Assembly (NCBI GenBank): GCA_902763185.1 | Contig: CACWQT010000002.1 | Location: forward strand, 71,874-135,873 | DNA from: an uncultured Rhodospirillales bacterium | GTDB lineage: Bacteria; Pseudomonadota; Alphaproteobacteria; RF32; CAG-239 | Reading direction: 5' to 3' | Length of the DNA stretch: 64,000 nucleotides | In this document: one piece after another, positions 1 to 64,000 of the stretch | Layout: each line of letters opens with the position of its first letter | Position numbering within the stretch: position 1 is the first letter of the stretch | Program-made: the position numbers and the translations under genes | Notes under the pieces: generated by a model | Told to the model about the DNA's origin: nothing | Database searches by the model: none | What the model saw: the letters and a program-made list of their open reading frames with translations, nothing else

Positions 1-477
1 ATAGCCGATTTTTATTTCATCACTATTGTCACCCAAGTATATAATCAACGCATTGGCAAACGCACCACCTGTTTCGGCAACAACCCGCGCCGTCCGACTT
101 TGAACCTCCGGCGTATCATAGTGATGAAGCAATTTTTTTAATAAATCATTTTCAGCCTTAAGAGCCTTCATCCGATCTTTTAAGAGATAAAGCTCATCAT
201 TTTCTTTAATAAGTCTTTTATTTTCCTGATAAACATTGATGACAGATAACGCCTGCTTATAACCATAGCTCAGTCCGCGTGCCGGCATTGTTAGCGTATT
301 GATAACCGGAACCGTCACAAACATAACGCTTTTAGACACACCGGAAATTAAACCCAAGTCAATTTTATGCACTAAAATAAGCAACAGGGCTATCGCAAAC
401 AATCCGGCCAGAATAAACCGCTTTAATATCCGTAAAATGTAATTTTCTTTTAAGAATAAAACCCTTTGGCGAAACAT
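1..477 (-). CDS. mreC: Rod shape-determining protein MreC, N-terminal part (gene runs off the left edge)
   Basis: I translated the reverse strand from the ATG at 477..475: MFRQRVLFLKENYILRILKRFILAGLFAIALLLIL... This gives an N-terminal TM anchor followed by a coiled-coil segment (ENKRLIKENDELYLLKDRMKALKAENDLLKK). The frame is open for all 159 codons to position 1 and lies directly downstream of mreB. It is absent from the ORF track because it has no stop codon in the window. Confidence 0.65.
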   Translation of the reverse strand, partial: MFRQRVLFLKENYILRILKRFILAGLFAIALLLILVHKIDLGLISGVSKSVMFVTVPVINTLTMPARGLSYGYKQALSVINVYQENKRLIKENDELYLLKDRMKALKAENDLLKKLLHHYDTPEVQSRTARVVAETGGAFANALIIYLGDNSDEIKIGY

Positions 478-494
478 ATTTCCCCCTAAAAGGA

Positions 495-1598
<1,104 letters not shown>

Positions 1599-2525
1599 TT
1601 AAAGTGCTTTTTTAACATCTTCAACAAAATTTTTATCCGTCGCATAGCAAGACTTATAGCAGAAATCCGCTGAAAACCGATTATTAAACCAAGTAGACTG
1701 GCGTTTAGCATACTGTCTGGTATGAAGTTTTGCTTGCTCTATAGCTTCATCTAAAGAGCATTTACCCGCAAAATATGCCTTAAATTCCTGAACCCCCAAA
1801 GCATGCATTGCCGGCAAATAATCAGGAAGCTGCCGTGCCAATAACTGCTTTGCTTCATCAACAGCCCCGAGTTCGACCATTTTATCAAAGCGCACACGAC
1901 AACGATTATCTAACGCCTCTCGTGGCGGATTGATATAGATACTGACAAATTCTTCTTTTTTATAAAATGGTCTCAAAGGCTGAGATTGCCAATAACTCAT
2001 TGTCTTTTTTGTATCAAACCAAACCTCTAAAGCGCGCCTGATACGGGTTGTATCATTAGCGCTTAAACGAGCGGCGGTCGATTCGTCTACTTTTTGAAGC
2101 ATCGCATATAGTCCGGATAATCCTTCTTGTTTAAGCATAAAAGACACCTTATCTCGAATTTCTTTAGGTGTTTCCGGTATTGGCGACGCCCCCTTTTGCA
2201 GTGTTTCTAAATATAATCCTGTTCCCCCGACCACAATCGGCGTTAAATTATTTTGTCGCGCATCCGTAATTTCTTGACAACAAAGATGAAGCCAATCCAT
2301 CATATTACCATGAACCGACGCATCATAAATACCATAAAGTTTATGGGGAACAATCGCTTTATCATCATCACTTGGCGCCGCAGCAAGAATAGGAATATCG
2401 CGATACACCTGCATTGAGTCGGCATTGATGACAACACCGTTCAACGCTTTGGCAAGCGCAAGCGCCAAACCTGATTTTCCGGATGCGGTCGGACCGGCGA
2501 TGACAATTATTTTAGACACCGACAT
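1599..2525 (-). CDS. miaA: tRNA dimethylallyltransferase MiaA
   Basis: 308 aa with the P-loop IAGPTASGKSGLALALA, DSMQVYRDIPILAAAP and a typical MiaA length. It overlaps the ddl stop by 19 nt. Confidence 0.9.
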   Translation of the reverse strand: MSVSKIIVIAGPTASGKSGLALALAKALNGVVINADSMQVYRDIPILAAAPSDDDKAIVPHKLYGIYDASVHGNMMDWLHLCCQEITDARQNNLTPIVVGGTGLYLETLQKGASPIPETPKEIRDKVSFMLKQEGLSGLYAMLQKVDESTAARLSANDTTRIRRALEVWFDTKKTMSYWQSQPLRPFYKKEEFVSIYINPPREALDNRCRVRFDKMVELGAVDEAKQLLARQLPDYLPAMHALGVQEFKAYFAGKCSLDEAIEQAKLHTRQYAKRQSTWFNNRFSADFCYKSCYATDKNFVEDVKKAL

Positions 2526-3418
2526 GAAGCTTCTTCCACAAGATTACGACACAAGTCTTCATAAGATACACCGATGTATCTGGCCTGTTCCGGCACCAAT
2601 GATAAAGCAGTCATCCCCGGATGCGTGTTAATCTCTAAAAAGATAACACCGTCTTTTTCATTATAGCGAAAATCTGATCGCGATACGGTTTTGCACCCTA
2701 AGCGATTATGCATCGTCTCGGCATAAGCCATACAGGTTTTTGCCGCTGACGCCGGAATTGGTGCCGGCAAAATATGCTCAGTTGCACCACTTGTATATTT
2801 GTGCTCATAGTCATAAAAACCGCTATTGGCTTTCATCTCTGTCACCACATGGGCTTTTCCCTCATAGCACATAACTGTTAAATCATGACCGGTAATATAT
2901 TTTTCCACCAACAACTCTGTTTGCTCATCGTCATAACGAATTTTAAAAATATCTTCCGGTTTTTTCACAATAAACACGCCAACCGATGAACCGTCTGATA
3001 CCGGTTTCACCACAAACGGAAGTTCTAAAGTCGGGGCAATTTTGATAAATTCCTTAGCTGTCATCTTTTGCCCTGTCGCAATCTTAACCCCTGCCTCCTC
3101 GGCAAGAAGTTTTGTTAAATGCTTATTCATTCCGACCGCAGACGCTAATACACCGGAGTGAGTATAAGGAATTTGCAATAAATCTAAAAGCGCCGGAACG
3201 GTTCCGTCCTCGCCCCAGTTGCCATGCAATGCGTTAAATACGACATCAGGCTTTTCGGTATTGAGTGCAGTGATAAATTTTCTAGTATCAGTAAGATTAT
3301 GCGTTGTAACATTATAACCGCACTTGATAAGCGCCGCCGCAACACCTCTGCCGCTTTCTATACTGACTTCTTTTTCAGAAGAAAAACCGCCCATTAAAAC
3401 CATCACTTTTTTAGTCAT
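2507..3418 (-). CDS. ddl: D-alanine--D-alanine ligase
   Basis: 303 aa. The N-terminus VLMGGFSSEKEVSIESG, the ATP-grasp core and the C-terminal EINTHPGMT are typical of Ddl. Confidence 0.9.
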   Translation of the reverse strand: MTKKVMVLMGGFSSEKEVSIESGRGVAAALIKCGYNVTTHNLTDTRKFITALNTEKPDVVFNALHGNWGEDGTVPALLDLLQIPYTHSGVLASAVGMNKHLTKLLAEEAGVKIATGQKMTAKEFIKIAPTLELPFVVKPVSDGSSVGVFIVKKPEDIFKIRYDDEQTELLVEKYITGHDLTVMCYEGKAHVVTEMKANSGFYDYEHKYTSGATEHILPAPIPASAAKTCMAYAETMHNRLGCKTVSRSDFRYNEKDGVIFLEINTHPGMTALSLVPEQARYIGVSYEDLCRNLVEEASCRCLK

Positions 3419-3492
3419 TATTTAACTCCTTTTGATTTAATATCCGTAATAAGATGTAATTTAACGTCAATATTTTAAGAAAGGTTAAAGAC

Positions 3493-4269
3493 ATGGCTAA
3501 AAAAATATTTTTATTTTGTTTGAGCATATTTGCGATGATAAACAGTGCCGAAGCTGTAACACTTAATCAACAAATGGATGTCAACATCGGTGTTTTTGAT
3601 GCCGCCAAAATTGAACTGAATTACAAAGCCAATCAGGACAACTTTTTAATCAACGCCATCGTTAATACTGCCAATCTTTTTAACACACTTTATCCTTTTA
3701 AGGGCAAATACCAAAGCAAAGGGGATATCGTAAATGACAAGATGAAACCAGAAATTTATGAAACCGAAACCCAAACCCGCAACCATGTCCGCACCAAAAA
3801 AATCTTTTACGACGACAAGGGTATTGCTTATAAACGGCTTTCAACCAAAGACAAAAAAGTTAGCGAAAAACCGATTATAAACGTTCCGCCATCGGTTAAT
3901 GCCGCGGATTTGCAAAGTGTGTTTGCTGATTTGCTAAATCAATTTTTAAAAACGCAATCATGCAATATGACGCGCGAGGTTTATGACGGCAAAAAACACT
4001 ATAAAGTCATTGCAAAAGATAACGGTATGGATAAACGTTACTTCACTTGGTATCAAAAAGAAGAACAAGCCTACCGTTGTTCCATTTACATAGAAAACCT
4101 TAAGGACAACAACGATAATATTTTATGGGAAGTAACTGCCGAAAAGCCGATTAAACTCTGGATCGGCCAAGATAAAAAAACAAAAATGCCGTTTGTATTG
4201 CAAATTGTGATTGACTCTACCCCGCTCGGTATGCTAGAGGTAACGCCAAGCAAAGTCGAAATAAATTAA
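3493..4269 (+). CDS. Secreted hypothetical protein (possibly DUF3108-like)
   Basis: 258 aa with a clear signal peptide (MAKKIFLFCLSIFAMINSAEA) and no catalytic motif that I recognise. The family assignment is only a guess. Confidence 0.5.
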   Translation: MAKKIFLFCLSIFAMINSAEAVTLNQQMDVNIGVFDAAKIELNYKANQDNFLINAIVNTANLFNTLYPFKGKYQSKGDIVNDKMKPEIYETETQTRNHVRTKKIFYDDKGIAYKRLSTKDKKVSEKPIINVPPSVNAADLQSVFADLLNQFLKTQSCNMTREVYDGKKHYKVIAKDNGMDKRYFTWYQKEEQAYRCSIYIENLKDNNDNILWEVTAEKPIKLWIGQDKKTKMPFVLQIVIDSTPLGMLEVTPSKVEIN

Positions 4270-4280
4270 GGAAAAATAAT

Positions 4281-5672
4281 ATGCATAGAGCTGAGCTTTT
4301 ATTACCGGCAGGTTCACTTGTTAAGCTAAAAACGGCACTTTTATACGGGGCTGATGCGGTTTATGCCGGCACTCCCGATATGAGTCTGCGCACCCAATCC
4401 AAATTCTCGCTTGAAGAGTTAAAAGAAGGCATAGATTTAGTGCATGCCGCCGGTAAAAAAATTTACTTAACGCTCAACCTTTATATCCACAATGAAGAGG
4501 CTGAAAAGCTACCGCAATTTGTTGCAACGCTCAAGAAATTGATGCCAGACGGCGTATTGGTTGCAGACCCCGGTGTCTTTTATTACTTAAAAGAAAATGC
4601 CCCTGAGCTTAACCGCTTTGTTTCCACCCAAGCCAATATCTGCTCGGCACAAACCGTCAAATTTTGGCAATCCATGGGCGCCAAACTCTGTGTTTTAGGG
4701 CGCGAGGTTACCTTTGCCGAGATGAAAGAAATTCGCCAACAATGTCCCGATATTGAGCTTGAATGCTTTATGCATGGGGCAATGTGCATGTCCTATTCCG
4801 GACGTTGTCTCATCTCTAACTTTTTAGCCGACCGCAGTGCCAACAAAGGCAAATGCGCCCACTGTTGCCGTTGGCATTATAAACTCCATATCCGCTTAAA
4901 AGACGGCACGGTTAAAGAGCTTTTGATAGATGATAACAACAAAGATAATTTTGAATATCTTTTGGAAGAAGATTTCCGCCCCGGTGAATATTATGAGGTG
5001 GTGGAAGATGACCACGGAAGCTACATTTTAAATTCTAAAGACATGTGTTTAATGCCGCGGCTTAATGATTTGCTTAATATCGGTATGGATTCGCTAAAAG
5101 TAGAAGGACGTAATAAAACCGAGTATTACGCCGGTGTCGTGGCGCGCGCTTATCGGCAGGCAATAGATGATTATTATAATGCGCCAAAGACATGGAATCC
5201 CGAAAAATATATGCCGGAATTGATGACTTTGCAAAATCGCGGTTATTGTTTAGGTTTCCATGATGGCAAAATCACCAACATCAGCCAAAATTATGAATAT
5301 ACGCGCACCTTGGGCGAGTGGCTGTTTGCCGGCTCCATTGTTGAGTGGCAAGGCGATGACGCGATTTTTGAACTGAGGAATTACATAGAAGCCGGTGAAC
5401 CGATAGAATTTCTCATCCCTCACGGTTTGAATAATCTGACATTGACCTTAAAGGAATTTGAAGATGCCGACACCGGTGAAGTAACCGCAAAAGTTTCTGC
5501 CGGACAAGGCAAGAAAATCCGCATCAAACCAGCCCAATGGGATAAGCCTGTATCTGAGATAAAAAAGCTTTTACCGCAATATGTAATTGCCCGTAAATTC
5601 CAAGGGCTGAAAGGCGAAAATGCCGAAATGTATCAGCATAAACTCGCTGAGTGGAATAAGTTAAAAGGCTAA
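4281..5672 (+). CDS. Peptidase U32 family protein (collagenase-like / tRNA hydroxylation TrhP-like family)
   Basis: 463 aa. It carries the U32 signature ECFMHGAMCMSYSGRCLISNF and the conserved downstream SLKVEGR. Confidence 0.85.
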   Translation: MHRAELLLPAGSLVKLKTALLYGADAVYAGTPDMSLRTQSKFSLEELKEGIDLVHAAGKKIYLTLNLYIHNEEAEKLPQFVATLKKLMPDGVLVADPGVFYYLKENAPELNRFVSTQANICSAQTVKFWQSMGAKLCVLGREVTFAEMKEIRQQCPDIELECFMHGAMCMSYSGRCLISNFLADRSANKGKCAHCCRWHYKLHIRLKDGTVKELLIDDNNKDNFEYLLEEDFRPGEYYEVVEDDHGSYILNSKDMCLMPRLNDLLNIGMDSLKVEGRNKTEYYAGVVARAYRQAIDDYYNAPKTWNPEKYMPELMTLQNRGYCLGFHDGKITNISQNYEYTRTLGEWLFAGSIVEWQGDDAIFELRNYIEAGEPIEFLIPHGLNNLTLTLKEFEDADTGEVTAKVSAGQGKKIRIKPAQWDKPVSEIKKLLPQYVIARKFQGLKGENAEMYQHKLAEWNKLKG

Positions 5673-5721
5673 GTATTTAAGGCAAAACATTAAAAACCGA
5701 AAAATCGCCATAAAAGCAATT

Positions 5722-5846
5722 TTGCAAAGGGTGGAATAAAGTGCGGTGCTATCGTCGGATGTCCTGCCCTAAAGCGGAGCTTACTTAAGGGTAAGTGAGC
5801 ATTTAGGGACAGGCTTCCATCCGGCGATATGACCGTACTTTAGCAC
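5722..5846. repeat. Structured hairpin element, type B copy 1, with a GCAAAGGGTGG left flank and a CCCCCAC right flank
   Basis: The 94-nt imperfect hairpin at 5738..5831 pairs aaagtgcggtgctatcgtcggatgtcctgccctaaa with tttagggacaggcttccatccggcgatatgaccgtacttt. It shares ATGTCCTG (5749..5756) and ACAGGCTTCCAT (5799..5810) with the copy at 11056..11163. Confidence 0.75.
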
Positions 5847-5848
5847 AT

Positions 5849-5880
5849 CCCCCACTACAAAATCAAAAGAGCCACCTTGC
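5849..5880 (-). terminator. Rho-independent terminator of rpoA
   Basis: The reverse strand reads GGAGCUGCC-GCAA-GGUGGCUC followed by UUUUGAUUUU. This is a GNRA-capped stem plus a U-run, about 40 nt after the rpoA stop. Confidence 0.7.
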
Positions 5881-5917
5881 GGCAGCTCCTTATACGCAAT
5901 ATTTAAAGATTTAAGAT

Positions 5918-6928
5918 TTAGAAATGCTCATCGCACTTTTTAATCAACTCTTCAATATTCTCTGGTGGCCAACCCGGAGTTTCCATACCGAGATGGATTC
6001 CCATCTTAGCCAATACTTCTTTAATTTCGTTCAAAGACTTACGACCAAAGTTCGGTGTGCGGAGCATTTCTGCTTCTGTCTTTTGAACCAAATCACCGAT
6101 ATAAACGATATTGTCGTTCTTTAAGCAGTTTGCTGAACGAACAGAAAGCTCAAGTTCATCAACCTTGCGCAGAAGATTTCTGTCAAACGGAAGCTCTTCT
6201 TTAACATCAACAACTTCGCTTTCCGGCTCATCAAAGTTAATAAACGGCTTCAATTGGTCTTGCAAAATACGTGCAGACAAGGCAACGGCATCTTCAGGTG
6301 ATACCACACCGTTTGTTTCAACAACCATTGTCAACTTGTCATAATCTGTATTTTGACCGACACGAGTCTTATCAACTTTATAAGAAACTTTACGAACAGG
6401 AGAATAAATTGCATCAACAGCAATCACGCCGATTGTTGCATCAGCAGCCTTGTTTTGCACGGCAGGAACATAACCTTTACCTGTGCCTACTGTCATTTCC
6501 ATAGAAATTTTAGCACCTGCATCCAAAGTGCAGATAACATGATCAGGATTCATAATTTCAACATCATGACCTGTTTCAATCATACCGGCAGTAACAACTT
6601 TCGGACCTTCTGCCTTCAAGCGCATAATCTTCTGCCCTTCGGAATGAACGGCAACCGCCAATCCTTTAATATTTAAGATAACGTCAGTTACATCTTCACG
6701 CATGCCTTCAACAACTGAAAACTCGTGCAACACGCCGTCAATTTTAACGGAAGTAACTGCTCCGCCTTGTAAAGAAGATAACAAAACTCTTCTTAAGGCA
6801 TTACCTAAAGTTAAACCAAAACCTCTTTCCAAAGGTTCTACGACAATTTTCGCAATATTTTTGCCTTCGCCAGAATTAACCTCCAAATTAGTCGGTTTAA
6901 TTAGTTCTTGCCAATTTTTCTGAATCAC
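5918..6928 (-). CDS. rpoA: DNA-directed RNA polymerase subunit alpha
   Basis: 336 aa: [12 protein letters not shown]..., [18 protein letters not shown], and a C-terminal domain with [12 protein letters not shown]. Confidence 0.95.
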
Positions 6929-7015
6929 CGGAACACCCCTCTAATAGTTTATGTGCAATATACTATAACAAGTAGAGGAACAGATTCGCTCTTTCCTCTA
7001 CTTAAAACTCTAAAA

Positions 7016-7399
7016 TTAAACTCTGCGGCGTTTTCTTAAACGGCAGCCGTTATGCGGAATAGGAGTTACATCACGAATAGAAGTAATGGTAAATCCGATA
7101 ACCTGTAAAGCTCTGATAGCCGATTCGCGACCAGAACCAGGTCCCTTAACTTCAACTTCCAAAGTCTTCATACCATTTTCTTGTGCTTTTTTACCGGCTT
7201 CCTCGGCAGCAACTTGAGCAGCATACGGCGTAGATTTACGAGAGCCCTTAAAGCCCTGTGCACCGGCAGTAGACCAAGCAACTGTATTACCTTGAGCATC
7301 GGTAATTGTAACTCTAGTATTGTTAAATGTAGAATTTACATGAGCAACACCAGAGGTGATGTTCTTCTTTTCTTTCTTTTTAATAACTGTTTTTGCCAT
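7016..7399 (-). CDS. rpsK: 30S ribosomal protein S11
   Basis: 127 aa: [18 protein letters not shown] ... [13 protein letters not shown]. Confidence 0.95.
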
Positions 7400-7410
7400 C
7401 GCTACCTCAC

Positions 7411-7779
7411 TTACTTCTTCTTATTAGCAACAGTCTTGCGCTTACCTTTACGGGTTCTCGCATTTTGTTTTGTGCTTTGTCCGCGAACCGGCAAGCCTTT
7501 ACGATGACGAAGACCGCGGTAGCAACCTAAATCCATTAAGCGTTTAATGTTAACGCCGACTTCACGACGAAGTTCACCTTCAACGAGGTAGTCCTTATCA
7601 ATAACTTCACGAACCTTAGCGATATCTTCATCAGAGAGCTCATGCACCCGACGATCACCAGCTACGCCCGCTTTTGCACAGATAACCTGTGCGGTTTCTC
7701 TCCCGATGCCATAGATAGAGGTCAGAGCAATCTCAAGTTTCTTGGCAGTAGGAATATTTACACCAGCTATACGAGCCAA
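7411..7779 (-). CDS. rpsM: 30S ribosomal protein S13 (TTG start)
   Basis: 122 aa: [10 protein letters not shown]..., [22 protein letters not shown]. The start codon is TTG, preceded by GGAG. Confidence 0.95.
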
Positions 7780-7849
7780 ATTAAATCTCCATTTATTTAT
7801 ATATTAAACCATTCAAAAAGTTGATCACCACTTTTCAAAATTACTGCGG

Positions 7850-7877
7850 ATTATAGAACATAAATTCCTACTGTCAA
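7850..7877 (-). promoter_or_regulatory. Near-consensus sigma70-type promoter for rpsM-rpsK-rpoA
   Basis: The reverse strand reads TTGACA (7877..7872), a 16-nt spacer, then TATAAT (7855..7850), about 70 nt upstream of the rpsM start. Confidence 0.6.
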
Positions 7878-8047
7878 CAGTTCTTTTAAAAAAAATTAAA
7901 AAAAATGCATTTTAAATGAAAAGGTTAACCGGACTTTGACTTACTTGAGAACAGTGACCAATCGACTACCATTTATAACAAACCCAAAAAACAATCGTCT
8001 AAAATGAAACCATTTAATTAAAATACAAATCCCTCCAAGTTTTATAC

Positions 8048-9574
8048 CTATTCTTTTAAGGATGCATTGATGGCGTTTTCTTGCGCCCAATTTCGTATAG
8101 TATTAATATCATCCATCCTCATTTTAGCCATAGGAACCATTCTCTTTAATACTTTTTCAAAATCAGCCATGGACAAATTAGATTTACTTTCACCATTTAT
8201 CTTTCTTACATATGCTTCTAGTAGTGAATCCTTTACCCATGACTCAATTTCAGCTCCAGTTAGACGTATATTTTTACCAAGATTACTTTCTCCAGAAAGT
8301 TTTGCCAATTTATCTAAATCATAATTTTTTATATCTCTGCCTATTTTTCTTATATGGATTTCTAATATTTTCTTCCTTTCCTCAAAGTCTGGTAAATCCA
8401 CAAAGAAAATTTCATCAAAACGACCTTTACGGAGTAATTCTGGTGGAAGGCTAGTAATATTATTAGCTGTTGCAAAGGTAAATACTGAAGCCGTTTTATC
8501 TTGCATCCAAGTTAATATATTGCCCAAAACTCTAGAAGATGTGCCTGAATCGTTATCATTTTGAAGTCCTTTTTCAATCTCATCTATCCATAATACACAA
8601 GGTGCAATTGCTTCTGCTGTTTTTATAGCCTGTCTGATATTAGCTTCTGATTCTCCAATATATTTTCCATAGATTTTACCAATATCTAGCTTTAACAACG
8701 GCATATTCCAAGCCTTAGCTATACATTTTGCCGTTAAAGATTTTCCACATCCTGGAACTCCAACTAATAAAACGCCTTTAGGTGCTGTTAATCCAAACTT
8801 TTGAGCATCATCAGAAAATGTTTTACCTCTTATTTCAAGCCAATATTTTAAATTATCTAGGCCACCGATATCTTCTAACGATAAGGAATTTTCAATGTAT
8901 TCTAAAATTCCACTTTTTCGGATAATCTGTTTCTTTTCCTTAACAATGCTTTTAACATCACTAATATCTAGGCAATGATCTTCAACCAAAGCACGTGATA
9001 AACAATTTTCTATTTCAGCGTGGGTTAGTCCAATTGCAGCATCTGTTAAAGCCGTTATAACTTCTGGAGATGTATCAATCTGTGCTTTTTCTTCATCTTG
9101 ATAATCATCCATAAATTTTTTAATTTGTTTCTTAATAGATTCCCTATCTGGTAATGGATAATCTAATACCGTTACCTCTGATGCAATATCCTTACTTATA
9201 TCAGATGATGTGGAGATTATAATACAATTACATCTGTACCCTTTATGCCTGATGTTTATGGCAAATTCCTTAAATTCTCTTTCGTACGCAGAAAGCGAGA
9301 CATCAAAAAATACAAAAATTGCAGGTTTATCTAATTTTGCAAGTTTTTCACATGCTTTAATAGCGGTCTCCACATTTTTTGTGTATTCTTGATTTTCAAA
9401 ATCAATATGCTTTCCCTTCAGTCCAGAAACTGAACTCCAAGTTACTAAATAATGCTCTAGTGATTTGGTTATTTTTTCTATATCTGTAAGTAATCTATCC
9501 TCCTCAACAGTTTGAACCAAAATCAGAGGGTACCTAGCTTTGATATAATTTTTTAATTCATCACTAAAAGTCAT
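8048..9574 (-). CDS. Ycf46-like AAA+ ATPase (classic-clade AAA module with a roughly 260-aa N-terminal domain)
   Basis: It has Walker A GVPGCGKS, Walker B VLWIDEIE, and second-region-of-homology/Arg residues ATANNITSLPPELLRKGRFDEIFF. The N-terminal segment IKARYPLILVQTVEEDRL and the linker EKKQIIRKSGILEY...IGGLDNLK match my memory of the Ycf46 family. The ATG at 9574 has an AAAGGA RBS 6 nt upstream; the ORF track extends it to a TTG at 9589. Confidence 0.85.
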   Translation of the reverse strand: MTFSDELKNYIKARYPLILVQTVEEDRLLTDIEKITKSLEHYLVTWSSVSGLKGKHIDFENQEYTKNVETAIKACEKLAKLDKPAIFVFFDVSLSAYEREFKEFAINIRHKGYRCNCIIISTSSDISKDIASEVTVLDYPLPDRESIKKQIKKFMDDYQDEEKAQIDTSPEVITALTDAAIGLTHAEIENCLSRALVEDHCLDISDVKSIVKEKKQIIRKSGILEYIENSLSLEDIGGLDNLKYWLEIRGKTFSDDAQKFGLTAPKGVLLVGVPGCGKSLTAKCIAKAWNMPLLKLDIGKIYGKYIGESEANIRQAIKTAEAIAPCVLWIDEIEKGLQNDNDSGTSSRVLGNILTWMQDKTASVFTFATANNITSLPPELLRKGRFDEIFFVDLPDFEERKKILEIHIRKIGRDIKNYDLDKLAKLSGESNLGKNIRLTGAEIESWVKDSLLEAYVRKINGESKSNLSMADFEKVLKRMVPMAKMRMDDINTIRNWAQENAINASLKE

Positions 9575-9591
9575 TGCCCATCCTTTCAATA

Positions 9592-10794
9592 TTACAATTC
9601 CAAACGTCTTTTGGTATTTTTCGGCTTTTTCTTCTGCTTCATTGAAGAAGGTAAAGTCTCATTGGTAACATTTTCGTTATCAGATGAAGAACTTGCAATA
9701 TTTTTTATAGATTTTAAGACTCCATTTTCAAATGTTCCTGCTATTTTGGGATTACCATCTTCATCATGGGTAATAATTTCTCCATCAAACACACCACCAT
9801 TGTAAGTCGCTTTTGTTCGAGGTTTTCCGTCTTCATTAAAATTTTCTGTAGTTTCTAATACCCCATCTTTATAATGTGCAATGCATGTAACATTGCCAAC
9901 TTCATCATAAGTAATTGTTTCACCGTTTAATAATCCATTTTTATATGATGCATCTGTTTGAATACCTCCTGTATTGTAATATGCTTTTATGTTAATTATT
10001 TGATCATTCGCCCAATTTTCTTCTCGCGTTAAACGACCACTATTGTCATAATACTTTGAGATACCTTCTAATACATCGTTTGCATAAGTTGCTTCACTTT
10101 GCAGGGCACCATGGGGATAATAAAGTTTTGCGGTACCTTCAATCACACCATTTTTATACGGCATTTCACTTTTTAAGAAACAACCAGAATAAGCTTTTGA
10201 AATACCTTCAATTACTCCATTAACAAAGGGTGTTTCTGCTTCTAAATTTCCGTATTTATCATATTTTTTTGCCACACCATTTAATACATCATCATAGAAT
10301 TGAAATTCATATTCCAAATTACCTTTTTTATCGTATTGTTTCCATAGCCCATATTTTTTATTTCTATAGATTTTTCCTTCCCTATACAAATTTCCATTTC
10401 TATAATATTCTTGTGTTGTTTTAGCTAATTTAGCTTCATTTTCCTTGTTTTTTTCAGAATTTGATGAAGAAATTAAAGCAATAAGTAAAAATAAGACTAT
10501 CCAAACTATAAAAGATGTTTCACTTGATGTCTTTATAGCTCCTTGCGTTAAATATTTTTTTGCTATGTATCCTGTAATACTAACGTCAAAATTTTTAAGT
10601 TTAACAGTTGATTTAACCCACCCACTTGAGTGAAGTTCACCACTTATCTCTTGCCCTTTAGTTAAACTTCCTAAAATTCTGCATTTAGTACTAGCACATT
10701 CCCGAATATTAACAGATGCATTTGCCGTATAAACATTAGCATACGCATTTGATGAATTAAATAGAAATAAAATAAAAAATAAATATTTCAGCAC
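9592..10794 (-). CDS. Membrane protein: signal peptide + SH3b domain (outside) + one TM + about 10 MORN-variant (YwqK-type) repeats (inside) + Lys-rich tail
   Basis: It has a GTG start with GGAG 7 nt upstream. The order is signal peptide MLKYLFFILFLFNSSNAYA, then an SH3b-like segment (ANASVNIRECASTKCRILGSLTKGQEISGELHSSGWVKS), then the TM FIVWIVLFLLIALISSS followed by a K-rich segment. After that come repeated ~23-aa units (YxNGxxEGxxKxYxxxGxLxxE) and the tail KQKKKPKNTKRRLEL. Confidence 0.8.
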   Translation of the reverse strand: MLKYLFFILFLFNSSNAYANVYTANASVNIRECASTKCRILGSLTKGQEISGELHSSGWVKSTVKLKNFDVSITGYIAKKYLTQGAIKTSSETSFIVWIVLFLLIALISSSNSEKNKENEAKLAKTTQEYYRNGNLYREGKIYRNKKYGLWKQYDKKGNLEYEFQFYDDVLNGVAKKYDKYGNLEAETPFVNGVIEGISKAYSGCFLKSEMPYKNGVIEGTAKLYYPHGALQSEATYANDVLEGISKYYDNSGRLTREENWANDQIINIKAYYNTGGIQTDASYKNGLLNGETITYDEVGNVTCIAHYKDGVLETTENFNEDGKPRTKATYNGGVFDGEIITHDEDGNPKIAGTFENGVLKSIKNIASSSSDNENVTNETLPSSMKQKKKPKNTKRRLEL

Positions 10795-10872
10795 CCTTTG
10801 ACTCCATAACTACCCATATAAACTAAAATAAAAATAGATATAATGCAACCAATTTATCTTTTATTTCTAATC

Positions 10873-11025
10873 TTATATTTAAACTTAAAAGCCGCTTATC
10901 AAAGCGGCTTTTGCAATGGGTTTGAGAAAATGCCCTGCTGGAAGCAGATTTGCGACTGAGGTTTACAAAACCGGTAAATAAAGGAGCAAATCTGCAATCA
11001 TGAGGGCGTTTTACCAAGCCCCCAC
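10873..11025. repeat. Structured composite element, type A copy 1 (conserved 18-mer + small terminator hairpin + GCAATGGGTTTG linker + long hairpin + CCCCCAC)
   Basis: It consists of TTATATTTAAACTTAAAA (10873..10890), the hairpin GCCGCTT-ATCA-AAGCGGC (10891..10908), TTTTGCAATGGGTTTGA, a long hairpin at 10927..11012, and CCCCCAC at 11019..11025. It is homologous to 12688..12827. Confidence 0.8.
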
Positions 11026-11055
11026 GAAAAAATGCTTAGTTTAATAAAAAGAAAA

Positions 11056-11163
11056 AATTTGAGATGGATAGAAGTAAATGTCCTGTGGCAAAAATCCTAG
11101 TGTAGATAAAACTACATGAATTTTTGCCAACAGGCTTCCATTTACGATTAGACGTTCAAATTT
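11056..11163. repeat. Structured hairpin element, type B copy 2
   Basis: This 108-nt imperfect hairpin pairs aaatttgagatggatagaagtaaatgtcctgtggcaaaaat with atttttgccaacaggcttccatttacgattagacgttcaaattt. It ends 7 nt from the secY stop. It shares ATGTCCTG (11078..11085) and ACAGGCTTCCAT (11130..11141) with copy 1. Confidence 0.75.
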
Positions 11164-11169
11164 TCCTTT

Positions 11170-12513
11170 TTATTTCTTTTTCTTGACGAGAGCAGCCTTC
11201 TTCAACAACCCCTCATACTGATACGCAAACAAGTGCGATTGAACTTGTGTGATAAAGTCAAGTGTCACTTGCACCACGATGAGAAGTGTTGTTCCACCCA
11301 AAACAAACGGAACATTTAACTTGGCAATCAAAATTTCCGGCAAGATACACAATGCCGCCAAATAAGTTGCACCGAGAACGGTTAAACGGGTTACCACATA
11401 ATCCAAATACTCTGCGGTATTTTTACCGGGACGAATACCGGCAATAAATCCGCCATGCTTTTTGAGGTTATCAGCGGTTTCTTCGGGGTTAACCACAACA
11501 GCGGTGTAGAAGAACGCAAAGAACACAATCAAGAACGCATATAAGAATAAGTAAAGCGGTTGACCATGACTTAAATAACGACTTAAAGTTTGCACCCATG
11601 CCGGTCCATTAGTTGACCAAATATTGGCAATTGTAATCGGGAGCAACAACAAAGCGCTGGCAAAAATCGGCGGAATAACACCGGTCGGGTTAACTTTTAA
11701 CGGCAAATGAGAGCTTTCAGCGGCTGTCATGCGAAGACCGATTTGACGCTTAGGATATTGCACCAAAATCTTTCTTTGTGCCATTTCCACCTTTAAGATA
11801 ATAAACACCAACAAAATACTCATCAGGAACAAGCCCAAGATAACCAAAGGTGACATAGAACCGATACGCCCTAATTCCAATGTCTGACCGATTGCAGACG
11901 GCACGTTAGCAATAATACCGACGGTAATAATAAGAGATGAGCCGTTACCGACACCGCGTGAGGTGATTTGATCACCGAGCCAAACGATAAACATTGTGCC
12001 ACCGGTAAGCGAAATAATGGTAGAAAAGATAAATGTATAAGGCGCGATTACCACCGCACTGGAACCGTCACCGTTAGATAAGCTCATAAGACCAAGCGCG
12101 ATACCATAACCTTGAACAATTGTAATTAAAACGGTTAGGAGCTTGGTATAATGCACCATTTTGCGGTGCCCTGCTTCGCCCTCTTTCTTAAGCGCCGCCA
12201 AAGACGGAACAATTGACTGTCCCAATTGTAAGATAATGGAGGCCGAGATGTAAGGCATAATGTTTAAGGCAAAAATGGTCATACGCTCCAACGCACCACC
12301 GGAAAACATGTTAAACATACCCAAGATACCGTTAGAATGTCTGGCAAACAAATCCGCAAGCACCCGCGAATCAATGCCCGGAAGCGGAATAAACGTTCCC
12401 AAACGGAAGACGATTAAAGCGCCCAAAGTAAACCACAAACGTTTTTTCAAATCCGTTGCTTTACTAAAGATAGAAACATCTATATTTGCTGTCTTTTCAC
12501 TTAATGCGACCAT
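11170..12513 (-). CDS. secY: Preprotein translocase subunit SecY
   Basis: SKATDLKKRLWFTLGALIVFRLGTFIPLPGID and the full 10-TM layout are present. I chose the start at MVALSEK (12513), which has AAGGA 8 nt upstream; the ORF track extends to 12540. Confidence 0.95.
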   Translation of the reverse strand: MVALSEKTANIDVSIFSKATDLKKRLWFTLGALIVFRLGTFIPLPGIDSRVLADLFARHSNGILGMFNMFSGGALERMTIFALNIMPYISASIILQLGQSIVPSLAALKKEGEAGHRKMVHYTKLLTVLITIVQGYGIALGLMSLSNGDGSSAVVIAPYTFIFSTIISLTGGTMFIVWLGDQITSRGVGNGSSLIITVGIIANVPSAIGQTLELGRIGSMSPLVILGLFLMSILLVFIILKVEMAQRKILVQYPKRQIGLRMTAAESSHLPLKVNPTGVIPPIFASALLLLPITIANIWSTNGPAWVQTLSRYLSHGQPLYLFLYAFLIVFFAFFYTAVVVNPEETADNLKKHGGFIAGIRPGKNTAEYLDYVVTRLTVLGATYLAALCILPEILIAKLNVPFVLGGTTLLIVVQVTLDFITQVQSHLFAYQYEGLLKKAALVKKKK

Positions 12514-12687
12514 TTTTATTTCCTTAAAATTATTATTCAAACACGACAGAAAAGCACTGTTTTTGACACAGATACTTTACCGAATTGCACCTAATCTAAA
12601 CCATAAAATTTAATTTTACCTTTAAAAAGTGCTACTTTTCCACCACCTTTTAAACAAAAGAACAGGAGTAAGAAACATAAAAAAATT

Positions 12688-12827
12688 TTATATTTAAACT
12701 TAAAAATCGCTCTTTTATGCGATTTTTGCAATGGGTTTGAAAAAGTGTCGCGCTTGAAGTAAATTTCCGACCGCGGTGTATAAAACCAATACATAAGGGA
12801 GGAAATTTATGATAATGGCGATGCTTT
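12688..12827. repeat. Structured composite element, type A copy 2
   Basis: It has the same 18-mer TTATATTTAAACTTAAAA (12688..12705), a small hairpin ATCGCTC-TTTT-ATGCGAT, TTTTGCAATGGGTTTGA, and a long hairpin at 12741..12827 whose 3' arm overlaps the trmB stop codon. Its apical 32 nt are 24/32 identical to copy 1, and the differences are compensatory. Confidence 0.8.
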
Positions 12828-13566
12828 AACGAACCCTCTTATAATTAAAGAATACCGGACGGCGCCCTTCCCGTATAGCCTTCTCCTGATACTTAGTCCT
12901 CACCCAATCTTCAGGCTCATGTTTCCAATCATTACCGCATTTTGCTGTCCAAATAAAATCCGAACACGCATGCATGACCCGAAGCACATGACGCTTATAA
13001 ACCGGATGATCGGTTGCCACCCGAAATAAACCGCCTTTTTTTAATACACGCGCCAACTCTTTTAGATTATCTGGATTAACAAACCGTCGTTCGGTATGCC
13101 GTTTTTTCGGCCACGGATCCGGAAAGAGCAAAAAGATTTTATCAAAAAACGCATCGGGAATTTCGTGAAACAATAGGCGCACATCATCATCAAACACACG
13201 GATATTGTTCACCGGATAAGCGAGCGCATCAATATTTTCCGGCAGATTAACACCCTCCTTAACGCCGCTGATAAGTGTCATCAGATTGGCGACACCATTC
13301 TTAAACACTTCCACACCGATATAACCGTTTTGAGGATTTTTCAAGGCTTGACCATAAAGATGCTGCCCGTCACCAAAACCAATTTCCAGACAAATTTCTT
13401 TTTTAGGCTCACCAAACATTGTATCGTGATTAAAATCAGCCTTACGCGAAACACGCAACTGCGGCAACATAACATCCAACAAGTAGCTCTTGGCCTTGCG
13501 CACCACGCGCCCTTTGCGTCTGCCAAAGAATTTAGGCGCATCAGAAACTATGTGTAAACTAGACAT
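12826..13566 (-). CDS. trmB: tRNA (guanine46-N7)-methyltransferase TrmB
   Basis: 246 aa with the SAM-binding EIGFGDG and the TrmB signature FPDPWPKKRHTERRF. Confidence 0.9.
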   Translation of the reverse strand: MSSLHIVSDAPKFFGRRKGRVVRKAKSYLLDVMLPQLRVSRKADFNHDTMFGEPKKEICLEIGFGDGQHLYGQALKNPQNGYIGVEVFKNGVANLMTLISGVKEGVNLPENIDALAYPVNNIRVFDDDVRLLFHEIPDAFFDKIFLLFPDPWPKKRHTERRFVNPDNLKELARVLKKGGLFRVATDHPVYKRHVLRVMHACSDFIWTAKCGNDWKHEPEDWVRTKYQEKAIREGRRPVFFNYKRVR

Positions 13567-14056
13567 CTAAATCCGCGTCATCTTTGTCACGAAGACTGGT
13601 TAACATAATCAACAACGCGTTTCTGGAACGTGGCGGTAAAGCATAAAATGCTTTCAATAACATCGTCGCCTCTGTGCCGTCCATCGGATCAAACTGCGGC
13701 TCGGTAACATCCTCGTTTAAGAAACCAACCCCAAAATCTTTATTATATTCCGGCAATTTCACATAAGATTCCGCTGGCACATCACTATAAAAATAGCTGA
13801 TATCAACACCTAAAATTGCTGCAATGCTATATAATCTTCCGGCACCGATACGATTCATACCCTTTTCATATTTCTGCACTTGTTGAAAGGTGATTCCCAA
13901 ACGGTCTGCCAATTCTTTTTGGCTCAACTGCAACAATTTACGGCGAGCACTGATACGGGCACCGACATGAATATCAACGGGACCGATGCCGCTTTCATAC
14001 ACACCATCGGCATTAATCATCTGTGACTTTGGTTTACGTCCGCGAGGCATTTTCAT
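13559..14056 (-). CDS. XRE-family helix-turn-helix transcriptional regulator
   Basis: 165 aa. It has the HTH LSQKELADRLGITFQQVQKYEKGMNRI and overlaps the trmB start by 8 nt. Confidence 0.8.
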   Translation of the reverse strand: MKMPRGRKPKSQMINADGVYESGIGPVDIHVGARISARRKLLQLSQKELADRLGITFQQVQKYEKGMNRIGAGRLYSIAAILGVDISYFYSDVPAESYVKLPEYNKDFGVGFLNEDVTEPQFDPMDGTEATMLLKAFYALPPRSRNALLIMLTSLRDKDDADLDV

Positions 14057-14081
14057 TCTCCTAAAAAATTAAATACTGCAT

Positions 14082-14165
14082 TAGTGATACACTGAAATTT
14101 CACAAACCGCAACAACTTTTTGGCGAAAAATACAACTATGACGATAGTGATACACCAAAAAGTTG
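14082..14165. promoter_or_regulatory. Candidate operator repeats in the XRE/MFS divergent region
   Basis: The 11-nt direct repeat TAGTGATACAC occurs at 14082..14092 and 14145..14155, a 63-bp spacing. An 11-nt inverted repeat pairs CAACTTTTTGG (14113..14123) with CCAAAAAGTTG (14155..14165). Confidence 0.4.
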
Positions 14166-14287
14166 ACAACAAGCCATAGCGATTCGCCTTTTAATTGTAT
14201 ATTGAACTTTCAAAAGCAAATTTTTCTTGCTTTTTACGCTGTCCAGAATAGTATACTTCATAAAAAAGAACTTTCAAAGGAACGACC

Positions 14288-15499
14288 ATGATACCTGTTA
14301 AAACAGCGCATCGGTGGCTAACAGTTGCCAACGCCTTAACGGAAACGCAATTTATTTTGCCGGTTTTGATGCTGTTTTATGGCTATAAAGGGGTAAACAT
14401 GGGCGATTTTTTCCTAATCCAAGGTATCTGCTGCATTGCTATATTCATCCTTGAAGTGCCAACCGGTTACATCAGTGACATCTTTTCCAGAAAAAATACC
14501 ATTATCCTTGGGGCTATTGCCTGGATAATCGGGTATCTGTTCCTTATTTTCGGTTATGGTTTTACCACCATCTTAACCGGCGAACTTTGTTTCGCCTTAG
14601 CTATATCCCTAATGTCCGGAACTATTGAGGCTTACTTATACGACCTTTTAAAAAAACGCCACAAAGAAGGCTCTTTCCATAAAAAGTATGCTAAAATGAA
14701 AACATTGAGCAATTTAACGATTATGGTGGGCGCACTAAGCGGTGCGTTCCTATATCAATTTATCGGTCCGACTGCGCCACTATGGGCAACAGTTATCGGG
14801 CTGATGATAACTGCCACAATTTTAATTTTGTTACCTGACGTGCCGGAGTCAAAAAGAATTGTTGCCGAAAACAAAAGCAAATGGCAGGATATCTGCGATA
14901 TTTCAAAATACGCCCTCAAACATCAGGAACTAAAATGGCTGATGTTGTTTCCGGCATTTTATGGAACAATGACATTGATTTTGATGTGGGGTTTGCAGTC
15001 AGTCATGATAACCAAAAACGTTCCTGTTTTTATGTTTAGCGTTGTTATGAGCGCCAACGCATTTATGCGTGTGATTTGGTCAGGATTTTCATCAAAAGCC
15101 CTTGAAAAATTAAACTTGTCCGGCATTCTTGTTTTACAAAGCATTGTGATTACCATTGCCGCTATCGGTGCATCGATCGCAGAATACACCAACAATATCG
15201 GTGTTTATGTGTGCCTATTTTTAATGATTTTAGGAAGTTCCTCGGTGGTGCTATCCAATATTACATCTTCGGTTCTGATTAACCACCGCATCAAATCAGA
15301 TGAACGCGCAACCATATTATCTGTCGGTTCTATGGTAAACCGCATATTTTGGTCAATCGGAATGATAGGCTTAAAACCATTATTTGATACACTAAGCCTC
15401 AGCAAAACATTTTTAATAACTTCATTGATGCTCTTCCCGATTATCTTTTGCGCACGTCACTTATATAAGATGAAATTAAAAACCATGGGCGAGAGATAA
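14288..15499 (+). CDS. MFS-type transporter (paralog of 27011..28225)
   Basis: 403 aa and about 12 TM. The N-terminal region LLMLFYGYKGVNMGDFFLIQGICCIAIFILEVPTGYISD is clearly paralogous to the 27011 gene product. Confidence 0.75.
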   Translation: MIPVKTAHRWLTVANALTETQFILPVLMLFYGYKGVNMGDFFLIQGICCIAIFILEVPTGYISDIFSRKNTIILGAIAWIIGYLFLIFGYGFTTILTGELCFALAISLMSGTIEAYLYDLLKKRHKEGSFHKKYAKMKTLSNLTIMVGALSGAFLYQFIGPTAPLWATVIGLMITATILILLPDVPESKRIVAENKSKWQDICDISKYALKHQELKWLMLFPAFYGTMTLILMWGLQSVMITKNVPVFMFSVVMSANAFMRVIWSGFSSKALEKLNLSGILVLQSIVITIAAIGASIAEYTNNIGVYVCLFLMILGSSSVVLSNITSSVLINHRIKSDERATILSVGSMVNRIFWSIGMIGLKPLFDTLSLSKTFLITSLMLFPIIFCARHLYKMKLKTMGER

Positions 15500-15573
15500 A
15501 ATAACCTGTTGCATTTAAAAGAAAAATACCTCATACTCACCACATTAAACAATTATTATAAAACTTAAGCATT

Positions 15574-16167
15574 ATGGAAAGAATGGATTTTTTGGTTAAC
15601 GGATTTATGCAACAGCATAATCTGACGGTAGATGATTTATTAAACTACCTTGTGGAGCGCAAAGCTAAAGAGCAGACTATTCCTCTGAACAAAGCTAATT
15701 TTGAACAAATTAAAGTCGGTATGTATTGGTATGACGATAACACAATTTCAGAGACCTACTATTCTGACCGCAGATTAAAATCACTGATTTTGGCCGTCTA
15801 TGAAGACCACGTCATCGGCGACACATTTTTTCAAAAAAGCCGCTTGCTTGACTTCAATTCGGCAATGTGCGAAATCGCTTCGTTCAAGAATGACTACATC
15901 CCGTGCGGCAAAGCCCATAGAGCAAAGTTAAAAGATTTAGAAAGTGTGGCAAACAACATTGACGTCATTAACAAGGCCCTGAAAGCTATCGGCAAACCGC
16001 AATGGCGCTTTTCATATTGGACTGATTCAATCAATCCCTATGAAGATGACTGGTATCGCAAAAAGTGGCATTACATTGTAACCGTCACAGAAAGACACCG
16101 TTGCCGACCGGCTCCGGACAGAGAAATTGCCGATGCTCGTCCCCTGCTCTATTTTGAACTGAAATAA
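15574..16167 (+). CDS. Hypothetical protein
   Basis: 197 aa, soluble, Trp/Tyr-rich, with no motif I recognise. A clean terminator follows it. Confidence 0.5.
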   Translation: MERMDFLVNGFMQQHNLTVDDLLNYLVERKAKEQTIPLNKANFEQIKVGMYWYDDNTISETYYSDRRLKSLILAVYEDHVIGDTFFQKSRLLDFNSAMCEIASFKNDYIPCGKAHRAKLKDLESVANNIDVINKALKAIGKPQWRFSYWTDSINPYEDDWYRKKWHYIVTVTERHRCRPAPDREIADARPLLYFELK

Positions 16168-16172
16168 TCTTT

Positions 16173-16205
16173 TAACCCACCGCCGTGACGGTGGGTTTTA
16201 ATTTT
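16173..16205 (+). terminator. Rho-independent terminator
   Basis: The stem CCCACCG-ccgtga-CGGTGGG is followed by TTTTAATTTT. Confidence 0.75.
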
Positions 16206-16226
16206 AAATTGAGCAACAGAAACCGC

Positions 16227-16254
16227 TTGAATTTTAGAAAAAAAGCATTATACT
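16227..16254 (+). promoter_or_regulatory. Putative ssrA promoter
   Basis: TTGAAT (16227..16232), a 16-nt spacer, then TATACT (16249..16254). Confidence 0.5.
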
Positions 16255-16261
16255 GATTACA

Positions 16262-16566
16262 GTTTGGGTTTACTCAAACTATAATACGAAAAGCCGTATG
16301 AAATAGATATATTGGACCCGAGGGCAGTACTCGGCGCCTCCACCAGTTTAAGGGGGCGAAATAGGTTTGACAGTGTATAGTAAAGATATTTGTGCTGTAT
16401 TCGGCAAGACACCACCGTTATCGGTTCAAATCAAATAAACGCAAATGATAATTTTGCACCTGTTGCTGTAGCTGCTTAAGCCAAGCAACAAAGCTAAATT
16501 CTTTAAGCTATGGTTAGCATAAAGTGGGGGGTGAGCCACCCAGCAACAGAACGGCTCATTTATTTA
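16262..16566 (+). ncRNA. ssrA: Two-piece (circularly permuted) tmRNA, alphaproteobacterial type
   Basis: The acceptor piece ends ...CGCCTCC-A-CCA at 16345. The coding piece begins GGGGGCG at 16352..16358, which pairs with CGCCTCC including a G3:U wobble. The tag frame GCA AAT GAT AAT TTT GCA CCT GTT GCT GTA GCT GCT TAA (16441..16479) encodes ANDNFAPVAVAA*. A terminal hairpin TGAGCC-N15-GGCTCA with a T-rich tail lies at 16532..16566. The 5' boundary is approximate. Confidence 0.85.
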
Positions 16567-16583
16567 TATTAAAGAGGATTAAA

Positions 16584-17048
16584 ATGACCGATTTTGTGGA
16601 TGAAATAAATTATGATAAGCTGATTGAAAAATCATTAAAACAGGTAGTGGTAGAAGCCTTAAAAATTGCCGAACGGCAAGGTCTTCCCGGAGAAAATCAT
16701 TTTTATATTACCTTTAAGACCAATCATCCCGAAACGATAATTCCTCGTGACTTGAAAATCCAATATCCGGAAAGTATGACCATCGTTATGCAACACCAAT
16801 ATTCTAACTTGATGGTAACCGAAAATGCCTTTTCCGTAGAATTGAGTTTTGGCGGCAAACTGCAGACCTTGGTTATACCGTTTGATGCCATCACCTACTT
16901 TGCCGACCCTTATGCCAAATTTGGTTTAAGCTTTTCATTTTATGAAAACGGCGATGTCCACGCACTTGATGATATTGAACCCGAAAAGAAAGTTGCCGGT
17001 GAAACCGCACAAATCATCTCTTTTGACAGCTTTAGAAAAAAACAATAA
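16584..17048 (+). CDS. sspB: ClpXP adaptor SspB (alpha-type)
   Basis: HFYITFKTNHPETIIPRDLKIQYPESMTIVMQHQYSNLMV..FSVELSFGGKLQTLVIPFDAITYFADPYAKFGLSF matches my memory of Caulobacter-type SspB (HLYITF..YPDEMTIVLQHQ..L.F.G....L.VP..A...F.DP...F.L.F). I chose the start at 16584, which follows an AGAGGA RBS. The 16524 start in the track would overlap the tmRNA 3' end. Confidence 0.7.
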   Translation: MTDFVDEINYDKLIEKSLKQVVVEALKIAERQGLPGENHFYITFKTNHPETIIPRDLKIQYPESMTIVMQHQYSNLMVTENAFSVELSFGGKLQTLVIPFDAITYFADPYAKFGLSFSFYENGDVHALDDIEPEKKVAGETAQIISFDSFRKKQ

Positions 17049-17266
17049 TGAAAAAGTTTTCTGTTCTGATTGCCGGACGCCACGCCACAAGTATTTCTTT
17101 GGAAGAAGAATTTTACCAAGAACTACTCAATCTTGCCGCTTCTAAAAACTTAACCGTCTCAGCCCTTGTAACAGAGATTGATGAAACACGCACCACACCC
17201 AATCTCTCATCGGCAATCCGCTTATACATCTTAAAAAACTTAAAACAATCCCTCAAATCGGATTAA
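17048..17266 (+). CDS. Ribbon-helix-helix domain protein (RHH_4-like)
   Basis: 72 aa. IAGRHATSISLEEEFYQELLNLAASKNLTVSALVTEID...NLSSAIRLYIL matches the small alphaproteobacterial RHH family. The gene is start/stop coupled to sspB (ATAATGA). Confidence 0.7.
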   Translation: MKKFSVLIAGRHATSISLEEEFYQELLNLAASKNLTVSALVTEIDETRTTPNLSSAIRLYILKNLKQSLKSD

Positions 17267-17958
17267 AATAAATCCATTTCAACATCCGCATCAGATGATG
17301 CCTCTTGAGGAGAGTTTGGCTTTTCCTCAGCAGACGGCAAATTTTCTTTAATTGATGTTTCTTCAGGCGCAACTTCTTCGGTTTTAACCGGTAACAAAGA
17401 AGACAAACCACCTGCTTTTGGAGTTAACACATCCGCTTCACTATTTTGTAATTGGCTTTCCGCCGGCTCGGTTTCTTTAGTTTCAGACGTTACTGTGTCA
17501 ACCGATTCTTCTGTTATTTCTGCACTTTTTTTCTTAAAACCGCCACGCTTTTTAATTGATGCTTTTAACTCTTCTGATTTTTGATCACGCACCACCTTGG
17601 CATTATAATTCTCACCTTTGGGCAATGCGGCCTCTTTGGCATCTTCTTCTATTTTTTTCATCTCATCCAAAACAGCCTTAGGCACATAACCGGATTTCCC
17701 CTCTTCTATTGCTTTCTTTGCCAAATCCAGCTTAGTCGTTTGATATTTATTTTTATACCAATCAATCACATCGGCTAATGCAACATTATGTTGGCTCATC
17801 GGCCAATAGGCCGCCCCGCCTGCCAAGAGCATCAAGATAAACAAAATCCATAACGGATGCCTGAGCACAAACAAAACCGCAAATATCGGAAAAGTAATGA
17901 TGCTTAAAAAGATATAAAAAAACTTAAAAATTCCGCTTCTTTCTTTTGTTTCACTCAT
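17263..17958 (-). CDS. Membrane-anchored low-complexity (Lys/Glu/Ser-rich) protein
   Basis: 231 aa. It has two N-terminal TM helices followed by a charged, probably disordered tail. No known motif is present. Confidence 0.55.
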   Translation of the reverse strand: MSETKERSGIFKFFYIFLSIITFPIFAVLFVLRHPLWILFILMLLAGGAAYWPMSQHNVALADVIDWYKNKYQTTKLDLAKKAIEEGKSGYVPKAVLDEMKKIEEDAKEAALPKGENYNAKVVRDQKSEELKASIKKRGGFKKKSAEITEESVDTVTSETKETEPAESQLQNSEADVLTPKAGGLSSLLPVKTEEVAPEETSIKENLPSAEEKPNSPQEASSDADVEMDLF

Positions 17959-18013
17959 GCTTTGCTCCTCTGATTTATTATTCTAAAGTATATCAAAGAT
18001 ATTTAAAACTTGC

Positions 18014-19549
18014 TTAAATTTCATAATCAAATTTCCATTGACCGCTCTTCTTATCAAAAACACATCTCCGATTATCATATTCTTTTTTAAGCTGATAAAT
18101 AGCCGAGCCCTCGCGTATCGGTGTGTAATATCTATCAAGAAGTGTCGTATCCACATAATGCACAATTTCATTATGCATTTTTTCATCAGCAAACTTATTA
18201 AAATAGTTACGACCAAATACAAACTTTGGCTTTGTCGTTTCTATCAGCATATTTATGTTCGGTTTAGGCTTAATCCCGACTTTATCACCGATAACATCAA
18301 GCTGACCGATAAGCTGCCAATAATACGCCGGATCTTTGGCAAATATATTATACATAAAGCCATTTCCGTTAAAAACATAATCACACCGAGAAATATGCCG
18401 CGTAATATAATCCGGTAGATAAAATCTCTGTTGTTCCACCTCAAAAAGAGAATAATAGTATGTTCCCGTGTGCCATAGCATATACCCGACAGCGCCTATA
18501 ACAATTAACTCAACCACACGACAAATCCGATTGCACGCCATCAAAAGCGGCACACTGCATATTGCTGACAAATATACCAATAACCAGTAATAATAAGAAT
18601 AAGGTGAAAAATAAAATACGCGTTGCAAAAATTCGCAAACAAACAGCACTGCGACGACATTAAAACACGGCACTTTCTTTCCTAAAAGGACAACAATAAT
18701 ACCGCCCCACCCCATCCATACCAAAATTTTTATCCAAACCGGAAATTCTGCGATTCGTGTTTTTTCAAACCCCTGCTCTAATGCCAGATTAAACGTATAA
18801 TTGCAATCATAGTAGAGCTTCACCATATCATAGTAAAGAAGATATCCTAAAAAACCCAAAAGCAACACAATTGGCAAAACCAACGCTTTTCCCATATCGG
18901 ATGTTTTAATCTTATTATCATACCAATACCATAGCCCCATAATGCCCAAAACAAACAGAGGAAACAGTGCTTTTTGTGCAAACAAAAAACTGACCGTCAT
19001 CCATACCAAAGCAAACGTTAAGTCTTTACCTTTATGACACTTTAAATAGCGGATAAAATAATAAAGCCCGCCCATCAAACAAAAAATCATATAGTTATCA
19101 GGCCTTAAATCTATGGCATAAAGTTTATACCCCGGAGCCGCCACCATTGCTGCTGCGGCCATTCCCCAAAACTTGTCACCATAAAGCTCGTAAACAATCC
19201 GATATACATAAACAAGCGACTTCAAAAACACCAACAATGACACTAAACATGCCACCTCGGCAATCGTTGAATTATATTCAAAAAGCTTAGTTAACGGTGC
19301 AAACAAATACCATAACAACGGATTATGATGTTGGAAGAAATCCCGATACGGAACCTGACCGATGGCAATCATAAAACTGGAATGAATATGCTCAATATTA
19401 TCTCCGTTTTGCGTTGGGAAATAAGCAACCGCCAATGCATAAAAAACAGCCGCCGCAACCAAATAGAAAACAATACCAAACATCGGCACATATTTAAAAA
19501 ACAGTTCCCTTAAAGCATTTAAATTTATTTTACATTTTGCATCAACCAT
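18014..19549 (-). CDS. Large polytopic membrane protein, putative GT-C-type glycosyltransferase (ArnT/PMT-like)
   Basis: 511 aa and about 12 TM, with a first-loop acidic/His motif (GDNIEHIHSSF...PYRDFFQHHNP) and a soluble C-terminal domain. The assignment rests on architecture only. Confidence 0.5.
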   Translation of the reverse strand: MVDAKCKINLNALRELFFKYVPMFGIVFYLVAAAVFYALAVAYFPTQNGDNIEHIHSSFMIAIGQVPYRDFFQHHNPLLWYLFAPLTKLFEYNSTIAEVACLVSLLVFLKSLVYVYRIVYELYGDKFWGMAAAAMVAAPGYKLYAIDLRPDNYMIFCLMGGLYYFIRYLKCHKGKDLTFALVWMTVSFLFAQKALFPLFVLGIMGLWYWYDNKIKTSDMGKALVLPIVLLLGFLGYLLYYDMVKLYYDCNYTFNLALEQGFEKTRIAEFPVWIKILVWMGWGGIIVVLLGKKVPCFNVVAVLFVCEFLQRVFYFSPYSYYYWLLVYLSAICSVPLLMACNRICRVVELIVIGAVGYMLWHTGTYYYSLFEVEQQRFYLPDYITRHISRCDYVFNGNGFMYNIFAKDPAYYWQLIGQLDVIGDKVGIKPKPNINMLIETTKPKFVFGRNYFNKFADEKMHNEIVHYVDTTLLDRYYTPIREGSAIYQLKKEYDNRRCVFDKKSGQWKFDYEI

Positions 19550-19558
19550 TGTTCTTCT

Positions 19559-21691
19559 TTAAGATTTTCGCTGCAACTTAACCAAATTTATATTGCGTTT
19601 GAGTGCCTCACTTTGAGCCATATCTTCAACATCAATCACTTGTTTACTCCGCCAATTCGGATATTTATCAATGTCCGTCCCCGGCAAGTTTTGAATTTTC
19701 ATCGATTGGAAAACGTCTTCCGGCATCAACATAAATACTTCACTGTTTGTCTTAGCCATATATGCATGCACGGCTTCCTCCAACCCTTCCGGATAATTTT
19801 CTCCGTAAATATAATCACCGCAACGCAACTTATCTTGCGGCCAAACGCCAGCTCTATCTAAGGCATTGAGCAACAAGCGCCTTTCATGCTCGCGCCAATG
19901 ATATGCCTTTTGCGTTTCCTCTTCCGTATAAAATCCCAGCTTTTGCATGGTTGCAATTTCTGTTCCAAACCACCAAGCTTTCAACGGAGGCATATCATGT
20001 GTTCCGACCGAGGCAAAATATTTTTCTTCATACTCTTGCGGCTCTTTCATTGTCCCGTTATCATCTTTGCGCTCGCTCCACAACACACCCAACAGATAGA
20101 CATTGCGGTCAAGTAATCGTTCAATATATCCGCCTTCAACATTACCGATACATTCCCCGACCACTGCACATTTATTTAAATGACTCTCAATCGCCAAAAT
20201 ATTCATCATATCTTCTTCGTTGTAGCGAATATATGTTCCGGCGTCACCATTATCCGGAATAACAAACAATCTGGATAACCCCATAATGTGATCAATTCGT
20301 ATGGCACCGGCACACATCATATTTGCCCTTAAAATACGAATAAACGGTTTATAGCAACGCTCCTTTAACTCATCAGGATTAAATGCGCCCAAGCCCCATT
20401 TTTGCCCCAACGGAAAATAATTATCCGGTGGCGCACCGGCACCGCTTTTTGCCAAATAAAGTGATTTATCGCTCCATACTTCGGCGCTTGATTTAGAAAC
20501 ACCCACCGGCAAATCCCGATACAGCCCGATTGCCATGCCGCACTTTTTAATTTCGGCATAAACAGCTTTTAACTGCCGCTCGGCTTCAAATTGCAAAAAC
20601 TTAAAAAAGTCTATTTGGCGTGCATGCTCTTTGGCAAACTTTGAAACCGCATGACCCAAAGCTGTTTCTAAACCGGAAATATTTTTTTCTCCCAGATGAT
20701 GACGCTCTTCGGCTATCGCTTGAAATACCGCTAATCGATGTAAGTCTCCATTATCTTTCTTTTTGTAATTTTCAAATTGCTTAACATACTCATCTGATTG
20801 ATGGTCATTTAGTCGACAATATATGGCATAAAGCGCTTTCATTTTAAGAGCATTAACCGCCACATAGTCAATGGTTTCACTATCACGCGCTTTTTTAAGC
20901 AAATTCTCATCTTTATCACTTTTATGATAAAACGGCACTTTCTCCACATCAATATACATCGGATTTAAAAACAATCTGCTGACCGAGGCATACGGACTGG
21001 CATTTTCCGGATAGCAATATTGCAACACATTTAACGGATTAAGACCGATGACATCGCCACCGTTATCTGCAGTCAATTTAACCATATTCGCTAAATCTGT
21101 AAAATCGCCGATACCCCAATTTCGCTTGCTTTTTAATGAATAAAGTTGCAATGCAAAGCCGAACAGCTTTTCTCTATTTTTTTTATCAAACACATAACAT
21201 TTATCAGGAGCCACCGCCAACATTGTTTGATAAGTATTTTTGTTGGTCGTCAACTTTAACCGATAATAACCGATAGGCAAAACATCTGAAATTTCTGCCC
21301 TGAATTTCACATACGCACTCCGCCCCTCTTGCCTTGTTTCTTCCTCCTCAAACAAGACTTCGACCTCACTGAAATCATCACTTTCCTCCGGTGCTATCTC
21401 AACATAAATATCGCCTTCGGCTTCTTCTTTATTAAGCACCACATCAAAGAAACGTTTATCTTCCCTAAAGACGTATATTGCCTCCATCGCACGCTGCCAA
21501 CGTTTTTTCTCTAACCATTCCAACGACCTTTCAACCGCTGCATCATCTTTGGCTTTATATCCCATATCTTCAATCAAAAATCTGAGCAACTCATCAGAGG
21601 CTTCCACCGTTTTGTATCCGCTGCCTGCAAAATACTGATAAGATGTATAGATATGAACTTTATCAGCTAATTGTTTCAATAAAGAAGACAT
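19559..21691 (-). CDS. malQ: 4-alpha-glucanotransferase (amylomaltase, long form)
   Basis: 710 aa with WGIGDFTDL, LPVGV..SAEVW, and the catalytic region IRIDHIMGL. Confidence 0.9.
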   Translation of the reverse strand: MSSLLKQLADKVHIYTSYQYFAGSGYKTVEASDELLRFLIEDMGYKAKDDAAVERSLEWLEKKRWQRAMEAIYVFREDKRFFDVVLNKEEAEGDIYVEIAPEESDDFSEVEVLFEEEETRQEGRSAYVKFRAEISDVLPIGYYRLKLTTNKNTYQTMLAVAPDKCYVFDKKNREKLFGFALQLYSLKSKRNWGIGDFTDLANMVKLTADNGGDVIGLNPLNVLQYCYPENASPYASVSRLFLNPMYIDVEKVPFYHKSDKDENLLKKARDSETIDYVAVNALKMKALYAIYCRLNDHQSDEYVKQFENYKKKDNGDLHRLAVFQAIAEERHHLGEKNISGLETALGHAVSKFAKEHARQIDFFKFLQFEAERQLKAVYAEIKKCGMAIGLYRDLPVGVSKSSAEVWSDKSLYLAKSGAGAPPDNYFPLGQKWGLGAFNPDELKERCYKPFIRILRANMMCAGAIRIDHIMGLSRLFVIPDNGDAGTYIRYNEEDMMNILAIESHLNKCAVVGECIGNVEGGYIERLLDRNVYLLGVLWSERKDDNGTMKEPQEYEEKYFASVGTHDMPPLKAWWFGTEIATMQKLGFYTEEETQKAYHWREHERRLLLNALDRAGVWPQDKLRCGDYIYGENYPEGLEEAVHAYMAKTNSEVFMLMPEDVFQSMKIQNLPGTDIDKYPNWRSKQVIDVEDMAQSEALKRNINLVKLQRKS

Positions 21692-21702
21692 TTTCTACTC
21701 TC

Positions 21703-23778
21703 CTATTTTTTAATTTCAAAACACAGCACAGACCACGCCGGAACCCAAATTTCCACGCCGGCACCGAATTTATCCGCCTCTAATTGACCTGATGTATCTA
21801 GCAACAAATTCCAAGTATAAGATTTTTTAATATTCGGCAATTTCCATTTCACATCATTGGCATTGGCATTAAAAATCACCATAAACATTTTTTCGTTAGC
21901 CGCTACCATATAAGACAATGCATGACGATTACTTTGATACCAATCAGCTTGCTGGAATTCCACGCCCTTTTCGGTAAACCACGCCAAATCCTTTACTGTT
22001 TGCTTATTATCTATATAGCCACCGGTAAAGAAACTGCTCCGATTAAAAATCCCGATTTTGCGCCGAAGTTTGATCAAATCTTTCATAAAACGGATGTTTT
22101 CTATTTCTTCTTGTCCGATTGTATCCCACACCAAATAAGAAATGATATTATCTTGACAATAGGCATTGTTATTACCGAATTGCGTATTCATAAATTCATC
22201 ACCGGCATGCAACATCGGTGTTCCGAATGAAAGTAATAATGTCGCCGCCATTGCCCGCCGCCGCAACTTCCGATTTTCCAAAACAAGCCTGTCGGTAGTT
22301 ATACCTTCAAAACCGGAATTATAACTCCACGTGGCATCTGTTCCGTCGCGGTTATCCTCACCATTTGCCTGATTATGCTTATGATTATAACTGACCAAAT
22401 CATTTAAGGTCAAACCGTCATGCACGCTCACATAATTGACCGAACTCCAAATTGTCCGTCGTGTCGGTCCGAATATATCACTTGATCCGGAAATACGACT
22501 GGCAAGTTCACCGATTTGCCTGTCATCACCGCGCCAAAAACGTCTGACCACATCACGATATCTGTCATTCCATTCTAAATGTCCGGGAGGAAATGCCCCC
22601 AACTGATAACCGCCGATGCCGACATCCCACGGCTCATCTGTCATCTTAACCAAACGTAACACTTCATCTTGTCTGACCGACATTAAAAAGCCGCTGTTTT
22701 GACTAAATTCTTGTTTAACTCTGGCAAGTGATGTCGCCAAGTCAAATCGAAACCCGTCAACATGCATTTCTTCGACCATGTAGCGAAGTGAATCCATAAC
22801 AAGCGTCAACACATACGGATTTTGCAAATTAAACGATGCGCCACAACCGGTGCTGTCATAGTAATAGCGTTTATTTGTGCCGTCCAAGGTATAATAGCTT
22901 TCATTATCAATACCGCGATAAGAAAGTGTCGGTCCCAAATGATTTCCTTCAAAAGTATGGTTATAAACCATATCCAAAATCACTTCCAGTCCTTCCTCAT
23001 GAAAGCGCTTTACCATTTTCTTAAAATCATCGCTGTTACCGCCAACCAAATAGCTGGGCTCAAAAGCAAAAAAATTGAGTGTTTCATAGCCCCAATAATT
23101 AGATTTAACACCATCATACCGTTCGGCCATAAAAGCATTAATCGGCAACAATTCAACGGATGTCACACCAAGCCACTTCAGATAACTGCACACACTTTTA
23201 CTGGCAAGTCCCGCTAACGTTCCACGCTTAGCATCTTGAACCTTTGGATGCAGTTTGGTAAACCCTTTGACATGAAGTTCATAAAAAACCGTTTTTGATT
23301 CATCAACTTGTGGAGGCACATCATCGCCCCAATCAAAGGTGTTATTATCCGTAACCACAGACTTAGGCACATACGGAGCGCTATCCAAATAAGAAAAAGA
23401 TAAATCCTGATCCGGACTATCCGTATCATACCCGAAAATAGCCTTATTACGAATCAAACGACCGACAAGTTTTTTGGCATACGGATCAATCAACAATTTG
23501 TTCGGATTAAATCGTTTACCCTTTGCCGGATCATACGGGCCGTAAACCCGATACCCGTAAACCTGTCCTACCTTTACACCTTCAAGATAAATATGCCAAA
23601 TATTGTTTTCTTTAACCGGCATCTCAAAACGGCCGATTTCTTTAACGCCTGCTTGATCATATAAGCAAAGTTCCACTCTTAGGGCACCGGCAGAAAAGAG
23701 CGCAAAGTTTACGCCCCATTCATCTGCTGTTGCCCCCATCGGATAAGCGCGTCCGTCCCAAACTTTAATATCCGGCAT
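21703..23778 (-). CDS. glgX: Glycogen debranching enzyme GlgX
   Basis: 691 aa with the N-terminus YPMGATADEWGVNFALFS and the GH13 regions DMVYNHT, GFRFDLA, EPWD and YVSVHD. Confidence 0.9.
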   Translation of the reverse strand: MPDIKVWDGRAYPMGATADEWGVNFALFSAGALRVELCLYDQAGVKEIGRFEMPVKENNIWHIYLEGVKVGQVYGYRVYGPYDPAKGKRFNPNKLLIDPYAKKLVGRLIRNKAIFGYDTDSPDQDLSFSYLDSAPYVPKSVVTDNNTFDWGDDVPPQVDESKTVFYELHVKGFTKLHPKVQDAKRGTLAGLASKSVCSYLKWLGVTSVELLPINAFMAERYDGVKSNYWGYETLNFFAFEPSYLVGGNSDDFKKMVKRFHEEGLEVILDMVYNHTFEGNHLGPTLSYRGIDNESYYTLDGTNKRYYYDSTGCGASFNLQNPYVLTLVMDSLRYMVEEMHVDGFRFDLATSLARVKQEFSQNSGFLMSVRQDEVLRLVKMTDEPWDVGIGGYQLGAFPPGHLEWNDRYRDVVRRFWRGDDRQIGELASRISGSSDIFGPTRRTIWSSVNYVSVHDGLTLNDLVSYNHKHNQANGEDNRDGTDATWSYNSGFEGITTDRLVLENRKLRRRAMAATLLLSFGTPMLHAGDEFMNTQFGNNNAYCQDNIISYLVWDTIGQEEIENIRFMKDLIKLRRKIGIFNRSSFFTGGYIDNKQTVKDLAWFTEKGVEFQQADWYQSNRHALSYMVAANEKMFMVIFNANANDVKWKLPNIKKSYTWNLLLDTSGQLEADKFGAGVEIWVPAWSVLCFEIKK

Positions 23779-23796
23779 TTACCCTCTCTATAAAAA

Positions 23797-26094
23797 TTAG
23801 TATCTGATGTGTTTTAACACAATGGTAGAAAGCGGCGGCAACGTCAATGTGATGGAATGTGGGCGTCCGTGCATACTCTCATCATTGGCATAAACTTCGC
23901 CTTCGTTTCTGACACCACCGCCCCAATAGTTTTTATCATCGCTGTTAAAAATTTCTTGGTATGCACCCGTATCAGGCACACCGATTTTAAAGTTATGTCT
24001 GACTACCGGCGTGAAGTTACAAATAACAATCATATAATTGTTATAGTCATGTCCGCGACGGATATACGAGATAACACTGTCATCGGCATTGGCATGGTCA
24101 ATCCACTCAAAACCTTTATAATCAAAATCCTCTTCGTAAAAAGCAGAATTTCCTTTATACATCAAGTTCAAATCTCTGACACAATTTTGCATACCCTGAT
24201 ACATCGGATATTGTAACAAATGCCACCTTAAACTCTCAGCGGAATTCCACTCCCAATCTTGTCCGAATTCACTGCCCATAAACAACAGTTTTTTACCCGG
24301 ATGTGTCCACATAAAACCATAATATGCGCGAAGATTTGCAAACTTTTGCCATTCATCACCGGGCATTTTTCCGAGCATAGAACCTTTGCCATGCACAACC
24401 TCATCATGAGAAATCGGCAAAATGAAATTCTCGTTAAAAGCATAAAGCAGACCAAACGTCAACTTGCCATGTTCATATTTACGATAAATTGCATCTTTAC
24501 TGATATAGGTAAGCGTATCATTCATCCACCCCATATTCCATTTGTAACCGAAACCCAATCCACCCATTGAAGTAGGACGAGAAACCATCGGCCATGCGGT
24601 AGATTCTTCAGCGCAAGTCAATATCCCCGGACAAGTGCCATAGCAAAGTTCATTCATTTTTCTTAAAAACGCAATCGCTTCCAAATTTTCATTGCCGCCG
24701 TAAATATTCGGTATCCACTCACCGTTTTTACGAGAATAATCAAGATAGAGCATTGAAGCAACCGCATCCACACGCAACCCGTCAATATGATGTTCTTTTA
24801 ACCAATAAAGCGCACTGGAGCACAAAACATTGCTGACCTCTGTCCGCCCGTAATTATAAATTTTAGTTCCCCAATCTTTATGTTCACCTTTTCTCGGATC
24901 CGCATGTTCATAAAGATGCGTGCCATCAAATTCGACCAAACCGTGACCGTCTTTCGGGAAGTGAGCCGGCACCCAATCCATAATCACCCCGATATTAGCT
25001 TGATGGAATTTATCAATCATATAGCGGAAATCATCCGGATTACCAAACCGTGATGTCGGGGCAAACAACCCTGTTACCTGATACCCCCACGAGGCATCTA
25101 ACGGATGTTCACATAACGGCAAAAATTCCACATGCGTAAAGCCCATGTTCATAACGTATGGAACCAAGGTATCTGCCAACTCGCGATAGGTCAAAAATTC
25201 CGAACCGTTTTCCCCTTTTCTCCGCCATGAACCGAGGTGCACTTCATAGATACTCATCGGTCTGTCAAAACTGTTATAAGACGCACGATATTTCATCCAA
25301 TTATCATCACCCCAATGATAGTGTCCTAAATCAAAAACGATAGATGCAGTCTTTGGACGAACCTCAGAATAAAACGCCATCGGGTCACTCTTGGTCAGAA
25401 TATATCCTTCATGCGTTTTAATTTCATACTTATAATATTCTCCCTCTTTAATGTTTGGAATAAAAATATCCCACACGCCACAACCGTAATGCTTACGCAT
25501 AACATTCACGCGACCGTCCCAATTATTAAACGAACCGATAACCGAAACACGCTTGGCATTAGGTGCCCATACCGAAAAACCGACACCGGAAACACCGTTG
25601 ATTTCCATAACATGTGCGCCGAGTTTCTTATACAAATCGAGGTGATTACCTTCCGCAAAAAGATACTCATCTATATCACCCAAAATAGAAGGAAAAGAAT
25701 AAATATCTTCCTCTTCATAAACGTGCCCCTGATCGTTGGTAATTCTAAACTTATATTTAACATCATCAGGATTCTGCACACCCAAATTGATTTGATAAAA
25801 ACCACGCTCATCAAGTTTGGTCATCATTCCCCATGAGCTACCATCACGAGCAATTACTTCTATGGATTTTGAATTCGGTTTATACGCACGAATAAAAATC
25901 TCTTTACTTCCCTTATCACGATGCACACCCAGCACAGCCATAACATTTTCATAATCGCCGTTGATAATACATTCCATTTCATTCTTTGAAAGCAGATTAT
26001 TCATATTTCCCCCTTGCGGATTTAACACGGCAAAATTCTGCCGCTCTTTGTTTCCCTCATTTTTAACAGCTGTATTTTTAACTGTGTTGGTCAT
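23797..26094 (-). CDS. glgB: 1,4-alpha-glucan branching enzyme GlgB
   Basis: 765 aa with the GH13 regions [25 protein letters not shown] and [13 protein letters not shown]. The true start may be an internal Met (MNNLLSK, about 26004). Confidence 0.95.
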
Positions 26095-26664
26095 AACTAT
26101 AAAACTCCAAAATAAAATAAAAATTTGATATCAACTCATGTATAAAGCAAAACAAAAAAAATGCAAGAAAATTGTCAGATTTTTTTAAATATTTAATTCC
26201 GATTTTTTATTTTAAAAGCAACCCTTTGGCTTTAAAAAAAATATTCAAAAATTTTACCGTTTTTTAAAAATCGCAACACCCGATTTTTCAAAATTGATCT
26301 CAAAAATTTGGTTATCCATTCATTTTTTTTGCACAATAAAAATTTTTTTCAGCTCAAAAATTTTTCTGATAAGTTTACCCTTAAACATTAAAAAAAAATC
26401 ATAGCAAAAACGCAACACCAAACATTGAAGAAAACATTTTATTTTCAAATGCATATCATACACTTTTCAACAAATAAAAATACACAAAAAACATCTCATT
26501 TTGTACCCGAAAAAATTTTTCTGCGTCCCTCTTTTTTTTAAATTTTTTTAAACTATTTATGACTATAACATAACCCAATTGCGATTTTTTAAAATTTCGT
26601 ATTTACAAAAAAAAATTTTTATTTTATAGTAACCAACGTTAAAACACTTTTTTGGAGAATTGAA

Positions 26665-26874
26665 ATGACATTCAATGAAAATTTAATTAGAGAAGCTGCT
26701 TACTACAATTGGCAAAATGCTGGTTGCCCGTTCGGTCAGGATGAAAAATTCTGGAACATGGCCATTGAACAAATCTATGGTAGCAAAGCAACTCAATCTT
26801 GCTGCAAGACATCTTCTTCTAAGAAGACATCTAGCAACAAAAAATCTACTTCTTCTAAATCTAAAAAGAAGTAA
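26665..26874 (+). CDS. DUF2934-like small protein with a Ser/Lys-rich tail
   Basis: 69 aa. IREAAYYNWQNAGCPFGQDEKFWNMAIEQI resembles the DUF2934 core, and the tail is CCKTSSSKKTSSNKKSTSSKSKKK. It has a GGAGAA RBS and a strong terminator. Confidence 0.65.
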   Translation: MTFNENLIREAAYYNWQNAGCPFGQDEKFWNMAIEQIYGSKATQSCCKTSSSKKTSSNKKSTSSKSKKK

Positions 26875-26894
26875 TTTTTCAAGCTTTGAAAATT

Positions 26895-26927
26895 AAAAAA
26901 CCTCCTTTGATTTAAGGAGGTTTTTTT
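26895..26927 (+). terminator. Rho-independent terminator
   Basis: AAAAAACCTCCTT-tgattt-AAGGAGGTTTTTTT. Confidence 0.85.
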
Positions 26928-27010
26928 ATACCTAAAAATCAAAATTCATTTACCTAAAATTAAATCTCTTTTCCTAAAATAACTCTGTTAAGTAACCAGA
27001 GAAAATTGAA

Positions 27011-28225
27011 ATGAAAAAAACAAATCCGTTAAAACGATTAGACATTGCCTGCTTTTTGCGCTCGCAACTATACCTTGCACCGGTGTTATTACTGTTTTAC
27101 CAACAAAATGGTTTAACCATCACCGACTTCATTTTATTCCAAGGAATTTTCCAATTAACCGGAATTGTTTTTGAGATTCCCTGCGGCTATATTGCCGATA
27201 CAATCACCAAGAAAAAAGTGCTCATTTTAGCCTTTACCTGCTTCTTTTTAAGAGCGGCATTATGGCTCAATTTTTCGGGCGTTTATATCGTCTTACTGGG
27301 TGAATTATTTAATGCACTTTCCAGAGCATTTCTATCCGGCGTTTATGACAGCTATATATATGATTATCTTCGCTCTGAAAACAAAACCAAACGCATGTTA
27401 AAAGAATGCGGACGCACCAATTTTGCCATGTCCGGCGGTGCCATGTTTGCTGCCATATTCAGTGCTTGGTTATACAAACATTACGGCACGGTCATTCTGC
27501 TTTCATTAGAATTTTGTTTAACCCTGACCAGTATCATTTTGCTGACCACACTTCCGAACCCACCTTCGGCACGCCCGCACGGTATCACCTTAAAACAGAA
27601 ATTCATTGAAATAAAAGATACCACTATTGCCACCATCAAAAATCGCAACATCAATGTCTACATTTTATATTCGGCATTGCTCTTCTCCACCACCTCACTC
27701 TTTTGTTGGTGCTTCCAACCGCTCTTAAAAATTTCTGCCGCACCGATATTCATGTTTAGCATCATCCCTGTCATCAACCACGCACTCCGCGCCGGATTCG
27801 CATACTATGTTAACCGACTCAAGAATTTCTTAGGATTTAACCGTTTATGGGCTGTAACATCTTTCTTATGTTTTTACTCTTTTGCCTGTATGATTTTAAG
27901 TTTTTATTTCAAGATGCCTTACATTTCAGGTCTTTGCTTATTCTTTGTCTGCATCGGTATCGGATTCCAACAGGCAACGGCAATTGCTAATATCAACCAT
28001 ATTCACACCTTTGCACTTGAAGAAACGCGCGCCACCATTTCCTCGGTAAATAATATGTTGCAACAAACTATTTCCGGCATTTCTTTGATATGTTTCAAAT
28101 TTGTTGTTTCTTCAGGTGAAAGCGGTAGTGGACTGGGTTTTTCCGGCGCATTTAGTATCTTTTGCGTTTTCTATATGACGATGTTTGCTTTCCTCTTTTA
28201 CAAGATATCTCATCGCCCGTCTTAA
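27011..28225 (+). CDS. MFS-type transporter (paralog of 14288..15499)
   Basis: 404 aa and about 12 TM. LLLFYQQNGLTITDFILFQGIFQLTGIVFEIPCGYIAD aligns with the 14288 gene product. Confidence 0.75.
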   Translation: MKKTNPLKRLDIACFLRSQLYLAPVLLLFYQQNGLTITDFILFQGIFQLTGIVFEIPCGYIADTITKKKVLILAFTCFFLRAALWLNFSGVYIVLLGELFNALSRAFLSGVYDSYIYDYLRSENKTKRMLKECGRTNFAMSGGAMFAAIFSAWLYKHYGTVILLSLEFCLTLTSIILLTTLPNPPSARPHGITLKQKFIEIKDTTIATIKNRNINVYILYSALLFSTTSLFCWCFQPLLKISAAPIFMFSIIPVINHALRAGFAYYVNRLKNFLGFNRLWAVTSFLCFYSFACMILSFYFKMPYISGLCLFFVCIGIGFQQATAIANINHIHTFALEETRATISSVNNMLQQTISGISLICFKFVVSSGESGSGLGFSGAFSIFCVFYMTMFAFLFYKISHRPS

Positions 28226-28318
28226 ACCGACACAAATACCTTTTAATCTTAACCAAATATAAAGCAATTTTGCTTTAAAATCAGCGCAAATCATGTTAAT
28301 TTTATAAGGATATTTTAG

Positions 28319-28756
28319 ATGTCTGCTTGGCTTGTTTTTTTAATTGTTGCCGTTATCTTTTTCTTTGTAGAAATTTACACACCGACAATGTTTTTCTTAA
28401 ACTTTGCGCTGGCCTCTCTTATCTGCGCATTTTTAGGCATTTTTACTGACAATTACAATCTGCTTGTGCCGGTTTTTGTAATCCTCTCTATTGTATTCAT
28501 CTTATTCCTGCGTCCACTCTTAAATCTTCATCCGCAAAAGACCGCCAGCAAAAAGTTTGAATCACAATATATCGGACAACTTGCAACCGCCATCACCGAT
28601 ATTACCGCCTTCTCAGGTCGCATTCAAATTTATGATGAAAATTGGGAAGCGCGCCTTGCTGATGAGAACCAAGCTGACATCAAAAAAGGCTCTAAAGTAA
28701 CCATCATTCGTCATGATGATTTAACCATGTATGTCGAAAAGAAAGGAAAGAAGTAA
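28319..28756 (+). CDS. NfeD family membrane protein
   Basis: 145 aa with N-terminal TM helices and a C-terminal OB-like domain. It is stop/start coupled to the SPFH gene, which is the classic NfeD-SPFH pairing. Confidence 0.8.
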   Translation: MSAWLVFLIVAVIFFFVEIYTPTMFFLNFALASLICAFLGIFTDNYNLLVPVFVILSIVFILFLRPLLNLHPQKTASKKFESQYIGQLATAITDITAFSGRIQIYDENWEARLADENQADIKKGSKVTIIRHDDLTMYVEKKGKK

Positions 28757-29736
28757 TGGAAACTTTTTTAACTTTATTAGTCTTATTGGCATTATACTTT
28801 GTCATCAAAGGCTGCATCATTGTAGAACAGCAGGAAGTTGTTATTATTCAACGTTTGGGAAAATATAAAGAAACCCTGTCTGCCGGTCTTAACTTCATTG
28901 TTCCTTTTATAGATTCGCCTAAAAACATCTATAAAAAAGTAACCATCAACTACCGCGATGGCAATTCCACTTCATATATGCAAAAAACCAACCGCATAGA
29001 CCTGCGTGAAACGGTTTGCGACTTTCCGCGTCAAAGCGTGATTACCAAAGATAACGTATCTATTTCCATTAACGCGGTATTATACTTCCAAATTTTTAAT
29101 CCGGAAAAATCCGTTTATGGCGTTGAAAATCTCTACGAAGCAATCGAAAAATTAACTCAAACCACACTGCGTCAGCTCATTGGTAAACTGGAGTTGCAAG
29201 AGACCTTAACATCACGCGATAAAATCAACACCGAACTTAGAGAAACGATAGACAGTGCTTCTGATAAATGGGGTGTCAAAGTAAATCGTATTGAGCTTCA
29301 AGACATCACCCCGCCGGCAGATATTCAAGCCGCTATGGATAAGCAGATGAAAGCCGAGCGAGAAAAGCGCGCCATGATTTATGAAGCCGAAGGTGAAAAA
29401 GAGTCTTCAATTCGTATCGCCGAAGGACAAAAAGAGGCCGCAATTCGCCAAGCGGAAGGTGAAAAAGAAGCCGCCATTTTAAAGGCCGAAGGTATCGCCC
29501 AAGCCCGTATGGTTGAAGCTGAAGCAGAAAAAGAAGCGATTAACCGTATCATTGAAGCCTTATCCTCTAAAGGACAAGCCGATAAATACTTAATCGCCAT
29601 GAAGTATCTTGAAACCCTAAAAGAAATGACCACCGGCAAGGATAATAAGGTTGTATATCTGCCTTATGAAGCCAGTGCCATTATGAGCTCTCTTGACGGC
29701 ATCAAAGAAATGTTGGCAGTTAAAAAGAGCGCTTAA
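28756..29736 (+). CDS. SPFH/band-7 (stomatin-like) protein
   Basis: 326 aa. TKDNVSISINAVLYFQI, RIELQDITPP, and an Ala/Glu-rich coiled coil (EAEGEKE repeats). Confidence 0.9.
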   Translation: METFLTLLVLLALYFVIKGCIIVEQQEVVIIQRLGKYKETLSAGLNFIVPFIDSPKNIYKKVTINYRDGNSTSYMQKTNRIDLRETVCDFPRQSVITKDNVSISINAVLYFQIFNPEKSVYGVENLYEAIEKLTQTTLRQLIGKLELQETLTSRDKINTELRETIDSASDKWGVKVNRIELQDITPPADIQAAMDKQMKAEREKRAMIYEAEGEKESSIRIAEGQKEAAIRQAEGEKEAAILKAEGIAQARMVEAEAEKEAINRIIEALSSKGQADKYLIAMKYLETLKEMTTGKDNKVVYLPYEASAIMSSLDGIKEMLAVKKSA

Positions 29737-29760
29737 AGATTGTTTGGAAGGAGTGCGTAA

Positions 29761-30126
29761 ATGTTTATTATGCTGACAGTAGGACTGTTTATTGCTAAAT
29801 TTTTAGCCGTTGCTGTTGTGGGACTGTTCTTCTTGGAAGACTTAGAATTGGTAAAGTCCGTTAATTCCGCTACCTATAACACATATGCACTCTTAGCCGG
29901 TGGCACATTTATCTCTTTACTCTTTTTTGCACTGGGCAAAAAATTACTTTGGCTCATCATCTTTTTGGTATGCGGCGGACTATATGCCACTATGTATAAC
30001 GGCACAGAAGAAATTAGTGCCATACATAAAGAAAATGATATTCAAAGTCGCTATTTTAAGGACACGGCAACATTCAGCGCCCGTATGTTGGAGGCGCTTC
30101 AATATTTCAATCAAAAAACAAAATAA
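29761..30126 (+). CDS. Small membrane protein (hypothetical)
   Basis: 121 aa with three predicted TM helices, following the NfeD-SPFH pair. There is no motif support. Confidence 0.45.
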   Translation: MFIMLTVGLFIAKFLAVAVVGLFFLEDLELVKSVNSATYNTYALLAGGTFISLLFFALGKKLLWLIIFLVCGGLYATMYNGTEEISAIHKENDIQSRYFKDTATFSARMLEALQYFNQKTK

Positions 30127-30155
30127 CAATATTTGAATAGCTAAAATTCAGATAT

Positions 30156-30185
30156 AAAAAAGCGGTCATTTCGACCGCTTTCTTT
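30156..30185. terminator. Bidirectional rho-independent terminator
   Basis: AAAAAGCGGTC-attt-CGACCGCTTTCTTT lies between convergent genes. Confidence 0.75.
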
Positions 30186-30206
30186 GATAAAAGCTAAGAG
30201 AACAGA

Positions 30207-30890
30207 TTAACGTCTGGTCAAACGAGATTGTCCGCTCAATATCGCCGCTCTGTTTTTAGCTGCTGTAATCGCTTCCAATCTTGCCTTTTCTGCTTCTTCT
30301 AATTTTTTAAGATCAGCTTCAGTAAACTTGCCATCAGGTTTCGCCGCATTAGGTGAAACACCATAAGCTTCGGCAATACGTTTTTCTTCTGAGCGCATTG
30401 TTGCGGCATAATCCTCTGGTTCACCTTCAATAGTAGCCATTTCCGGAGAAATTCTTGCTACTTTCTTCCTGGCCTCTTTCATAGCTATGGCATTTTTCAT
30501 CCTTTCGGCAGCCTCTAGTTTTGCTAACTTTATATCCTCAATACGCGTTCCTACTCGGTTACCTGCTTGTTCAAGCATATCTACACCAAACAGCTGAGGA
30601 TGATTTTTATTAAAATTAACGCTGTTATTATCAATTCTTGTCACAAAAGCATTTGCCGCACTAATATATTTCTTCGCCTTAGTCTCAGGTATAGGTTTAC
30701 CATCTTTGTCAGTTACAGAGAGCGGATGCACACCGTCCGGATAAAGAACTTTTACACCATCAATGGTAACCGAACTTAATTTACCCTCAAAAAATACCGC
30801 CTCCTTCTTTTCCTTTGGAAAGGCCACTGTTCTTTTAGTAGGTTCTTTTTTATCTGTTACAATTACCCAATCTTTCTGCTCATTTGCCAT
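30207..30890 (-). CDS. Hypothetical protein
   Basis: 227 aa, soluble, with a charged coiled-coil C-terminal half. No motif I recognise is present. Confidence 0.5.
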   Translation of the reverse strand: MANEQKDWVIVTDKKEPTKRTVAFPKEKKEAVFFEGKLSSVTIDGVKVLYPDGVHPLSVTDKDGKPIPETKAKKYISAANAFVTRIDNNSVNFNKNHPQLFGVDMLEQAGNRVGTRIEDIKLAKLEAAERMKNAIAMKEARKKVARISPEMATIEGEPEDYAATMRSEEKRIAEAYGVSPNAAKPDGKFTEADLKKLEEAEKARLEAITAAKNRAAILSGQSRLTRR

Positions 30891-30975
30891 TGCTTTTCTC
30901 CCGATAATAGTTACTTATAGATATATTTTACCATGTTTTAAACCCTTTGTCAAACGATTTAGAACAAGGTAATTT

Positions 30976-31671
30976 TCACGCCAAATACGCTTTTAACTCA
31001 GCCATACTCTTAAAAATTTTATTAACGCCCAAATCCCTAACCGCTTTCAAATGCGTTTCATTATCGCGATACATCAAAGAGCCGGCAAAACAAATCGGCT
31101 CCATTCCGGCTGCTATTGCCGCCTGTAGCCCTGCAATAGAATCCTCAATGACAATGCAATCTTTAGGCTCAAACCCCATAACTTCTGCCGCTAAAAGAAA
31201 CGTATCCGGCGCCGGCTTCCCTTTTTTCACAAAATCGATGGTTATCACATTATCCGGCGTAAAAATATGCTCTAATCCAACTGCCCTGATTTTCAACACT
31301 GTTTCAGCCATATCACCACCTGTCCCCATGGCATGCTTATAGTTAGGAAGCGCCAATACGTCATCAATCCCTTCCATGCGGTCAAACCCTTTATCTATCA
31401 GCTGATAACATCTTTCGCCGATTTCTCGCATAGTCTCATCAGAGGGATAAATACCTAAACCATGCAACACTTCTAACTGGCGATTAAATGCCTGTCCGGC
31501 AAGATAATGGTTTATGGTCTCAAAGTCCCAATTAAGCCCACAATACTTATTAAAAACTTCCAACTCCATCTGAAGCCAAAGTCTTTCCGTATCCGCAACA
31601 ACTCCGTCAAAATCCCAAATAATCAACTTTTTCAAAGTATCCCTCCAATTATCTGCTCTGAAAACTTTCAC
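30976..31671 (-). CDS. HAD-IA family hydrolase (beta-phosphoglucomutase-like)
   Basis: It has HAD motif I IIWDFDGVVADTE, motif III KGKPAPD and motif IV IVIEDSIAG. Confidence 0.8.
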   Translation of the reverse strand: MKVFRADNWRDTLKKLIIWDFDGVVADTERLWLQMELEVFNKYCGLNWDFETINHYLAGQAFNRQLEVLHGLGIYPSDETMREIGERCYQLIDKGFDRMEGIDDVLALPNYKHAMGTGGDMAETVLKIRAVGLEHIFTPDNVITIDFVKKGKPAPDTFLLAAEVMGFEPKDCIVIEDSIAGLQAAIAAGMEPICFAGSLMYRDNETHLKAVRDLGVNKIFKSMAELKAYLA

Positions 31672-32071
31672 CGTTTATCAACAATCGCACCGCAAGCGGA
31701 CGACGACCTTTTTGATAAGAATAAACAATCTCCGCATCATTTTTTGAATTTCCGATAGCTCTATCCAAATCATACGCACTTTCTTCCGCCACATAAAAAC
31801 GTCCGGATTTCCCCCAACGTCCGTTATTTAACGCACGGTAAAAATCCTCTTTAGGACAAATATTATCATCAAATTGAGTGCAATCGGTATTTTCCCAATC
31901 AATTTGATAACGGATATAATGTCCGGAGAGCAAAGACATCGGATCATAGCCCGTAATGCGGATAATGACTTCTTTCCCAAGGCGAATTTGCGCACTCAAA
32001 CCACATACACCGATAAACAGCAAAATCGTCGGGGCCAAAACCAAGAGTAAATAACGATATTTCTTAAGCAT
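31649..32071 (-). CDS. GDYXXLXY-domain protein
   Basis: 140 aa with an N-terminal TM. The core ITGYDPMSLLSGHYIRYQI resembles the GDYXXLXY family. It overlaps the upstream membrane gene, which is the usual pairing. Confidence 0.6.
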   Translation of the reverse strand: MLKKYRYLLLVLAPTILLFIGVCGLSAQIRLGKEVIIRITGYDPMSLLSGHYIRYQIDWENTDCTQFDDNICPKEDFYRALNNGRWGKSGRFYVAEESAYDLDRAIGNSKNDAEIVYSYQKGRRPLAVRLLINGESFQSR

Positions 32072-33041
32072 TTTTTTGTTCTCCCATCAAACGATTAATA
32101 AGTTTTGGTAAATATTTAAGCAACAGCAACAAACCGATACCGGTTAATATCAACCCGAAACCGGTGCGCCATAATCCCAACGATGCCGCCAAATTAAAAT
32201 ATAACATAAGCACAATTAGCGCCCCGAATTTAACATTGCGACGGATGAGTTTATAAGCACCGTAATGCTTATAAATTACACCCGATACAGTCAAAATAAC
32301 TGCCGCAATAAACAAACGATAAAGATGTGTTGAACGCCACGCAAATATAATGTAAAGCGCCAAGCAAAAATATGCCGCCCATAATGAATATCTCCGCCAA
32401 ACATCACCAAAAGAAACTTGCGGTGCGTATAGCGCTATCATTTTACCGATAAACGCCAAAGCCCCGAACAACGCAATCTGATACAGCATATAATCACCAA
32501 ACGGATTAAGAATAGCGCCAAATCCCTGCGGTCTTAACATATCGTGCAGATATGTGCCGCACCACATAAGAAATACCGGAGTCCAAAAACAAGCAACATA
32601 CTGTTTTTTTGCCGCAAAAAGTAACGGCGCACCAAGCACACTCCAAATAAACAAAACCGAATACCACTCCCCTCCGCTTAATTGGAAAACCTGAATAATC
32701 AAACCAATCGCCGCACCGAGAAGCATAAATAATCCGGCAAGCATAGATTCGGCGGCTTCCGTTTTACCTTTTTCCTGCCAATAAAATGATAGTCCGCCGG
32801 CACAGATTAACAATCCGAACATCACAACTAACTTAAACGTGTCACTGATATGATCCCAATTAGACGCGATAATGGAAATCACCCCGACACCGATGGAAAG
32901 CACCGCCAAAAGAGTAATCAACCGACCGATAAATCCTTTGGATTTAGCCTCCTCAAACGCTAATATTTGTGCCTTTTGTTGCTCTGTAATAATTTGGGCT
33001 TTGACCAATTTATCTAATTGCTTTGTCTTAAACATCCACAT
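32064..33041 (-). CDS. DUF2157-like polytopic membrane protein
   Basis: 325 aa. It has a soluble N-terminal helix (LVKAQIITEQQKAQILAFEE) followed by about 10 TM. This architecture is typical of DUF2157 partners of GDYXXLXY proteins. Confidence 0.55.
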   Translation of the reverse strand: MWMFKTKQLDKLVKAQIITEQQKAQILAFEEAKSKGFIGRLITLLAVLSIGVGVISIIASNWDHISDTFKLVVMFGLLICAGGLSFYWQEKGKTEAAESMLAGLFMLLGAAIGLIIQVFQLSGGEWYSVLFIWSVLGAPLLFAAKKQYVACFWTPVFLMWCGTYLHDMLRPQGFGAILNPFGDYMLYQIALFGALAFIGKMIALYAPQVSFGDVWRRYSLWAAYFCLALYIIFAWRSTHLYRLFIAAVILTVSGVIYKHYGAYKLIRRNVKFGALIVLMLYFNLAASLGLWRTGFGLILTGIGLLLLLKYLPKLINRLMGEQKNA

Positions 33042-33145
33042 CTCCTGCTGTTTGATATCACAAAAATAATCCTAAAGATTCTTTGTTTAAAAATGGTTTA
33101 CAAAACTAATCCCGCGTATTAAAACAAAATCAAAGGAGATGAATA

Positions 33146-33619
33146 ATGTCAAACCTCAAAACCAACGCCATGCGCATTTTAGATAAGCATAAAATCAACT
33201 ATACGACACATTGTTATGCGGATACCCCAGCCATATCCGGTATAGAGATTGCTATCGTGCTTCATGAAAATCCAGATGAGGTTTTTAAAACTTTAGTCAC
33301 CACCGGCAAAACCGGCACACATTATGTTTTTATGATTCCCGTTGCCGAAGAACTGGACTTAAAAAAGGCAGCTATTGCTGTTGGTGAAAAATACGTTGAA
33401 ATGCTAAAGCAAAAAGACTTGCTTCCATTGACCGGATATGTCCATGGCGGTTGTTCACCGATTGGCATGAAAAAGCTGTTCAAAACTACCATCCACCTGA
33501 CCGCTACCGATTTTCCGACAATTATGTTTTCTGCAGGTGCCATCGGCTACCAAGTTGAGATGTCATTTGACGAGCTCAATTCCGTTATTCCGGTCATAAC
33601 CGCCGATATTATCGCCTAA
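33146..33619 (+). CDS. ybaK: Cys-tRNA(Pro)/Cys-tRNA(Cys) deacylase YbaK
   Basis: 157 aa with the motifs TNAMRILDKHKI, FKTLV and GYVHGGCSPIG. Confidence 0.85.
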   Translation: MSNLKTNAMRILDKHKINYTTHCYADTPAISGIEIAIVLHENPDEVFKTLVTTGKTGTHYVFMIPVAEELDLKKAAIAVGEKYVEMLKQKDLLPLTGYVHGGCSPIGMKKLFKTTIHLTATDFPTIMFSAGAIGYQVEMSFDELNSVIPVITADIIA

Positions 33620-33622
33620 AAA

Positions 33623-34300
33623 TTACTCCACATCAAAATCAAAATATGTATCCTGATACGGTTCATCTTTTAATGTAAAATGCCACCATTCGGATTCTAA
33701 CGGATTAAATCCGGCTTTAACCATCGCGTCACGCAAAATTTGACGATTATTTTTCTGTTCTTCGGTTAAATCTTGATAATCTGGGTGCGATATTTCGCTG
33801 AACAAATCAAATGTTCCCCCCATATCTACAAACGAACCGTCTTTTTTGATAATCGTTAAATCAACCGTGCTTCCTCTGGTGTGTCCTGATTTTTCCATAA
33901 TGTATTTGCCTTCAAGCAAATTGGATTTTTCTAAATCTGGGTAAAACGTTTTATCCCCGTCATCCTCCGTATCATTTATCCATCTCACAAAATTATCAAC
34001 GGCCTTTTGTGGGCGATATGAGTCCCATATAAGCAAACGATAGCCCTGCCCTCTCAAATCATCTGCCGCTTTTTTAAGCGCCGCCAACGCTTCTTTGGTC
34101 AGATAAGCTCTAGGAGCTTTATAGCCGTCAATTTTATTGCCGGTAAAGTTATTCGTCGAATAATAGCGGATATCAAACGCCGCATCATCAATCACTGTGC
34201 TGATTTCGGCAAAATCGGTTTTATCGATAGAAATTGTATCAGCTGTCGCCGTAACTGAACTGCCGGAAAATATCATCAATGCAATTAAAAACTTTCTCAT
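33623..34300 (-). CDS. ddpX: Exported D-alanyl-D-alanine dipeptidase (VanX/DdpX, peptidase M15D)
   Basis: It has SYRPQKAVDNF, SGHTRGSTVDLT and EWWHFTL (Zn ligands/catalytic Glu), plus the signal peptide MRKFLIALMIFSGSSVTA. I chose the start at 34300, because the longer ORF to 34333 would overlap tRNA-Val. Confidence 0.85.
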   Translation of the reverse strand: MRKFLIALMIFSGSSVTATADTISIDKTDFAEISTVIDDAAFDIRYYSTNNFTGNKIDGYKAPRAYLTKEALAALKKAADDLRGQGYRLLIWDSYRPQKAVDNFVRWINDTEDDGDKTFYPDLEKSNLLEGKYIMEKSGHTRGSTVDLTIIKKDGSFVDMGGTFDLFSEISHPDYQDLTEEQKNNRQILRDAMVKAGFNPLESEWWHFTLKDEPYQDTYFDFDVE

Positions 34301-34318
34301 AATCCCCCCATAAAAAAA

Positions 34319-34395
34319 TGGTGGGTGTAACAAGACTTGAACTTGTGACCTCTGCGATGTGAACGCAGCGCTCTAACCAACTGAGCTATACACCC
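34319..34395 (-). tRNA. tRNA-Val (anticodon CAC)
   Basis: The reverse complement is GGGTGTA-TA-GCTC-AGTTGGTTA-GAGC-G-CTGCG-TTCACAT-CGCAG-AGGTC-ACAAG-TTCAAGT-CTTGT-TACACCC-ACCA. This folds into a full cloverleaf with an encoded CCA. Confidence 0.9.
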
Positions 34396-34598
34396 GAAAA
34401 CCTTTTTTGTATTACCACACATATTTTAAATAGCAACCCAAAACCGCCGACAAAGGAAGACTTTTTACCGGCAACGGATTGAATAGAGAAAACGAATTAG
34501 TATATTTACAATAATTTAACTTATATTTTTTTATACTAAGCCCAAATATAAAGAGGGCCAACCGCTTTGCTGGAGTATCTGCTAAAAGGAGATCTTAA

Positions 34599-37500
34599 AT
34601 GAAGAAAAAATTATTTTTCACAACAGCCTTAGTTGCCGCATCGTTTGTTGTCAACAACGCACTAGCAGAGACAATTACGGAACGACAAGTTATCAACTCC
34701 GGTGAAGAAAGAACCTTTAATCAGGCAACCGCAGACGGAATTGACAGCCCTTACATGAGTGGTGGTGTCATTAAAAATGCGGGAACGGTCAATATAAACG
34801 ATTCAGAATTTACCAATGATTCAGCCGATTATGGTGGGGTAATTTATAATTCAAATGAATTAAACATTGATTCTTCTACATTTAATAACAATCACGCATC
34901 CTCCTCCGGCGGCGCTATTCACAACAGCACAAACGGCACTGTAAACATTACCGGAAATACAACTTTTGAGGGCAACACCCATAGTCCTAATGCCGGTGAT
35001 GACATTCCTAATGATGTTTTTAACACGGGAACCTTAAATCTTAATCCTGATAAAAAGGAAAAGATCTTTTTTGGCGGCGGTATTGACGGTGATGGCGGTA
35101 GTGAACACGGAACCCTGAATATTAATGGTCAAGGTGAGGTTTGGGTCAGAAATGAGTTAATCTATCATGATGTCAATCTGAATTCCGGCTCGTTGGTATT
35201 AGCTCCGTCAACATCAGCAAAAGCATCCCGATTCGTTATTGAGGACAATGCAAAATTCAGTGCAAACAACACAGTATTTAAGAACAGCCATGCCGGTGAA
35301 GAAGAAGATGGCGGTGCTATTTCCAGAACCTTTACAAACGAGGATAATGCCGGCGAGGAAATCATCAGTATCACCAGTTCTGAGTTCAAGAACAATACGG
35401 CTGAAAGCGGCGGTGCCATTTCAAATGAGCGCATCGGTAGTGAAGAAGGTGCCGTATCTTATGTTAGTCCGACATTTATAGCACACACTGTTTTTGATGA
35501 AAATGAAGCAGAATATAGCGGTGGGGCAATTTATAACGAAGGAACAATGCAAATCGTAAATTCTGAATTTGACAACAACAAAACAACCGACGGGCGATCT
35601 TATGGTGGTGCCATTTATAATGGCTCAAAGGGATTACTTACAATCGACTATTCAGACTTTAATAAGAACAAGACCGGATTCTCCGGCGGTGCCATCTACA
35701 ACGATGATGGTGATATAATTATTTCAAATTCAAACTTTACGGAAAACTCTGCCGACGGTCAAAGCAATCCAAGTGGTTTTGGCGGGGCTATTTATAATGA
35801 AACAGGTAAAATAACAATAACCGATTCTACTTTTGACGGAAACAACGCAACAGGCTCAGCTGTTAGTTCCGGAGGAGCAATTTATAACGATGCGAGAATG
35901 GATGAAAAACGCAATCCCGCAGCAATTATAAAAATATCTAATTCAGAATTCCAAAATAACGAAACAAGTTTGGGCGGTGCTATATATAACGGTGGCCAAT
36001 TAGATCTTACCGATGTTTCATTTGCTGAAAACAAGGCCGCTTTTGAGAACCGAAATTTCGGCGGAAGTGGCGGAGCTTTGTATAATTATTGGTTAGCAAA
36101 TATCAATGGTGGTTCGTTTAAGCACAATAATGCATTTGATGGCGGGGCAATTTTTAACCGTGATACAGCAACAATCAGCTCCACCTTTACAGAAAATAAT
36201 GCCTATCTCGGCGGCGCAATCTATAATGAACGTAATATGTCCATTTCAGATTCTACTTTTAGCGGTAACACAGCTACGGAAGATGATTCTGAATCTGGTT
36301 TATCAAGCGGCAAAGGCGGTGCTATTTATAATTATGGCAAAATGGACATTGTAAATACAACCTTTGAGGATAACAGCACAGATAAATACTATTCCTTTGG
36401 TGGTGCTATTTATAATAATAAGTATGGTAAAATTGTTATTTCCGATTCCGCATTTTCAAAAAATGAAGCTAAAAACGGTGATGGATATGGAGCGGGACAT
36501 GGCGGAGCTATCAGCAATGTTGATGGTGGCACAATAACTATCTCTGATACAACCTTTACCGATAACAAGACATATGGTGCAGCAGGCTCACCGGATGCTG
36601 GTGGTGCAATTTATAACGATATCGGCACCATAAAAATTACAAATGCAACCTTTTCCAACAATGAAACCGTTGGCTCCGCAACCGGTATGGGTGGTGCCAT
36701 TTATAACGAGGGATCATTGGACGATGACGGAATAGTAGAAATATCAGATACAACTTTTAACAGCAACAGATCAAGTTTTGGCGGAGCAATTAATAATAAC
36801 AGCGTATTAAAGCTAACCAATGTTAAATTTAACCAAAACCAAGCACATATGGACTATGCCGTTGGTGAATATGGCGGTATAGGCGGATCCGTATATAATA
36901 ACGATTTCGGACAAGCTACAATCGTCAATGGTATGTTCGTAAATAACTCCTCTGAAGGTAATGGCGGCGCTATATATAATAGAGGAAAACTATCTTTCAG
37001 CGGAGACACCGTATTTGAAGGCAACACCTCAAGAGATGTAAAGAACGACATTTATAACAGTTATGGAACAATCAATGTAGACGGAAATATATCTTTGGAT
37101 GGCGGTATCATCAATTCCGGCACAATTAATTTTAACAATGCAAATTTGAAAGCAAATCTTGTTGATGCTGACGATGACACCACTAAAATTATCGCCGGTG
37201 TTGATGCAACACATTTGGGAACACTTAACGGTTCAATAAACTTAGTATTAACTGATGAGGATATCACTAAAAAGATTGTTTTGGAAGGTGATAAAACCGG
37301 CTTCAACTTAGATAATACTTTGTATAATGTTGAGTTTGACAAAGCCGACACTTATACTGTTTCAGGCAAAAAGAATGCCGGTCAGATTGCAGAATCAACC
37401 GGTGCTAACGCAAATCAGGCCGGCACCATTGAAGCAATTATGTCAAATACCGCGGCTACCGGCAATGCTAACTTTAATGCCATTGCGTCTGACCTCAACA

Positions 37501-38495
37501 ATATGTTGCAATCTGGTAACACGGCACAAATTCAGACAGCATTAGAAGCTGTTGCAACATTGGCTCCGGGTGTTGCCCCGATGGTTGAACAAACTCAAAC
37601 GGAAACGGTTAACCAAGTATTTAATGCGGTCGGAACACGCTTAAGCGGCGGAGCTTTTAGCAGTTCACAAGGTATGTCATCAGGCGACGCCTGGGAAAAT
37701 GCCACCGTTTGGATGCAAGGCCTAGCTAACCATACAAAACTTGATACATCATCAAAATCTACCGGTTTCAAAGCTGATACTTACGGCGCAGCTTTCGGGG
37801 TAGAAAAGAAAATCGATAATGATGTAAAAGCAGGTATCGGTTATGCTTATAACAAAACAGATGTTAACAGCAAAGGGCGTGATACTGATGTTAAAACCCA
37901 CACCCTCTTAGCCTATGGCGAATATAAACCAAGCGATTGGTTTGTAAACGGTATCGCCTCTTATAACTGGTCTGATTACAAAGAAAAGAAAAATGTAATC
38001 GGTAATATTATAAACGCTGATTACGATGTTGATGCATTAGGTATACAGGTAATGACCGGATATGATTTACATAATCAATATGCCACCATTACACCGGAAG
38101 CCGGATTGCGTTATATGCATATTCACGGCGATAATTATACCGATACTGCCGGACAAAATATCAATTTTAATAACAGCAATATCATAACCGGAGTTGCGGG
38201 CTCAAAAATCAGCAAAACCATTGAAACTGAATCCGGCTTAAGATTAACACCGGAAGCGAGATTTGCGATGACTTATGACTTGAACAGGGCTCATAATAAA
38301 TCAAACGTAATGCTGCCAAATGGTTCATTATACAGCATCAACGGTAAAACCTTAGACCGTTTTGGCGTTGAAATAGGTGCCGGTTTAACTGCTGAAATCA
38401 ATTACAACATTGAGATGTCATTAGGCTATGAAGGTAGCTTCCGCAAAGATTATCAAAGCCACAGCGGCTTGCTTGACGTTAAATACAAATTTTAA
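34599..38495 (+). CDS. Autotransporter adhesin-like protein with Pmp-type (GGAI/FxxN) repeats and a C-terminal beta-barrel
   Basis: 1298 aa with the signal peptide MKKKLFFTTALVAASFVVNNALA. It has about 20 copies of F-x-x-N...GGAIYN. The C-terminal ~280 aa have alternating beta-strand character and end ...LLDVKYKF (aromatic terminus). Confidence 0.9.
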   Translation: MKKKLFFTTALVAASFVVNNALAETITERQVINSGEERTFNQATADGIDSPYMSGGVIKNAGTVNINDSEFTNDSADYGGVIYNSNELNIDSSTFNNNHASSSGGAIHNSTNGTVNITGNTTFEGNTHSPNAGDDIPNDVFNTGTLNLNPDKKEKIFFGGGIDGDGGSEHGTLNINGQGEVWVRNELIYHDVNLNSGSLVLAPSTSAKASRFVIEDNAKFSANNTVFKNSHAGEEEDGGAISRTFTNEDNAGEEIISITSSEFKNNTAESGGAISNERIGSEEGAVSYVSPTFIAHTVFDENEAEYSGGAIYNEGTMQIVNSEFDNNKTTDGRSYGGAIYNGSKGLLTIDYSDFNKNKTGFSGGAIYNDDGDIIISNSNFTENSADGQSNPSGFGGAIYNETGKITITDSTFDGNNATGSAVSSGGAIYNDARMDEKRNPAAIIKISNSEFQNNETSLGGAIYNGGQLDLTDVSFAENKAAFENRNFGGSGGALYNYWLANINGGSFKHNNAFDGGAIFNRDTATISSTFTENNAYLGGAIYNERNMSISDSTFSGNTATEDDSESGLSSGKGGAIYNYGKMDIVNTTFEDNSTDKYYSFGGAIYNNKYGKIVISDSAFSKNEAKNGDGYGAGHGGAISNVDGGTITISDTTFTDNKTYGAAGSPDAGGAIYNDIGTIKITNATFSNNETVGSATGMGGAIYNEGSLDDDGIVEISDTTFNSNRSSFGGAINNNSVLKLTNVKFNQNQAHMDYAVGEYGGIGGSVYNNDFGQATIVNGMFVNNSSEGNGGAIYNRGKLSFSGDTVFEGNTSRDVKNDIYNSYGTINVDGNISLDGGIINSGTINFNNANLKANLVDADDDTTKIIAGVDATHLGTLNGSINLVLTDEDITKKIVLEGDKTGFNLDNTLYNVEFDKADTYTVSGKKNAGQIAESTGANANQAGTIEAIMSNTAATGNANFNAIASDLNNMLQSGNTAQIQTALEAVATLAPGVAPMVEQTQTETVNQVFNAVGTRLSGGAFSSSQGMSSGDAWENATVWMQGLANHTKLDTSSKSTGFKADTYGAAFGVEKKIDNDVKAGIGYAYNKTDVNSKGRDTDVKTHTLLAYGEYKPSDWFVNGIASYNWSDYKEKKNVIGNIINADYDVDALGIQVMTGYDLHNQYATITPEAGLRYMHIHGDNYTDTAGQNINFNNSNIITGVAGSKISKTIETESGLRLTPEARFAMTYDLNRAHNKSNVMLPNGSLYSINGKTLDRFGVEIGAGLTAEINYNIEMSLGYEGSFRKDYQSHSGLLDVKYKF

Positions 38496-38529
38496 CGCGA
38501 TGGTATGATTTATTGTAGGACAACAGCAA

Positions 38530-39111
38530 ATGCCTAAAAAAATATTAAGCATACCGCAAATCAGAGCCTTAATGAAAAAAGGAACACCGCTGATATTCGG
38601 CACGGATTTATTACAATCCTTTTATGAGTATGGTCAAGAAGCTCTAAAAATAACGATGGAGCTAAATAATAAATACCATACCCCCGAAGAAGTCAGAAAG
38701 CTGTTTTCGGAATTGATTGCACGCAAAGTCAATAAAGATTGCCTGATACTACCGCCTTTTTACACTGAATTTGGCAAAAACACCAAATTGGGTAAAAGGG
38801 TTTTTATCAATACATGTTGCCATTTTCAAGATAACGGCGGAATAGAAATCGGCGATAATACAATGCTCGGAAGTAACGTGACGATTGTAACACTGAACCA
38901 CGATTTTGCCCCCCAAAAAAGATGTGACGCCATGCCCAAGCCCGTTAAAATCGGTAAAAATGTGTGGATTGGCGCAAATGTAACCATTCTCCCCGGTGTC
39001 AACATCGGTGATAATTCAATCATCGGTGCCGCCAGTGTGGTCACAAAGAACGTGCCTGCCAACACTTTGGCTTATGGTGTTCCTTGCAGATGCATTCGTA
39101 AACTCCAGTGA
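38530..39111 (+). CDS. Hexapeptide-repeat O-acetyltransferase (maltose/galactoside acetyltransferase family)
   Basis: 193 aa with left-handed beta-helix repeats (IGDNTMLGSNVTI, IGKNVWIGANVTILPGVNIGDNSIIGAASVV). Confidence 0.8.
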   Translation: MPKKILSIPQIRALMKKGTPLIFGTDLLQSFYEYGQEALKITMELNNKYHTPEEVRKLFSELIARKVNKDCLILPPFYTEFGKNTKLGKRVFINTCCHFQDNGGIEIGDNTMLGSNVTIVTLNHDFAPQKRCDAMPKPVKIGKNVWIGANVTILPGVNIGDNSIIGAASVVTKNVPANTLAYGVPCRCIRKLQ

Positions 39112-39126
39112 ATATTCACAGTGATT

Positions 39127-40020
39127 TTATTGACGACCGAATTTTTCCTGTAACTTTTGTAAAAATAGATTGGCGGCAGCGGAACGCACGGCAGATTTGT
39201 TCCAGACAATATTTAATTTTGCTTCTACTTTAGGTTCAAGCGGACGAAAGCAAAGCGGGCTTTTATCAGAAGTATCAGCCAATTTATCCAAGGTTATTGC
39301 ATATCCGATACCTGATTTAACCATTATGGCAGCATTAAATATTAAATTATATGTTGCAACGGTATGCAAGCTGTCAAACTGTCCGTGAAACCATTTATGA
39401 AACTCGTTTTTTGGTGACTTCTTTATTGCTTGGCGAGAACTTATTAATGGCAAACCTTTTAAGTCTTCAAGTTTGACTGATTTATATTGCGCCAACGGAC
39501 AATCTTTACGCATCAAAACGCCCCATACATCAGCAACCGGCAAGGTAACACTATCATATTTTGATGTATCGTTATGTTGCACCAAAAGACCGAAATCCAA
39601 AAGTTTCTTATCCAGCTTTTCCATAACATCTTCGGCATTACCGGAATAGAGATGGAATGTAATATTCGGGTGTGTGGTGCGTATTTCTTTGATAACATCC
39701 GCAACATATTCCATGGCATCAGTTTCGCCACCACCGATATAAACATCGCCCCTAATGTCAACACCCGAAGAAATGATATCCCTCTTGGTTTTATCAACCA
39801 TTTCAATAATTTCTTCGGCACGGTCTTTAAGGAGCATACCTTCATCGGTCAGTGTGATTTTGTATTTTCCACGCACAAAAAGCTTTTGTTTGAGTTCATA
39901 TTCCAAGTCTTGCATTTGCCGCGTTAAAGTCGGTTGGGTTAAATGCAAAGCATTAGCCGCAGCAGTAATACTACCTTCACGGGCAACAGCTAAAAAATAT
40001 TTCAAAACACGTATTTCCAT
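39127..40020 (-). CDS. LysR-family transcriptional regulator
   Basis: 297 aa. The N-terminal HTH is MEIRVLKYFLAVAREGSITAAANALHLTQPTLTRQMQDLE. It is divergent from the hydrolase/redox cluster. Confidence 0.9.
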   Translation of the reverse strand: MEIRVLKYFLAVAREGSITAAANALHLTQPTLTRQMQDLEYELKQKLFVRGKYKITLTDEGMLLKDRAEEIIEMVDKTKRDIISSGVDIRGDVYIGGGETDAMEYVADVIKEIRTTHPNITFHLYSGNAEDVMEKLDKKLLDFGLLVQHNDTSKYDSVTLPVADVWGVLMRKDCPLAQYKSVKLEDLKGLPLISSRQAIKKSPKNEFHKWFHGQFDSLHTVATYNLIFNAAIMVKSGIGYAITLDKLADTSDKSPLCFRPLEPKVEAKLNIVWNKSAVRSAAANLFLQKLQEKFGRQ

Positions 40021-40145
40021 AAGGGAAGCATAATAAGATTAATTATGCTTGTCAAGCATAATTAAATATGCAAAATAAGTATTTGCTATGTAAAAATAAA
40101 CATTTTATATTGAAGATAAAGTAAATTAAACATGGGAGAAAATTT

Positions 40146-41189
40146 ATGAAAATGAAAACATTATGTGCTTTGTCAATGACAGCTTTAGGTTTGGTCTTTG
40201 CCGCACCGGACAGCGCAAGTGCTGCTGAAGGTAACAATACAGAATGGGACAAGGTGTTTGCTAAATCCGACAAGGTTGATGTTAAAAAAGTAAGCTTTAA
40301 GAACAGATTCGGTATTGAGCTGGTAGGTGATTTGTATGAGCCGAAGAACAAACCGGAAGGCAAAATGCAAGCAATTGCTGTTTCCGGACCGTTTGGCGCA
40401 GTTAAAGAGCAATCTTCCGGACTTTATGCGCAGACCCTAGCAGAACGTGGTTTTGTAACCTTGGCGTTTGACCCGTCATTTACCGGTGAATCAGGTGGTG
40501 AAGTTCGTAATGTGGCAAGCCCTGATATTAACACTGATGATTTTAGTGCGGCGATTGACTACTTAACAACCCTGCCTGAAGTTGATGAAAACAAAATCGG
40601 TATTGTCGGCATCTGCGGTTGGGGCGGATTCGCCTTAAATGCGGCAACCCAAGATACACGTATCAAAGCAACAGTTACATCTACAATGTATGATATGACA
40701 AGAGTGTCTGCTCACGGTTATAATGACAGCATGTCTGCCGAAGACTTATATAAAATGCGCGAGCAACTAAACAATCAGCGCTCAAGAGAAGCTCAAGGCG
40801 CACCGATTGCCGAAGCTCCGGGCTTACCGGATAAATTAACCGGTGAAGAACCGCAATTTGTGCAAGACTATTTCAACTATTATAAAACAAAACTCGGTTT
40901 TCACCCACGCTCTATCAATTCTAACGGTCATTGGAACGTGACTTCTGCACTATCACTAATTACCCAACCGATTTTAGCTTATGCCGACACAATCAAATCG
41001 CCGGTATTGATGATACATGGTGAAAAAGCCCACAGTCGTTATTTTTCGGAAGATGCGTTCAAAAAGCTGACCGGTGACAACAAAGAGCTGATGATTATTC
41101 CGAATGCGAATCATACCGATTTGTATTACAAAATGGATGTTATCCCGTTTGATAAAATGGAACAATTCTTTAAGACCAATTTGAAATAA
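40146..41189 (+). CDS. Exported alpha/beta hydrolase (nucleophile elbow G-I-C-G-W-G, Cys type)
   Basis: 347 aa with the signal peptide ...LGLVFAAPDSASA. The elbow is IGIVGICGWGGF and the C-terminal His region is IPNANHTDLY. Confidence 0.8.
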   Translation: MKMKTLCALSMTALGLVFAAPDSASAAEGNNTEWDKVFAKSDKVDVKKVSFKNRFGIELVGDLYEPKNKPEGKMQAIAVSGPFGAVKEQSSGLYAQTLAERGFVTLAFDPSFTGESGGEVRNVASPDINTDDFSAAIDYLTTLPEVDENKIGIVGICGWGGFALNAATQDTRIKATVTSTMYDMTRVSAHGYNDSMSAEDLYKMREQLNNQRSREAQGAPIAEAPGLPDKLTGEEPQFVQDYFNYYKTKLGFHPRSINSNGHWNVTSALSLITQPILAYADTIKSPVLMIHGEKAHSRYFSEDAFKKLTGDNKELMIIPNANHTDLYYKMDVIPFDKMEQFFKTNLK

Positions 41190-41611
41190 TGCGTGGATTG
41201 CAACAAATATTAAGACTGTTGGTGTCGGTAATTATTTTATCGGCATCAACAGCACTAGCCTTGGAGAACGAAACGATGCAAATGAAGATAGGAGATAAAG
41301 CATATTCGGTTGTTTTGAACGATAATAATACAACAAAAGCCTTACGAGAACTCTTACCAATGACGGTTACAATGACAGAATTTAACGGTAATGAAAAGTA
41401 TTACCTTTTGCACAACTCATTGCCGAGCAGACCTGAACACATTGGGCAAATAAAATCAGGTGATGTTATGCTGTTTGGCGATGATAGTTTAGTTGTGTTT
41501 TACAAAGATTTTAAGACAACATACTCATATACACGTATCGGACATATAGAAAATGCTGCTGATTTAGAACAAACACTTGGTAGAGGCAGTGTAATTATAA
41601 CTTTTGAATAG
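41189..41611 (+). CDS. Cyclophilin-like fold protein (exported)
   Basis: 140 aa with a signal peptide. MKIGDKAYSVVLNDNNTTKALRELLPMTVTMTEFNGNEKY...GDVMLFGDDSLVVFY matches the cyclophilin-like family often seen in such clusters, as far as I remember it. Confidence 0.6.
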   Translation: MRGLQQILRLLVSVIILSASTALALENETMQMKIGDKAYSVVLNDNNTTKALRELLPMTVTMTEFNGNEKYYLLHNSLPSRPEHIGQIKSGDVMLFGDDSLVVFYKDFKTTYSYTRIGHIENAADLEQTLGRGSVIITFE

Positions 41612-41624
41612 AAAGGACAATAAA

Positions 41625-42167
41625 ATGACAAAGAAAATATTAATCGTATCAAGCAGTCTTCGCAGCGGCAGTAATTCCGAGATACTTGCGCACGAAGCAG
41701 AAAAAGGGGCAAAGAATGCCGGAAATGAGGTAGAATTTTTAAGCCTCAAAGGTAAAGACATTAAATTTTGCATCGGTTGCCTTGCCTGTCAGAAAACTCA
41801 TAAATGCGTACAAAAAGATGATATGGCAGACCTAATCGGCAAAGTGCAAAATGCAGATGTGTTGATTTTTGCCACACCGATTTATTACTATGAGATGAGC
41901 GGACAGCTGAAAACATTTTTAGACCGTTGCAATCCGTTATACTCTCAAGAGAACAAGTTTAAAGATGTTTATTTAATTACCTCGGCTTATGATAGTTCTG
42001 AAAGTGCCGCAGACCGCGCAATCAGCGGCCTTAAAGGTTGGATAGAGTGCTTTGAACAATCTCGTTTTGCAGGTGCTTTGGTAGGTGGCGGTGTAGATGC
42101 GCCGAAATCAGCCGCAAATCGCGCGGATTTACTTAATAAAGCCTACGAGTTAGGAAAGAACATTTAG
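41625..42167 (+). CDS. Flavodoxin-like NAD(P)H-dependent FMN reductase (iron-sulfur flavoprotein-like)
   Basis: KILIVSSSLRSGSNSE, CIGCLACQKTHKC, and ADVLIFATPIYYYEMSGQLKTFLDR. I chose the start at 41625, which has an AAAGGA RBS. Confidence 0.8.
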   Translation: MTKKILIVSSSLRSGSNSEILAHEAEKGAKNAGNEVEFLSLKGKDIKFCIGCLACQKTHKCVQKDDMADLIGKVQNADVLIFATPIYYYEMSGQLKTFLDRCNPLYSQENKFKDVYLITSAYDSSESAADRAISGLKGWIECFEQSRFAGALVGGGVDAPKSAANRADLLNKAYELGKNI

Positions 42168-42175
42168 GATAAATA

Positions 42176-42562
42176 ATGATGAAAAAGTTTTTAATGATAT
42201 TGGCAATGTCTGCACTTTTAGGAGAAAACGCCATGGCGATAACCGTTAATATTTATTATACCGGTGAAAACGGTAATGCCCGCAAATTTGCGGAAGAAAT
42301 GGAGCAAAGCGGCACCGTTGCCGCTATTCGTGCCGAAGAAGGCAACAAAAAATACGAATACTTTTATCCTAAAAATGATCCGGAAACAGTTTTACTGATT
42401 GACAGTTGGGAAAACCAAGAGGCCATTGACAAACATCACGCAACACCGATGATGGATAAAATTACCGAGTTGCGCAACAAATATGATTTGCACATGAGGG
42501 TTGAGCGCTATACTGAAGATGAAACAATTTCACAAAGTGATCAAAACTATATCAGGAAATAA
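42176..42562 (+). CDS. Antibiotic-biosynthesis-monooxygenase (ABM) domain protein, exported
   Basis: 128 aa with a signal peptide. The ABM-like region is LLIDSWENQEAIDKHHATPMM. Confidence 0.65.
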   Translation: MMKKFLMILAMSALLGENAMAITVNIYYTGENGNARKFAEEMEQSGTVAAIRAEEGNKKYEYFYPKNDPETVLLIDSWENQEAIDKHHATPMMDKITELRNKYDLHMRVERYTEDETISQSDQNYIRK

Positions 42563-42574
42563 TCAGGAGGAAAT

Positions 42575-43591
42575 ATGAAGCGCTTCTTATCAATCACCTT
42601 ATTGACAACCGCACTTTTAACAGGAGAGCAAACAATGGCAAAAGCTTTAAATGCGGAACAAGAATCTATTGCAGAAGTGGCGGCTTATGCGGCCAGAGGT
42701 AACCAAGAAGGATTAAAAAAAGCCCTTATCAAAGGACTGGATAATAAAGTTCCTGTTAATACTTTCAAGGAAATCTTGGTGCAAGCTTATGCCTATTGCG
42801 GCTTTCCGAGAAGTCTTAATGCTCTTGCAACTTTGATGCAAACCGTTGAAGAACGCGGCAATAAAGACGAGTTGGGTAAAGAACCGAGTGCAAAACCTGA
42901 AGGCAGTGCTTTAACCTATGGCACGGAAAATCAAACTAAACTGGTCGGTACGGAAGTAAAAGGCAAGTTGTTTGAATTTGCTCCTGCCATTGATGAATAC
43001 CTGAAGGCTCACTTATTCGGCGATATTTTTGCGCGTGATAATGTGGATTGGAAAACAAGAGAACTGGCAACAATCGCTATGTTGGCCGCTCGCGAAGGCG
43101 TGGAAAGTCAATTAAGCGCTCATATTGAGATTGGCAAACATAATGGTTTAACCGATGATGAGGTGGCGGAAATTTTGAATATTGCCACCGAAGCAAAAGC
43201 CAAAAATGTTGTCTTTGGTTTCGGAGAACTAAATCCTTATGGCAAGTATTTTACCGGAAAAAGTTATTTAAAACCGATTACCACGTCAAACGGCGTACCG
43301 ATGTATAATGTGACTTTTGAACCGAAATGTCGCAATAATTGGCATATTCATCACAAAGGCGGTCAGATTTTACTGGTTACCCAAGGTCGTGGGTGGTATC
43401 AGGCATGGGGCGAAGAACCGCGAGAGCTGCACCCCGGTGATGTTGTAAACATTCCTCCAGAAACCAAACATTGGCACGGCGCGGCAAAAGACAGTTGGTT
43501 TACACATATTGCCGTCGAAGTACCGACAAAAGACGGCTCAAATGAATGGCTTGAGCCGGTAGCCGACGAGGAATACAACAAATTAAAGTAA
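42575..43591 (+). CDS. Carboxymuconolactone decarboxylase-family / cupin fusion protein, exported
   Basis: 338 aa with a signal peptide. The CMD-like half has QAYAYCGFPRSLNAL and LTDDEVAEIL. The cupin half is WHIHHKGGQILLVTQGRGWYQ...GDVVNIPPETKHWHGA. Confidence 0.8.
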   Translation: MKRFLSITLLTTALLTGEQTMAKALNAEQESIAEVAAYAARGNQEGLKKALIKGLDNKVPVNTFKEILVQAYAYCGFPRSLNALATLMQTVEERGNKDELGKEPSAKPEGSALTYGTENQTKLVGTEVKGKLFEFAPAIDEYLKAHLFGDIFARDNVDWKTRELATIAMLAAREGVESQLSAHIEIGKHNGLTDDEVAEILNIATEAKAKNVVFGFGELNPYGKYFTGKSYLKPITTSNGVPMYNVTFEPKCRNNWHIHHKGGQILLVTQGRGWYQAWGEEPRELHPGDVVNIPPETKHWHGAAKDSWFTHIAVEVPTKDGSNEWLEPVADEEYNKLK

Positions 43592-43610
43592 GGACTAATT
43601 AAATGACAAT

Positions 43611-44033
43611 GTGGTTATTATCGGCTCACCCGTTTACCATTCTTATCCGACCGGTATGATGCGCAGCTTTTTAGAGCGTTTTATGTTTCCAGCGCACACT
43701 TATATGCTTGATAAAGAAAACGGCGGATTAAAACGCGTCTTAAACCATACATTACCAACGGCGTTGATTTTTACGATGAATGCAAACGAAGAGCAATTTA
43801 AGCAACATCATTATGACGTGATTTTGGGTGACAATGAGGCGAATTTGCGGGCAGTATTTGGCTATTGCGAAACATTATATGCATTTGACACATTCCAATA
43901 TACCGATTATGCCAAATATGATTGCGATTTGTTTGACGCGGAACATAAGACCAAAATGCGTGATGAACAATTTCCGAAAGACCTAGAAAAAGCTTATGAA
44001 CTAGGTAAAAAATTTGCAACAATGACAAAATAG
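43611..44033 (+). pseudogene. 5'-truncated flavodoxin-like reductase (N-terminal ~70 aa, including the FMN-binding loop, are missing)
   Basis: The frame opens at ...VVIIGSPVYHSYPTGMMRSFLERF, which is normally a mid-protein motif. An out-of-frame ATGACA with its own RBS-like AAGGA lies at 43603, which suggests an internal deletion. Confidence 0.6.
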
Positions 44034-44042
44034 GAGAATAAA

Positions 44043-44162
44043 ATGAGCATTTATAATTACAGTATCCCCAAACCCAACGGTGAAGAATTAAACCTTGCCG
44101 ACCTAAAAGGTAAAGTTTTGTTGATTGTGAACACGGCAACCGGATGCGGATTTCCGCAGTAA
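44043..44162 (+). pseudogene. Glutathione peroxidase 5' fragment (39 codons then stop)
   Basis: MSIYNYSIPKPNGEELNLADLKGKVLLIVNTATGCGFPQ* is the Gpx N-terminus up to the active-site NTA(S/T)xCGF(T)PQ(Y). The expected Tyr codon is TAA, and the sequence after 44162 is unrelated to gpx. Confidence 0.65.
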
Positions 44163-44282
44163 CGTAGTGCTTTTTATCTCTGTGAAACATGTTATTTCTC
44201 CTTTTCTAAAATTTTTGTTTCACTAGGGAACACTCCGCAAAATCAAAAAATCGTTCGGCATAATTTGAAAAAATTTTAAATA

Positions 44283-44318
44283 ACAAAAAAAGCCGAGCAA
44301 TTAAGCTCAGCTTTAGGT
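44283..44318 (-). terminator. Rho-independent terminator of the ArsR-permease-thioredoxin-like operon
   Basis: The reverse strand reads AGCTGAGC-ttaatt-GCTCGGCT followed by TTTTTTTGTT. Confidence 0.6.
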
Positions 44319-44337
44319 TGTTACAATCAGTATTTTT

Positions 44338-44568
44338 TTACAGCCAATTTTTCAGTTCATCTTCTTTTGGCATGCTTCCGATATGAACAACTTTGTCATC
44401 AACCACGATGGCAGGCGTTGTCATTACGCCATATCTTACAACTTCCGTCATATCATCAACAATACTTACCTCAGCATCAGCATTCATATTTTTTATCATT
44501 TCCGCAATCCGTTCGGCTGATTTATGACCGCATTTGCAGGAAGAACTTAAAATTTTAATTTGTTTCAT
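44338..44568 (-). CDS. Thioredoxin-fold small protein (redox-active disulfide protein 2 family)
   Basis: 76 aa. ...VVRYGVMTTPAIVVDDKVVHIGSMP is typical of the family. The N-terminal Cys motif here is SSSCKCGHKS (CxC) rather than the usual CxxC. Confidence 0.7.
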   Translation of the reverse strand: MKQIKILSSSCKCGHKSAERIAEMIKNMNADAEVSIVDDMTEVVRYGVMTTPAIVVDDKVVHIGSMPKEDELKNWL

Positions 44569-44578
44569 TGTTTTCTCC

Positions 44579-45550
44579 TTAAATTAAATTGAGCATATAA
44601 CCTGTTATAATAAACGCTGTCAGCAAATATCCGACAAACATTGCCAGCAGTTTATAAGTAAAAACACGCTTTAACATCATCATTTCAGGCAAAGATATGG
44701 TGGCAATACTCATAAACATAACCAAAGCCGTGCCGACAGGAACACCTTTCATCAACAAAACTTGCATAATCGGAACTATACCTGCTTGTGAAGCATACAT
44801 CGGAATTCCGATTATTGCTGCCACAGGAACCGCAAAAATATTATCTTTTCCCAAATATCTGATAAACAATTCTTGCGGAATGTAGCCGTGCATAAATGCA
44901 CCTATTACTAAACCAATTAAAATATATATGGCTAATGATTTTATAGTGTCTATTGCAAATGTATTAGCATATTTTATCAAAGCTACTGCTTTTTCTTTTA
45001 TATTTTTACAAGAACAATTCGGTGGTGTTACATTTGGTATCTGCATAGCAAGATATTTTTCAATTTGAAATTTGTCTGCTAAATATCCTGCTAAAACAGA
45101 AATTATTGTTCCACTTATAATATAAAGAGCTACAATATATACTCCTGTTTCTCCCATAGCCAGCAACATAATTGCTGCTATTTCACTAATAAGTGGAGAA
45201 CTTACCAAAAATGCTATACTAACACCAAAAGGAACGCCTGCAGCTAAAAAACCCATAAATAATGGAATACTTGAACAAGAACAAAAAGGTGTAACAACGC
45301 CCAAGAACACTGCAAGAAAATATCCTGCCCATTTTGATTTGCCGGACAAATAAGCTCTAACTCTTTCAGGACTTAATTGTGAACGAAATAGTGATATAAT
45401 AAAGATTAGTACATATATCAGAACAAAAATTTTAGTTGTATCTTCAATAAAAAAATGTACAGCTTGTCCAAAATGTGTTGTCAAATCAAGCCTCATTAAA
45501 GATGTCAGCCAATCTGCAAGCCTTGTAAATATATCTAGCATTCTAAACAA
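44579..45550 (-). CDS. Permease of the DUF318/ArsP-like family
   Basis: 323 aa, polytopic. The signature TPFCSCSSIPLF and a second half-repeat are present. Confidence 0.8.
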   Translation of the reverse strand: MFRMLDIFTRLADWLTSLMRLDLTTHFGQAVHFFIEDTTKIFVLIYVLIFIISLFRSQLSPERVRAYLSGKSKWAGYFLAVFLGVVTPFCSCSSIPLFMGFLAAGVPFGVSIAFLVSSPLISEIAAIMLLAMGETGVYIVALYIISGTIISVLAGYLADKFQIEKYLAMQIPNVTPPNCSCKNIKEKAVALIKYANTFAIDTIKSLAIYILIGLVIGAFMHGYIPQELFIRYLGKDNIFAVPVAAIIGIPMYASQAGIVPIMQVLLMKGVPVGTALVMFMSIATISLPEMMMLKRVFTYKLLAMFVGYLLTAFIITGYMLNLI

Positions 45551-45837
45551 CCTCCCTCACAGCAATCTTTTAATAGAAAATGTGCAGCTTCTTTAATAGC
45601 TTTACAGTTTGGTTTATATATAAGTGTCTTTCCTTTTTTTTCAAAAGAACATAGATTTGCTTGAGTTAAAATATTCAAATGAAATGAAAGTGTGTTTTTT
45701 GCCATACAATCAAGTTTATTAAACATTTCTGTCGGAGTGATGCCTTCTTTACTATGTTCTACCATTAGGCGGAAAATTTTTAGCCGACCTTCCTGACTTA
45801 ATGCTTCAAAAATAGTGGTTATCTGCTCTGTTTTCAT
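45535..45837 (-). CDS. ArsR/SmtB-family metalloregulator
   Basis: 100 aa with a winged HTH (FEALSQEGRLKIFRLMVEH...LSFHLNILTQANL) and a Cys-rich C-terminus DCCEGGCLEC. Confidence 0.85.
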   Translation of the reverse strand: MKTEQITTIFEALSQEGRLKIFRLMVEHSKEGITPTEMFNKLDCMAKNTLSFHLNILTQANLCSFEKKGKTLIYKPNCKAIKEAAHFLLKDCCEGGCLEC

Positions 45838-46178
45838 ATTGTGCCTTTTATGATTCTATAATTCTGGAAATATGGTAATATTTAAAAATGCAAATGTCAA
45901 TAGTCATTAGACTATGTTATAAGGTGGGGTTTTGAAACGCGAACAGTTGGAAATAAATAGCCTTAGTTTTAAGGGGAAAATGGTCGGGTCTGTCCCGACC
46001 AAAAGTATCTATTTTGGTATCTTTTTTGGGAAATGGGTAAAAATAAAAAATAGATACGCGACCAGACCAGCGCACAAATGCACCAATACAGTGAAGATAT
46101 AGAAAACCGGAAAGTGCCGGAAAATAAGGAATATAGAGGCAATATTGTAAGTTAAAATTGCACCCTGAAATTTAAAAC

Positions 46179-46210
46179 AAAAAAACCTCTTCATCAAGAA
46201 GAGGCTTTTA
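46179..46210 (-). terminator. Rho-independent terminator following the tRNA-like fragment
   Basis: The reverse strand reads AGCCTCTTC-ttgatg-AAGAGGTTTTTTT. Confidence 0.55.
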
Positions 46211-46345
46211 TATGGTGGGTTCTGTAGGACTGGCCTCGCCGCTGCGTCGGCTATCAGCTAATCGCTGACCGGCATACTTCCGTCTGCCGGCGCCTCCTTG
46301 TCAAACCTACTTCTCGTAGGTTCGAGACTTCTTACATCACGAATA
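46211..46345 (-). other. tRNA-Met 3'-end duplicate (acceptor 3' strand + T-arm) interrupted by a GC-rich ~71-nt insert in the T-loop
   Basis: The 21 nt at 46211..46231 (TATGGTGGGTTCTGTAGGACT) are identical to 46383..46403 at the 3' end of tRNA-Met. Homology resumes at AACCTAC (46304..46310). An inverted partial T-arm copy, GTAGGTTCGAGAC, follows at 46316..46328. No 5' half of a tRNA is present. Confidence 0.6.
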
Positions 46346-46383
46346 AACACAAAAGGCAGGAATAAATCCTGCCTTTTGTGTTT
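46346..46383. terminator. Hairpin terminator immediately 3' of tRNA-Met
   Basis: AAACACAAAAGGCAGG-aataaat-CCTGCCTTTTGTGTTT is symmetric and could act in both directions. Confidence 0.7.
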
Positions 46384-46384
46384 A

Positions 46385-46461
46385 TGGTGGGTTCTGTAGG
46401 ACTCGAACCTACGACCAGACCGTTATGAGCGGCCGGCTCTAACCAACTGAGCTAAGAACCC
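46385..46461 (-). tRNA. tRNA with CAT anticodon (elongator Met, or Ile2 if lysidinylated)
   Basis: The reverse complement is GGGTTCT-TA-GCTC-AGTTGGTTA-GAGC-C-GGCCG-CTCATAA-CGGTC-TGGTC-GTAGG-TTCGAGT-CCTAC-AGAACCC-ACCA. Confidence 0.9.
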
Positions 46462-46569
46462 AACAGCAAGGTTTTAATAAGATAAATATTCTGCTTAGTC
46501 AAGCACAAAATAACATTTTGCCAATTTTTTATTTAACACCTAATATCGCCTTGCGCTAAAACTTCTTAA

Positions 46570-46598
46570 TTGACAATAACCGCTCAAAGTGATAGACT
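46570..46598 (+). promoter_or_regulatory. Near-consensus sigma70-type promoter
   Basis: TTGACA (46570..46575), a 17-nt spacer, then TAGACT (46593..46598). A strong RBS (AAAGGGAGGAGCAA-ATG) follows. Confidence 0.6.
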
Positions 46599-46627
46599 AC
46601 TCCCATAAGCCCTAAAGGGAGGAGCAA

Positions 46628-47764
46628 ATGACAGAAAAACTAACATTACGCGAGTTTATAGATTTCGCTAAAACTATTGACTTTAATAACATCTCCTTAG
46701 AAAACCTTGTAAAATTTGAAGACGGCGTATCCCAATATCAAAATATCATCAAACCGGAAACGCTCGCCATCTTAAAAACAGGAATCGCCAACAAATATAC
46801 TGACTTTCAAAAAGAAAAAGGCGCCATAAGAGAAGATATCCATAAAATAAGAACCGAATACAAAAAACAAGATTGGGGCAAAAAAGATACACTGACGGCT
46901 GAAAATATAGTAAAGTTAGCTAAAAGACGAATAAATAGATGGGATCCTGACCATGGCTGGAAATTCCATTTAGACGTTGTGCCAAATCGCAACCACCCCA
47001 TAACCCAAAAAGTATCTGAATTTTTATTAGATTTAAACGTTGAACATAAAATAGCCTCCGGCGGAGAAAACGGCAAGGGCATGACCGTGTATGTCGGAAG
47101 TTACAAAGATACTTGCGATCTGGCCCACCTTATTCAAGAACGCTTTGGTCATGACATCTATGAGCCACCGGCATACACAGACCAAGTTGCCGAAGAACAC
47201 TCCTTTGAACCAACTGTTTACGGCAGGTTTGTTGCAGGTCGCATTGGTGATTATCCTTGGGATGGTATAGGAATCAGCCCTATTTATAACACTGCATATC
47301 GATTTAAAATGCCATTTGATAAAGCCCAACAAAAAGCTTTTGATTTGGGACTGATACATGATGCAGAAAAAACAGCATTTAGCGGCCATTTCTGGACAGC
47401 AAAAAAGTTCTATGAAACAGAACGTGACATCGTTTGGTTGCGCCACTACTGCTCGCATAAACTATACGCAGAAGCACTTGGCGAATATTATTGCGGTAAC
47501 AACATAGATGCTTTTGAAGATGCTTTTCTTAAAGATAAGTTACCCCCCAAAGGCACTGATCAACGCCAGAAATGGGATGAAGTTGCCAAAGTATTTATCA
47601 AAGAAAGCGAAGACTATACCTGGGGTGATACAAAAATCAAACTTTTTGATTTAATAAAAAGCTTCAAAGATGGATACATTCCGCTTAATTTGCATGAAAC
47701 GACGCCGACAAAAACCACCGAAATCAATCCGTTACTAATGGAAACACTGCAAAAAAAGAAATAA
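46628..47764 (+). CDS. Hypothetical protein (orphan; weak phosphothreonine-lyase-like motif pattern)
   Basis: 378 aa, soluble, with a strong promoter and RBS. The central stretch is GWKFHLDV-x23-EHKIASGGENGKGMTVYVGS. No secure family call is possible. Confidence 0.6.
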   Translation: MTEKLTLREFIDFAKTIDFNNISLENLVKFEDGVSQYQNIIKPETLAILKTGIANKYTDFQKEKGAIREDIHKIRTEYKKQDWGKKDTLTAENIVKLAKRRINRWDPDHGWKFHLDVVPNRNHPITQKVSEFLLDLNVEHKIASGGENGKGMTVYVGSYKDTCDLAHLIQERFGHDIYEPPAYTDQVAEEHSFEPTVYGRFVAGRIGDYPWDGIGISPIYNTAYRFKMPFDKAQQKAFDLGLIHDAEKTAFSGHFWTAKKFYETERDIVWLRHYCSHKLYAEALGEYYCGNNIDAFEDAFLKDKLPPKGTDQRQKWDEVAKVFIKESEDYTWGDTKIKLFDLIKSFKDGYIPLNLHETTPTKTTEINPLLMETLQKKK

Positions 47765-47768
47765 CTCC

Positions 47769-49121
47769 CTACATCCCCCCGCTATCGCGACCAAGATTAA
47801 CTTTAATCGGAGTATATTTTTCTTCTGTAGACTTGCTATTTTTGATTTCTTCCTTCATCTTTTGTTTGCGCGCCTCAATATTCTTTTTCTGTTCCTCATT
47901 ATATTCTTGGCGCTCTTCTTCAAGCCGTGCGGCATGGAATTGTTTAGCCTTCTCAAAAATCACTTCATCTTTGGCTTCCGGCTCTTTAACCACCGCCCTA
48001 AAGACTTTCAAAAATCCTTTAACCAAATCATCCGTGCTGATACTGTTTTTAGTCAAATCAATCCACCCTTTAAGTCCTTTATTGCTCAAGAAATCGGAAA
48101 AATCAATATAAAACCGTTTCGCCTTTTTGCGCTTTTTCGGTGCCATAATCCGCCGCAACTCCTCTGCAGTTGGCACACGCCCTAAGGCTTGCGCAATCTG
48201 ATCCGGTGTAATGATACATTCGCTTAAATCCAAATCCCAAATATTAACACCGGTAAAATCCATTCCTCTGAAATCAACACCTTTTAAATTGACTTGGCTC
48301 AAATCTATCCGCCTTAAGTCCAGAAGCGAAAGATTGATACGCGTCAAATTAAGCTTATGCGGATAATATATTGCCAAATACTCTACCAATGCCTGCAATT
48401 CTTCAATCGCCAGCTCATCCATCTTGATATCCATTAAGATGGCATCTTCAATATCAGCATCGCGTAAAATAACGCCTTCCATGTTGGCGCCGGTAAAGTT
48501 TGTGCCTTTCAATTTAGCTCCGGCAAAAATAGCATCGGTTAAATCAGCCCCTGATAAATCAGCGCCGGATAAGTCTGCACCGGTAAAGTCCGCACCATTT
48601 AAATGGGCATTTTGGAAATTGGCATCTTGTAAATTTGCCGCCGAAAAATCTTTATTGGCTAAATCTTGTCCGGCATAATTCATCCCTGATAAATCTTGTC
48701 CGGCATGATAATCAGATGAATCAAGACCGTTTCTGCGCCCGTTTAGATTATCAATTTGGTTAATCTCGCTGGAAATCGCTCGCCACGAATGTGAAAACTC
48801 ATAAAGCTTAGCCTCTATCTCACCCTCTACAACATTACCGCCTAATGCAAGCTCCAATTCCTGTTGCATCATATCACGAGCTTCGCCTAACTTCGCATAA
48901 TAATCGCGAAGCTTCTCCATTCGCGCGGAATATTTTTTCGGTGGTGTTTGAGGAATGACCGTCGGTGCCCCTGATGCTCCGTCATCATCACTATCATCTG
49001 CAGGTTTCAACGGGGCTTTGGTTTCGTCTTCTTCATCTTTTTCCAAAAGTTCTGTTGCCGGCGTAAAACTGAAATTTGCCAGATCATCAAGATTTATATT
49101 CGGTTTCTTAAAATCATCCAT
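47769..49121 (-). CDS. Pentapeptide-repeat protein with an acidic N-terminal region and a basic patch
   Basis: 450 aa. Two pentapeptide blocks are present (ANLQDANFQNAHLNGADFTGADLSGADLSGADLTDAIFAGAKLKGTNFTGANMEGVILRDADIEDA, and NLTRINLSLLDLRRIDLSQVNLKGVDFRGMDFTGVNIWDLDLSEC). They are followed by APKKRKKAKR. Confidence 0.85.
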   Translation of the reverse strand: MDDFKKPNINLDDLANFSFTPATELLEKDEEDETKAPLKPADDSDDDGASGAPTVIPQTPPKKYSARMEKLRDYYAKLGEARDMMQQELELALGGNVVEGEIEAKLYEFSHSWRAISSEINQIDNLNGRRNGLDSSDYHAGQDLSGMNYAGQDLANKDFSAANLQDANFQNAHLNGADFTGADLSGADLSGADLTDAIFAGAKLKGTNFTGANMEGVILRDADIEDAILMDIKMDELAIEELQALVEYLAIYYPHKLNLTRINLSLLDLRRIDLSQVNLKGVDFRGMDFTGVNIWDLDLSECIITPDQIAQALGRVPTAEELRRIMAPKKRKKAKRFYIDFSDFLSNKGLKGWIDLTKNSISTDDLVKGFLKVFRAVVKEPEAKDEVIFEKAKQFHAARLEEERQEYNEEQKKNIEARKQKMKEEIKNSKSTEEKYTPIKVNLGRDSGGM

Positions 49122-49176
49122 TGGCTAAAACCTTTATCATAAAACAAACGCATTATACACCACTTTTTCTTAAAAC

Positions 49177-50448
49177 TCAAGCCTCTAATGTATCGCTACC
49201 GTAATTTATCTTTTTCTTATACAAAAACCAACAAAGTCCAAACCCCGGCAGAGCTAATAAAGAACTGATTAAGAAAAATATCGGCCACGAAGTTGCCTCT
49301 AAAACAAAGCCGGCGCTGGTTGAAAATACATCACGCGCCACACCGGTCAATGATGAAAGAAGCGCATATTGGGTTGCGGTATACTTTTTATCACATAACA
49401 CTGACATAAAAGCAATAATCGCGGTCGTGGCAATACCCGAAGAGAGATTTTCTAAAGAAATCGTTGCAATCAAAGCCCAAACGCTATGCCCGATAAAGCA
49501 AAGCGGAATATAAAGTGCCGTTGTGACGCCCTGCACAATGGAAAATACCAGCATTCCACGCATCAACCCCATTTTTGCCAACAAGCAACCGCCCCATAAA
49601 CCGCCGATAATCGTAGCGCCCATACCGTATAGCTTGGTGATATAAGCAATTTCTCCTTTGCTAAATCCCATTTCGGCATAAAAAGGATATGCCATTAATC
49701 CGAAATATGAATCGCTTAACCGATAAAAGAACACCAACAACAACGCTACCAACCAATATGGCTTTTGCATAAATTGCACAAACGGCGCGATAATTGCCCG
49801 ATACACCAGACCGCGCTCATGTTTCTCTTTAACTATTGGATTCTCTTTCGGTTCATGTGCCAGCAACACGGCAACAATGCCGACCAACACAAACAACGAA
49901 CATAGCAAATAAACCGTATTCCACGAAATATATGCGGCAAGCCCGATAGCACCGGCACTGGATATAATCAAACCCAACCGATAGCCCAAGATATACATCG
50001 CAGCCCCCGCAACCTCCTGTTCATCATCTTTACTGCACAATTCCACACGAAACGCATCTAAAACAATATCTTGCGTTGCCGAGAACAAACTGATAAACCC
50101 TGCAGCCAACGCCATTGGCAATATCGAACCTTCAGGAGATAAGCGTGATATTGCCAAAATACTGAGCATTAAACCCACTTGTGAAAAGATTGCCCAGCTC
50201 CGCCTTTTACCTAATTTCCACAAAATCGGCAACTTGACAGCATCAACTGCCGGCGCCCACAGCCATTTGAAAGAATACGGCAACCTCACCAAAGCAAACG
50301 CCCCTATGGCACTATAAGCAATGTTATAATCATTAAGCCACAGCGACAATGTGCTGATAACAAGCGCTAACGGCAAACCGCTGGAAAATCCCATCATTGT
50401 AACCAATAGGATTCTTTTAGAAAAATACATCGCTAAATTTTTATTCAT
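49177..50448 (-). CDS. ampG: AmpG-family MFS permease (muropeptide permease-like)
   Basis: 423 aa. MGFSSGLPLALVISTLSLWL and FKWLWAP are typical of AmpG. The protein has 12+ TM. Confidence 0.75.
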   Translation of the reverse strand: MNKNLAMYFSKRILLVTMMGFSSGLPLALVISTLSLWLNDYNIAYSAIGAFALVRLPYSFKWLWAPAVDAVKLPILWKLGKRRSWAIFSQVGLMLSILAISRLSPEGSILPMALAAGFISLFSATQDIVLDAFRVELCSKDDEQEVAGAAMYILGYRLGLIISSAGAIGLAAYISWNTVYLLCSLFVLVGIVAVLLAHEPKENPIVKEKHERGLVYRAIIAPFVQFMQKPYWLVALLLVFFYRLSDSYFGLMAYPFYAEMGFSKGEIAYITKLYGMGATIIGGLWGGCLLAKMGLMRGMLVFSIVQGVTTALYIPLCFIGHSVWALIATISLENLSSGIATTAIIAFMSVLCDKKYTATQYALLSSLTGVARDVFSTSAGFVLEATSWPIFFLISSLLALPGFGLCWFLYKKKINYGSDTLEA

Positions 50449-51409
50449 CGTCCAAATTCACCTTATCTTCAACGATATAAAGCGGTCTGTTTTTTACTTC
50501 CACAAAAATCCGCCCGATATATTCGCCGATAATACCCAAAATAATCATCTGGATACCACCTAAAACCAAAATAAATACCAAGAGAGAGGCATAACCGGGA
50601 ACATCCACGCCCTTAATAAACGTCCGCGCAATGATATAAAAGGCATAGAGCATACCTGACGTCGCCAACAACGTTCCGAGATAGCTCCAAATCCTTAACG
50701 GCAATGTTGTAGATGCGGTAATACCGTCAAGCGCAAAATTCCATAATTTCCAATAATTCCACTTGCTTTCGCCGGCTGCCCGTTTTTGCCGCCTATATTT
50801 AATGCCTGTTGTCTTAAACCCTGTCCACCCGAATACACCTTTCATAAAAATATTTTTTTCTTTTAAGGTCAAAATGGCATTGATCACTTTGCGGTCAAGC
50901 AACCGATAATCCCCCGCATTATAAGGTATTGGCGACCGCGTCATCAAATTATAAATCTTATAAAAGAGCTTGGCTGTTGTCCTTTTAAGAAAAGTATCGC
51001 TGTTTCGGTCACTCCTGATACCATAAACCATATCATACCCTTCTTCCCACTTTTTAACAAACTGCAAGATAAGCTCCGGCGGATCTTGTAAATCCACATC
51101 CATCGGTATGGCCGCACGCCCTTTACAATATTTAAGGCCTGCCATCATACCGTATTCTTTACCGAAATTGCGTGAAAACTTAATCACCTTAATATTTTTA
51201 TTTTTCTTGGCATACTGACTTAAAATCTTATACGAGCCGTCTGTTGAACCGTCATCCACACACAGGATTTCATAGCTGTAAGAACTGATTTTTTCCAAAG
51301 TTTCCAAAAGCTTTGTAAAAAACAGCTTTAACCCGTCTTCCTCATTATAAACCGACACAAGGATAGATAAATCAGGATTTTTTTTAACCGCAGTCGTTTT
51401 CTTTTCCAT
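50441..51409 (-). CDS. GT2 polyisoprenyl-phosphate glycosyltransferase (GtrB/ArnC-like)
   Basis: 322 aa. LSILVSVYNEE, DDGSTDGS, DVDLQDPPE, two C-terminal TM helices, and GIIGEYIGRIFVEVKNRPLYIV. Confidence 0.85.
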   Translation of the reverse strand: MEKKTTAVKKNPDLSILVSVYNEEDGLKLFFTKLLETLEKISSYSYEILCVDDGSTDGSYKILSQYAKKNKNIKVIKFSRNFGKEYGMMAGLKYCKGRAAIPMDVDLQDPPELILQFVKKWEEGYDMVYGIRSDRNSDTFLKRTTAKLFYKIYNLMTRSPIPYNAGDYRLLDRKVINAILTLKEKNIFMKGVFGWTGFKTTGIKYRRQKRAAGESKWNYWKLWNFALDGITASTTLPLRIWSYLGTLLATSGMLYAFYIIARTFIKGVDVPGYASLLVFILVLGGIQMIILGIIGEYIGRIFVEVKNRPLYIVEDKVNLDDE

Positions 51410-51544
51410 CAGCGCACTCTCTAAAAAATAACAAGCTCAAGAACATATTGATATATTTTATTATAAAACGCAATTTATTTGCCCTTTATTAACAGATTTA
51501 AGATTACACTCTAATTATTAAATTTTGATGTAAAGGAAAAAATA

Positions 51545-53116
51545 ATGTCGTTTATACGCTCTATCGCAACCTTTGGCGGCTTTACCATGATAAGCCGCAT
51601 CACCGGATTCTTACGCGATATGCTGATTGCCAATTTTTTGGGTGCAGGTAATGTCTCTGATGCTTTTTTGGTTTCTTTTAAATTGCCGAATTTGTTTCGC
51701 AGCTTATTTGCCGAAGGAGCTTTTACCTCAGCCTTTGTCCCGCTCTTTTCATCAAAGCTCGTTGCCTCAGGACGAGATGAGTCCGTTCGCTTTGCCGCAA
51801 AAGCAATCTCTTTATTAACCTTTATCCTAATCATATTTATCATTCTTTTTGAAATCTTCATGCCGGCTGTGGTCACCATACTGGCTCCGGGGTTTACAAA
51901 AAACGTTGAAAAAATGAATTTAACCATAGAGCTTTGCCGGATTACCTTTCCTTTTTTGCTGTTCATTTCAATCGTATCCTTTCAAGCCGGTATCCTAAAC
52001 TCTTTTGACCGCTTTGCCGCTCCTGCCGCCACTCCGATTATCTTAAATCTTGGTATTATTTTATCAGGGCTTATTTCCGTTTTATGCTTAGATATGCCGG
52101 TTTATGGTCTTTCTTGGGGTATCACGCTTTCGGGAATTGCCGAAGTCTTTTGGCTCAAATATTTCCTAAACAAAGATGACGTGCGAATTGTTCCTGATTT
52201 ACATGTCATAAAATTGATGAAAGACAAAGAAATTAAGACTTTATTCAAACGAATTGCCCCCGGTGTTGTAGGTGCCGGTATTTACCAAATCAATATGGTC
52301 GTTGACATGGTTCTTGTATCACTTGTTTCAAGCGGTGCCGTATCATGGTTATATTATGCCAACCGCCTCCAACAACTGCCTCTGGGCGTCATCGGCGCCG
52401 CCATCAGCGTTGCGCTTTTACCTTTGCTGTCTAAAAAGCTCAAAGCCGGTGACAAAAAAGACGCCAAAGATACTCAAGATAAGGCCGTAATTTATGGTCT
52501 GATGATGTCTTTACCTGCCGCAGTCATTTTTATCTGTCTTGCCGATTCGCTGGTGGAACTTCTGTTTGAGCATGGTAAATTTATTGCCTCTGATACCGTA
52601 AAAACGGCCAATGCGCTCAAGGCTTATGCTATCGGACTTCCCTGCTATGTGATGGTCAAAGCCTTAATGCCTAATTTCTTTGCCCGAGGCGATACCGTAA
52701 CGCCGGTTAAATACAGCGCAGTTGTTTTCGTTGCCAACTTTACCATGAACCTCTTATTGATGAAGCCTTTTGGACACGTTGGTATTGCCATGGCAACAAC
52801 CGTTGCGGCCTTTGTATCACTCTATCAATATATCCACGGATTAAAAAAACGTGATTATTGGCAAATCTCTAAAGAATTAAAACAAACCATCTTAAAAATC
52901 GCCTTATGCAGTGCCATCACCGGCTTAATGCTCATCATTGTAGAATTATGCCTAAATACCGTTTTCCCGCCAAAGCATTTGGGCTACCTGTTCTTAAAGT
53001 TATCCGTTATCGGCATAATAGGACTTGCAACTTTTTTGATTTCAGCTAAAATGTGCCATGTATTGGATATCACAGCCGTGATAAAAAGTTTACTGGCACG
53101 GAGAAAAAGGGCATGA
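51545..53116 (+). CDS. murJ: Lipid II flippase MurJ
   Basis: 523 aa. ISRITGFLRDMLIANFLGAGNVSDAFLVSFKLPNLFRSLFAEGAFTSAFVPLF and 14 TM. Confidence 0.9.
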   Translation: MSFIRSIATFGGFTMISRITGFLRDMLIANFLGAGNVSDAFLVSFKLPNLFRSLFAEGAFTSAFVPLFSSKLVASGRDESVRFAAKAISLLTFILIIFIILFEIFMPAVVTILAPGFTKNVEKMNLTIELCRITFPFLLFISIVSFQAGILNSFDRFAAPAATPIILNLGIILSGLISVLCLDMPVYGLSWGITLSGIAEVFWLKYFLNKDDVRIVPDLHVIKLMKDKEIKTLFKRIAPGVVGAGIYQINMVVDMVLVSLVSSGAVSWLYYANRLQQLPLGVIGAAISVALLPLLSKKLKAGDKKDAKDTQDKAVIYGLMMSLPAAVIFICLADSLVELLFEHGKFIASDTVKTANALKAYAIGLPCYVMVKALMPNFFARGDTVTPVKYSAVVFVANFTMNLLLMKPFGHVGIAMATTVAAFVSLYQYIHGLKKRDYWQISKELKQTILKIALCSAITGLMLIIVELCLNTVFPPKHLGYLFLKLSVIGIIGLATFLISAKMCHVLDITAVIKSLLARRKRA

Positions 53117-54171
53117 CACATCCTCTCTTAACCAAGCTGAAAATTACCGTTAAGCGTATCTTAGGACGGTGCGTATATAATTGGGTTTATCTCAAAAAAC
53201 AAATTCAAAAAGCATTAGATATGCCTAATGGCAAGTTGTTTTCTAAAAAGACTGGAAACAATCTCGTCACCCTTGCTTTTAAACGCTGGAAATCATGTTC
53301 ATTTATCATCATTTGCCTTTTAGGCACATATTACGGTATTGGAGCTTTTGTCAGTTCACGCATAGACACTCGCCTTAATTTAGAGGTCAAAACATCAACA
53401 CCTGAAACACACGCCTTATCTGCATTAGGCTTTGTTTTAAGAGCCCAAATTGACAACGCCCCGTGGACACCGGCACTACCTGCCATTTTTCCGGCAGCAG
53501 TTTTGGATAATCTGCCGAATTTTCAAATCGGCGCCAAAGATGCTATTGCCTACTTCATCAAATATTACGCCCAAAGCTACCAAAATAAGCATTTGCAAAA
53601 AGCCCGAGAATTATTAAATTATCCGGAAGATATTTGGCTCTTTTCACAAACCAAGGAAGATTCTTTTGCCCCCGGCTCTGCCAAGCAATACTTAAAAGCG
53701 CTTGCCGAAATAGAAACTTTCATTAACAAAGATGCTTTATTACAACAGGCAAACAAGCCTCTGCTATCTGAGCTGATAAAAGGTGTTGATAAGCTCTTAA
53801 GTGACCAAATATCCGACATAAACGGCTATACGCGTGAGCACACATCCGAATATTTAGATTTTGAGGCTGATAATTTATTCTATAAAATCCAAGGCTCAAC
53901 TTATGTAATCCATTATTTACTGACCGGAATTATCAAAGACTATCAGTCAGAAATTGTTGATATGGAACAATACGAAAATATAACTACGGCTCTAAAATTT
54001 TTATCAGATGCCGTCAAACTCAACCCGTTTAGGGTAAAATCCACCGCGCTAAATGACAGCTACGGTGCCAATCATTTAATTTATTTAGCATATTATTTAT
54101 TGCAGGCCGAAATCTATATCAAAGATATGCACCATACGCTGGATCTGAATAGAAAGGAGATAACACCATGA
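53113..54171 (+). CDS. Membrane-anchored hypothetical protein (possibly DUF2333-like)
   Basis: The ATG overlaps the murJ stop (ATGA). It has one TM (CSFIIICLLGTYYGIGAFV) followed by a ~280-aa soluble domain. The family guess is weak. Confidence 0.5.
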   Translation: MTHPLLTKLKITVKRILGRCVYNWVYLKKQIQKALDMPNGKLFSKKTGNNLVTLAFKRWKSCSFIIICLLGTYYGIGAFVSSRIDTRLNLEVKTSTPETHALSALGFVLRAQIDNAPWTPALPAIFPAAVLDNLPNFQIGAKDAIAYFIKYYAQSYQNKHLQKARELLNYPEDIWLFSQTKEDSFAPGSAKQYLKALAEIETFINKDALLQQANKPLLSELIKGVDKLLSDQISDINGYTREHTSEYLDFEADNLFYKIQGSTYVIHYLLTGIIKDYQSEIVDMEQYENITTALKFLSDAVKLNPFRVKSTALNDSYGANHLIYLAYYLLQAEIYIKDMHHTLDLNRKEITP

Positions 54172-54665
54172 AGTTGGAACAAAAAAAATTGAGTAATACC
54201 GAACTTATGTTGTATCCGCCGCTTCCGCTACCGCTTATCGGCACATTTTACCAAGACGAACATCCTTTAATTAAAAATATTTCAGATAGCGGCTTAGCTA
54301 AAGAAGTGCTATTAACCACAGACTTTTTATACATTCAAAGCGATTCTCCTGAGCATTTAAAAGATTTAGAAATGCTATCCATTGCTGAGTTAGATGATTA
54401 TATAACAGCCGATAAAAAAGAAGAAATCGCCCCCTTAAGCAACATAACCAATAAATTAAATTTAATCTTATACCTTGTCGTCGCACCCATGTTACAACGA
54501 GATGGCGGCAATATTGCCTTGCAATCTTATGTAAACGGAACGGTTAATGTTCGCTTTTTGGGTAAATGCCAAGGTTGCCCTTATGCTAACAGAACTTTGG
54601 AAAACCATGTCAAAACCAATCTGATGCGCTATTTACCACAAGTAAAAGAGGTCGTATTGGTATGA
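54168..54665 (+). CDS. NifU/Nfu-type Fe-S cluster assembly protein
   Basis: The C-terminal Nfu domain is VAPMLQRDGGNIALQSYVNGTVNVRFLGKCQGCPYANRTLENHV, with a CxxC motif. Confidence 0.75.
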   Translation: MKLEQKKLSNTELMLYPPLPLPLIGTFYQDEHPLIKNISDSGLAKEVLLTTDFLYIQSDSPEHLKDLEMLSIAELDDYITADKKEEIAPLSNITNKLNLILYLVVAPMLQRDGGNIALQSYVNGTVNVRFLGKCQGCPYANRTLENHVKTNLMRYLPQVKEVVLV

Positions 54666-55558
54666 TAAAACGTTGCTTATTCGTAATCTTATTTCTGTTT
54701 TGCACGATTTCCACTGCTTTTGCAGAAATAAAAATGCGTGAATTTAACGGTGTTATTTATGTTGAAGAAACAACGGTTTCAGAGCTTGAAGACCTTTTTG
54801 AAAAACATAATTATCGTCGTTTTTTAGCCCTAAAAAATCGCGAATTTCCGGCTATCCTTATTAAAAAAATGCCGACGGATTTTTTAGAAATAAAATCTCA
54901 AAAATATCGCAATGAGCTGTTTATTCGTATGCTCACCCCGCTGGCCATTAAAGTCAACGAAGAACTTTACAACGAGCGCCAAAGTCTGTTAAGATTAGAA
55001 AGACGTTTCAACAAAGATCAGAAACTCTCAGAAGATGATATCAAAAAATTAGATGAATTAAGCATGAAATACGATTATTTTACCAGACGCAAAGGAGTTG
55101 ACCGCATCAGACTTCAACTTGAACAGCTGAAATTACGGATAAACACCATTCCACCGTCACTAATGGTGGCTATTGCTGCCATGGAAAGTGATTGGGGCTT
55201 TTCACGCGTTGCCAATGAAGCAAATTCTTTATATAAAGAAAAAGTATGGTTCACCGATGAAGGATTAGAACCTCTGGAAAATAAAGACGACGGCTACCGA
55301 TTTAAGATTTTTGACAGCCTTATTGACAGTATGCGAAGCTATGCACATACTTTTAACTCAAATATAAATTATCAATATGTCTGGCAAACCCGTGCCGATG
55401 CCGAAAAGAGGCTCCCTTATATGGTTGGTGAAAGCATGGCATACACATTATCCCTTGCTTCCAACCTTCCCAATTATGTCGGCATCCTAGATTATACCAC
55501 CGCTTTTTATGATTTTATGCATCTGGACAATGGCAAATTAAAAAGGATAAAAAAATGA
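54662..55558 (+). CDS. Glucosaminidase-domain protein (Bax/FlgJ-like peptidoglycan hydrolase)
   Basis: It has a signal peptide. IPPSLMVAIAAMESDWGFSRVANEANSLY resembles the mannosyl-glycoprotein endo-beta-N-acetylglucosaminidase core. Confidence 0.7.
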   Translation: MIKRCLFVILFLFCTISTAFAEIKMREFNGVIYVEETTVSELEDLFEKHNYRRFLALKNREFPAILIKKMPTDFLEIKSQKYRNELFIRMLTPLAIKVNEELYNERQSLLRLERRFNKDQKLSEDDIKKLDELSMKYDYFTRRKGVDRIRLQLEQLKLRINTIPPSLMVAIAAMESDWGFSRVANEANSLYKEKVWFTDEGLEPLENKDDGYRFKIFDSLIDSMRSYAHTFNSNINYQYVWQTRADAEKRLPYMVGESMAYTLSLASNLPNYVGILDYTTAFYDFMHLDNGKLKRIKK

Positions 55559-56238
55559 CCGTTCGCATTATTCCTATTTTTTGTAACGAAAAAAATATGG
55601 CAAATTATGCCTACATCCTCACAACGCCCAACACGACCATCATCATAGACGCCGCTGAAGCAACCCCGATTATAAACGAACTTGAAAAACAAAACCTTGC
55701 CCCCACTCACATTTTGACCACACACCACCATTATGATCACGTCGGGGGAAACGTTGCACTAAAACAAAAATATAACCTAAAAATAGTTGCTCCGGCTAAA
55801 GAATTTTCCAAAGTTCCGGCAGCAGATATTAAGGCAGAAGAAAGCATACCCTTAACTATCGGCGATTTGACTTTTGATGTAATCGCCGCCCCCGGACACA
55901 CATTAGGACACGTTCTTTATTATCTCAAATCAGAAAATATGCTTTTCACCGGAGATGTTTTATTTAATCTCTGTGTCGGCGGCTTATTTGAAGGAACAAT
56001 TGACCAAATGGCAAAAAGTTTGGAAAAAATAAAAGCTCTACCGAACACGACCCTTATCTTCCCCGGTCACGAATACACAAGAGCTGCGCTTACACCAAAC
56101 CTTATTTCAAATCCGAATTTTGCCCCCTATCTTGAAAAAATGCTCAAGCGTGAAAAAGGCGAATTAGCCCCCACCACGCTTGGCGAAGAAAAACAATTTA
56201 ATCCATATCTGACTTCAGATAATCTCAAAGGCTTATAG
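55555..56238 (+). CDS. gloB: Hydroxyacylglutathione hydrolase (glyoxalase II)
   Basis: It has the MBL motif TTHHHYDHVGGN, APGHTLGHV and FPGHEYT. The true start may be the MANYAYIL Met at 55597. Confidence 0.85.
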   Translation: MTVRIIPIFCNEKNMANYAYILTTPNTTIIIDAAEATPIINELEKQNLAPTHILTTHHHYDHVGGNVALKQKYNLKIVAPAKEFSKVPAADIKAEESIPLTIGDLTFDVIAAPGHTLGHVLYYLKSENMLFTGDVLFNLCVGGLFEGTIDQMAKSLEKIKALPNTTLIFPGHEYTRAALTPNLISNPNFAPYLEKMLKREKGELAPTTLGEEKQFNPYLTSDNLKGL

Positions 56239-56247
56239 GAGTCTGTC

Positions 56248-57882
56248 ATGTTTTTAAGCATCAATAAAAAATTTTTCTTAACCATAACAATTTTTTTTCT
56301 GCTTGTCTCCACATGCTTTATTATCATTTTCGATGGTATCATCGGTAAAAAAATAAGAAGTGAACACACCAACATCATCACGCGTAACCAGTATGTCATA
56401 GAACTCTTAAACGAAAACATCTCTTTAAGAAAAAAGCTCTTAACATTACAACCGACCGATACGGTAGAATTGCAATCCTTAGCCACCCTTGACCAAAAGA
56501 AAGACGAAATTTCCAAAGAGCGCCAACTAAACGAAGAGTTAAACCAAAACTATAATGAAAATTATGCTTCATTAGCTGAAAGTTTTCGTATCATCAGCGC
56601 CAGTGCCGTTTTAACAATTCTATCTTTGTTAATCTTATGGTTTTTATTACAGCGTTGGGTTATTACGCCGATTAATAAGCTGACGGATTTATCCATTGCC
56701 ATCGCCAATGGCGATTTTTCACAACGCTTGCCTATTGCACATAACCAAACCACCGACGAATTTGATACCCTGATGACAACCATCAACTTTATGTTGGATA
56801 ACATTGAAAACAACATTAAAGAAATTAAACGCAACGAAACTTTTTTACAAAATCTTATCGATGCGCTCCCTGATGCTGTCCGTTTGATAGACGACAAACA
56901 CAACATTATCCTCTCAAATAAGGCTTATAATGATTATATCCGCAAACACTATCTTTATCGTTCAAACAAATGCTATGCCGCCTATGAAAAAGGCGCAACT
57001 GCACCTTGTAACGTCAGTAGCTACGTTTGCCCCTTAAGAGAATTACAACAAAAAAGCGATTCTTCTATCACGCTCATTCATGATATCAAAAATCGACCGC
57101 TTTCGGTAAGCTCAGCGCGCATTAACATCAACGGTAGAACCGGTATTGTTGAATCATTCCGTGATTTGCGTGAAAACATCCATTACTCTCACCAACAAAA
57201 AATTTCATCATTGGGCTTTTTAGCGACTTCCCTTGCTCATGAGATGAAAAATAATCTGGGCGCCATTAACATTATCATCAACGGTATTTTGCAAAAATAT
57301 CACAAAAACAATGCGGATAAGACTGAGGAAAAGAAGTATCTGCAAATGATATCCGAGCAAATTCTAGCTTGCACAGCCATACCCGAGCGCTTATTGAAAC
57401 TATCACGCAACACCGGCGATGAAGTCACCGCATTTAATGCCATTGACAGCATTAAAGACATTTTATCACTGTTTGATTATGAAATTAAGCGCAAAGGCAT
57501 TATTGCCACTGCCAACTTTGCCCTCCCCAAAGAAACAATCCGCGGCAATGAAACAGACTTTAAGATGATTATTCTAAATTTAGTGCAGAATGCTATCAAT
57601 GCTATGCCAAACGGCGGAACACTGGACATCATCACCGAAAATCTCAAAAATAAATTGATAATAAAAATCCGCGACACAGGTTGCGGTATGGATAAAGAAG
57701 AGCAAGCTCATATCTTTGAACCATTTTATTCCAAATCTAATGCCAAGAAAAAACAAGGCACCGGACTGGGTTTAGCCATTGTCAGAGATTTATTAACTAA
57801 ATACCGCGCCAAGATAGAAGTTGAAAGCAAGAAAAATCTCGGTTCGTGCTTTACCATAACCTTTCCTTCTAAAAAAATATAA
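56248..57882 (+). CDS. Sensor histidine kinase (2 TM, HAMP, PAS-like, HisKA, HATPase)
   Basis: It has the H-box SLAHEMKNNLGAI, the N-box LVQNAINAM, G1 DTGCGM and G2 GTGLGLAIV. No response regulator is adjacent. Confidence 0.85.
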   Translation: MFLSINKKFFLTITIFFLLVSTCFIIIFDGIIGKKIRSEHTNIITRNQYVIELLNENISLRKKLLTLQPTDTVELQSLATLDQKKDEISKERQLNEELNQNYNENYASLAESFRIISASAVLTILSLLILWFLLQRWVITPINKLTDLSIAIANGDFSQRLPIAHNQTTDEFDTLMTTINFMLDNIENNIKEIKRNETFLQNLIDALPDAVRLIDDKHNIILSNKAYNDYIRKHYLYRSNKCYAAYEKGATAPCNVSSYVCPLRELQQKSDSSITLIHDIKNRPLSVSSARININGRTGIVESFRDLRENIHYSHQQKISSLGFLATSLAHEMKNNLGAINIIINGILQKYHKNNADKTEEKKYLQMISEQILACTAIPERLLKLSRNTGDEVTAFNAIDSIKDILSLFDYEIKRKGIIATANFALPKETIRGNETDFKMIILNLVQNAINAMPNGGTLDIITENLKNKLIIKIRDTGCGMDKEEQAHIFEPFYSKSNAKKKQGTGLGLAIVRDLLTKYRAKIEVESKKNLGSCFTITFPSKKI

Positions 57883-57946
57883 AAAATGCTTGTAAAATAA
57901 GATTTTGCGGTATATAACCCAAAAAAAATAGTCAAAGGAATCTTAT

Positions 57947-58168
57947 ATGAGTAAAGAAGAATTACTTGAATTTACAGGCGATGTTATTGAAAAATTGCCT
58001 AATGCGATGTTCCGCGTACGTTTAGAAAACGGCGTAGAAATATTAGCACATACGGCAGGTAAAATGCGCAAATTCCGCATCCGTATTATGGTCGGTGATA
58101 AGGTAGATATAGAAATGACACCTTATGACTTAACCAAAGGTCGCATCACCTTCCGTCATAAAGACTAA
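57947..58168 (+). CDS. infA: Translation initiation factor IF-1
   Basis: 73 aa. [43 protein letters not shown]. Confidence 0.95.
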
Positions 58169-58170
58169 TT

Positions 58171-58200
58171 AAAGCAGGCTCCGTATAAAGCCTGCTTTTT
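58171..58200. terminator. Rho-independent terminator between convergent genes
   Basis: AAAGCAGGCT-ccgtataa-AGCCTGCTTTTT. Confidence 0.8.
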
Positions 58201-58205
58201 AACGC

Positions 58206-58586
58206 TTATTTCGGTGCTACCATTAAAGACTTCACTTCAATTATACGCTGCCCGTCTTCTCTGTCAATTTCACCGAATATCATCACTTTATCCTTTGGTG
58301 TAACAGTTTGACCCTGCCAAACTTTATGACTTATTTCTACCGGAATTTCTGTCGTGCCGTCTGAAAAATGGTATTCTTTATCTCCGACACGTTTGGTAAT
58401 ATATCCTTGAAGAGTAACATAACTGTCATCAGGCATTTTCATAACCTCCGCTATACTCATCGGTGTTGCATTGGTATCCATAAAACCGCCTTTGCCATAA
58501 GACATATCACAGCCGCCATCAGACTTTGCATAGGCATTTAAGCTAACCAAAACTGCAAATAAAGCTAAAAATATCGTTTTTTTCAT
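58206..58586 (-). CDS. YgiW/YdeI-family periplasmic OB-fold (BOF) protein
   Basis: 126 aa with a signal peptide. ...DDSYVTLQGYITKRVGDKEYHFSDGTTEIPVEI... Confidence 0.75.
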   Translation of the reverse strand: MKKTIFLALFAVLVSLNAYAKSDGGCDMSYGKGGFMDTNATPMSIAEVMKMPDDSYVTLQGYITKRVGDKEYHFSDGTTEIPVEISHKVWQGQTVTPKDKVMIFGEIDREDGQRIIEVKSLMVAPK

Positions 58587-58654
58587 CTCTTTCTCCTTTG
58601 TTGAACCGACATCAAAATAATCAGTTCAACGCCCATTTAAACCTCATCTTTGGA

Positions 58655-59056
58655 TTAAAAGCGCACTTCATCTCCGATTTTTATGTGATTTTTTTGAACC
58701 TCGCCGCCGTTTATTTCCAACACATAACAAAACGGCTTATCTGTTGTTATTTTATCTAAACTTAAAGGCTTACAATCAGGCTTTATATCCACCACCTTAA
58801 AATGACACCCGATAAACAACATATCAAGCGGAATATAAGTGTTTTTCATCCACATAACCGCATTAGGATATTGACGCAGATCAAACCACATTCCGCCATT
58901 TTGAGGTATTTTTCTGACAAACATCAGGCCTTGTTTAAGCTCACTTTCCGTCTCCGCCACCTTGACACTAAACGACGCCGTCTTTCCGACACCGATTTCC
59001 CGTGCCTCTGCCGGAAATACCAGACATAAAAAAACAACAAACCACAAATAACGCAT
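58655..59056 (-). CDS. DUF192-domain protein (exported)
   Basis: 133 aa with a signal peptide. GLMFVRK...GMWF and MWMKNTYIPLDMLFI are typical of DUF192. Confidence 0.75.
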   Translation of the reverse strand: MRYLWFVVFLCLVFPAEAREIGVGKTASFSVKVAETESELKQGLMFVRKIPQNGGMWFDLRQYPNAVMWMKNTYIPLDMLFIGCHFKVVDIKPDCKPLSLDKITTDKPFCYVLEINGGEVQKNHIKIGDEVRF

Positions 59057-59134
59057 AAAATCACCTCAATATTTACTTTATTTTAGACTTTTCCCTTTAC
59101 CCTGTCAACAGCAAGCAAAAGGTAATCAAACAAA

Positions 59135-60733
59135 ATGAACAAAAGTTTTATCAACATAACCTTTACTAAACCGGAACTCAAATTATGGCTCTGGTGCTTT
59201 ATAACTTTGTGCTTAACTTTTTCGTTTCTAACCGTAAACCTCATCTGGGGTAATCACGATTGGAACTCAATGATAGTCGGCAATCCCATTACTTCCGGCT
59301 TAATAGAGGGGAGATTTTCCCAATATCTTTTACCCAATCTCTTAATTGACGGACAGATATTTCCATTAATCAACATAATTCTTGGATTTGCCTTTTATGC
59401 CTTAGCGATGGCGCTGCTTTATACGCGTTTTTTTGATTTTAAGCCATCTTTTGCCGGCACTCTTTCATTATGCGCGGTAAGCATCCTCCCCTATATTATA
59501 GAAATCCTTTATTTTCAGTTTATCATCTTAAGCCAACTGTTTTGGCCTTTAACCATAACACTGGCTTTGCTTGCCGCAAAAAAATCATTAACCGACCATC
59601 CTTTAATTTTTATTCCTTTAAGCTCGCTTATATTATTTTTCACCATTGGCGGATACCCTGCCGCTATCAATTTATATCTGACTGCCGCATTACTTTTTTT
59701 ATTACAAAACGCCTCAGAAAAAATAACCTTCAAAAAATTGGTGCCCCTTGCTCTACCATTTATTACTAGTGTTATTGTTTCCTTTATTGCACTTTATGCC
59801 GTGCATCAAGGACTGCAAGCAAACCATAAAATGATGGCTCTATATAACAACCAGCCTTTAAGCCTAAAAGACCTTATCTTAAAAATTCCTTTTATGTATA
59901 AAGCGGTTGTTTTAAGTCTGTTGCAACCGCAACCCTATTTAAGCCTGACCTTAAAGCTGATTATGACAACAATAATTTTATTGTGCTTTATCGCCGATAT
60001 GACCAATAGGAAAGATTCTTTAGACCGACTTTTTCACATAATTTTATGGCTAATTTTACCATTTTGCCTCAAATTCTCTGCGTGGCTGATAAATGAAAAT
60101 CCCGATGAGTATTTTGCACAACACGATCCGGCGACCTTTATGCTGAGAGCCGATTTTTATGCTGTTCCGGTATTTTTAATGTATTGCCTGTCAGCGCTTA
60201 ATCAAAAGAATTATCATTTACTAAAAAACTTGAGTTTTATTCTTGCTTTTGCGCTATTGGGGCTAAATTTAAACGCTGACTTTAATTACTCAAAAGTTCA
60301 AAAGCTGGGCTTTACCGCTGAAACCCTGTTGCAACAACGTATTAATAATCGCATTACGGAAACCGCCCCATTTGATTTTAACAACAATTACATTGTTGTT
60401 CAAGCCGGAGAACTTCCTTTAAGACCACACTATTATATAGCAAAACCACTTGAAAATTATGGTTATTATACAATGCAAATTCCCTCCACGCGCTACTGGT
60501 TACCAAACGAGTTCTACGCCTTTTATGAACCGGAGAATTTTGTCATAACGGAACACGCTATTCTCCCCGAAAATATCACCCCTGAAATGAGAAACTTTTT
60601 AGCTACCAATTTGAAAACCTGGCCCGCTAAATCTTCGCTTTACATAGACAATAGTTACATCATTTTATTCTTAACCCCCAAAGGCAGACAAATGATTACC
60701 AAGCAATTTAAGAATTTAAGGAGCTCCAAATAA
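59135..60733 (+). CDS. Polytopic membrane protein, paralog 1 of 3 (putative GtrC-like GT-C glycosyltransferase)
   Basis: 532 aa. It shares the motifs NLIWGNHDW, SGLIEGRFSQY and GGYPAAIN, about 11 TM, and a conserved C-terminal soluble domain (ITPEMRNFL...WP). Confidence 0.65.
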   Translation: MNKSFINITFTKPELKLWLWCFITLCLTFSFLTVNLIWGNHDWNSMIVGNPITSGLIEGRFSQYLLPNLLIDGQIFPLINIILGFAFYALAMALLYTRFFDFKPSFAGTLSLCAVSILPYIIEILYFQFIILSQLFWPLTITLALLAAKKSLTDHPLIFIPLSSLILFFTIGGYPAAINLYLTAALLFLLQNASEKITFKKLVPLALPFITSVIVSFIALYAVHQGLQANHKMMALYNNQPLSLKDLILKIPFMYKAVVLSLLQPQPYLSLTLKLIMTTIILLCFIADMTNRKDSLDRLFHIILWLILPFCLKFSAWLINENPDEYFAQHDPATFMLRADFYAVPVFLMYCLSALNQKNYHLLKNLSFILAFALLGLNLNADFNYSKVQKLGFTAETLLQQRINNRITETAPFDFNNNYIVVQAGELPLRPHYYIAKPLENYGYYTMQIPSTRYWLPNEFYAFYEPENFVITEHAILPENITPEMRNFLATNLKTWPAKSSLYIDNSYIILFLTPKGRQMITKQFKNLRSSK

Positions 60734-62289
60734 TGAATAAGCTCTTAAAAAAATTCAACCTCACAGCAGATAAAACTGATTTAAAGAGTTTATGCATCAG
60801 CTTTGCCCTCATTAATTTTGTTTTTCTTTATAACACTCTAAACTTTTTGTGGGGCAATCACGATGTTAAATTCGTAAAGGACGGATTAGAACTTTCATCC
60901 GGTCTGTTTGAAGGACGTTTCACCCAATTTATTCCGCATGTTTTATTAACCAATGGTGAGATTCTCCCGATATTAAACAATTTTTTAGGCTTTTTCTTTT
61001 TAACCATCGGTTTATGGATATTGGCAAAATACTGGGATATCAAAAAAACTTGTCTTAACTATGTTCTTTTTATCACCTTTTTTGCCACTATCCCTTATAC
61101 CTTATCGTGGCTCTACTTTACTTTTATTACACTCAGTTGCCTGCTCTGGGTATTCTTTGCCATATTAGGGCTACAGCTCTCTGCCTATATTGCAAACAGT
61201 CATCATAAGACCATTTTAACATTTATATCCGCTTTGTTCTTTTACCTGCCTTTAGGCGGTTATCCGCCGGTAATAAACACCATTGCCGTTTGTTTAATGG
61301 CAAAAATATGCTTTACTTATTTATTCGAAAATAAACGTTTAAGCGCAATCATCAAGACCTATCAATACACAGTTTATGCTGTGCTGATTGCAGCATTTGC
61401 CACCAAGCTCACCTTAAAAATTATTGAACCGGATAATGTGTATAACCTTGAAATGATGCCTTTTGCCGAAATTCCGCAAAAACTCATTTCCATTATCAAA
61501 ATATCAGTCATACAATTTGGCTTATCCCAACCATTTATGGAAATCGGTTATAAAATCATAATGCTTATAATGGTTTTAACCGCCATCACCGGAGCCATAC
61601 TAAAGGCCAATACCATCACAAAAAGATTAACCACGCTCGCTTTGCTTATTCTGACCGTCTTAGCCGCCGCCACGACTACCTTTTTGGTTATTCCCCATAC
61701 CGAATATGTTTCTCGTATTGATTTCTACGGTATTGCTTTTGTTTACAGCTTCACCTTAGCACTTCTCTTAAAATTCAAATTACCTTTAGCCCGAAGTCTC
61801 GCTTTGATATTTATGATGATACTTATTCCTTTTAACCTGATAAACGACTATCGCGCACAAAAAATTTGGCAACAGGGACAAACGGCAGAATTTCAAATTT
61901 TAGATAATCTTATGGAGCGAATTGAAAGTCACCCTAATTTTGACACCAACCAAAAATATCATTTCCGCCAACTGGGTGATATTTCCATGCGCCCCCGTTA
62001 TTATAAACAAAACTTTGCCTATAATGAGCCGTTTTTATTAGCACTTCCGTATCTTGCCATGTGGCAAGGCGCGCGTTTAGTCGAGTTCTTTAGCCCCTAT
62101 GAATATATAGACCAAATAACACCGCTGTCTCCCTCAGACATCACCCCCGAACTGCATCAATTTATGATGACAACCGCACGCCCGTGGCCCGATAAAGACA
62201 GTATTTACGTTAAAAATAATGTGATTATTGTTATCTTTTCTCAAAACGAATTGGATGAATTCCGCAAAATGATTGAAAAACTGAACTAA
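60733..62289 (+). CDS. Polytopic membrane protein, paralog 2 of 3
   Basis: 518 aa with NFLWGNHDV, SGLFEGRFTQF and GGYPPVIN, and the C-terminal ITPELHQFM...WP. Its start overlaps the paralog 1 stop (TAATG). Confidence 0.65.
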   Translation: MNKLLKKFNLTADKTDLKSLCISFALINFVFLYNTLNFLWGNHDVKFVKDGLELSSGLFEGRFTQFIPHVLLTNGEILPILNNFLGFFFLTIGLWILAKYWDIKKTCLNYVLFITFFATIPYTLSWLYFTFITLSCLLWVFFAILGLQLSAYIANSHHKTILTFISALFFYLPLGGYPPVINTIAVCLMAKICFTYLFENKRLSAIIKTYQYTVYAVLIAAFATKLTLKIIEPDNVYNLEMMPFAEIPQKLISIIKISVIQFGLSQPFMEIGYKIIMLIMVLTAITGAILKANTITKRLTTLALLILTVLAAATTTFLVIPHTEYVSRIDFYGIAFVYSFTLALLLKFKLPLARSLALIFMMILIPFNLINDYRAQKIWQQGQTAEFQILDNLMERIESHPNFDTNQKYHFRQLGDISMRPRYYKQNFAYNEPFLLALPYLAMWQGARLVEFFSPYEYIDQITPLSPSDITPELHQFMMTTARPWPDKDSIYVKNNVIIVIFSQNELDEFRKMIEKLN

Positions 62290-62335
62290 CCGTGTTAATA
62301 AAAAGTATACTCTTGAAAGAAAGGTGGCGTATCTG

Positions 62336-63280
62336 ATGGAAAAATTAAAAGAATTGGCAATTATTGTTCCTTGTTATAACGAAGAGGAAATTTTACCCAA
62401 AAGCATCAAGACTTTGATTGCTTTAAGAGAAAACCTTATCAAAAAAGAACTGATTGCTAAAACCAGTAAATTGGTATTTATCAACGATGGCTCTAAAGAT
62501 GCGACTTGGAATATTATTACCAAAGAACATCAAAAAAATCCGTTTATCAAAGGCATCTCATTTTCCAGAAACTTCGGTCATCAGGCCGCCCTTTTAGCCG
62601 GCATGTATAATACCGATGCTGATATTTATATCACCATTGACGCAGACCTTCAAGATGATCCCAAAGTCATAGAGGACATGATAAAATGCTGTTATGAAGG
62701 TTATGAAGTGGTTTACGGCGTGCGTAAACATCGTGATACGGACAGCTTTTTTAAGCGTAATACCGCCTTGCTGTTTTACAAACTGATGAAAATTCTTGGC
62801 GTAGAACTGGTTGCCAATCATGCGGATTTCCGCCTTTTGAGCCGTCGCGCCGTGGAAGCTATGTCAAAATTTACCGAAAAAAATTTATTTTTACGCGCCA
62901 TTGTTCCGCTAATTGGCTTCAAATCTTGCAATGTTTACTATGACCGCCAAAAGCGCACCGCCGGCACCACCAAATATCCGTTAAAGAAAATGGTTTTATT
63001 TGCCTTAAAAGGTATCTCCAGTTTTTCAACCGTGCCTCTGCATTTAATAACATTATTCGGTGTTCTGATTTCTGTTGTCAGCTTTTTCTTAATGCTCTGG
63101 ACCATATGCGCTTATTTTAACGGTTCAACCATTGTCGGGTGGGCATCTCTGATGTCGGTTATCACTTTCTTTAGCGGTATCACCATATTGTTTATGGGGA
63201 TTATCGGCGAATACATCGCAAGCATTTTTGTTGAGGTTAAAAATCGCCCGACCTACATTATTGATGAAACTTTGGACTAA
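62336..63280 (+). CDS. GT2 polyisoprenyl-phosphate glycosyltransferase (GtrB-like), paralog of 50441..51409
   Basis: LAIIVPCYNEE, NDGSKDAT, DADLQDDPK, two C-terminal TM helices, and GIIGEYIASIFVEVKNRPTYII. I chose the ATG at 62336, which has an AAGGTGG RBS; the track starts at a GTG at 62324. Confidence 0.85.
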   Translation: MEKLKELAIIVPCYNEEEILPKSIKTLIALRENLIKKELIAKTSKLVFINDGSKDATWNIITKEHQKNPFIKGISFSRNFGHQAALLAGMYNTDADIYITIDADLQDDPKVIEDMIKCCYEGYEVVYGVRKHRDTDSFFKRNTALLFYKLMKILGVELVANHADFRLLSRRAVEAMSKFTEKNLFLRAIVPLIGFKSCNVYYDRQKRTAGTTKYPLKKMVLFALKGISSFSTVPLHLITLFGVLISVVSFFLMLWTICAYFNGSTIVGWASLMSVITFFSGITILFMGIIGEYIASIFVEVKNRPTYIIDETLD

Positions 63281-63283
63281 GCC

Positions 63284-64000
63284 ATGGCAAAAAACAAATC
63301 AACATCATTTCCTTATCAGTGTTGGTTAAAGATATACCTTTTAAGTCTGCTCTGCTTTGCGCCTTTTTTAATCAATTTTATGTGGGGAAACCATGATTGG
63401 AGTTGGGTAAAGGAATACACCCCTCTCTTAAGCGGTGTATTTGAAGGAAGATTTTCCCAATTTATTTTGCCGACTGCTTTATTTTCAGGAAACATTTTAC
63501 CCGTGCTAAGTATCGCCGGCGGACTATTGTTTTATAGTTTTGCTACAGTGTTGTTATTAAAATTATGGGATTTTCCAAATAAAAATATTTCTTTTCTGCT
63601 CTTAGGGCTTTTTATCATCACCTCGCCTTATACCTTATCATGGTTATATTTTGCCTTTCTAACTCTAAGCTGCCTCTCTTGGACTTTTGTAATTGTTTAT
63701 GCCTTCTACCTTATCAACAAGAGTAATCTTTCAAAAAAATGGTCTTTCCCCTTAAGTGCCCTTTGTATGGCATTGGCCCTAGGCGGATATCCGCCGGTCA
63801 TAAACATGATAGGCGTTATCTTTTTTACATTAATCTTAAATGATGTTTGCCTAAATAACTATACCCCGAAAACCATTATAAAAAAATACATTCCTCAAGC
63901 ATTTACCGTTTTATGCGGTGCATTGTTATTTTTGGTGGCGATGCATATTCTCAAACATTATCAGTTGCAATACGATACATACAATACAGCAAACATCAGC
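63284..64000 (+). CDS. Polytopic membrane protein, paralog 3 of 3 (partial; runs off the right edge)
   Basis: My own translation gives MAKNKSTSFPYQCWLKIYLLSLLCFAPFLINFMWGNHDWSWVKEYTPLLSGVFEGRFSQF...LGGYPPVINM... The frame is open for all 239 codons to the window end. It is absent from the ORF track because it has no stop codon. Confidence 0.65.
   Translation, partial: MAKNKSTSFPYQCWLKIYLLSLLCFAPFLINFMWGNHDWSWVKEYTPLLSGVFEGRFSQFILPTALFSGNILPVLSIAGGLLFYSFATVLLLKLWDFPNKNISFLLLGLFIITSPYTLSWLYFAFLTLSCLSWTFVIVYAFYLINKSNLSKKWSFPLSALCMALALGGYPPVINMIGVIFFTLILNDVCLNNYTPKTIIKKYIPQAFTVLCGALLFLVAMHILKHYQLQYDTYNTANIS

Follow-up and report, generated by a model that had tools for sequence, protein, structure and literature searches.

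A horizontally acquired operon at the secY-rpsM locus pairs a Ycf46-like AAA+ ATPase with a predicted membrane protein carrying a recurrent C-terminal tag

Two co-oriented minus-strand genes, 17 nt apart, stand between secY and rpsM in an uncultured Rhodospirillales bacterium, at the place where its relatives carry adk, which raises the question of where this pair came from and what its products do together. The locus was analysed within a 64-kb stretch of contig, referred to here as the window. An earlier sequence-only reading had proposed that the pair fills the adk slot, is AT-rich and horizontally acquired, and had suggested comparing relatives for a contiguous secY-adk-rpsM order without it; each of these proposals was borne out, and the comparison showed that order. 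The gene order secY-adk-rpsM was found in 80 of 80 SecY relatives and in 4 of 4 near-identical relatives (RpoA in the window's own 90% cluster), and the cassette was absent from the secY-rpsM locus in all 84 of these relatives. In a blastn comparison with the cassette-less relative L257, homology stopped at window position 11167 (the secY stop) and picked up again at 7920, and comparison with L092 gave similar limits. The foreign segment (7921..11166, minus strand; 3,246 bp) stands in place of adk and ~30 nt (~700 bp) of the close relatives, with a GC content of 0.29-0.33 across its length. The GC contents of the partner and AAA genes were 0.306 and 0.326, respectively, against a mean of 0.398 (sd 0.032) for the 56 genes of the window, and their GC3 values were 0.175 and 0.212 against 0.379 (sd 0.063; 56 genes), ~3 sd under the window mean; both are among the three lowest-GC genes of the 56. 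The same gene pair was found in L172 at another chromosomal site, between truA and yraN, with an AAA protein 91% identical to that of the window, and DNA homology between the two loci was limited to the two ORFs. Three lines of evidence, namely the depressed GC and GC3, the lack of the cassette in every relative and the second site in L172, support the conclusion that the cassette is a horizontally acquired two-gene operon, put in place of adk. The slot of an essential gene in a conserved cluster has been overwritten by mobile DNA inside one genus-level lineage. The similarity of the ATPase to cyanobacterial AAA proteins over its full length (36-37%) could favour the reading of the pair as ancestral housekeeping content, a vertically inherited cyanobacterial Ycf46 orthologue, but this is effectively refuted by the same evidence and by the sizes of the 90% clusters, with 3 members for the AAA protein versus 250 for RpoA. 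Likewise, the foreign GC, the absence from relatives and the L172 site do not fit a vertically inherited gene in a native Ycf46 operon.

The cassette is flanked by structured and regulatory elements. Two structured repeat elements had been noted on the secY side; the hairpins were confirmed, one of them with a terminator, but each is single-copy in the window and the idea of a repeat family was dropped. One hairpin lies right downstream of the secY stop codon (11090..11140, minus strand; fold of -28 kcal/mol), at the left edge of the foreign segment. Inside the segment, a long imperfect hairpin (inverted repeat I1; 10887..11020, minus strand; RNA fold of -53.9 kcal/mol) is followed by a GC-stem/T-run terminator (AAAAGCCGCTTTGATAAGCGGCTTTT), and its match to Rfam was below threshold (29 bits versus 50). 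The native rpsM promoter (7850..7877, minus strand; TTGACA-16-TATAAT, 12/12) was kept just outside the cassette, within a stretch conserved with L257 and L092, and a sub-threshold Alpha_RBS leader was found at 7747-7819. Within the operon, the partner stop codon (9592-9594) and the ATG of the AAA gene (9574) are separated by the 17-nt gap, which holds an AAAGGA Shine-Dalgarno sequence; the spacing and the overall span (8048-10794) of the sequence-only reading agreed with these positions.

The downstream gene (8048..9574, minus strand) encodes a Ycf46-like AAA+ ATPase, for which the previously given length of 508 aa and intact Walker A and B motifs were found to be correct. A longer ORF of 513 aa with a TTG start was rejected, as the alignment of homologues gave no support for it. 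The D2 AAA module (8051..8884, minus strand), active as judged by its motifs, contains, all on the minus strand, Walker A (GVPGCGKS; 8738-8761, aa 272), a KYIG pore loop (8654-8665, aa 304-307), Walker B (VLWIDE; 8579-8596, aa 327) and the second region of homology (SRH; RKGRFD; 8414-8431, aa 382). It matched PF00004 with an E-value of 5e-33 (114.7 bits versus a cut-off of 21.2), with Walker A, Walker B and the SRH arginines located. The pore loop 1 position is aromatic-hydrophobic-Gly (Y/F/W-V/I/L-G) in most close homologues, as in the window. The N-terminal domain (8885..9574, minus strand) had been described as ~260 aa long; its presence was confirmed, with a length of about 230 aa, and it was assigned with AF2 and Foldseek to a degenerate AAA-like D1 lacking a P-loop. 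In the AF2 model this domain alternates between beta and alpha elements, and its family has 1342 representatives at E<=1e-3. Foldseek aligned ~550 columns to D1 and D2 of p97, Cdc48, NVL, Rix7 and Pex1/6 with a probability of 1.0, and the best relatives among solved structures were the D2 domains of VAT and p97 (E ~1e-55 to ~6e-56). The protein is two-tier and Cdc48-like, a probable unfoldase, with a D1-like N-domain predicted to be nucleotide-dead and a D2 predicted to be active with an aromatic pore loop. It is not a member of the Cdc48/p97 family (TIGR01243), as the NCBIfam CDC48 profile matched D2 alone with 116.9 bits versus a cut-off of 802.65. More than 8000 AAA homologues were found, and phrog_8638, a PHROG of unknown function, covers the full length of the protein (2e-133). 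A dN/dS of 0.09-0.24 indicated purifying selection. Most AAA proteins of the clade carry a C-terminal tail ending in GGR-x-[IL]-D-[FL]; that of the window lacks it and ends in NAINASLKE.

The upstream gene (9592..10794, minus strand) encodes the partner, a protein of 400 aa in which a signal peptide, an SH3b-like domain, one transmembrane (TM) helix, a Lys-rich segment and MORN repeats had been read, a layout that was recovered here, all on the minus strand. The putative signal peptide VLKYLFFILFLFNSSNAYA (10738..10794), with a GTG start, was recognised by eye from its hydrophobic N-terminus and AYA cleavage-type motif. The SH3b-like domain (10549..10716; Pfam SH3_3, aa 27-82), presumed to be periplasmic, bears a Cys-x4-Cys pair that is kept in L001, L003 and L173. 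Its PF08239 match was borderline (E 6e-6, 26.7 bits versus a cut-off of 27); this part of the partner also matched the SH3_3 region of an Ank protein of L003 (BLASTP E 2e-8), and a precomputed PF08239 match exists on P0121 of L172, which is 56% identical to the partner. In L001, the protein encoded upstream of the AAA homologue is 49% identical to the partner. The single TM helix (TSFIVWIVLFLLIALISSS; 10462..10518, aa 93-111; Kyte-Doolittle 19-residue window mean <=2.33) is followed by the Lys-rich segment and by ~10 MORN_2-type repeats (9715..10413), presumed to form a cytoplasmic scaffold. The repeats matched MORN_2 (PF07661) with an E-value of 4e-20 (70 bits versus a cut-off of 29.6), and NCBIfam gave only a partial LIC20035 match to them. 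A polar linker of 34 aa (KSIKNIASSSSDNENVTNETLPSSMKQKKKPKNT; 9613..9714), probably disordered as judged from the translation, leads to the C-terminal tag K-R-R-L-E-L-COOH (9595..9612), which fits R-x-[ILVM]-[DE]-[FLIVM]-COOH. The basic tail had been recognised before, but was taken to end at KKKPKNTKRR, so that the informative last residues, RRLEL, were overlooked. Given the signal peptide, the conserved Cys-x4-Cys and the one TM helix, a topology with the SH3b domain outside and the MORN repeats inside is plausible. With a dN/dS of 0.27-0.41, the partner is changing more quickly than the ATPase, and its sequence is a mosaic when the window is compared with L172, with the MORN_2 array as its most divergent part (73-86% nucleotide identity versus 91% at the gene ends), as expected of a variable specificity subunit. 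One remote MORN_2 homologue of the partner carries the source name YwqK antitoxin. Such pairs recur elsewhere: SH3-, MORN- or Ank-containing membrane proteins adjoin AAA homologues in seven loci (L001, L003, L007, L011, L172, L173 and L175); comparison of these sequences supports the view that the two genes form a functional pair.

The RRLEL end is a recurring tag on neighbours of this AAA family in bacteria, plasmids and phages. The motif was found in 23 of 374 same-strand genes located <=4 genes from an AAA homologue, compared with 1 of 850 others (Fisher p 1.5e-11), and the partner is the sole ORF among the 159 of the window to carry it. A tag-linked Ycf46-like AAA system was defined here as a clade AAA that has, on its own strand, a neighbouring gene whose product ends in R-x-[ILVM]-[DE]-[FLIVM]-COOH, and the window, with KRRLEL directly upstream of the AAA gene, belongs to it. 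The tag codons vary synonymously and the downstream DNA is not conserved, so selection acts on the tag peptide and not on the DNA. Residues -35 to -6 are on average 69% polar in tagged proteins versus 59% in untagged ones. The carriers beside the AAA gene include Ank, MORN, HhH, WGR and SLOG proteins as well as polytopic membrane proteins; most are membrane proteins, and the tag occurs on soluble repeat proteins as well. One operon of L007 has as many as seven tagged genes, tags were also found on a B. cereus plasmid and in viral contigs, and one protein (P0046) is an Ank-AAA fusion. The pairing of tag and ATPase was not described in the databases searched or in full-text literature searches.

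A larger related system has two further components, a protein with DUF2997 and a radical SAM enzyme of NrdG-like type. When tails and neighbours were surveyed in the clade at >=45% identity, tailed AAA proteins had DUF2997 nearby in all cases except L005 (on a 4-kb contig) and L075, and an NrdG-like gene in all but L075, whereas the five tail-less AAA proteins had neither. No DUF2997 or radical SAM homologue was found in the 64-kb window, which therefore differs from the full system (DUF2997/DUF1257, NrdG-like enzyme and an AAA ending in GGR-x-[IL]-D-[FL]); the same reduced state was found in L001, L002 and L172. HxsD and two radical SAM genes adjoin the pair in L001 and L002; the window gave no match to a His-Xaa-Ser system (adjacent HxsB, HxsC and HxsD). 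Sequence comparison identifies the cassette of the window as reduced from a larger, widespread mobile system. In the window and in L001, L027, L074 and L202, no DUF2997 gene lies <=8 kb from the tagged partners, and at these loci the AAA gene is the only constant neighbour.

The most probable explanation, given moderate confidence, is that of a foreign tag-linked operon in which a Cdc48-like unfoldase and a membrane partner docked by the tag make up a minimal derivative of the larger system. The partner would be a bitopic inner-membrane protein with its SH3b domain toward the periplasm or cell wall and its MORN solenoid toward the cytoplasm. Its flexible polar linker of ~35 residues would carry the KRRLEL end, and the tag would dock it onto the AAA hexamer, setting the unfoldase at the membrane, where either a client or the partner could be presented by the repeat scaffold for remodelling powered by ATP. 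In the window version three parts would have been lost: the protein with DUF2997/DUF1257, the NrdG-like radical SAM enzyme and the tail of the ATPase. By analogy with known tethers, the tag most likely links variable partners to the unfoldase. Against this explanation, the ATPase tail co-occurs with DUF2997 and the radical SAM enzyme, either of which could be the receptor in full systems; AF2 of a tailed homologue gave a tail pLDDT < 55 and no docking site; and the cassette could be a non-functional remnant of a larger system, though both genes are under purifying selection. A reading of the tag as a degron or engagement site, by which the partner is a substrate threaded from its disordered C-terminus and extracted or unfolded from the membrane, is considered unlikely. 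It has parallels in Msp1/ATAD1, Cdc48 in ERAD and ClpX on ssrA tags, and could switch an envelope function on or off. The ~35-residue polar linker with its terminal motif would be an ideal initiation site for a translocase, the KYIG pore loop is intact and tagged proteins are mostly membrane proteins, yet the cassette encodes no protease, soluble repeat proteins are tagged too and the tag stands on the ATPase itself in most clade members, which would be odd for a degron.

The tracking of the AAA tail with DUF2997 and NrdG-like genes in the >=45% clade, and the HxsD and radical SAM genes beside the pair in L001 and L002, would also fit a tag that the radical SAM enzyme recognises or modifies, or to which DUF2997/DUF1257 docks, and that is vestigial in the window. 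This is rather improbable, since the tag is essentially unchanged in three lineages lacking DUF2997 (the window, L172 and L001), neither homologue lies within the window and partners do not conserve the Gly before the Arg that a glycyl-radical site would need. C-terminal signals serve in type IV and type VII secretion, and the tag might be an export or assembly signal of an undescribed translocation pathway, in which the AAA protein would be the unfoldase or chaperone, polytopic tagged proteins would make up the channel and the cargo would be tagged Ank, MORN or HhH proteins. The L007 operon does combine arrays of tagged Ank-repeat proteins with tagged polytopic membrane proteins; nevertheless, a Sec-type signal peptide and a TM anchor are already present in the window partner, the tag occurs on the cytoplasmic ATPase too and known secretion components were not seen among the neighbours, which makes this reading improbable. 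Slightly less credit still is given to an IetAS/SgiAT-like or toxin-antitoxin-like defence pair in which an AAA protein would regulate a toxic membrane effector. Some homologues are found beside CBASS in mobile islands, and the ATPase is matched by PADLOC IetA (E 1.6e-25), the only defence model to do so, and by NCBIfam IteA (4.9e-22, 78.6 bits versus a cut-off of 510), but these matches are confined to aa 259-504, the generic core of AAA proteins, and the N-domain has no relation to those families. The locus is not a member of IetAS, having no IetS (S8 protease) and only the MORN protein and rpsM as neighbours.

Around AAA homologues there are recombinases and some genes for defence, a CBASS operon among them, and many relatives stand in ordinary chromosomal or phage contexts. 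Of the functions put forward earlier, envelope surveillance and phage defence, a defence role for the cassette is plausible, and for the biological output of the tag-linked operon the leading guess is inter-genomic conflict; the defence context is anecdotal and the system is without a PADLOC model. Searches of PADLOC, Pfam, NCBIfam and PHROGs gave only generic or unknown-function matches, and full-text searches returned nothing, in agreement with the earlier view that the system had no prior description. The conservation of Ycf46-like ATPases extends over cyanobacteria, plastids, many bacteria and phages, and their partners and mechanism have so far not been described. A broader and more tentative proposal, thought possible but not favoured, is that RRLEL is the address label of an unrecognised, widespread AAA+ class: through the tag, sensor, adaptor and membrane proteins would be interchangeable plug-ins of a Ycf46-like unfoldase, DUF2997/DUF1257 and the NrdG-like Fe-S enzyme would gate the full systems, and the whole would move among bacteria, archaea, plasmids, satellites and large phages. 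If true, this would provide the first mechanistic handle on the orphan Ycf46 family. A short, easily mutated tag on the ATPase and its variable neighbours makes a testable hypothesis for client or adaptor recruitment, and a simple sequence rule for finding such partners in any genome. Should the system serve in conflict or defence, its architecture would be modular, with one unfoldase engine and plug-in sensor proteins.

Among known systems, Ycf46 (Synpcc7942_0417) resembles the window AAA in its overall length of ~500 aa, and AAA relatives often sit with DUF2997 and DUF1257 (Ycf35) genes, which are clustered in cyanobacteria (PMC4284462). Ycf46, itself of obscure function, is described as a stress-induced, KaiC-interacting ATPase of a three-gene operon (bioRxiv 10.1101/2025.07.21.665879). 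The window AAA showed 36-39% identity over 97-99% of its length to cyanobacterial AAA proteins (those of Limnothrix, L045, of L084 and of plasmids of Geminocystis, Pseudanabaena and Planktothrix), none of which is labelled Ycf46, and Pfam and NCBIfam hold no Ycf46-specific profile. Unlike Ycf46, the gene of the window is foreign rather than housekeeping and lacks a DUF2997/DUF1257 neighbour, and the cyanobacterial and Chloroflexi clade differs in having another tail (QFVPIQLE) and no tagged neighbours. IetAS/SgiAT (AAA with S8 protease) is likewise a two-gene mobile module around a classical-clade AAA, but here the protease partner is missing and the N-domain and partner architecture are unlike. 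The remote homologues of the partner are generic MORN_2 proteins of YwqK type, which share its cytoplasmic array but have neither the SH3b-TM front end nor the RRLEL tag and are not AAA-linked. Both tiers of the ATPase align with Cdc48/p97/VAT, NVL, Rix7 and Pex1/6, and the aromatic pore loop and SRH arginines are present; it differs from Cdc48/p97 in a D1 lacking Walker A, the absence of a double-psi-barrel N-domain and a length of 508 aa versus ~750-800. Cofactors of Cdc48-type machines dock by short peptide motifs, and among known tethers are those that SspB forms with ClpX through its C-terminal XB peptide and ESCRT-III with Vps4 through its MIM peptides. The tag differs from the SspB XB-ClpX, ESCRT-III MIM-Vps4 MIT and PAN/Rpt HbYX tethers in its sequence (R-x-[LI]-[DE]-[LF]), with no MIT domain and no ClpX zinc-binding N-domain, but shares with them a flexible linker with a short motif at the extreme C-terminus and the use of one motif by several different proteins serving one ATPase; as with HbYX tails, the C-terminal tail of the clade ATPase itself has a motif too.

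The partner and AAA genes lie on the minus strand, where the order is headed by secY (11170-12540), followed by an ORF of 400 aa encoding the partner protein (9592-10794), an AAA ORF called at 8048-9589, and then rpsM, rpsK and rpoA. Alignment with homologues placed the AAA start at the ATG at 9574, giving a protein of 508 aa; this ATG, with AAAGGA upstream of it, is found 17 nt past the partner stop codon. The two-gene cassette that the sequence-only reading had described in the secY-rpsM interval was confirmed by the gene calls, the AAA motifs and the partner domains. The two cassette genes have GC contents of 0.306 (the lowest of the 56 window genes) and 0.326 (the third-lowest), the mean over all 56 being 0.398 (sd 0.032); their GC3 values are 0.175 and 0.212 (mean 0.379, sd 0.063). 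The order secY-adk-rpsM-rpsK-rpoA was found in 80 of 80 SecY relatives from metagenomes, none of which carried the cassette, so that the contiguity of secY-adk-rpsM proposed as a check held throughout. Similarly, adk was present in four contigs with RpoA in the window's 90% cluster, the upstream HTH-trmB-secY synteny being common to all. Compared with the close relative L257, DNA homology ends at window position 11167 and restarts at 7920, which means that 3,246 bp (7921-11166) stand where about 700 bp with adk were. The cassette is foreign and took the place of adk. A search of the remainder of the 64-kb window detected no adk, and this essential gene must either have been replaced or be encoded outside the window. 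The native rpsM promoter (12/12 consensus) and leader were kept beside the cassette, and a sub-threshold Rfam Alpha_RBS match at the rpsM start (30 bits vs 38; 7747-7819, minus strand) is consistent with survival of the native S4-regulated leader.

The identical arrangement was found in same-species contigs from other samples. A second organism (locus L172) carries the pair between truA and yraN-rsmI, with an AAA protein 91% identical and a partner ending in KKKPKNIKRRLEL; since its homology to the window is restricted to the two ORFs, the pair moves as a unit. Of the interpretation proposed earlier, two parts were upheld: horizontal transfer, by the low GC and GC3, the cassette's absence from the SecY relatives and the pair's presence at this other site, and the recurrence of the functional pair, by the L172 copy and by homologous or SH3 partners in loci L001 and L003. 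No recombinase was found alongside the pair in the window. The hairpins by secY, previously taken for structured repeat elements, proved to be single copy and gave only a sub-threshold Leu_leader match, and the repeat-family and known-RNA readings were rejected. A more distant relative (L097, 7994-12014) has about 4 kb with two large ORFs (432 and 835 aa) between adk and rpsM, and insertions may recur in the secY-rpsM interval. The surrounding ribosomal-protein cluster is broken (5672-5918 and 12540-12826), with no rplQ following rpoA and, ahead of secY, trmB and an HTH gene in place of rplO, an arrangement common to the close relatives L257-L260 and L092. Elsewhere in the window, a second low-GC pair (44579-45837, minus strand; GC 0.32-0.33, GC3 ~0.22), probably also a module gained by horizontal transfer, codes for an HTH regulator of the ArsR type (HTH_20) together with an ArsP_1 permease. 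An autotransporter of 1298 aa (34599-38495, plus strand) combines PMP repeats of the Chlamydia type with a C-terminal beta-barrel; its presence suggests that this uncultured gut/rumen alphaproteobacterium lives in association with a host or with surfaces.

The AAA protein retains intact motifs, namely Walker A GVPGCGKS, pore loop KYIG, Walker B VLWIDE and RKGRFD. Its C-terminal half was assigned by sequence searches to the classical AAA clade; among solved structures the VAT and p97 D2 domains match it best (E ~6e-56), and the NCBIfam matches were all partial and far under cut-offs. The AF2 model (pLDDT 75.5) presented an alpha/beta N-domain, and Foldseek aligned it with D1+D2 of p97, Cdc48, NVL, Rix7 and Pex1/6 over about 550 columns; the N-domain is therefore a degenerate D1 that lacks a P-loop. 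Searched by itself, this domain matched 1342 cluster representatives at E<=1e-3, and the whole protein was matched full length by phrog_8638, a PHROG family of unknown function; the label "Ycf46-like" is plausible. Homologues with 36-69% identity were found in gut/rumen Alphaproteobacteria, Prevotella, Pseudomonas, Paenibacillus, Brevibacillus, actinomycetes, Chloroflexi, cyanobacteria and archaea, as well as on plasmids, in a streptococcal satellite and in many viral contigs. The dN/dS values were 0.09-0.24 for the AAA gene and 0.27-0.41 for the partner. The partner is also a mosaic between the window and L172, with ~91% nucleotide identity at the SH3 end and at the tail-AAA end, and 73-86% in the MORN middle. 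Both patterns are those that a conserved engine paired with a variable subunit for specificity should show, and an Ank-AAA fusion (P0046), found on one 3.1-kb contig, gives weak support to this picture. The AAA protein is an intact, selected ATPase of the unfoldase type, encoded in a foreign operon.

The partner comprises a signal-peptide-like N-terminus, a borderline SH3_3-like domain (26.7 bits vs a cut-off of 27), a single TM helix, a MORN_2 array (E 4e-20), a polar linker of 34 residues and the C-terminal end KRRLEL. The SH3 domain contains a Cys-x4-Cys pair that is kept in related partners and fits a predicted extracytoplasmic location. The key finding is that the partner carries a clade-specific C-terminal tag. 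Three proteins end in RRLEL, namely the partner, the L001 protein homologous to it and, from L003, an unrelated SH3-Ank protein, and GGR-x-[IL]-D-[FL] is the end of longer AAA homologues themselves. When R-x-[ILVM]-[DE]-[FLIVM]-COOH was scanned across 76 loci, the tag marked 23 of the 374 same-strand genes lying no more than four genes from the AAA gene, 1 of 182 nearby opposite-strand genes and 6 of 674 genes farther away; these six belong without exception to the same-strand arrays of L006 and L007, the latter with seven consecutive tagged genes. The enrichment near the AAA gene (23/374 against 1/850 other genes) corresponds to an odds ratio of 56 (p = 1.5e-11, Fisher's test). In the window, the partner gene was the only tagged ORF of 159. 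The bearers are very diverse, including Ank-repeat, MORN, HhH, WGR, SLOG/YpsA, DUF3150, DUF6744 and polytopic membrane proteins, and a polar linker precedes the tag. Tag codons vary synonymously and the DNA past the stop is unrelated from locus to locus; selection therefore works on the peptide, and a recombination or cassette-junction DNA site was rejected. A separate AAA clade (L045, L084, L038 and other Chloroflexi/cyanobacterial loci) has the conserved tail QFVP[IL]QL[DE], and Bacteroidota members end in NRSFD or NPF; none of these tails occurs on any neighbour, and no tagged neighbours were found in the FVPIQLE and NRSFD clades.

The closest AAA clade is usually accompanied by a DUF2997-containing protein of ~210 aa, an NrdG-like gene for a small radical SAM enzyme and at least one tagged gene, and the tag might be a target of the radical SAM enzyme or of the DUF2997 protein. 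Where identity to the window's AAA protein is at least 45%, tailed AAA proteins occur with both, apart from those of L075, which has neither, and L005, a locus on a contig of 4 kb. All five tail-less AAA loci (the window, L001, L002, L019 and L020) lack both, and no DUF2997, NrdG-like or Hxs genes were detected in the window. Tagged partners without DUF2997 occur in the window, L001, L172, L027, L074 and L202, and because in DUF2997-less loci only the AAA protein is constantly found beside tagged proteins, it is favoured as the tag receptor; this is the main argument. A glycyl-radical site for the NrdG-like enzyme was rejected, as the order is G-R, not R-V-x-G-aromatic, and the partners have no conserved Gly. 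The rule for KDEL-type retention signals is [KRHQSA]-[DENQ]-E-L; the tag breaks it and is present in free-living Pseudomonas and Paenibacillus, so this candidate was also discarded. The tag could otherwise act as a degron or an export signal, or the two proteins could form an IetAS-like pair, all of these being rivals to tethering. In L001 (2869-6587) and L002 (1767-5154), which carry the pair's closest mobile copies, the genes directly downstream encode HxsD, two HxsB/HxsC-like radical SAM enzymes and a PG_binding_1 protein, with DUF5334 in L001 only, where a nuclease and a resolvase follow. This His-Xaa-Ser-type maturation module travels with the cassette in these two loci and is absent from the window.

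Envelope surveillance and a defence role, both entertained by the sequence-only reading, are no more than possible functions, and for defence the neighbourhoods are only suggestive. Some AAA relatives lie between integrases or resolvases and beside a CBASS operon, or in an island carrying a methylase and recombinases, and further relatives are found in housekeeping or phage contexts. The 150 neighbours from 21 loci included 4 resolvases and 3 integrases, with matches to PDC-S01, PD-T4-6, mad, MkoA and LmuB; these counts have no matched baseline, and therefore no enrichment is claimed. PADLOC holds no model of the system and gave only partial AAA-core matches, and the searchable literature on DUF2997, DUF1257, DUF3150, Ycf46+AAA and Ycf46+phage contains no description of it.

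The tag is the main value of the locus, since it opens an orphan Ycf46-like family to experiment. Under the inferred tethering, the tag would bind the partner to the AAA hexamer and place the unfoldase at the inner membrane. Its target for remodelling there would be either the MORN scaffold or the partner protein as such, with the SH3b domain in contact with the cell wall. An AF2 monomer of a tailed homologue, used for cis-docking, left the tail undocked at pLDDT <55 and was uninformative. Known parallels to the proposed tethering are the XB tail of SspB on ClpX and the MIM of ESCRT-III on the MIT domain of Vps4.

Follow-up and report, generated by a model that had tools for sequence, protein, structure and literature searches.

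The two structured elements beginning at positions 10873 and 12688 of the 64,000-nucleotide stretch of DNA analyzed here (the window) are members of a previously undescribed, modular non-coding palindromic repeat family, with approximately 25 units identified by profile and covariance model searches in the window and 13 other contigs (MAGs of uncultured gut and rumen Alphaproteobacteria). The family resembles REP/REPIN-type repeats more than a 3′-UTR small RNA, and on balance we regard it as a REP/BIME- or REPIN-like structured repeat that would act as single-stranded DNA (ssDNA) and double as a gene-end terminator cassette. An unusual and well-supported property is a fixed replication polarity combined with a position at stop codons, and a long hairpin with clean covariation, a detachable terminator module, and replication-linked orientation at the stops of core genes are traits rarely combined in one unit. 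A first-pass annotation of the window had proposed a selected fold that resembles a 3′-UTR-derived small RNA or chaperone-binding platform and is not a recently spread MITE; that interpretation is partly supported, in that the structure is selected, but the family is a repeat element and the small RNA reading is not supported.

Copies in the window and organization of the family

Copies A (10873 to 11023) and B (12688 to 12840) are homologous and align without gaps over ∼153 nt with 73 to 77% identity (blastn E = 7e-23). Each contains a conserved box, a GC-rich hairpin between an A-run and a T-run, and a 104-nt imperfect hairpin, at the base of which GGGTTTG pairs with CAAGCCC or CGAACCC. Two blocks are exactly shared, an 18-mer at 10873 and 12688 and a 17-mer, which includes the GGGTTTG, at 10909 and 12724, and neither occurs elsewhere in the window. 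The order of parts given in the first-pass annotation (18-mer, small hairpin, 17-mer, long hairpin) is confirmed, and both copies form the same two-hairpin shape, with + strand z scores of −8.5 and −7.2 relative to shuffled sequence. Three dimensions of the earlier description are revised: the long hairpin, put at ∼86 nt, is 104 nt (10918 to 11021 and 12733 to 12836) with the GGGTTTG pairing included; copy B does not end at 12827 but runs to ∼12840 and includes the trmB stop; and the copies are not two but three, a divergent one at 5688 to 5856 having been missed. Scanning the entire window with a covariance model, filters disabled, gives exactly three matches, all on the + strand (152, 147, and 118 bits), and no more than 28 bits on the − strand, a comparison that is partly circular because the model was built on the + strand. 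The features are as follows.

5688..5856, + strand: copy C, a divergent unit (covariance model match, 118 bits).
10873..10890, + strand: left conserved box of copy A, TTATATTTAAACTTAAAA, an exact 18-mer in copies A and B that is conserved across 21 units.
10886..10913, no strand assigned: module T of copy A, a small GC-rich hairpin with the core GCCGCTT/AAGCGGC at 10891 to 10908 and AAAA and TTTT flanks.
10909..10925, + strand: linker and 5′ strand of the basal stem of copy A, TTTTGCAATGGGTTTGA, with alignment columns 41 to 52 invariant or nearly so.
10918..11021, + strand: module H of copy A, a 104-nt imperfect hairpin of −68.4 kcal/mol on the + strand versus −53.9 on the − strand.
11041..11171, no strand assigned: the "Type B" repeat, an unrelated neighbor that separates copy A from the secY stop and has a hairpin flanked by GAGATGGATAGAAGTAAATGTCC ... 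GGCTTCCATTTACGATTAGACG.
12688..12705, + strand: left conserved box of copy B, identical to that of copy A.
12701..12728, no strand assigned: module T of copy B, an ATCGC/GCGAT core with an A/T extension, the stem being unlike that of copy A yet still pairing.
12733..12836, + strand: module H of copy B, 104 nt, −56.3 kcal/mol on the + strand versus −37.7 on the − strand (covariance model match 12690 to 12842, 147 bits).

Copy A (covariance model match 10875 to 11027, 152 bits) illustrates the organization of a full unit. Its module T resembles an intrinsic terminator that could work in both directions, its T-tract being better on the − (gene) strand; read on that strand, the left box provides a distal T-rich tract, TTTTAAGTTTAAATATAA, after the small hairpin, and the last As of the box are the A-tract of the hairpin. 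The linker block TTTTGCAATGGG is the most conserved of the family. Module H is composed of helices P1 to P6 and 2×2 internal loops, including a tandem G-A; its apical stem is closed by a conserved G-T and carries an A-rich loop of 7 nt. In copy B, pairs 18-40 and 19-39 of module T are compensatory relative to copy A, bearing out the earlier observation that the stems of the small hairpin differ and both pair. The 3′ end of copy B module H overlaps the last trmB codons and the TAA stop (12826 to 12828, − strand), and thus the element supplies the end of the trmB gene. Copy C lies between a U32 peptidase gene (+ strand) and the terminator and gene of rpoA (− strand), and has a degenerate module T (5700 to 5723), TTTTGCAAAGGGT at 5720, and a 122-nt H hairpin (5729 to 5850) with a different and longer apex; its nearest relatives are the L015 and L018 units (∼80%). 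The window has a GC content of ∼40% and also codes for a two-piece alpha tmRNA at 16223 to 16560.

Relatives were sought with a degenerate pattern derived from the three window copies, scanning one genome per species and then JGI metagenomes. True relatives are found only in "Alphaproteobacteria bacterium" MAGs and gut- or rumen-type contigs (loci L010, L012/L013, L015, L018, L019, L030, L036, L038, L039, and L042); L023 and L027 were obtained through contigs carrying SecY homologs. Pattern matches in Lachnospiraceae, Parapedobacter, Achromobacter, and others are without the hairpins and were discarded as chance, and a scan of viral contigs gives no matches. Comparison with Rfam 15, as proposed in the first-pass annotation, yields no matching family at the elements at either gathering or permissive thresholds. 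The sole subthreshold match, to Leu_leader on the − strand of copy A (29 bits versus a threshold of 50), was taken as a chance hairpin-plus-terminator similarity.

Units are organized with a left box of family consensus ATTTAAA(A)CYNAAAA, the variable GC hairpin of module T, TTTTGCAATGGGT, the long hairpin of module H, and an end reading ...CCCC. Module T is a short GC hairpin with conserved flanks, ATTTAAAACYNAAAA and TTTTGCAAT, and module H is an imperfect hairpin of 105 to 130 nt in which the base, GGGTGGGATAAAGTGC ... GCACTTTAGCACACCCC, is conserved, whereas the interior is variable and covaries. The modules are separable, and there are H-only units (L012c and L013d), a 5′-truncated H (L013c), and a decayed unit (L027b); the L010 unit carries a foreign hairpin inside its apex. 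Several loci contain head-to-tail arrays, with three units in L012, four in L013 (one truncated), two each in L019 and L036, and 1.5 in L027. Subfamilies of the interior stem recur across contigs, with copy A grouping with L036b/c (83 to 86%), copy B with L042 (73%), and copy C with L015/L018 (∼80%), although the basal stem and flanks of copies A and B are identical to each other, and the units are therefore mosaics. No near-identical dispersed copies, which would point to recent mobility, are seen among the ∼25 units, in agreement with the earlier view that the copies are diverged and not the product of a recent burst.

Compensatory change and the strand that folds

Among 37 modeled pairs compared between copies A and B, 22 are identical, three have a one-sided change to or from G-U, 12 have double compensatory changes, and none is broken, and identity is lower in paired columns (64%) than in unpaired columns (77%). 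The arms of the long hairpin had been described as unrelated sequences that nonetheless pair; the pairing holds, but the arms are homologous column for column, with GCAGATTTGC and GTAAATTTCC identical at 6 of 10 positions and the differences compensated. The apical 32 nt, for which 24 identities had been given, have ∼23 by count from the alignment.

Alignment of 21 units gives a consensus fold of 37 pairs in seven helices. Standard pairs occupy 94.7% of the pair cells of these 21 units, which are not phylogenetically independent, compared with 34 to 47% when the partners are slid by one to three columns, and double-sided changes are present in 28 of the 37 pairs, compared with 7 to 12 in the slid controls. 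None of 500 shuffles reaches any observed pairing measure, the helices are 92 to 98% paired across the 21 units, and the module T stem (helix 1) covaries across the family between conserved flanks. The fold is clearly under constraint, with pairing kept by compensatory substitution both between copies A and B and across the 21 units, and the earlier proposal of a selected fold stands. A caution is that covariation alone cannot tell an RNA gene from a structured DNA repeat.

The element strand, which corresponds to the window + strand and is antisense to secY and trmB, is the more stable in every full unit, by 3 to 19 kcal/mol, although the gene-strand fold of copies A and B is still strong (z = −4.1 and −3.7). 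Wobble pairs have a similar bias. On the element strand there are 85 G-U cells versus 15 A-C cells among the pair cells of the 21 units (not phylogenetically independent), and counted as distinct column states there are 19 G-U versus 14 A-C. Each A-C state occurs in just one or two units, whereas G-U states occur in 3 to 19, indicating that A-C does not last on the element strand. In most units, the 2×2 loop that separates helices four and five takes the form of a tandem G-A on the element strand, and on the other strand it is a pyrimidine mismatch. Mutation bias was considered as a source of the asymmetry and rejected, as C-to-T pressure on the G-rich strand would predict the opposite pattern; local bias should put wobbles on the other, G- and T-rich strand, and the asymmetry is therefore unlikely to be a mutational by-product. 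Three pair positions are G-T on one strand, and A-C on the other, in 10 to 19 of the 21 units, and these three most conserved wobbles could equally be conserved A-C mismatches recognized on the G-rich strand, in which case the strand call weakens. TnpA-REP requires such stem mismatches in REPs for ssDNA binding (PMC3333891).

Small structured RNA genes or cis-antisense RNAs transcribed from the C-rich (window +) strand and composed of the T hairpin plus H would also fit the G-U pattern, tandem G-A loops, and very low folding energies of that strand. Such RNAs would be antisense to the 3′ ends of core genes, and in arrays, where each H is followed by a hairpin and UUUU, the next T hairpin would be the terminator. 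We consider RNAs of this type unlikely, because there is no shared promoter upstream (the sequences 5′ of the ATTTAAAC box are unrelated), single units are without a terminator after H, and there is no Rfam match; moreover, placement that is always on the lagging strand, truncated and H-only copies, and presence/absence turnover would be unusual for a trans-acting RNA family.

Four further candidates were set aside. By eye, the conserved boxes have no consistent −35/−10 or −24/−12 spacing of a sigma-70 or sigma-54 promoter, and the consensus scan of the window gives no pertinent match there. A small open reading frame in the hairpin (ATGAC... or TTGAC... after an AGGAG-like loop) does not conserve its start, frame, or length between units, and the apical 3×2 loop does not have the tandem G-A/A-G required of a K-turn. 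A remnant of a class C, terminator-targeting group II intron was considered on account of a GTGCG-like 5′ motif, but this is present in some units only and domains V and VI are absent.

Gene ends, termination, and replication polarity

At 13 of 16 sites a gene on the opposite strand ends at the CCCC end of the element, and in 10 of these 13 its stop codon either abuts the element (TAG or TAA directly followed by GGGG) or lies inside it (GG.TAAAG); where it lies inside, the element encodes the last residues of the protein (...GAR or ...VR before the stop). The adjoining genes include trmB, secY, rpoC, tuf, rplI, and those for PFOR (pyruvate:ferredoxin oxidoreductase), DHFR, an amidase, and YceG, and one array lies between argS and rpoB. 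Both window copies recognized at first were placed immediately 3′ of reverse-strand genes, which is correct for copy B, with the trmB stop inside it, but not for copy A, which is 145 nt from the secY stop with the Type B repeat between; copy C follows the rpoA gene's own terminator. The three exceptions to the gene-end rule are L036a, which lies between same-sense genes, and L038b and the L013 array, which are in divergent promoter regions.

On the gene strand, the parts follow one another as stop codon, long hairpin, CCCATTGCAAAA linker, GC hairpin, and TTTTnnGTTTAAAT, matching the earlier description of a long hairpin, linker, and terminator hairpin with a U-run, and the end of the unit is predicted to resemble a good intrinsic terminator. 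Module T by eye has five to seven GC-rich pairs followed by TTTTAAGTTTAAAT on the gene strand and TTTTGCAAT on the other. A terminator consensus scan of the window does not flag module T, probably because the A-T extension uses up the T-run. There are no further T-like modules elsewhere in the window, and T is thus part of the element rather than a generic terminator of the genome.

Composition of the flanking DNA places the elements in a consistent relation to replication. At 17 of 18 sites the flanks have a negative GC skew on the element strand, and GC3 skew, when projected on this strand, has a negative value in 14 of 14 loci, such that the element strand is C-rich at third codon positions; the 14 include L015, L019, L039, and L042, where most of the coding DNA is on the element's own strand. 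Within the window, − strand genes have positive GC3 skew and + strand genes negative (54 of 58 genes agree), and the skew therefore follows the chromosome strand and not gene sense. The exceptions to the gene-end rule (L036a, L038b, and the L013 array) keep the replication-linked orientation. Orientation follows replication, being linked more closely to strand composition than to the genes, and if GC skew is read in the usual way, the strand that folds better is in every case the template of the leading strand.

These observations bear directly on the proposal that the units are gene-sense 3′-UTR elements, in which the upstream mRNA would run through H and end at T, and which would serve as a stabilizer, a processing site, a small RNA, or a chaperone platform with the CCCAUUGCAAAA linker. 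Such a role fits the 13 of 16 sites that follow a gene on that strand, usually 0 to 2 nt from the stop or overlapping it, the better T-tracts of module T on the gene strand (TTTTAAGTTTAAAT and TTTTCGGTTTTAAA), the frequency of highly expressed core genes among the hosts, the position of the linker as the most conserved block, and the strong gene-strand fold noted above (z = −4.1 and −3.7). The gene-strand fold is nonetheless consistently the weaker, having A-C mismatches in place of the G-U pairs of the other strand and pyrimidine loops in place of its G-A loops, and the elements are absent from the same 3′ UTRs in close relatives. L036a, L038b, and the L013 array keep the replication orientation despite their gene arrangement, and a 3′-UTR element would not be expected to track replication at sites such as L036a and L038b, where the flanking genes have the other direction. 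The better fold on the opposite strand (by 3 to 19 kcal/mol), the persistence of G-U there, and the tracking of replication in 14 of 14 loci also count against the 3′-UTR small RNA first suggested, and we judge a gene-sense role rather unlikely as the main explanation.

A bolder reading of the polarity is that the family represents a new type of replication-polar, single-strand-folded DNA site on the leading-strand template, positioned at the stop codons of leading-strand core genes and providing its own stop and terminator. We give this only a minor chance, but if true it would imply a new hairpin-recognizing mobilization or recombination system that is not RAYT, IS200/IS605, or integron, or alternatively an element domesticated by the host to manage the traffic of transcription and replication where highly expressed genes end. 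If the polarity reflects an ssDNA mechanism, the family offers a tractable case for repeat copying and gene-end placement; a polarity that reflects function would be relevant to the way in which highly expressed genes are terminated and insulated in compact genomes.

Turnover and comparison with known repeats

The distribution of units differs among close relatives. The trmB-secY spacer is empty in L028 (SecY 91% identical) and contains unrelated sequence in L027 (SecY 96% identical). In L027 an additional unit is joined directly to the secY stop and is followed by a decayed ortholog of copy A. There are no units in the 21-kb loci of five relatives (L020 to L022, L025, and L026; ∼105 kb in total; SecY 79 to 92% identical), and a sixth species (L023/L024; SecY 86% identical) has no unit near secY and one ∼8 kb downstream. 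The three copies in the 64-kb window are all inside 7.2 kb, compared with zero in the ∼105 kb of relatives. By these comparisons, units are gained, lost, and replaced on the time scale of species divergence.

Presence/absence between relatives is what an ordinary cut-and-paste MITE would give, for example an IS630/mariner-type element with a TA duplication (like Correia), in which the palindrome would correspond to long terminal inverted repeats. TA is the commonest dinucleotide on both flanks of T+H units, and tandem junctions read ...CCCC-TA-TTTAAAC (L036b/c and L019). Both TA and AAT were tried as a target-site duplication or target motif and neither is consistent, TA being merely the commonest flank, and it is present on both ends only in a minority of units. 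The two ends of the T+H unit, ATTTAAAC on the left and ...CCCC on the right, are not terminal inverted repeats, and pairing is conserved along the whole 50-nt arms, whereas a transposase needs only conserved end sequence; strict replication polarity is also unexpected for elements cut and pasted as double strands. A MITE of this kind is therefore improbable. No clean pair of empty and filled sites that would define the unit ends was found among the relatives' loci, and a tblastn search with Escherichia coli RayT gives no transposase or RAYT match in ∼560 kb, a tiny sample of these genomes.

Structured intergenic repeats (REP, BIME, REPIN, BOX, SPRITE, and bcr) shape mRNA stability, transcription termination, and genome architecture, and to our knowledge the mode of spread is still unclear for most of them. 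Under the REP/BIME- or REPIN-like explanation that we favor, the fold would be used as single-stranded DNA and would serve as substrate for the machinery by which the element is copied, moved, or maintained, by analogy with REP/RAYT, the ends of IS200/IS605, and integron attC sites. Use of the fold as ssDNA would explain why orientation is coupled to the direction of replication. With its in-frame stops and a predicted bidirectional terminator, the unit would be tolerated or even useful when inserted at gene 3′ ends, where it would serve as a stop-plus-terminator cassette with a 3′ hairpin.

The units share with REP, BIME, and REPIN elements an extragenic location mostly at gene 3′ ends and a long imperfect hairpin with conserved ends and a covarying interior (PMC3116915, PMC3333891). 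Further points in common are several sequence types per genome that differ by changes preserving the pairs, mismatches conserved in the stem, clusters that are mosaic and tandem and include linker motifs, and a presumed ssDNA biology. REP types differ at positions that preserve complementarity (PMC3333891, Fig. 1 legend), and REPINs, which form long hairpins and occur in tandem clusters, have conserved ends and compensated spacers, for which "compensatory changes ... are common" (PMC3116915). The first-pass annotation held that a recently spread MITE would not show conserved structure with diverged sequence; as an argument against a mobile repeat this fails because REP types and REPINs combine exactly these properties (PMC3333891, PMC3116915), and the element itself is dispersed, modular, sometimes tandem, and present or absent at orthologous sites, as mobile-type repeats are. 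In E. coli and Pseudomonas, REPs and REPINs are associated with RAYTs, which are TnpA-REP transposases of the Y1 HUH type whose genes typically have the repeats as neighbors on both sides.

There are also differences from REPs. The arms are 50 to 60 nt each, compared with the 20- to 35-nt REP, a terminator-like module with conserved flanks is attached, and copy density looks low for a class of repeat that is characterized by high copy number. The REP hallmark, a 5′ GTAG at the foot of the hairpin, is not consistent: (G/A)TAG directly before the G-run on the G-rich strand is seen in only ∼7 to 9 of 25 units, in several of which it coincides with the host stop codon or the T/H junction and may be no more than that, and the remaining units are flanked differently. 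We know of no description for REPs of a strict replication orientation with the better fold on the C-rich strand.

Other structured repeats share some of these features. SPRITE is a ∼100-nt repeat biased to gene 3′ ends with a fold that mimics an intrinsic terminator (reviewed in PMC3184786), but it is unrelated in sequence and phylum, and it is the terminator fold itself, whereas here the terminator module is separable and lies beside a longer hairpin. The bcr1 repeat of the Bacillus cereus group (∼155 bp) is dispersed with a nonconserved distribution and has a cruciform-like fold kept by compensatory changes (PMC3184786); unlike the present family, it is flanked by 5-bp direct repeats and is transcribed, and no flanking duplication was found around the units described here. 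Rickettsia palindromic elements (RPE) and the Caulobacter CIR are, like these units, ∼100- to 150-bp palindromic repeats in Alphaproteobacteria, a comparison made by description only. RPEs can become part of an open reading frame, as the units do at the last codons of trmB and secY, but they insert in frame inside genes, whereas the units lie at the stop codon or beyond it. The GANTC sites of CcrM that define CIR are not evident in the family.

The ends of IS200/IS605 elements and of their nonautonomous derivatives are similar in having imperfect subterminal ssDNA hairpins, no terminal inverted repeats, no target duplication, and a replication-coupled orientation. Their active strand is on the lagging-strand template, whereas the best-folding strand here is the other one, and no conserved 4- to 5-nt target is seen 5′ of the units.

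Integron attC sites likewise function through the fold of one DNA strand, have diverged sequences, overlap the ends of open reading frames, and have an orientation tied to replication. In chromosomal integrons, the attC bottom strands are on the leading-strand template. An attC-like recombination site, with the hairpin formed by the strand complementary to the genes and kept on that template, would account for a conserved structure with diverged sequence, a strand-specific fold antisense to the adjacent open reading frame, overlap with the stop, and a length of ∼100 to 130 nt. It is highly improbable, as there are no R and L boxes (RYYYAAC ... GTTRRRY), the ends reading AATGGGT... and ...CCCC, and no integrase nearby, the neighbors are syntenic housekeeping genes (secY, trmB, rpoA, rpoC, and tuf) rather than promoterless cassettes, and head-to-tail sites without intervening open reading frames are unlike cassette arrays.

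The Type B repeat next to copy A belongs to the same mosaic of gene-end repeats as copy A, and further copies of it were identified by nhmmer in L042, L023 (two copies), L024, and L028.

Operon order and repeats around secY

The ribosomal-protein/secY operon is split in this lineage (window 5918-13566, compared with L025/L026), and the new junctions of the broken-up operon are the sites of repeats. In the window, an HTH gene and trmB stand ahead of secY in place of rplO, and no adk lies between secY and rpsM; the classical rplO-secY-adk-rpsM order is retained in more distant relatives (SecY identity 79%). Copy A, a unit of the structured palindromic repeat family, is separated from rpsM by two genes, which together span window 8048-10794:

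AAA+ ATPase gene, - strand, 513 aa, with weak nSTAND3 similarity
Gene for an SH3 plus MORN-repeat protein, - strand, 400 aa

Both are missing at this position in L027, the closest relative, in which the rpsM promoter directly follows secY, and the pair looks like a two-gene insertion adjoining copy A.

The region downstream of rpoA

In L027, whose SecY is 96% identical, the gene immediately downstream of rpoA encodes Cas9 (5801-9269; domains Cas9_a, HNH_4 and RuvC_III) and occupies the place taken in the window by copy C, another unit of the palindromic family, and a U32 peptidase gene. The position of copy C corresponds in L020 to non-coding G-rich tandem repeats downstream of rpoA (13630-14909), with a unit of roughly 150 nt (...AGAAAGCCCTTCGGAGCAAGCGTCGGTTGGCGCTTGGTG...); this stretch, 1.3-1.6 kb long and interrupted by an assembly gap (Ns), is present at the same position in L021/L022.

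Type B repeats and hairpin interiors

A second repeat family, Type B, is organized as a variable hairpin between the conserved ends GAGATGGATAGAAGTAAATGTCC and GGCTTCCATTTACGATTAGACG, and is represented by the following copies:

Window 11041-11171, immediately past the secY stop
L042 8802-8925
L023/L024 19545-19802, two copies in tandem
L028 9351-9436, shortened

Copy C and the L015/L018 units also carry, in their apex, an ATGTCC...GGCTTCCAT motif resembling Type B, which suggests that elements are nested or chimeric. The palindromic-family unit at L010 6689-6873 has a foreign terminator-like hairpin, AAAAAGGTCGCCACACGGGCGACCTTTCTTT, replacing the usual apex of the long hairpin, a further sign that the interior of this hairpin accepts insertions.

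Other features of the window

Window 16223-16560, + strand, two-piece (permuted) alphaproteobacterial tmRNA, 211 bits
Window 7747-7819, - strand, match to the Alpha operon ribosome-binding-site leader (RF00140, threshold 38 bits), scoring 30 bits, E = 6e-4
Window 34599-38495, + strand, ORF of 1298 aa
Window 35500-36800, + strand, diverged in-frame repeats (31-46-nt families D2 and D3) inside this ORF

The permuted tmRNA identifies the class of the organism. The RF00140 match, though sub-threshold, is possibly real, since it sits upstream of rpsM, where such a leader is expected. Translation of one ORF repeat, CGGTGGGGCAATTTATAACGA, gives GGAIYN, and the predicted product resembles a surface or adhesin-like protein rich in repeats.

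What the first reader, a model, noticed from the sequence alone, without database searches (positions are those of the whole stretch)
11056..11163. Type B long hairpin element with a conserved asymmetric internal-loop motif (second copy at 5738..5831)
There are two ~95-108-nt imperfect hairpins. Their stems differ almost everywhere, but both retain ATGTCCTG on the 5' arm opposite ACAGGCTTCCAT on the 3' arm. This gives the same asymmetric bulge (extra CTTC) at the same relative height in the stem. Copy 2 ends 7 nt from the secY stop, directly next to a type A element. Copy 1 follows the rpoA terminator and is itself framed by a GCAAAGGGTGG / CCCCCAC pair like the type A flanks. A conserved internal loop inside an otherwise freely covarying helix suggests a protein- or ligand-recognition site.
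Basis: seen in the sequence. Interest (0 to 1): 0.6.

Follow-up and report, generated by a model that had tools for sequence, protein, structure and literature searches.

The report
Replication-oriented modular hairpin DNA repeat
The two hairpins belong to a large, previously uncatalogued family of about 140-base folded DNA repeats in uncultured rumen/gut Alphaproteobacteria that keep one odd internal loop while the stems change, and that always point the same way relative to DNA replication, with no known mobilising enzyme in the genome.

Summary
Both hairpins are real, about 49% identical, and share ATGTCCTG opposite ACAGGCTTCCAT (0 expected by chance). A covariance model finds 47 copies in this 1.58-Mb genome and 1-63 copies in 29 of 35 congeneric species, with weaker relatives in other genera. 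The stems covary strongly. Three islands stay fixed:
- the 1x4 internal loop (ATG-T-CC / GG-CTTC-CAT);
- a purine-rich loop;
- the apex GGAGCGTAC-N6-GTACGTGA.

Outer, middle and apical modules combine almost freely.

Orientation follows replication, not transcription: 66/66 element blocks here and 71/72 in six other species. Copy 1 lies outside the rpoA transcript, and no RNA run holds it.

No Rfam family matches. The genome has no Y1/RAYT transposase, reverse transcriptase, MobA relaxase or insertion sequence.

My best reading is a REP/BIME-like non-coding DNA element that acts as a folded single strand at the replication fork. The conserved loop would then be a recognition feature or recombination joint. 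The enzyme and mechanism are unknown.

The parts
5689..5855 (+). Complete type B unit, copy 1: ATTAAAAACC, a degenerate small terminator-like hairpin, TTTTGCAAAGGGTGG, the long hairpin, then CCCCCAC
   Evidence: Sequence. nhmmer with the frame model hits C2:77566-77724. Fold at -70.3 kcal/mol, z -9.8.
5737..5842 (+). Core long hairpin of copy 1 (middle and apical modules), the best covariance-model hit in the genome
   Evidence: R1 hit C2:77610-77715, 105.2 bits, E 1e-26.
5759..5766 (+). 5' half of the conserved internal-loop motif, ATG-T-CCTG (copy 1)
   Evidence: Exact pattern match. ATGTCC occurs in 53 of 69 cross-species copies.
5809..5820 (+). 3' half of the conserved motif, ACAGG-CTTC-CAT (copy 1); CTTC is unpaired
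   Evidence: GGCTTCC is nearly invariant.
5779..5800 (+). Apical module of copy 1: GGAGCTTAC-TTAAGG-GTAAGTGAGC, with an apical stem closed by a G.T pair and flanked by a GGA/GA purine loop
   Evidence: Fold. The closing pair is G.U in 34 of 35 and 61 of 69 copies.
11043..11174 (+). Complete type B unit, copy 2 (A/T-rich degenerate outer stem AATAAAAAG / CTTTTTATT); its 3' end overlaps the secY stop codon at 11170-11172
   Evidence: Sequence. Fold of the trimmed unit at -44.2 kcal/mol. ORF list.
11056..11162 (+). Core long hairpin of copy 2
   Evidence: R1 hit C2:82929-83035, 97.3 bits.
11078..11141 (+). Motif pair ATGTCCTG ... ACAGGCTTCCAT of copy 2, enclosing the apical module with TAGTGTAG-ATAAAA-CTACATGA
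10877..11022 (+). Adjacent type A unit with the same outer frame (ATTTAAAC, small hairpin, TTTTGCAATGGG ... GCCCC) and the same orientation
   Evidence: nhmmer hit C2:82750-82895, E 3e-40.
5858..5900 (-). rpoA intrinsic terminator, not part of the element; RNA contigs of rpoA end here
   Evidence: Sequence. RNA contig of run X10 spans 5896-6112 and goes no further.

Best explanation
Type B is one core variant of a superfamily of non-coding, interspersed long-hairpin DNA repeats. Units are about 105-165 nt. Including type A and hybrids, this genome holds 66 blocks. The family is found in a genus of uncultured rumen/gut Alphaproteobacteria, with diverged relatives in neighbouring genera.

Each unit is a nest of modules: an outer frame, a middle stem and an apical stem-loop. 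Modules are exchanged between copies, duplicated in tandem, and deleted between short direct repeats.

The elements sit at gene 3' ends. Many sites stay occupied across species while their content changes.

The polarity of the elements is locked to the direction of chromosome replication. I therefore infer that the element is handled as a folded single strand of DNA at the replication fork. That handling could be strand-specific single-strand transposition by an enzyme not yet recognised, or template switching / gene conversion between copies.

The invariant features would be what the acting factor reads, and also the micro-homology at which modules are swapped. These features are the T / CTTC internal loop, the purine loop, and the G.T-closed apex GCGTAC-N6-GTACGT.

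Shown: the family, its structure, the module exchange, the orientation rule, and the absence of known enzymes.
Inferred: the single-stranded DNA form, the role of the loop, and the mode of spread.
For: **Family size and spread**
- 47 R1 hits in the own genome.
- 29 of 35 congeners carry 1-63 copies.
- Diverged relatives occur in other genera and families.

**Structure**
- Covariation is strong in both alignments, with 0 of 500 shuffles reaching the observed values.
- The conserved islands are mapped.

**Orientation**
- All 47 type B copies and all 66 blocks have the ATGTCC..GGCTTCCAT form on the C-rich strand. This includes 5 blocks that follow lagging-strand genes only.
- 71 of 72 elements in 20 regions of six other species obey the same rule.

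**Mobility and turnover**
- Copy number ranges from 0 to 63.
- Tandem arrays and copies at contig ends occur.
- 7 pairs are at least 95% identical at unlinked loci.
- About 6 of 11 sites filled in relatives appear empty in this genome (one aligned).

**Cassette-like exchange**
- Within one conserved frame at an orthologous site, G002 has a type B core and G000 a type A core.
- Other orthologous sites differ in modules or in the number of tandem copies.

**Not an RNA gene**
- No Rfam hit.
- The rpoA RNA contig stops at its own terminator.
- No RNA run holds copy 1.

**Folding strand**
- The + form folds better in 30 of 35 and 48 of 65 copies.
Against: - No candidate enzyme was found. Y1/RAYT, reverse transcriptase and MobA-type relaxase are absent from this genome and do not correlate with copy number in the genus. 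There are no multi-copy genes. No gene is flanked in a REPtron-like way.
- No clean empty-versus-filled site at strain level could be recovered, so target site and boundaries are not proven.
- The better-folding strand lies on the leading-strand template. That is the opposite of the IS608 paradigm, in which the active strand is on the lagging-strand template.
- The strand asymmetry is modest. Outside the invariant apical pair, G.T versus A.C is 72:25 here but only 86:80 across species.
- Long persistence of occupied sites and compensatory differences between orthologous copies would also fit a host function.
- The transcript evidence comes from unstranded assembled contigs and is weak negative evidence only.
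Confidence: 0.55

Rival explanations
1. Host-serving single-strand DNA signal, comparable to the single-strand origins (sso) of rolling-circle plasmids. The folded + strand on the leading-strand template would recruit RNA polymerase, primase or a restart factor to prime or restart DNA synthesis. The polarity would then be functional rather than a by-product of insertion.
For: - sso elements are imperfect hairpins of about 160 nt that work in one orientation only. They keep small conserved islands, RSB (TTATGCCGAGAAAATTT) and CS-6 (TAGCGT), in variable stems (PMC5703833, PMC4598088).
- The present units have the same size and the same logic.
- Some frames read TTTTGCCGAG..GAGAAAAT, and the apex reads (T/G)AGCGTA.
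- The orientation lock is 66/66 and 71/72.
- Sites stay occupied across species at 73-78% flank identity.
- All copies lie in the half of the genome that shows replication skew.
Against: - Model R1 does not hit the real ssoA of pE194 or pC194 (best E 0.6).
- BLAST against plasmids and phages finds nothing.
- CS-6 is in the terminal loop of ssoA, but here the similar word is in the stem.
- The RSB-like word is strong in only a few copies.
- Six congeners have no copies, so the element is dispensable.
- PriA is present in every genome, so no restart function is missing.
- The leading-strand template is normally not single-stranded.
Confidence: 0.12
2. Structured RNA element: a 3'-UTR stabiliser, terminator or protein-binding RNA, or a small RNA, whose conserved loop binds a protein.
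For: - Tandem G.A loops, an invariant G.U pair and rich covariation are typical of functional RNAs.
- The units sit right after stop codons and include a small terminator-like hairpin.
- The secY 3' UTR probably runs through copy 2.
Against: - The strand with the G.U and G.A features is antisense to the adjacent leading-strand gene in most copies.
- Orientation follows replication in all 5 blocks that follow lagging-strand genes only, where a transcription-set orientation would give the opposite polarity.
- Copy 1 lies beyond the rpoA terminator. It is not covered by RNA contigs in a sample where rpoA has depth 41-89.
- No RNA run holds it.
- No Rfam match, even at E 10.
- Copy number ranges from 0 to 63 within one genus.
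Confidence: 0.1
3. Ordinary cut-and-paste MITE derived from a DDE transposon (for example IS630-like, with a TA/TTAA target). The uniform orientation would be produced afterwards by selection against one orientation.
For: - One frame type ends in TTAAGG...CCTTAA, with TTAA at both borders.
- The elements are palindromic, non-coding, intergenic and variable in copy number.
Against: - 137 of 138 elements or blocks have the same polarity, whereas DDE insertion is not polar.
- The two strands differ by only about 1-2 kcal/mol with DNA parameters, which is too little for such selection.
- The other frame type has no TTAA and no duplication.
- The genome has no insertion sequence or multi-copy gene.
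- Covariation along the whole stem is not needed for recognition of terminal inverted repeats.
Confidence: 0.08
4. REPIN/REP-BIME or IS200/IS605-derived element, mobilised by a Y1 HUH transposase (RAYT or TnpA) that is missing from the assembly or supplied in trans.
For: - It shares the same general anatomy: extragenic palindromic hairpins, mosaic clusters and long persistence.
- The replication-locked orientation is the signature of Y1 single-strand transposition (PMC6006769).
- 15 of 36 congeners do carry Y1 genes.
Against: - The own genome is estimated 100% complete and has no Y1 gene.
- The richest genomes (63, 33 and 25 copies) have none. The genome with 16 Y1 copies has 2 elements.
- No element lies within 1.5 kb of four intact Y1 genes.
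- The better-folding strand is on the other template strand than for IS608.
Confidence: 0.1

Closest known systems
REP / BIME / REPIN elements with RAYT (E. coli, Pseudomonas)
   Same: Extragenic, non-coding palindromic repeats at gene 3' ends. They are present in tens of copies and arranged as mosaics and tandem clusters. They persist in a lineage for a long time and are thought to be handled as single-stranded hairpins.
   Different: - No RAYT/Y1 gene in this genome, and no correlation with Y1 genes across the genus.
- The units are single long, multi-loop hairpins of 105-165 nt rather than doublets of 20-40-nt REPs.
- Polarity is strictly locked to replication.
- Inner modules are exchanged like cassettes within a conserved frame.
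IS200/IS605 family and its gene-less derivatives (PATEs)
   Same: Orientation is tied to the replication direction. Folded ends are recognised rather than sequence alone. There is no obvious target duplication in the GCAATGGG-type frame.
   Different: - There is no transposase.
- The whole element is one hairpin rather than two subterminal ones.
- No conserved tetra- or pentanucleotide target was seen at the left border.
- The better-folding strand is on the leading-strand template.
ssoA-type single-strand origins of rolling-circle plasmids (pE194, pC194, pMV158)
   Same: An imperfect hairpin of about 150 nt that works only in one orientation, as single-stranded DNA. A few conserved words sit in variable stems. 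There are partial word matches to RSB and CS-6.
   Different: - The elements are chromosomal, with dozens of copies and no Rep or double-strand origin nearby.
- The covariance model and BLAST find no similarity.
- The CS-6-like word is in a stem, not in the terminal loop.
- Priming activity is untested.
Bacterial MITEs such as Correia/NEMIS (Neisseria), ERIC, and Rickettsia palindromic elements
   Same: Palindromic repeats of about 100-150 bp, scattered between genes and able to fold as long hairpins. Copy number varies between related species.
   Different: Those families insert in either orientation and show sequence-conserved ends with target duplications. Here the ends vary, the stems covary, and the polarity is uniform.

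Membership tests
REPIN / REP-BIME with RAYT | A RAYT (Y1 HUH, PF01797) gene in the same genome, typically flanked by the repeats | tested here: not met
   0 matches in the own genome. Within the genus, presence is uncorrelated with copy number. No element lies within 1.5 kb of 4 Y1 genes. No REPtron-like flanked gene was found.
REPIN / REP-BIME with RAYT | Extragenic palindromic repeats, clustered in mosaics | tested here: met
   66 intergenic blocks, tandem clusters and module mosaics.
IS200/IS605-derived non-autonomous elements | Orientation fixed relative to the replication direction | tested here: met
   66/66 blocks here and 71/72 in six other species.
IS200/IS605-derived non-autonomous elements | Insertion 3' of a conserved short target word, without duplication | tested here: inconclusive
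   Left flanks often end in CCCC(A/T) but not always. No strain-level empty site was recovered.
DDE-type MITE | Either orientation at insertion; parent insertion sequence in the lineage; target-site duplication | tested here: not met
   Polarity is uniform. There are no multi-copy genes. TTAA borders occur in only one frame type and cannot be told apart from the palindrome itself.
ssoA-type single-strand origin | RSB consensus TTATGCCGAGAAAATTT near the hairpin base | tested here: inconclusive
   TTTTGCCGAG plus GAGAAAAT occur in a few frames. The major form, TTTTGCAATGGG, matches poorly. Consensus taken from PMC4598088.
ssoA-type single-strand origin | CS-6 (TAGCGT/A) in the terminal loop; overall similarity to known ssoA | tested here: not met
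   The word (T/G)AGCGTA lies in the apical stem. R1 gives E >= 0.6 on pE194 and pC194, whose ssoA I located. BLAST to plasmids is negative.
ssoA-type single-strand origin | RNA-polymerase-dependent priming on single-stranded DNA | not testable with these tools
   This needs an in vitro or M13/rolling-circle plasmid conversion assay.
Any Rfam RNA family | A covariance-model match | tested here: not met
   No match at gathering thresholds in the window. There was nothing relevant up to E 10 on copy 1.
Intrinsic (Rho-independent) terminator | G+C-rich hairpin immediately followed by a U tract on the transcribed strand | tested here: not met
   The long type B hairpin is followed by CCCC.AC or CCTTAA, not a T run. 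Only the separate small hairpin of the frame has A/T runs on both sides.

The most novel reading that the evidence does not exclude
The elements are a new kind of replication-fork-coupled single-strand DNA element that needs none of the known HUH, DDE or RT enzymes. Two versions fit the evidence.

(a) They are chromosomal counterparts of plasmid single-strand origins. Folded on the leading-strand template, they would prime or restart synthesis.

(b) They are selfish hairpins that spread and swap their inner modules by template switching at the fork, or through an unrecognised hairpin-specific enzyme that reads the T/CTTC loop and the G.T-closed apex.

Either version would also tie in with the odd finding that half of this genome has strong replication skew and holds all the elements, while the other half has neither.
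Probability: 0.2. Interest if true: 0.85.

Novelty: new variant of a known kind. Interest (0 to 1): 0.55.

Why it matters
Interspersed hairpin repeats are common in bacteria. For only a few of them is it known who moves them or what they do.

This family offers unusually clean handles:
- strong covariation that defines the folded form;
- three invariant features that must be read by some factor;
- a near-perfect lock to replication direction across seven species;
- cassette-like exchange of inner modules at fixed sites;
- genomes free of Y1/RAYT, RT and MobA-type relaxase genes (and, in this genome, of any insertion sequence).

If the partner can be found, it would be either a new enzyme acting on single-stranded DNA or a new replication-linked role for chromosomal hairpins.

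On the practical side, these repeats break assemblies of rumen and gut Alphaproteobacteria. They also mark gene ends and operon break points.

Tried and rejected
**RNA families and sequence similarity**
- Rfam at gathering thresholds and at E 10: nothing.
- BLAST of the units against plasmids and phages: chance hits only.
- Model R1 on genuine ssoA of pE194 and pC194: no hit.

**Candidate enzymes and flanked genes**
- Y1/RAYT, reverse transcriptase and MobA relaxase: absent or uncorrelated with copy number.
- A missing PriA as a reason for extra priming sites: rejected, because PriA is present in the genomes searched (above the curated cut-off in 34 of 36).
- A parent insertion sequence, sought by all-against-all protein comparison: none.
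- A gene flanked by elements on both sides: only secY and a small lipoprotein-like ORF.

**Public-collection scans**
- The exact motif-pair scan of genome contigs and viral contigs was too loose for collections of that size.

**Empty sites and transcripts**
- Laying contigs of related strains did not help, because Logan contigs end at the repeats.
- Species-level alignment of a filled against an empty site did not help either, because the spacers are too diverged to fix borders.
- Stranded transcript evidence could not be obtained. Only unstranded RNA contigs were available.

**Structural ideas**
- A k-turn reading of the GGA/GA loop was rejected by inspection: there is no 3-nt bulge next to the tandem G.A pairs.
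- A short ORF starting at ATGGAAGCC on the minus strand was rejected, because it is not conserved between subtypes.
- A bin chimera as the reason for element-free contigs is unlikely. Depth of a C1 region is similar to that of the window on C2 in the same four runs.

Full report
**1. Check of the observation**

The spaced pattern ATGTCCTG ... ACAGGCTTCCAT occurs exactly twice in the window, at 5759-5820 and 11078-11141, both on the + strand. None of 100 dinucleotide-preserving shuffles gave a match.

Each region folds into one long imperfect hairpin with the same asymmetric internal loop: one T on the 5' side opposite CTTC on the 3' side. Copy 1 folds at -70.3 kcal/mol (z -9.8) and copy 2 at -38.9 kcal/mol (z -6.0). 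The two cores are only 49% identical.

The context statements are also right:
With the outermost A/T-rich stem included (11043-11174), the element overlaps the stop codon.
- A type A unit lies at 10877-11022.
- Copy 1 lies beyond the rpoA terminator, between GCAAAGGGTGG and CCCCCAC.

**2. It is a large family**

The window is contig C2 of a 1.58-Mb, 39.6% G+C genome in 27 contigs. It carries an alphaproteobacterial tmRNA. Its secY is closest to gut and rumen MAGs labelled uncultured Azospirillum or Alphaproteobacteria. The DNA is found in bovine and sheep gut metagenomes.

A relaxed motif search and then nhmmer found more than 43 full copies and many fragments. I aligned 35 cores (A2), wrote a 36-pair structure and built covariance model R1.

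R1 gives:
- 47 hits in the own genome;
- 1-63 hits in 29 of 35 species of the same genus, and 0 in six;
- weaker hits in another genus of the family (23 in G036) and in a few other families.

The weaker relatives share mainly the apical module GGAGCGTAC-N6-GTACGTGAGC. Rfam has nothing comparable, even at E 10.

**3. Structure**

| Measure | Own genome (A2) | Other species (A3, 69 distinct copies) |
|---|---|---|
| Cells forming standard pairs | 84.4% | 84.9% |
| Same, in shuffles | 63.0% | 67.2% |
| Same, with 3' partner slid | 33-42% | at most 40% |
| Pairs (of 36) with a change on both sides | 29 | 31 |
| Cells with double changes (expected) | 289 (110) | 419 (148) |
| Shuffles reaching the covariation score | 0 of 500 | 0 of 500 |

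Three islands stay constant while the stems change:
- ATG-T-CC opposite GG-CTTC-CAT (variants GAG-C-CC / GG-CTTC-CTC, and CATC or CCTC in the loop);
- a purine-rich loop (GGA/GA, ACGAG/TGAC or a TA bulge) below the apical helix;
- the apical helix GCGTAC/GTACGT, closed by a G.T pair in 34 of 35 and 61 of 69 copies, usually with the loop ATAGAA.

**4. Modular build and relation to type A**

The copies are mosaics:
- Outer frames are of two kinds. One is ATTTAAAC, a small terminator-like hairpin, TTTTGCAATGGGTGGGATAAAGTGC ... GCTTTAGCAC.CCCC. The other is TTAAGG.GGGAAATTTTG ... CAAAATTTACCCCTTAA.
- There are several middle stems.
- There are three apical types.
- These combine almost freely. The conserved loop is exactly the joint between the middle and apical modules.

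Type A units use the same first frame and the same orientation, and hybrids exist.

At an orthologous site, next to a gene 88% identical between two species, the frame is conserved. Genome G002 has a type B core there, where this genome (C15:25306-25460) has a type A core.

Other orthologous sites:
- One shows the same type with paired differences (CCTG/CAGG against CCGG/CCGG, GTCAAT/ATTGAC against GCAAAT/ATTTGC).
- One shows different modules.
- One shows three tandem copies against one.

About six of eleven sites filled in relatives appear to have no element in this genome, judged from BLAST coordinates; one was aligned. Solo frames look like deletions between the short direct repeat GTGCTAT that occurs in both arms.

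In total there are 66 blocks covering 10.4 kb. Median pairwise identity of type B cores is 55%, and 7 pairs are at least 95% identical.

**5. Orientation follows replication, not transcription**

All 47 type B copies and all 66 blocks have the ATGTCC..GGCTTCCAT form on the strand with C > G. I judged this by local GC skew and by third-codon-position skew.

The block contexts are:

| Context | Blocks |
|---|---|
| After a leading-strand gene only | 23 |
| After a lagging-strand gene only | 5 |
| Between convergent genes | 25 |
| Between divergent genes | 5 |
| At contig edges | 8 |

In the five lagging-strand cases, the polarity relative to the gene is reversed but the polarity relative to replication is kept.

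In 20 regions of 13-20 kb from six other species, 71 of 72 type A and type B elements obey the same rule. The one exception lies in a region with skew near zero.

The right end of the + form abuts or overlaps the stop codon of the neighbouring leading-strand gene in most copies.

**6. Which strand folds**

- In this genome, the stems of the + form hold 106 G.T against 25 A.C, or 72 against 25 without the invariant apical pair. The + form folds better in 30 of 35 copies.
- Across species, the excess outside the apical pair vanishes (86 against 80). The + form still folds better in 48 of 65 copies with RNA parameters and 46 of 63 with DNA parameters (p about 1e-4).
- By inspection, the tandem G.A loops are also on the + form.

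I take the + form as the folded strand, with moderate confidence. It is the lagging-strand sequence, which means the parental leading-strand template.

**7. RNA or DNA**

- In a bovine metatranscriptome where rpoA contigs have depth 41-89, the rpoA RNA contig ends at 5896, at its own terminator. Nothing covers copy 1. The secY contig ends at 11156.
- No RNA run holds copy 1.
- These are unstranded assembled contigs, so this is weak negative evidence.

Together with the orientation rule, this makes a DNA-level element more likely than an RNA gene. Copy 2 is nevertheless probably carried, as its minus form, in the secY 3' UTR.

**8. Search for a partner**

- The own genome has no Y1/RAYT transposase, no reverse transcriptase and no MobA-type relaxase. 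It has no protein family with two or more copies at 60% identity beyond three small pairs, so no insertion sequences.
- In the genus, 15 of 36 genomes carry Y1 genes, but without relation to copy number. G020 has 63 copies and no Y1; G010 has 16 Y1 matches, many interrupted by stop codons or partial, and 2 copies.
- Four intact Y1 genes have no element within 1.5 kb.
- Only secY and a small lipoprotein-like ORF are flanked by elements on both sides.
- PriA is present in the genomes searched, above the curated cut-off in 34 of 36.

**9. Comparison with single-strand origins**

Plasmid ssoA elements are imperfect hairpins of about 160 nt. They act only in one orientation on single-stranded DNA, and they keep the words RSB (TTATGCCGAGAAAATTT) and CS-6 (TAGCGT) (PMC5703833 and PMC4598088).

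The present units have the same size and logic and show partial word matches: TTTTGCCGAG..GAGAAAAT in some frames, and (T/G)AGCGTA at the apex.

However:
- I located the genuine ssoA of pE194 and pC194 and found no R1 hit.
- BLAST against plasmids and phages gave nothing.
- The CS-6-like word is in a stem, not a loop.

I therefore treat "works like an sso" as a rival hypothesis and reject membership.

**10. Verdict**

The finding is real. It is better described as one core type of a replication-oriented, modular, long-hairpin DNA repeat superfamily. Among known kinds it is closest to REP/BIME/REPIN elements and to IS200/IS605-derived elements. It lacks their enzyme and differs in architecture.

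The conserved loop is most likely a feature read by an unknown factor on the folded single strand, and at the same time the joint at which modules are exchanged. The mode of spread is unresolved.

I re-derived the orientation rule, the absence of RAYT and the frame sharing independently here. I added the module exchange between type A and type B, the cross-species statistics, the further enzyme exclusions and the sso test.

Noticed in passing
whole genome G000 (window = C2:71874-135873): The genome has two compartments. Contigs C1, C3, C4, C5, C8, C10 and C12 (about 740 kb, 37-40% G+C) show almost no replication GC skew, even at third codon positions, and hold none of the type A or type B elements. 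The other contigs (about 830 kb) show strong, uniform skew (GC3 skew mostly 0.2-0.4) and hold all 66 blocks. Depth of a C1 region is similar to that of the window on C2 in four independent metagenomes, and priA lies on C8, so a bin chimera is unlikely. This could reflect a second replicon or a different replication mode.
   Followed up: partly
G000 C6:44122-44480 (outside the window): Three tandem 120-nt units, each made of a frame with a collapsed core plus a second solo frame, are followed by a full type A unit. The solo frames look like deletions between the direct repeat GTGCTAT present in both arms.
   Followed up: partly
G000 C15:25306-25460 versus locus L086:1400-1640 (G002): At one orthologous site, the same conserved frame holds a type A core in one species and a type B core in the other.
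   Followed up: yes
window 8048-10794: A MORN/SH3 protein and an AAA ATPase lie between secY and rpsM, where adk is expected. Type A and type B units sit at the secY-side junction of this insertion.
   Followed up: no
loci L097-L120 (genomes G036, G039, G037, G058, G060): Other genera and families of the same class carry their own long-hairpin repeats with different stems but the same apical word, GGAGCGTAC-N4-6-GTACGTGAGC. This suggests that the apex is the oldest and most constrained part of the superfamily.
   Followed up: partly
locus L145 (pC194 ssoA, minus strand around 706): The pC194 single-strand origin has GAATG-T-CGGC ... GCCG-AC-CATTC just below its CS-6 hairpin. By eye this resembles the type B loop AATG-T-CC ... 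GG-CTTC-CATT. pE194 lacks it, so I treated it as coincidence.
   Followed up: partly
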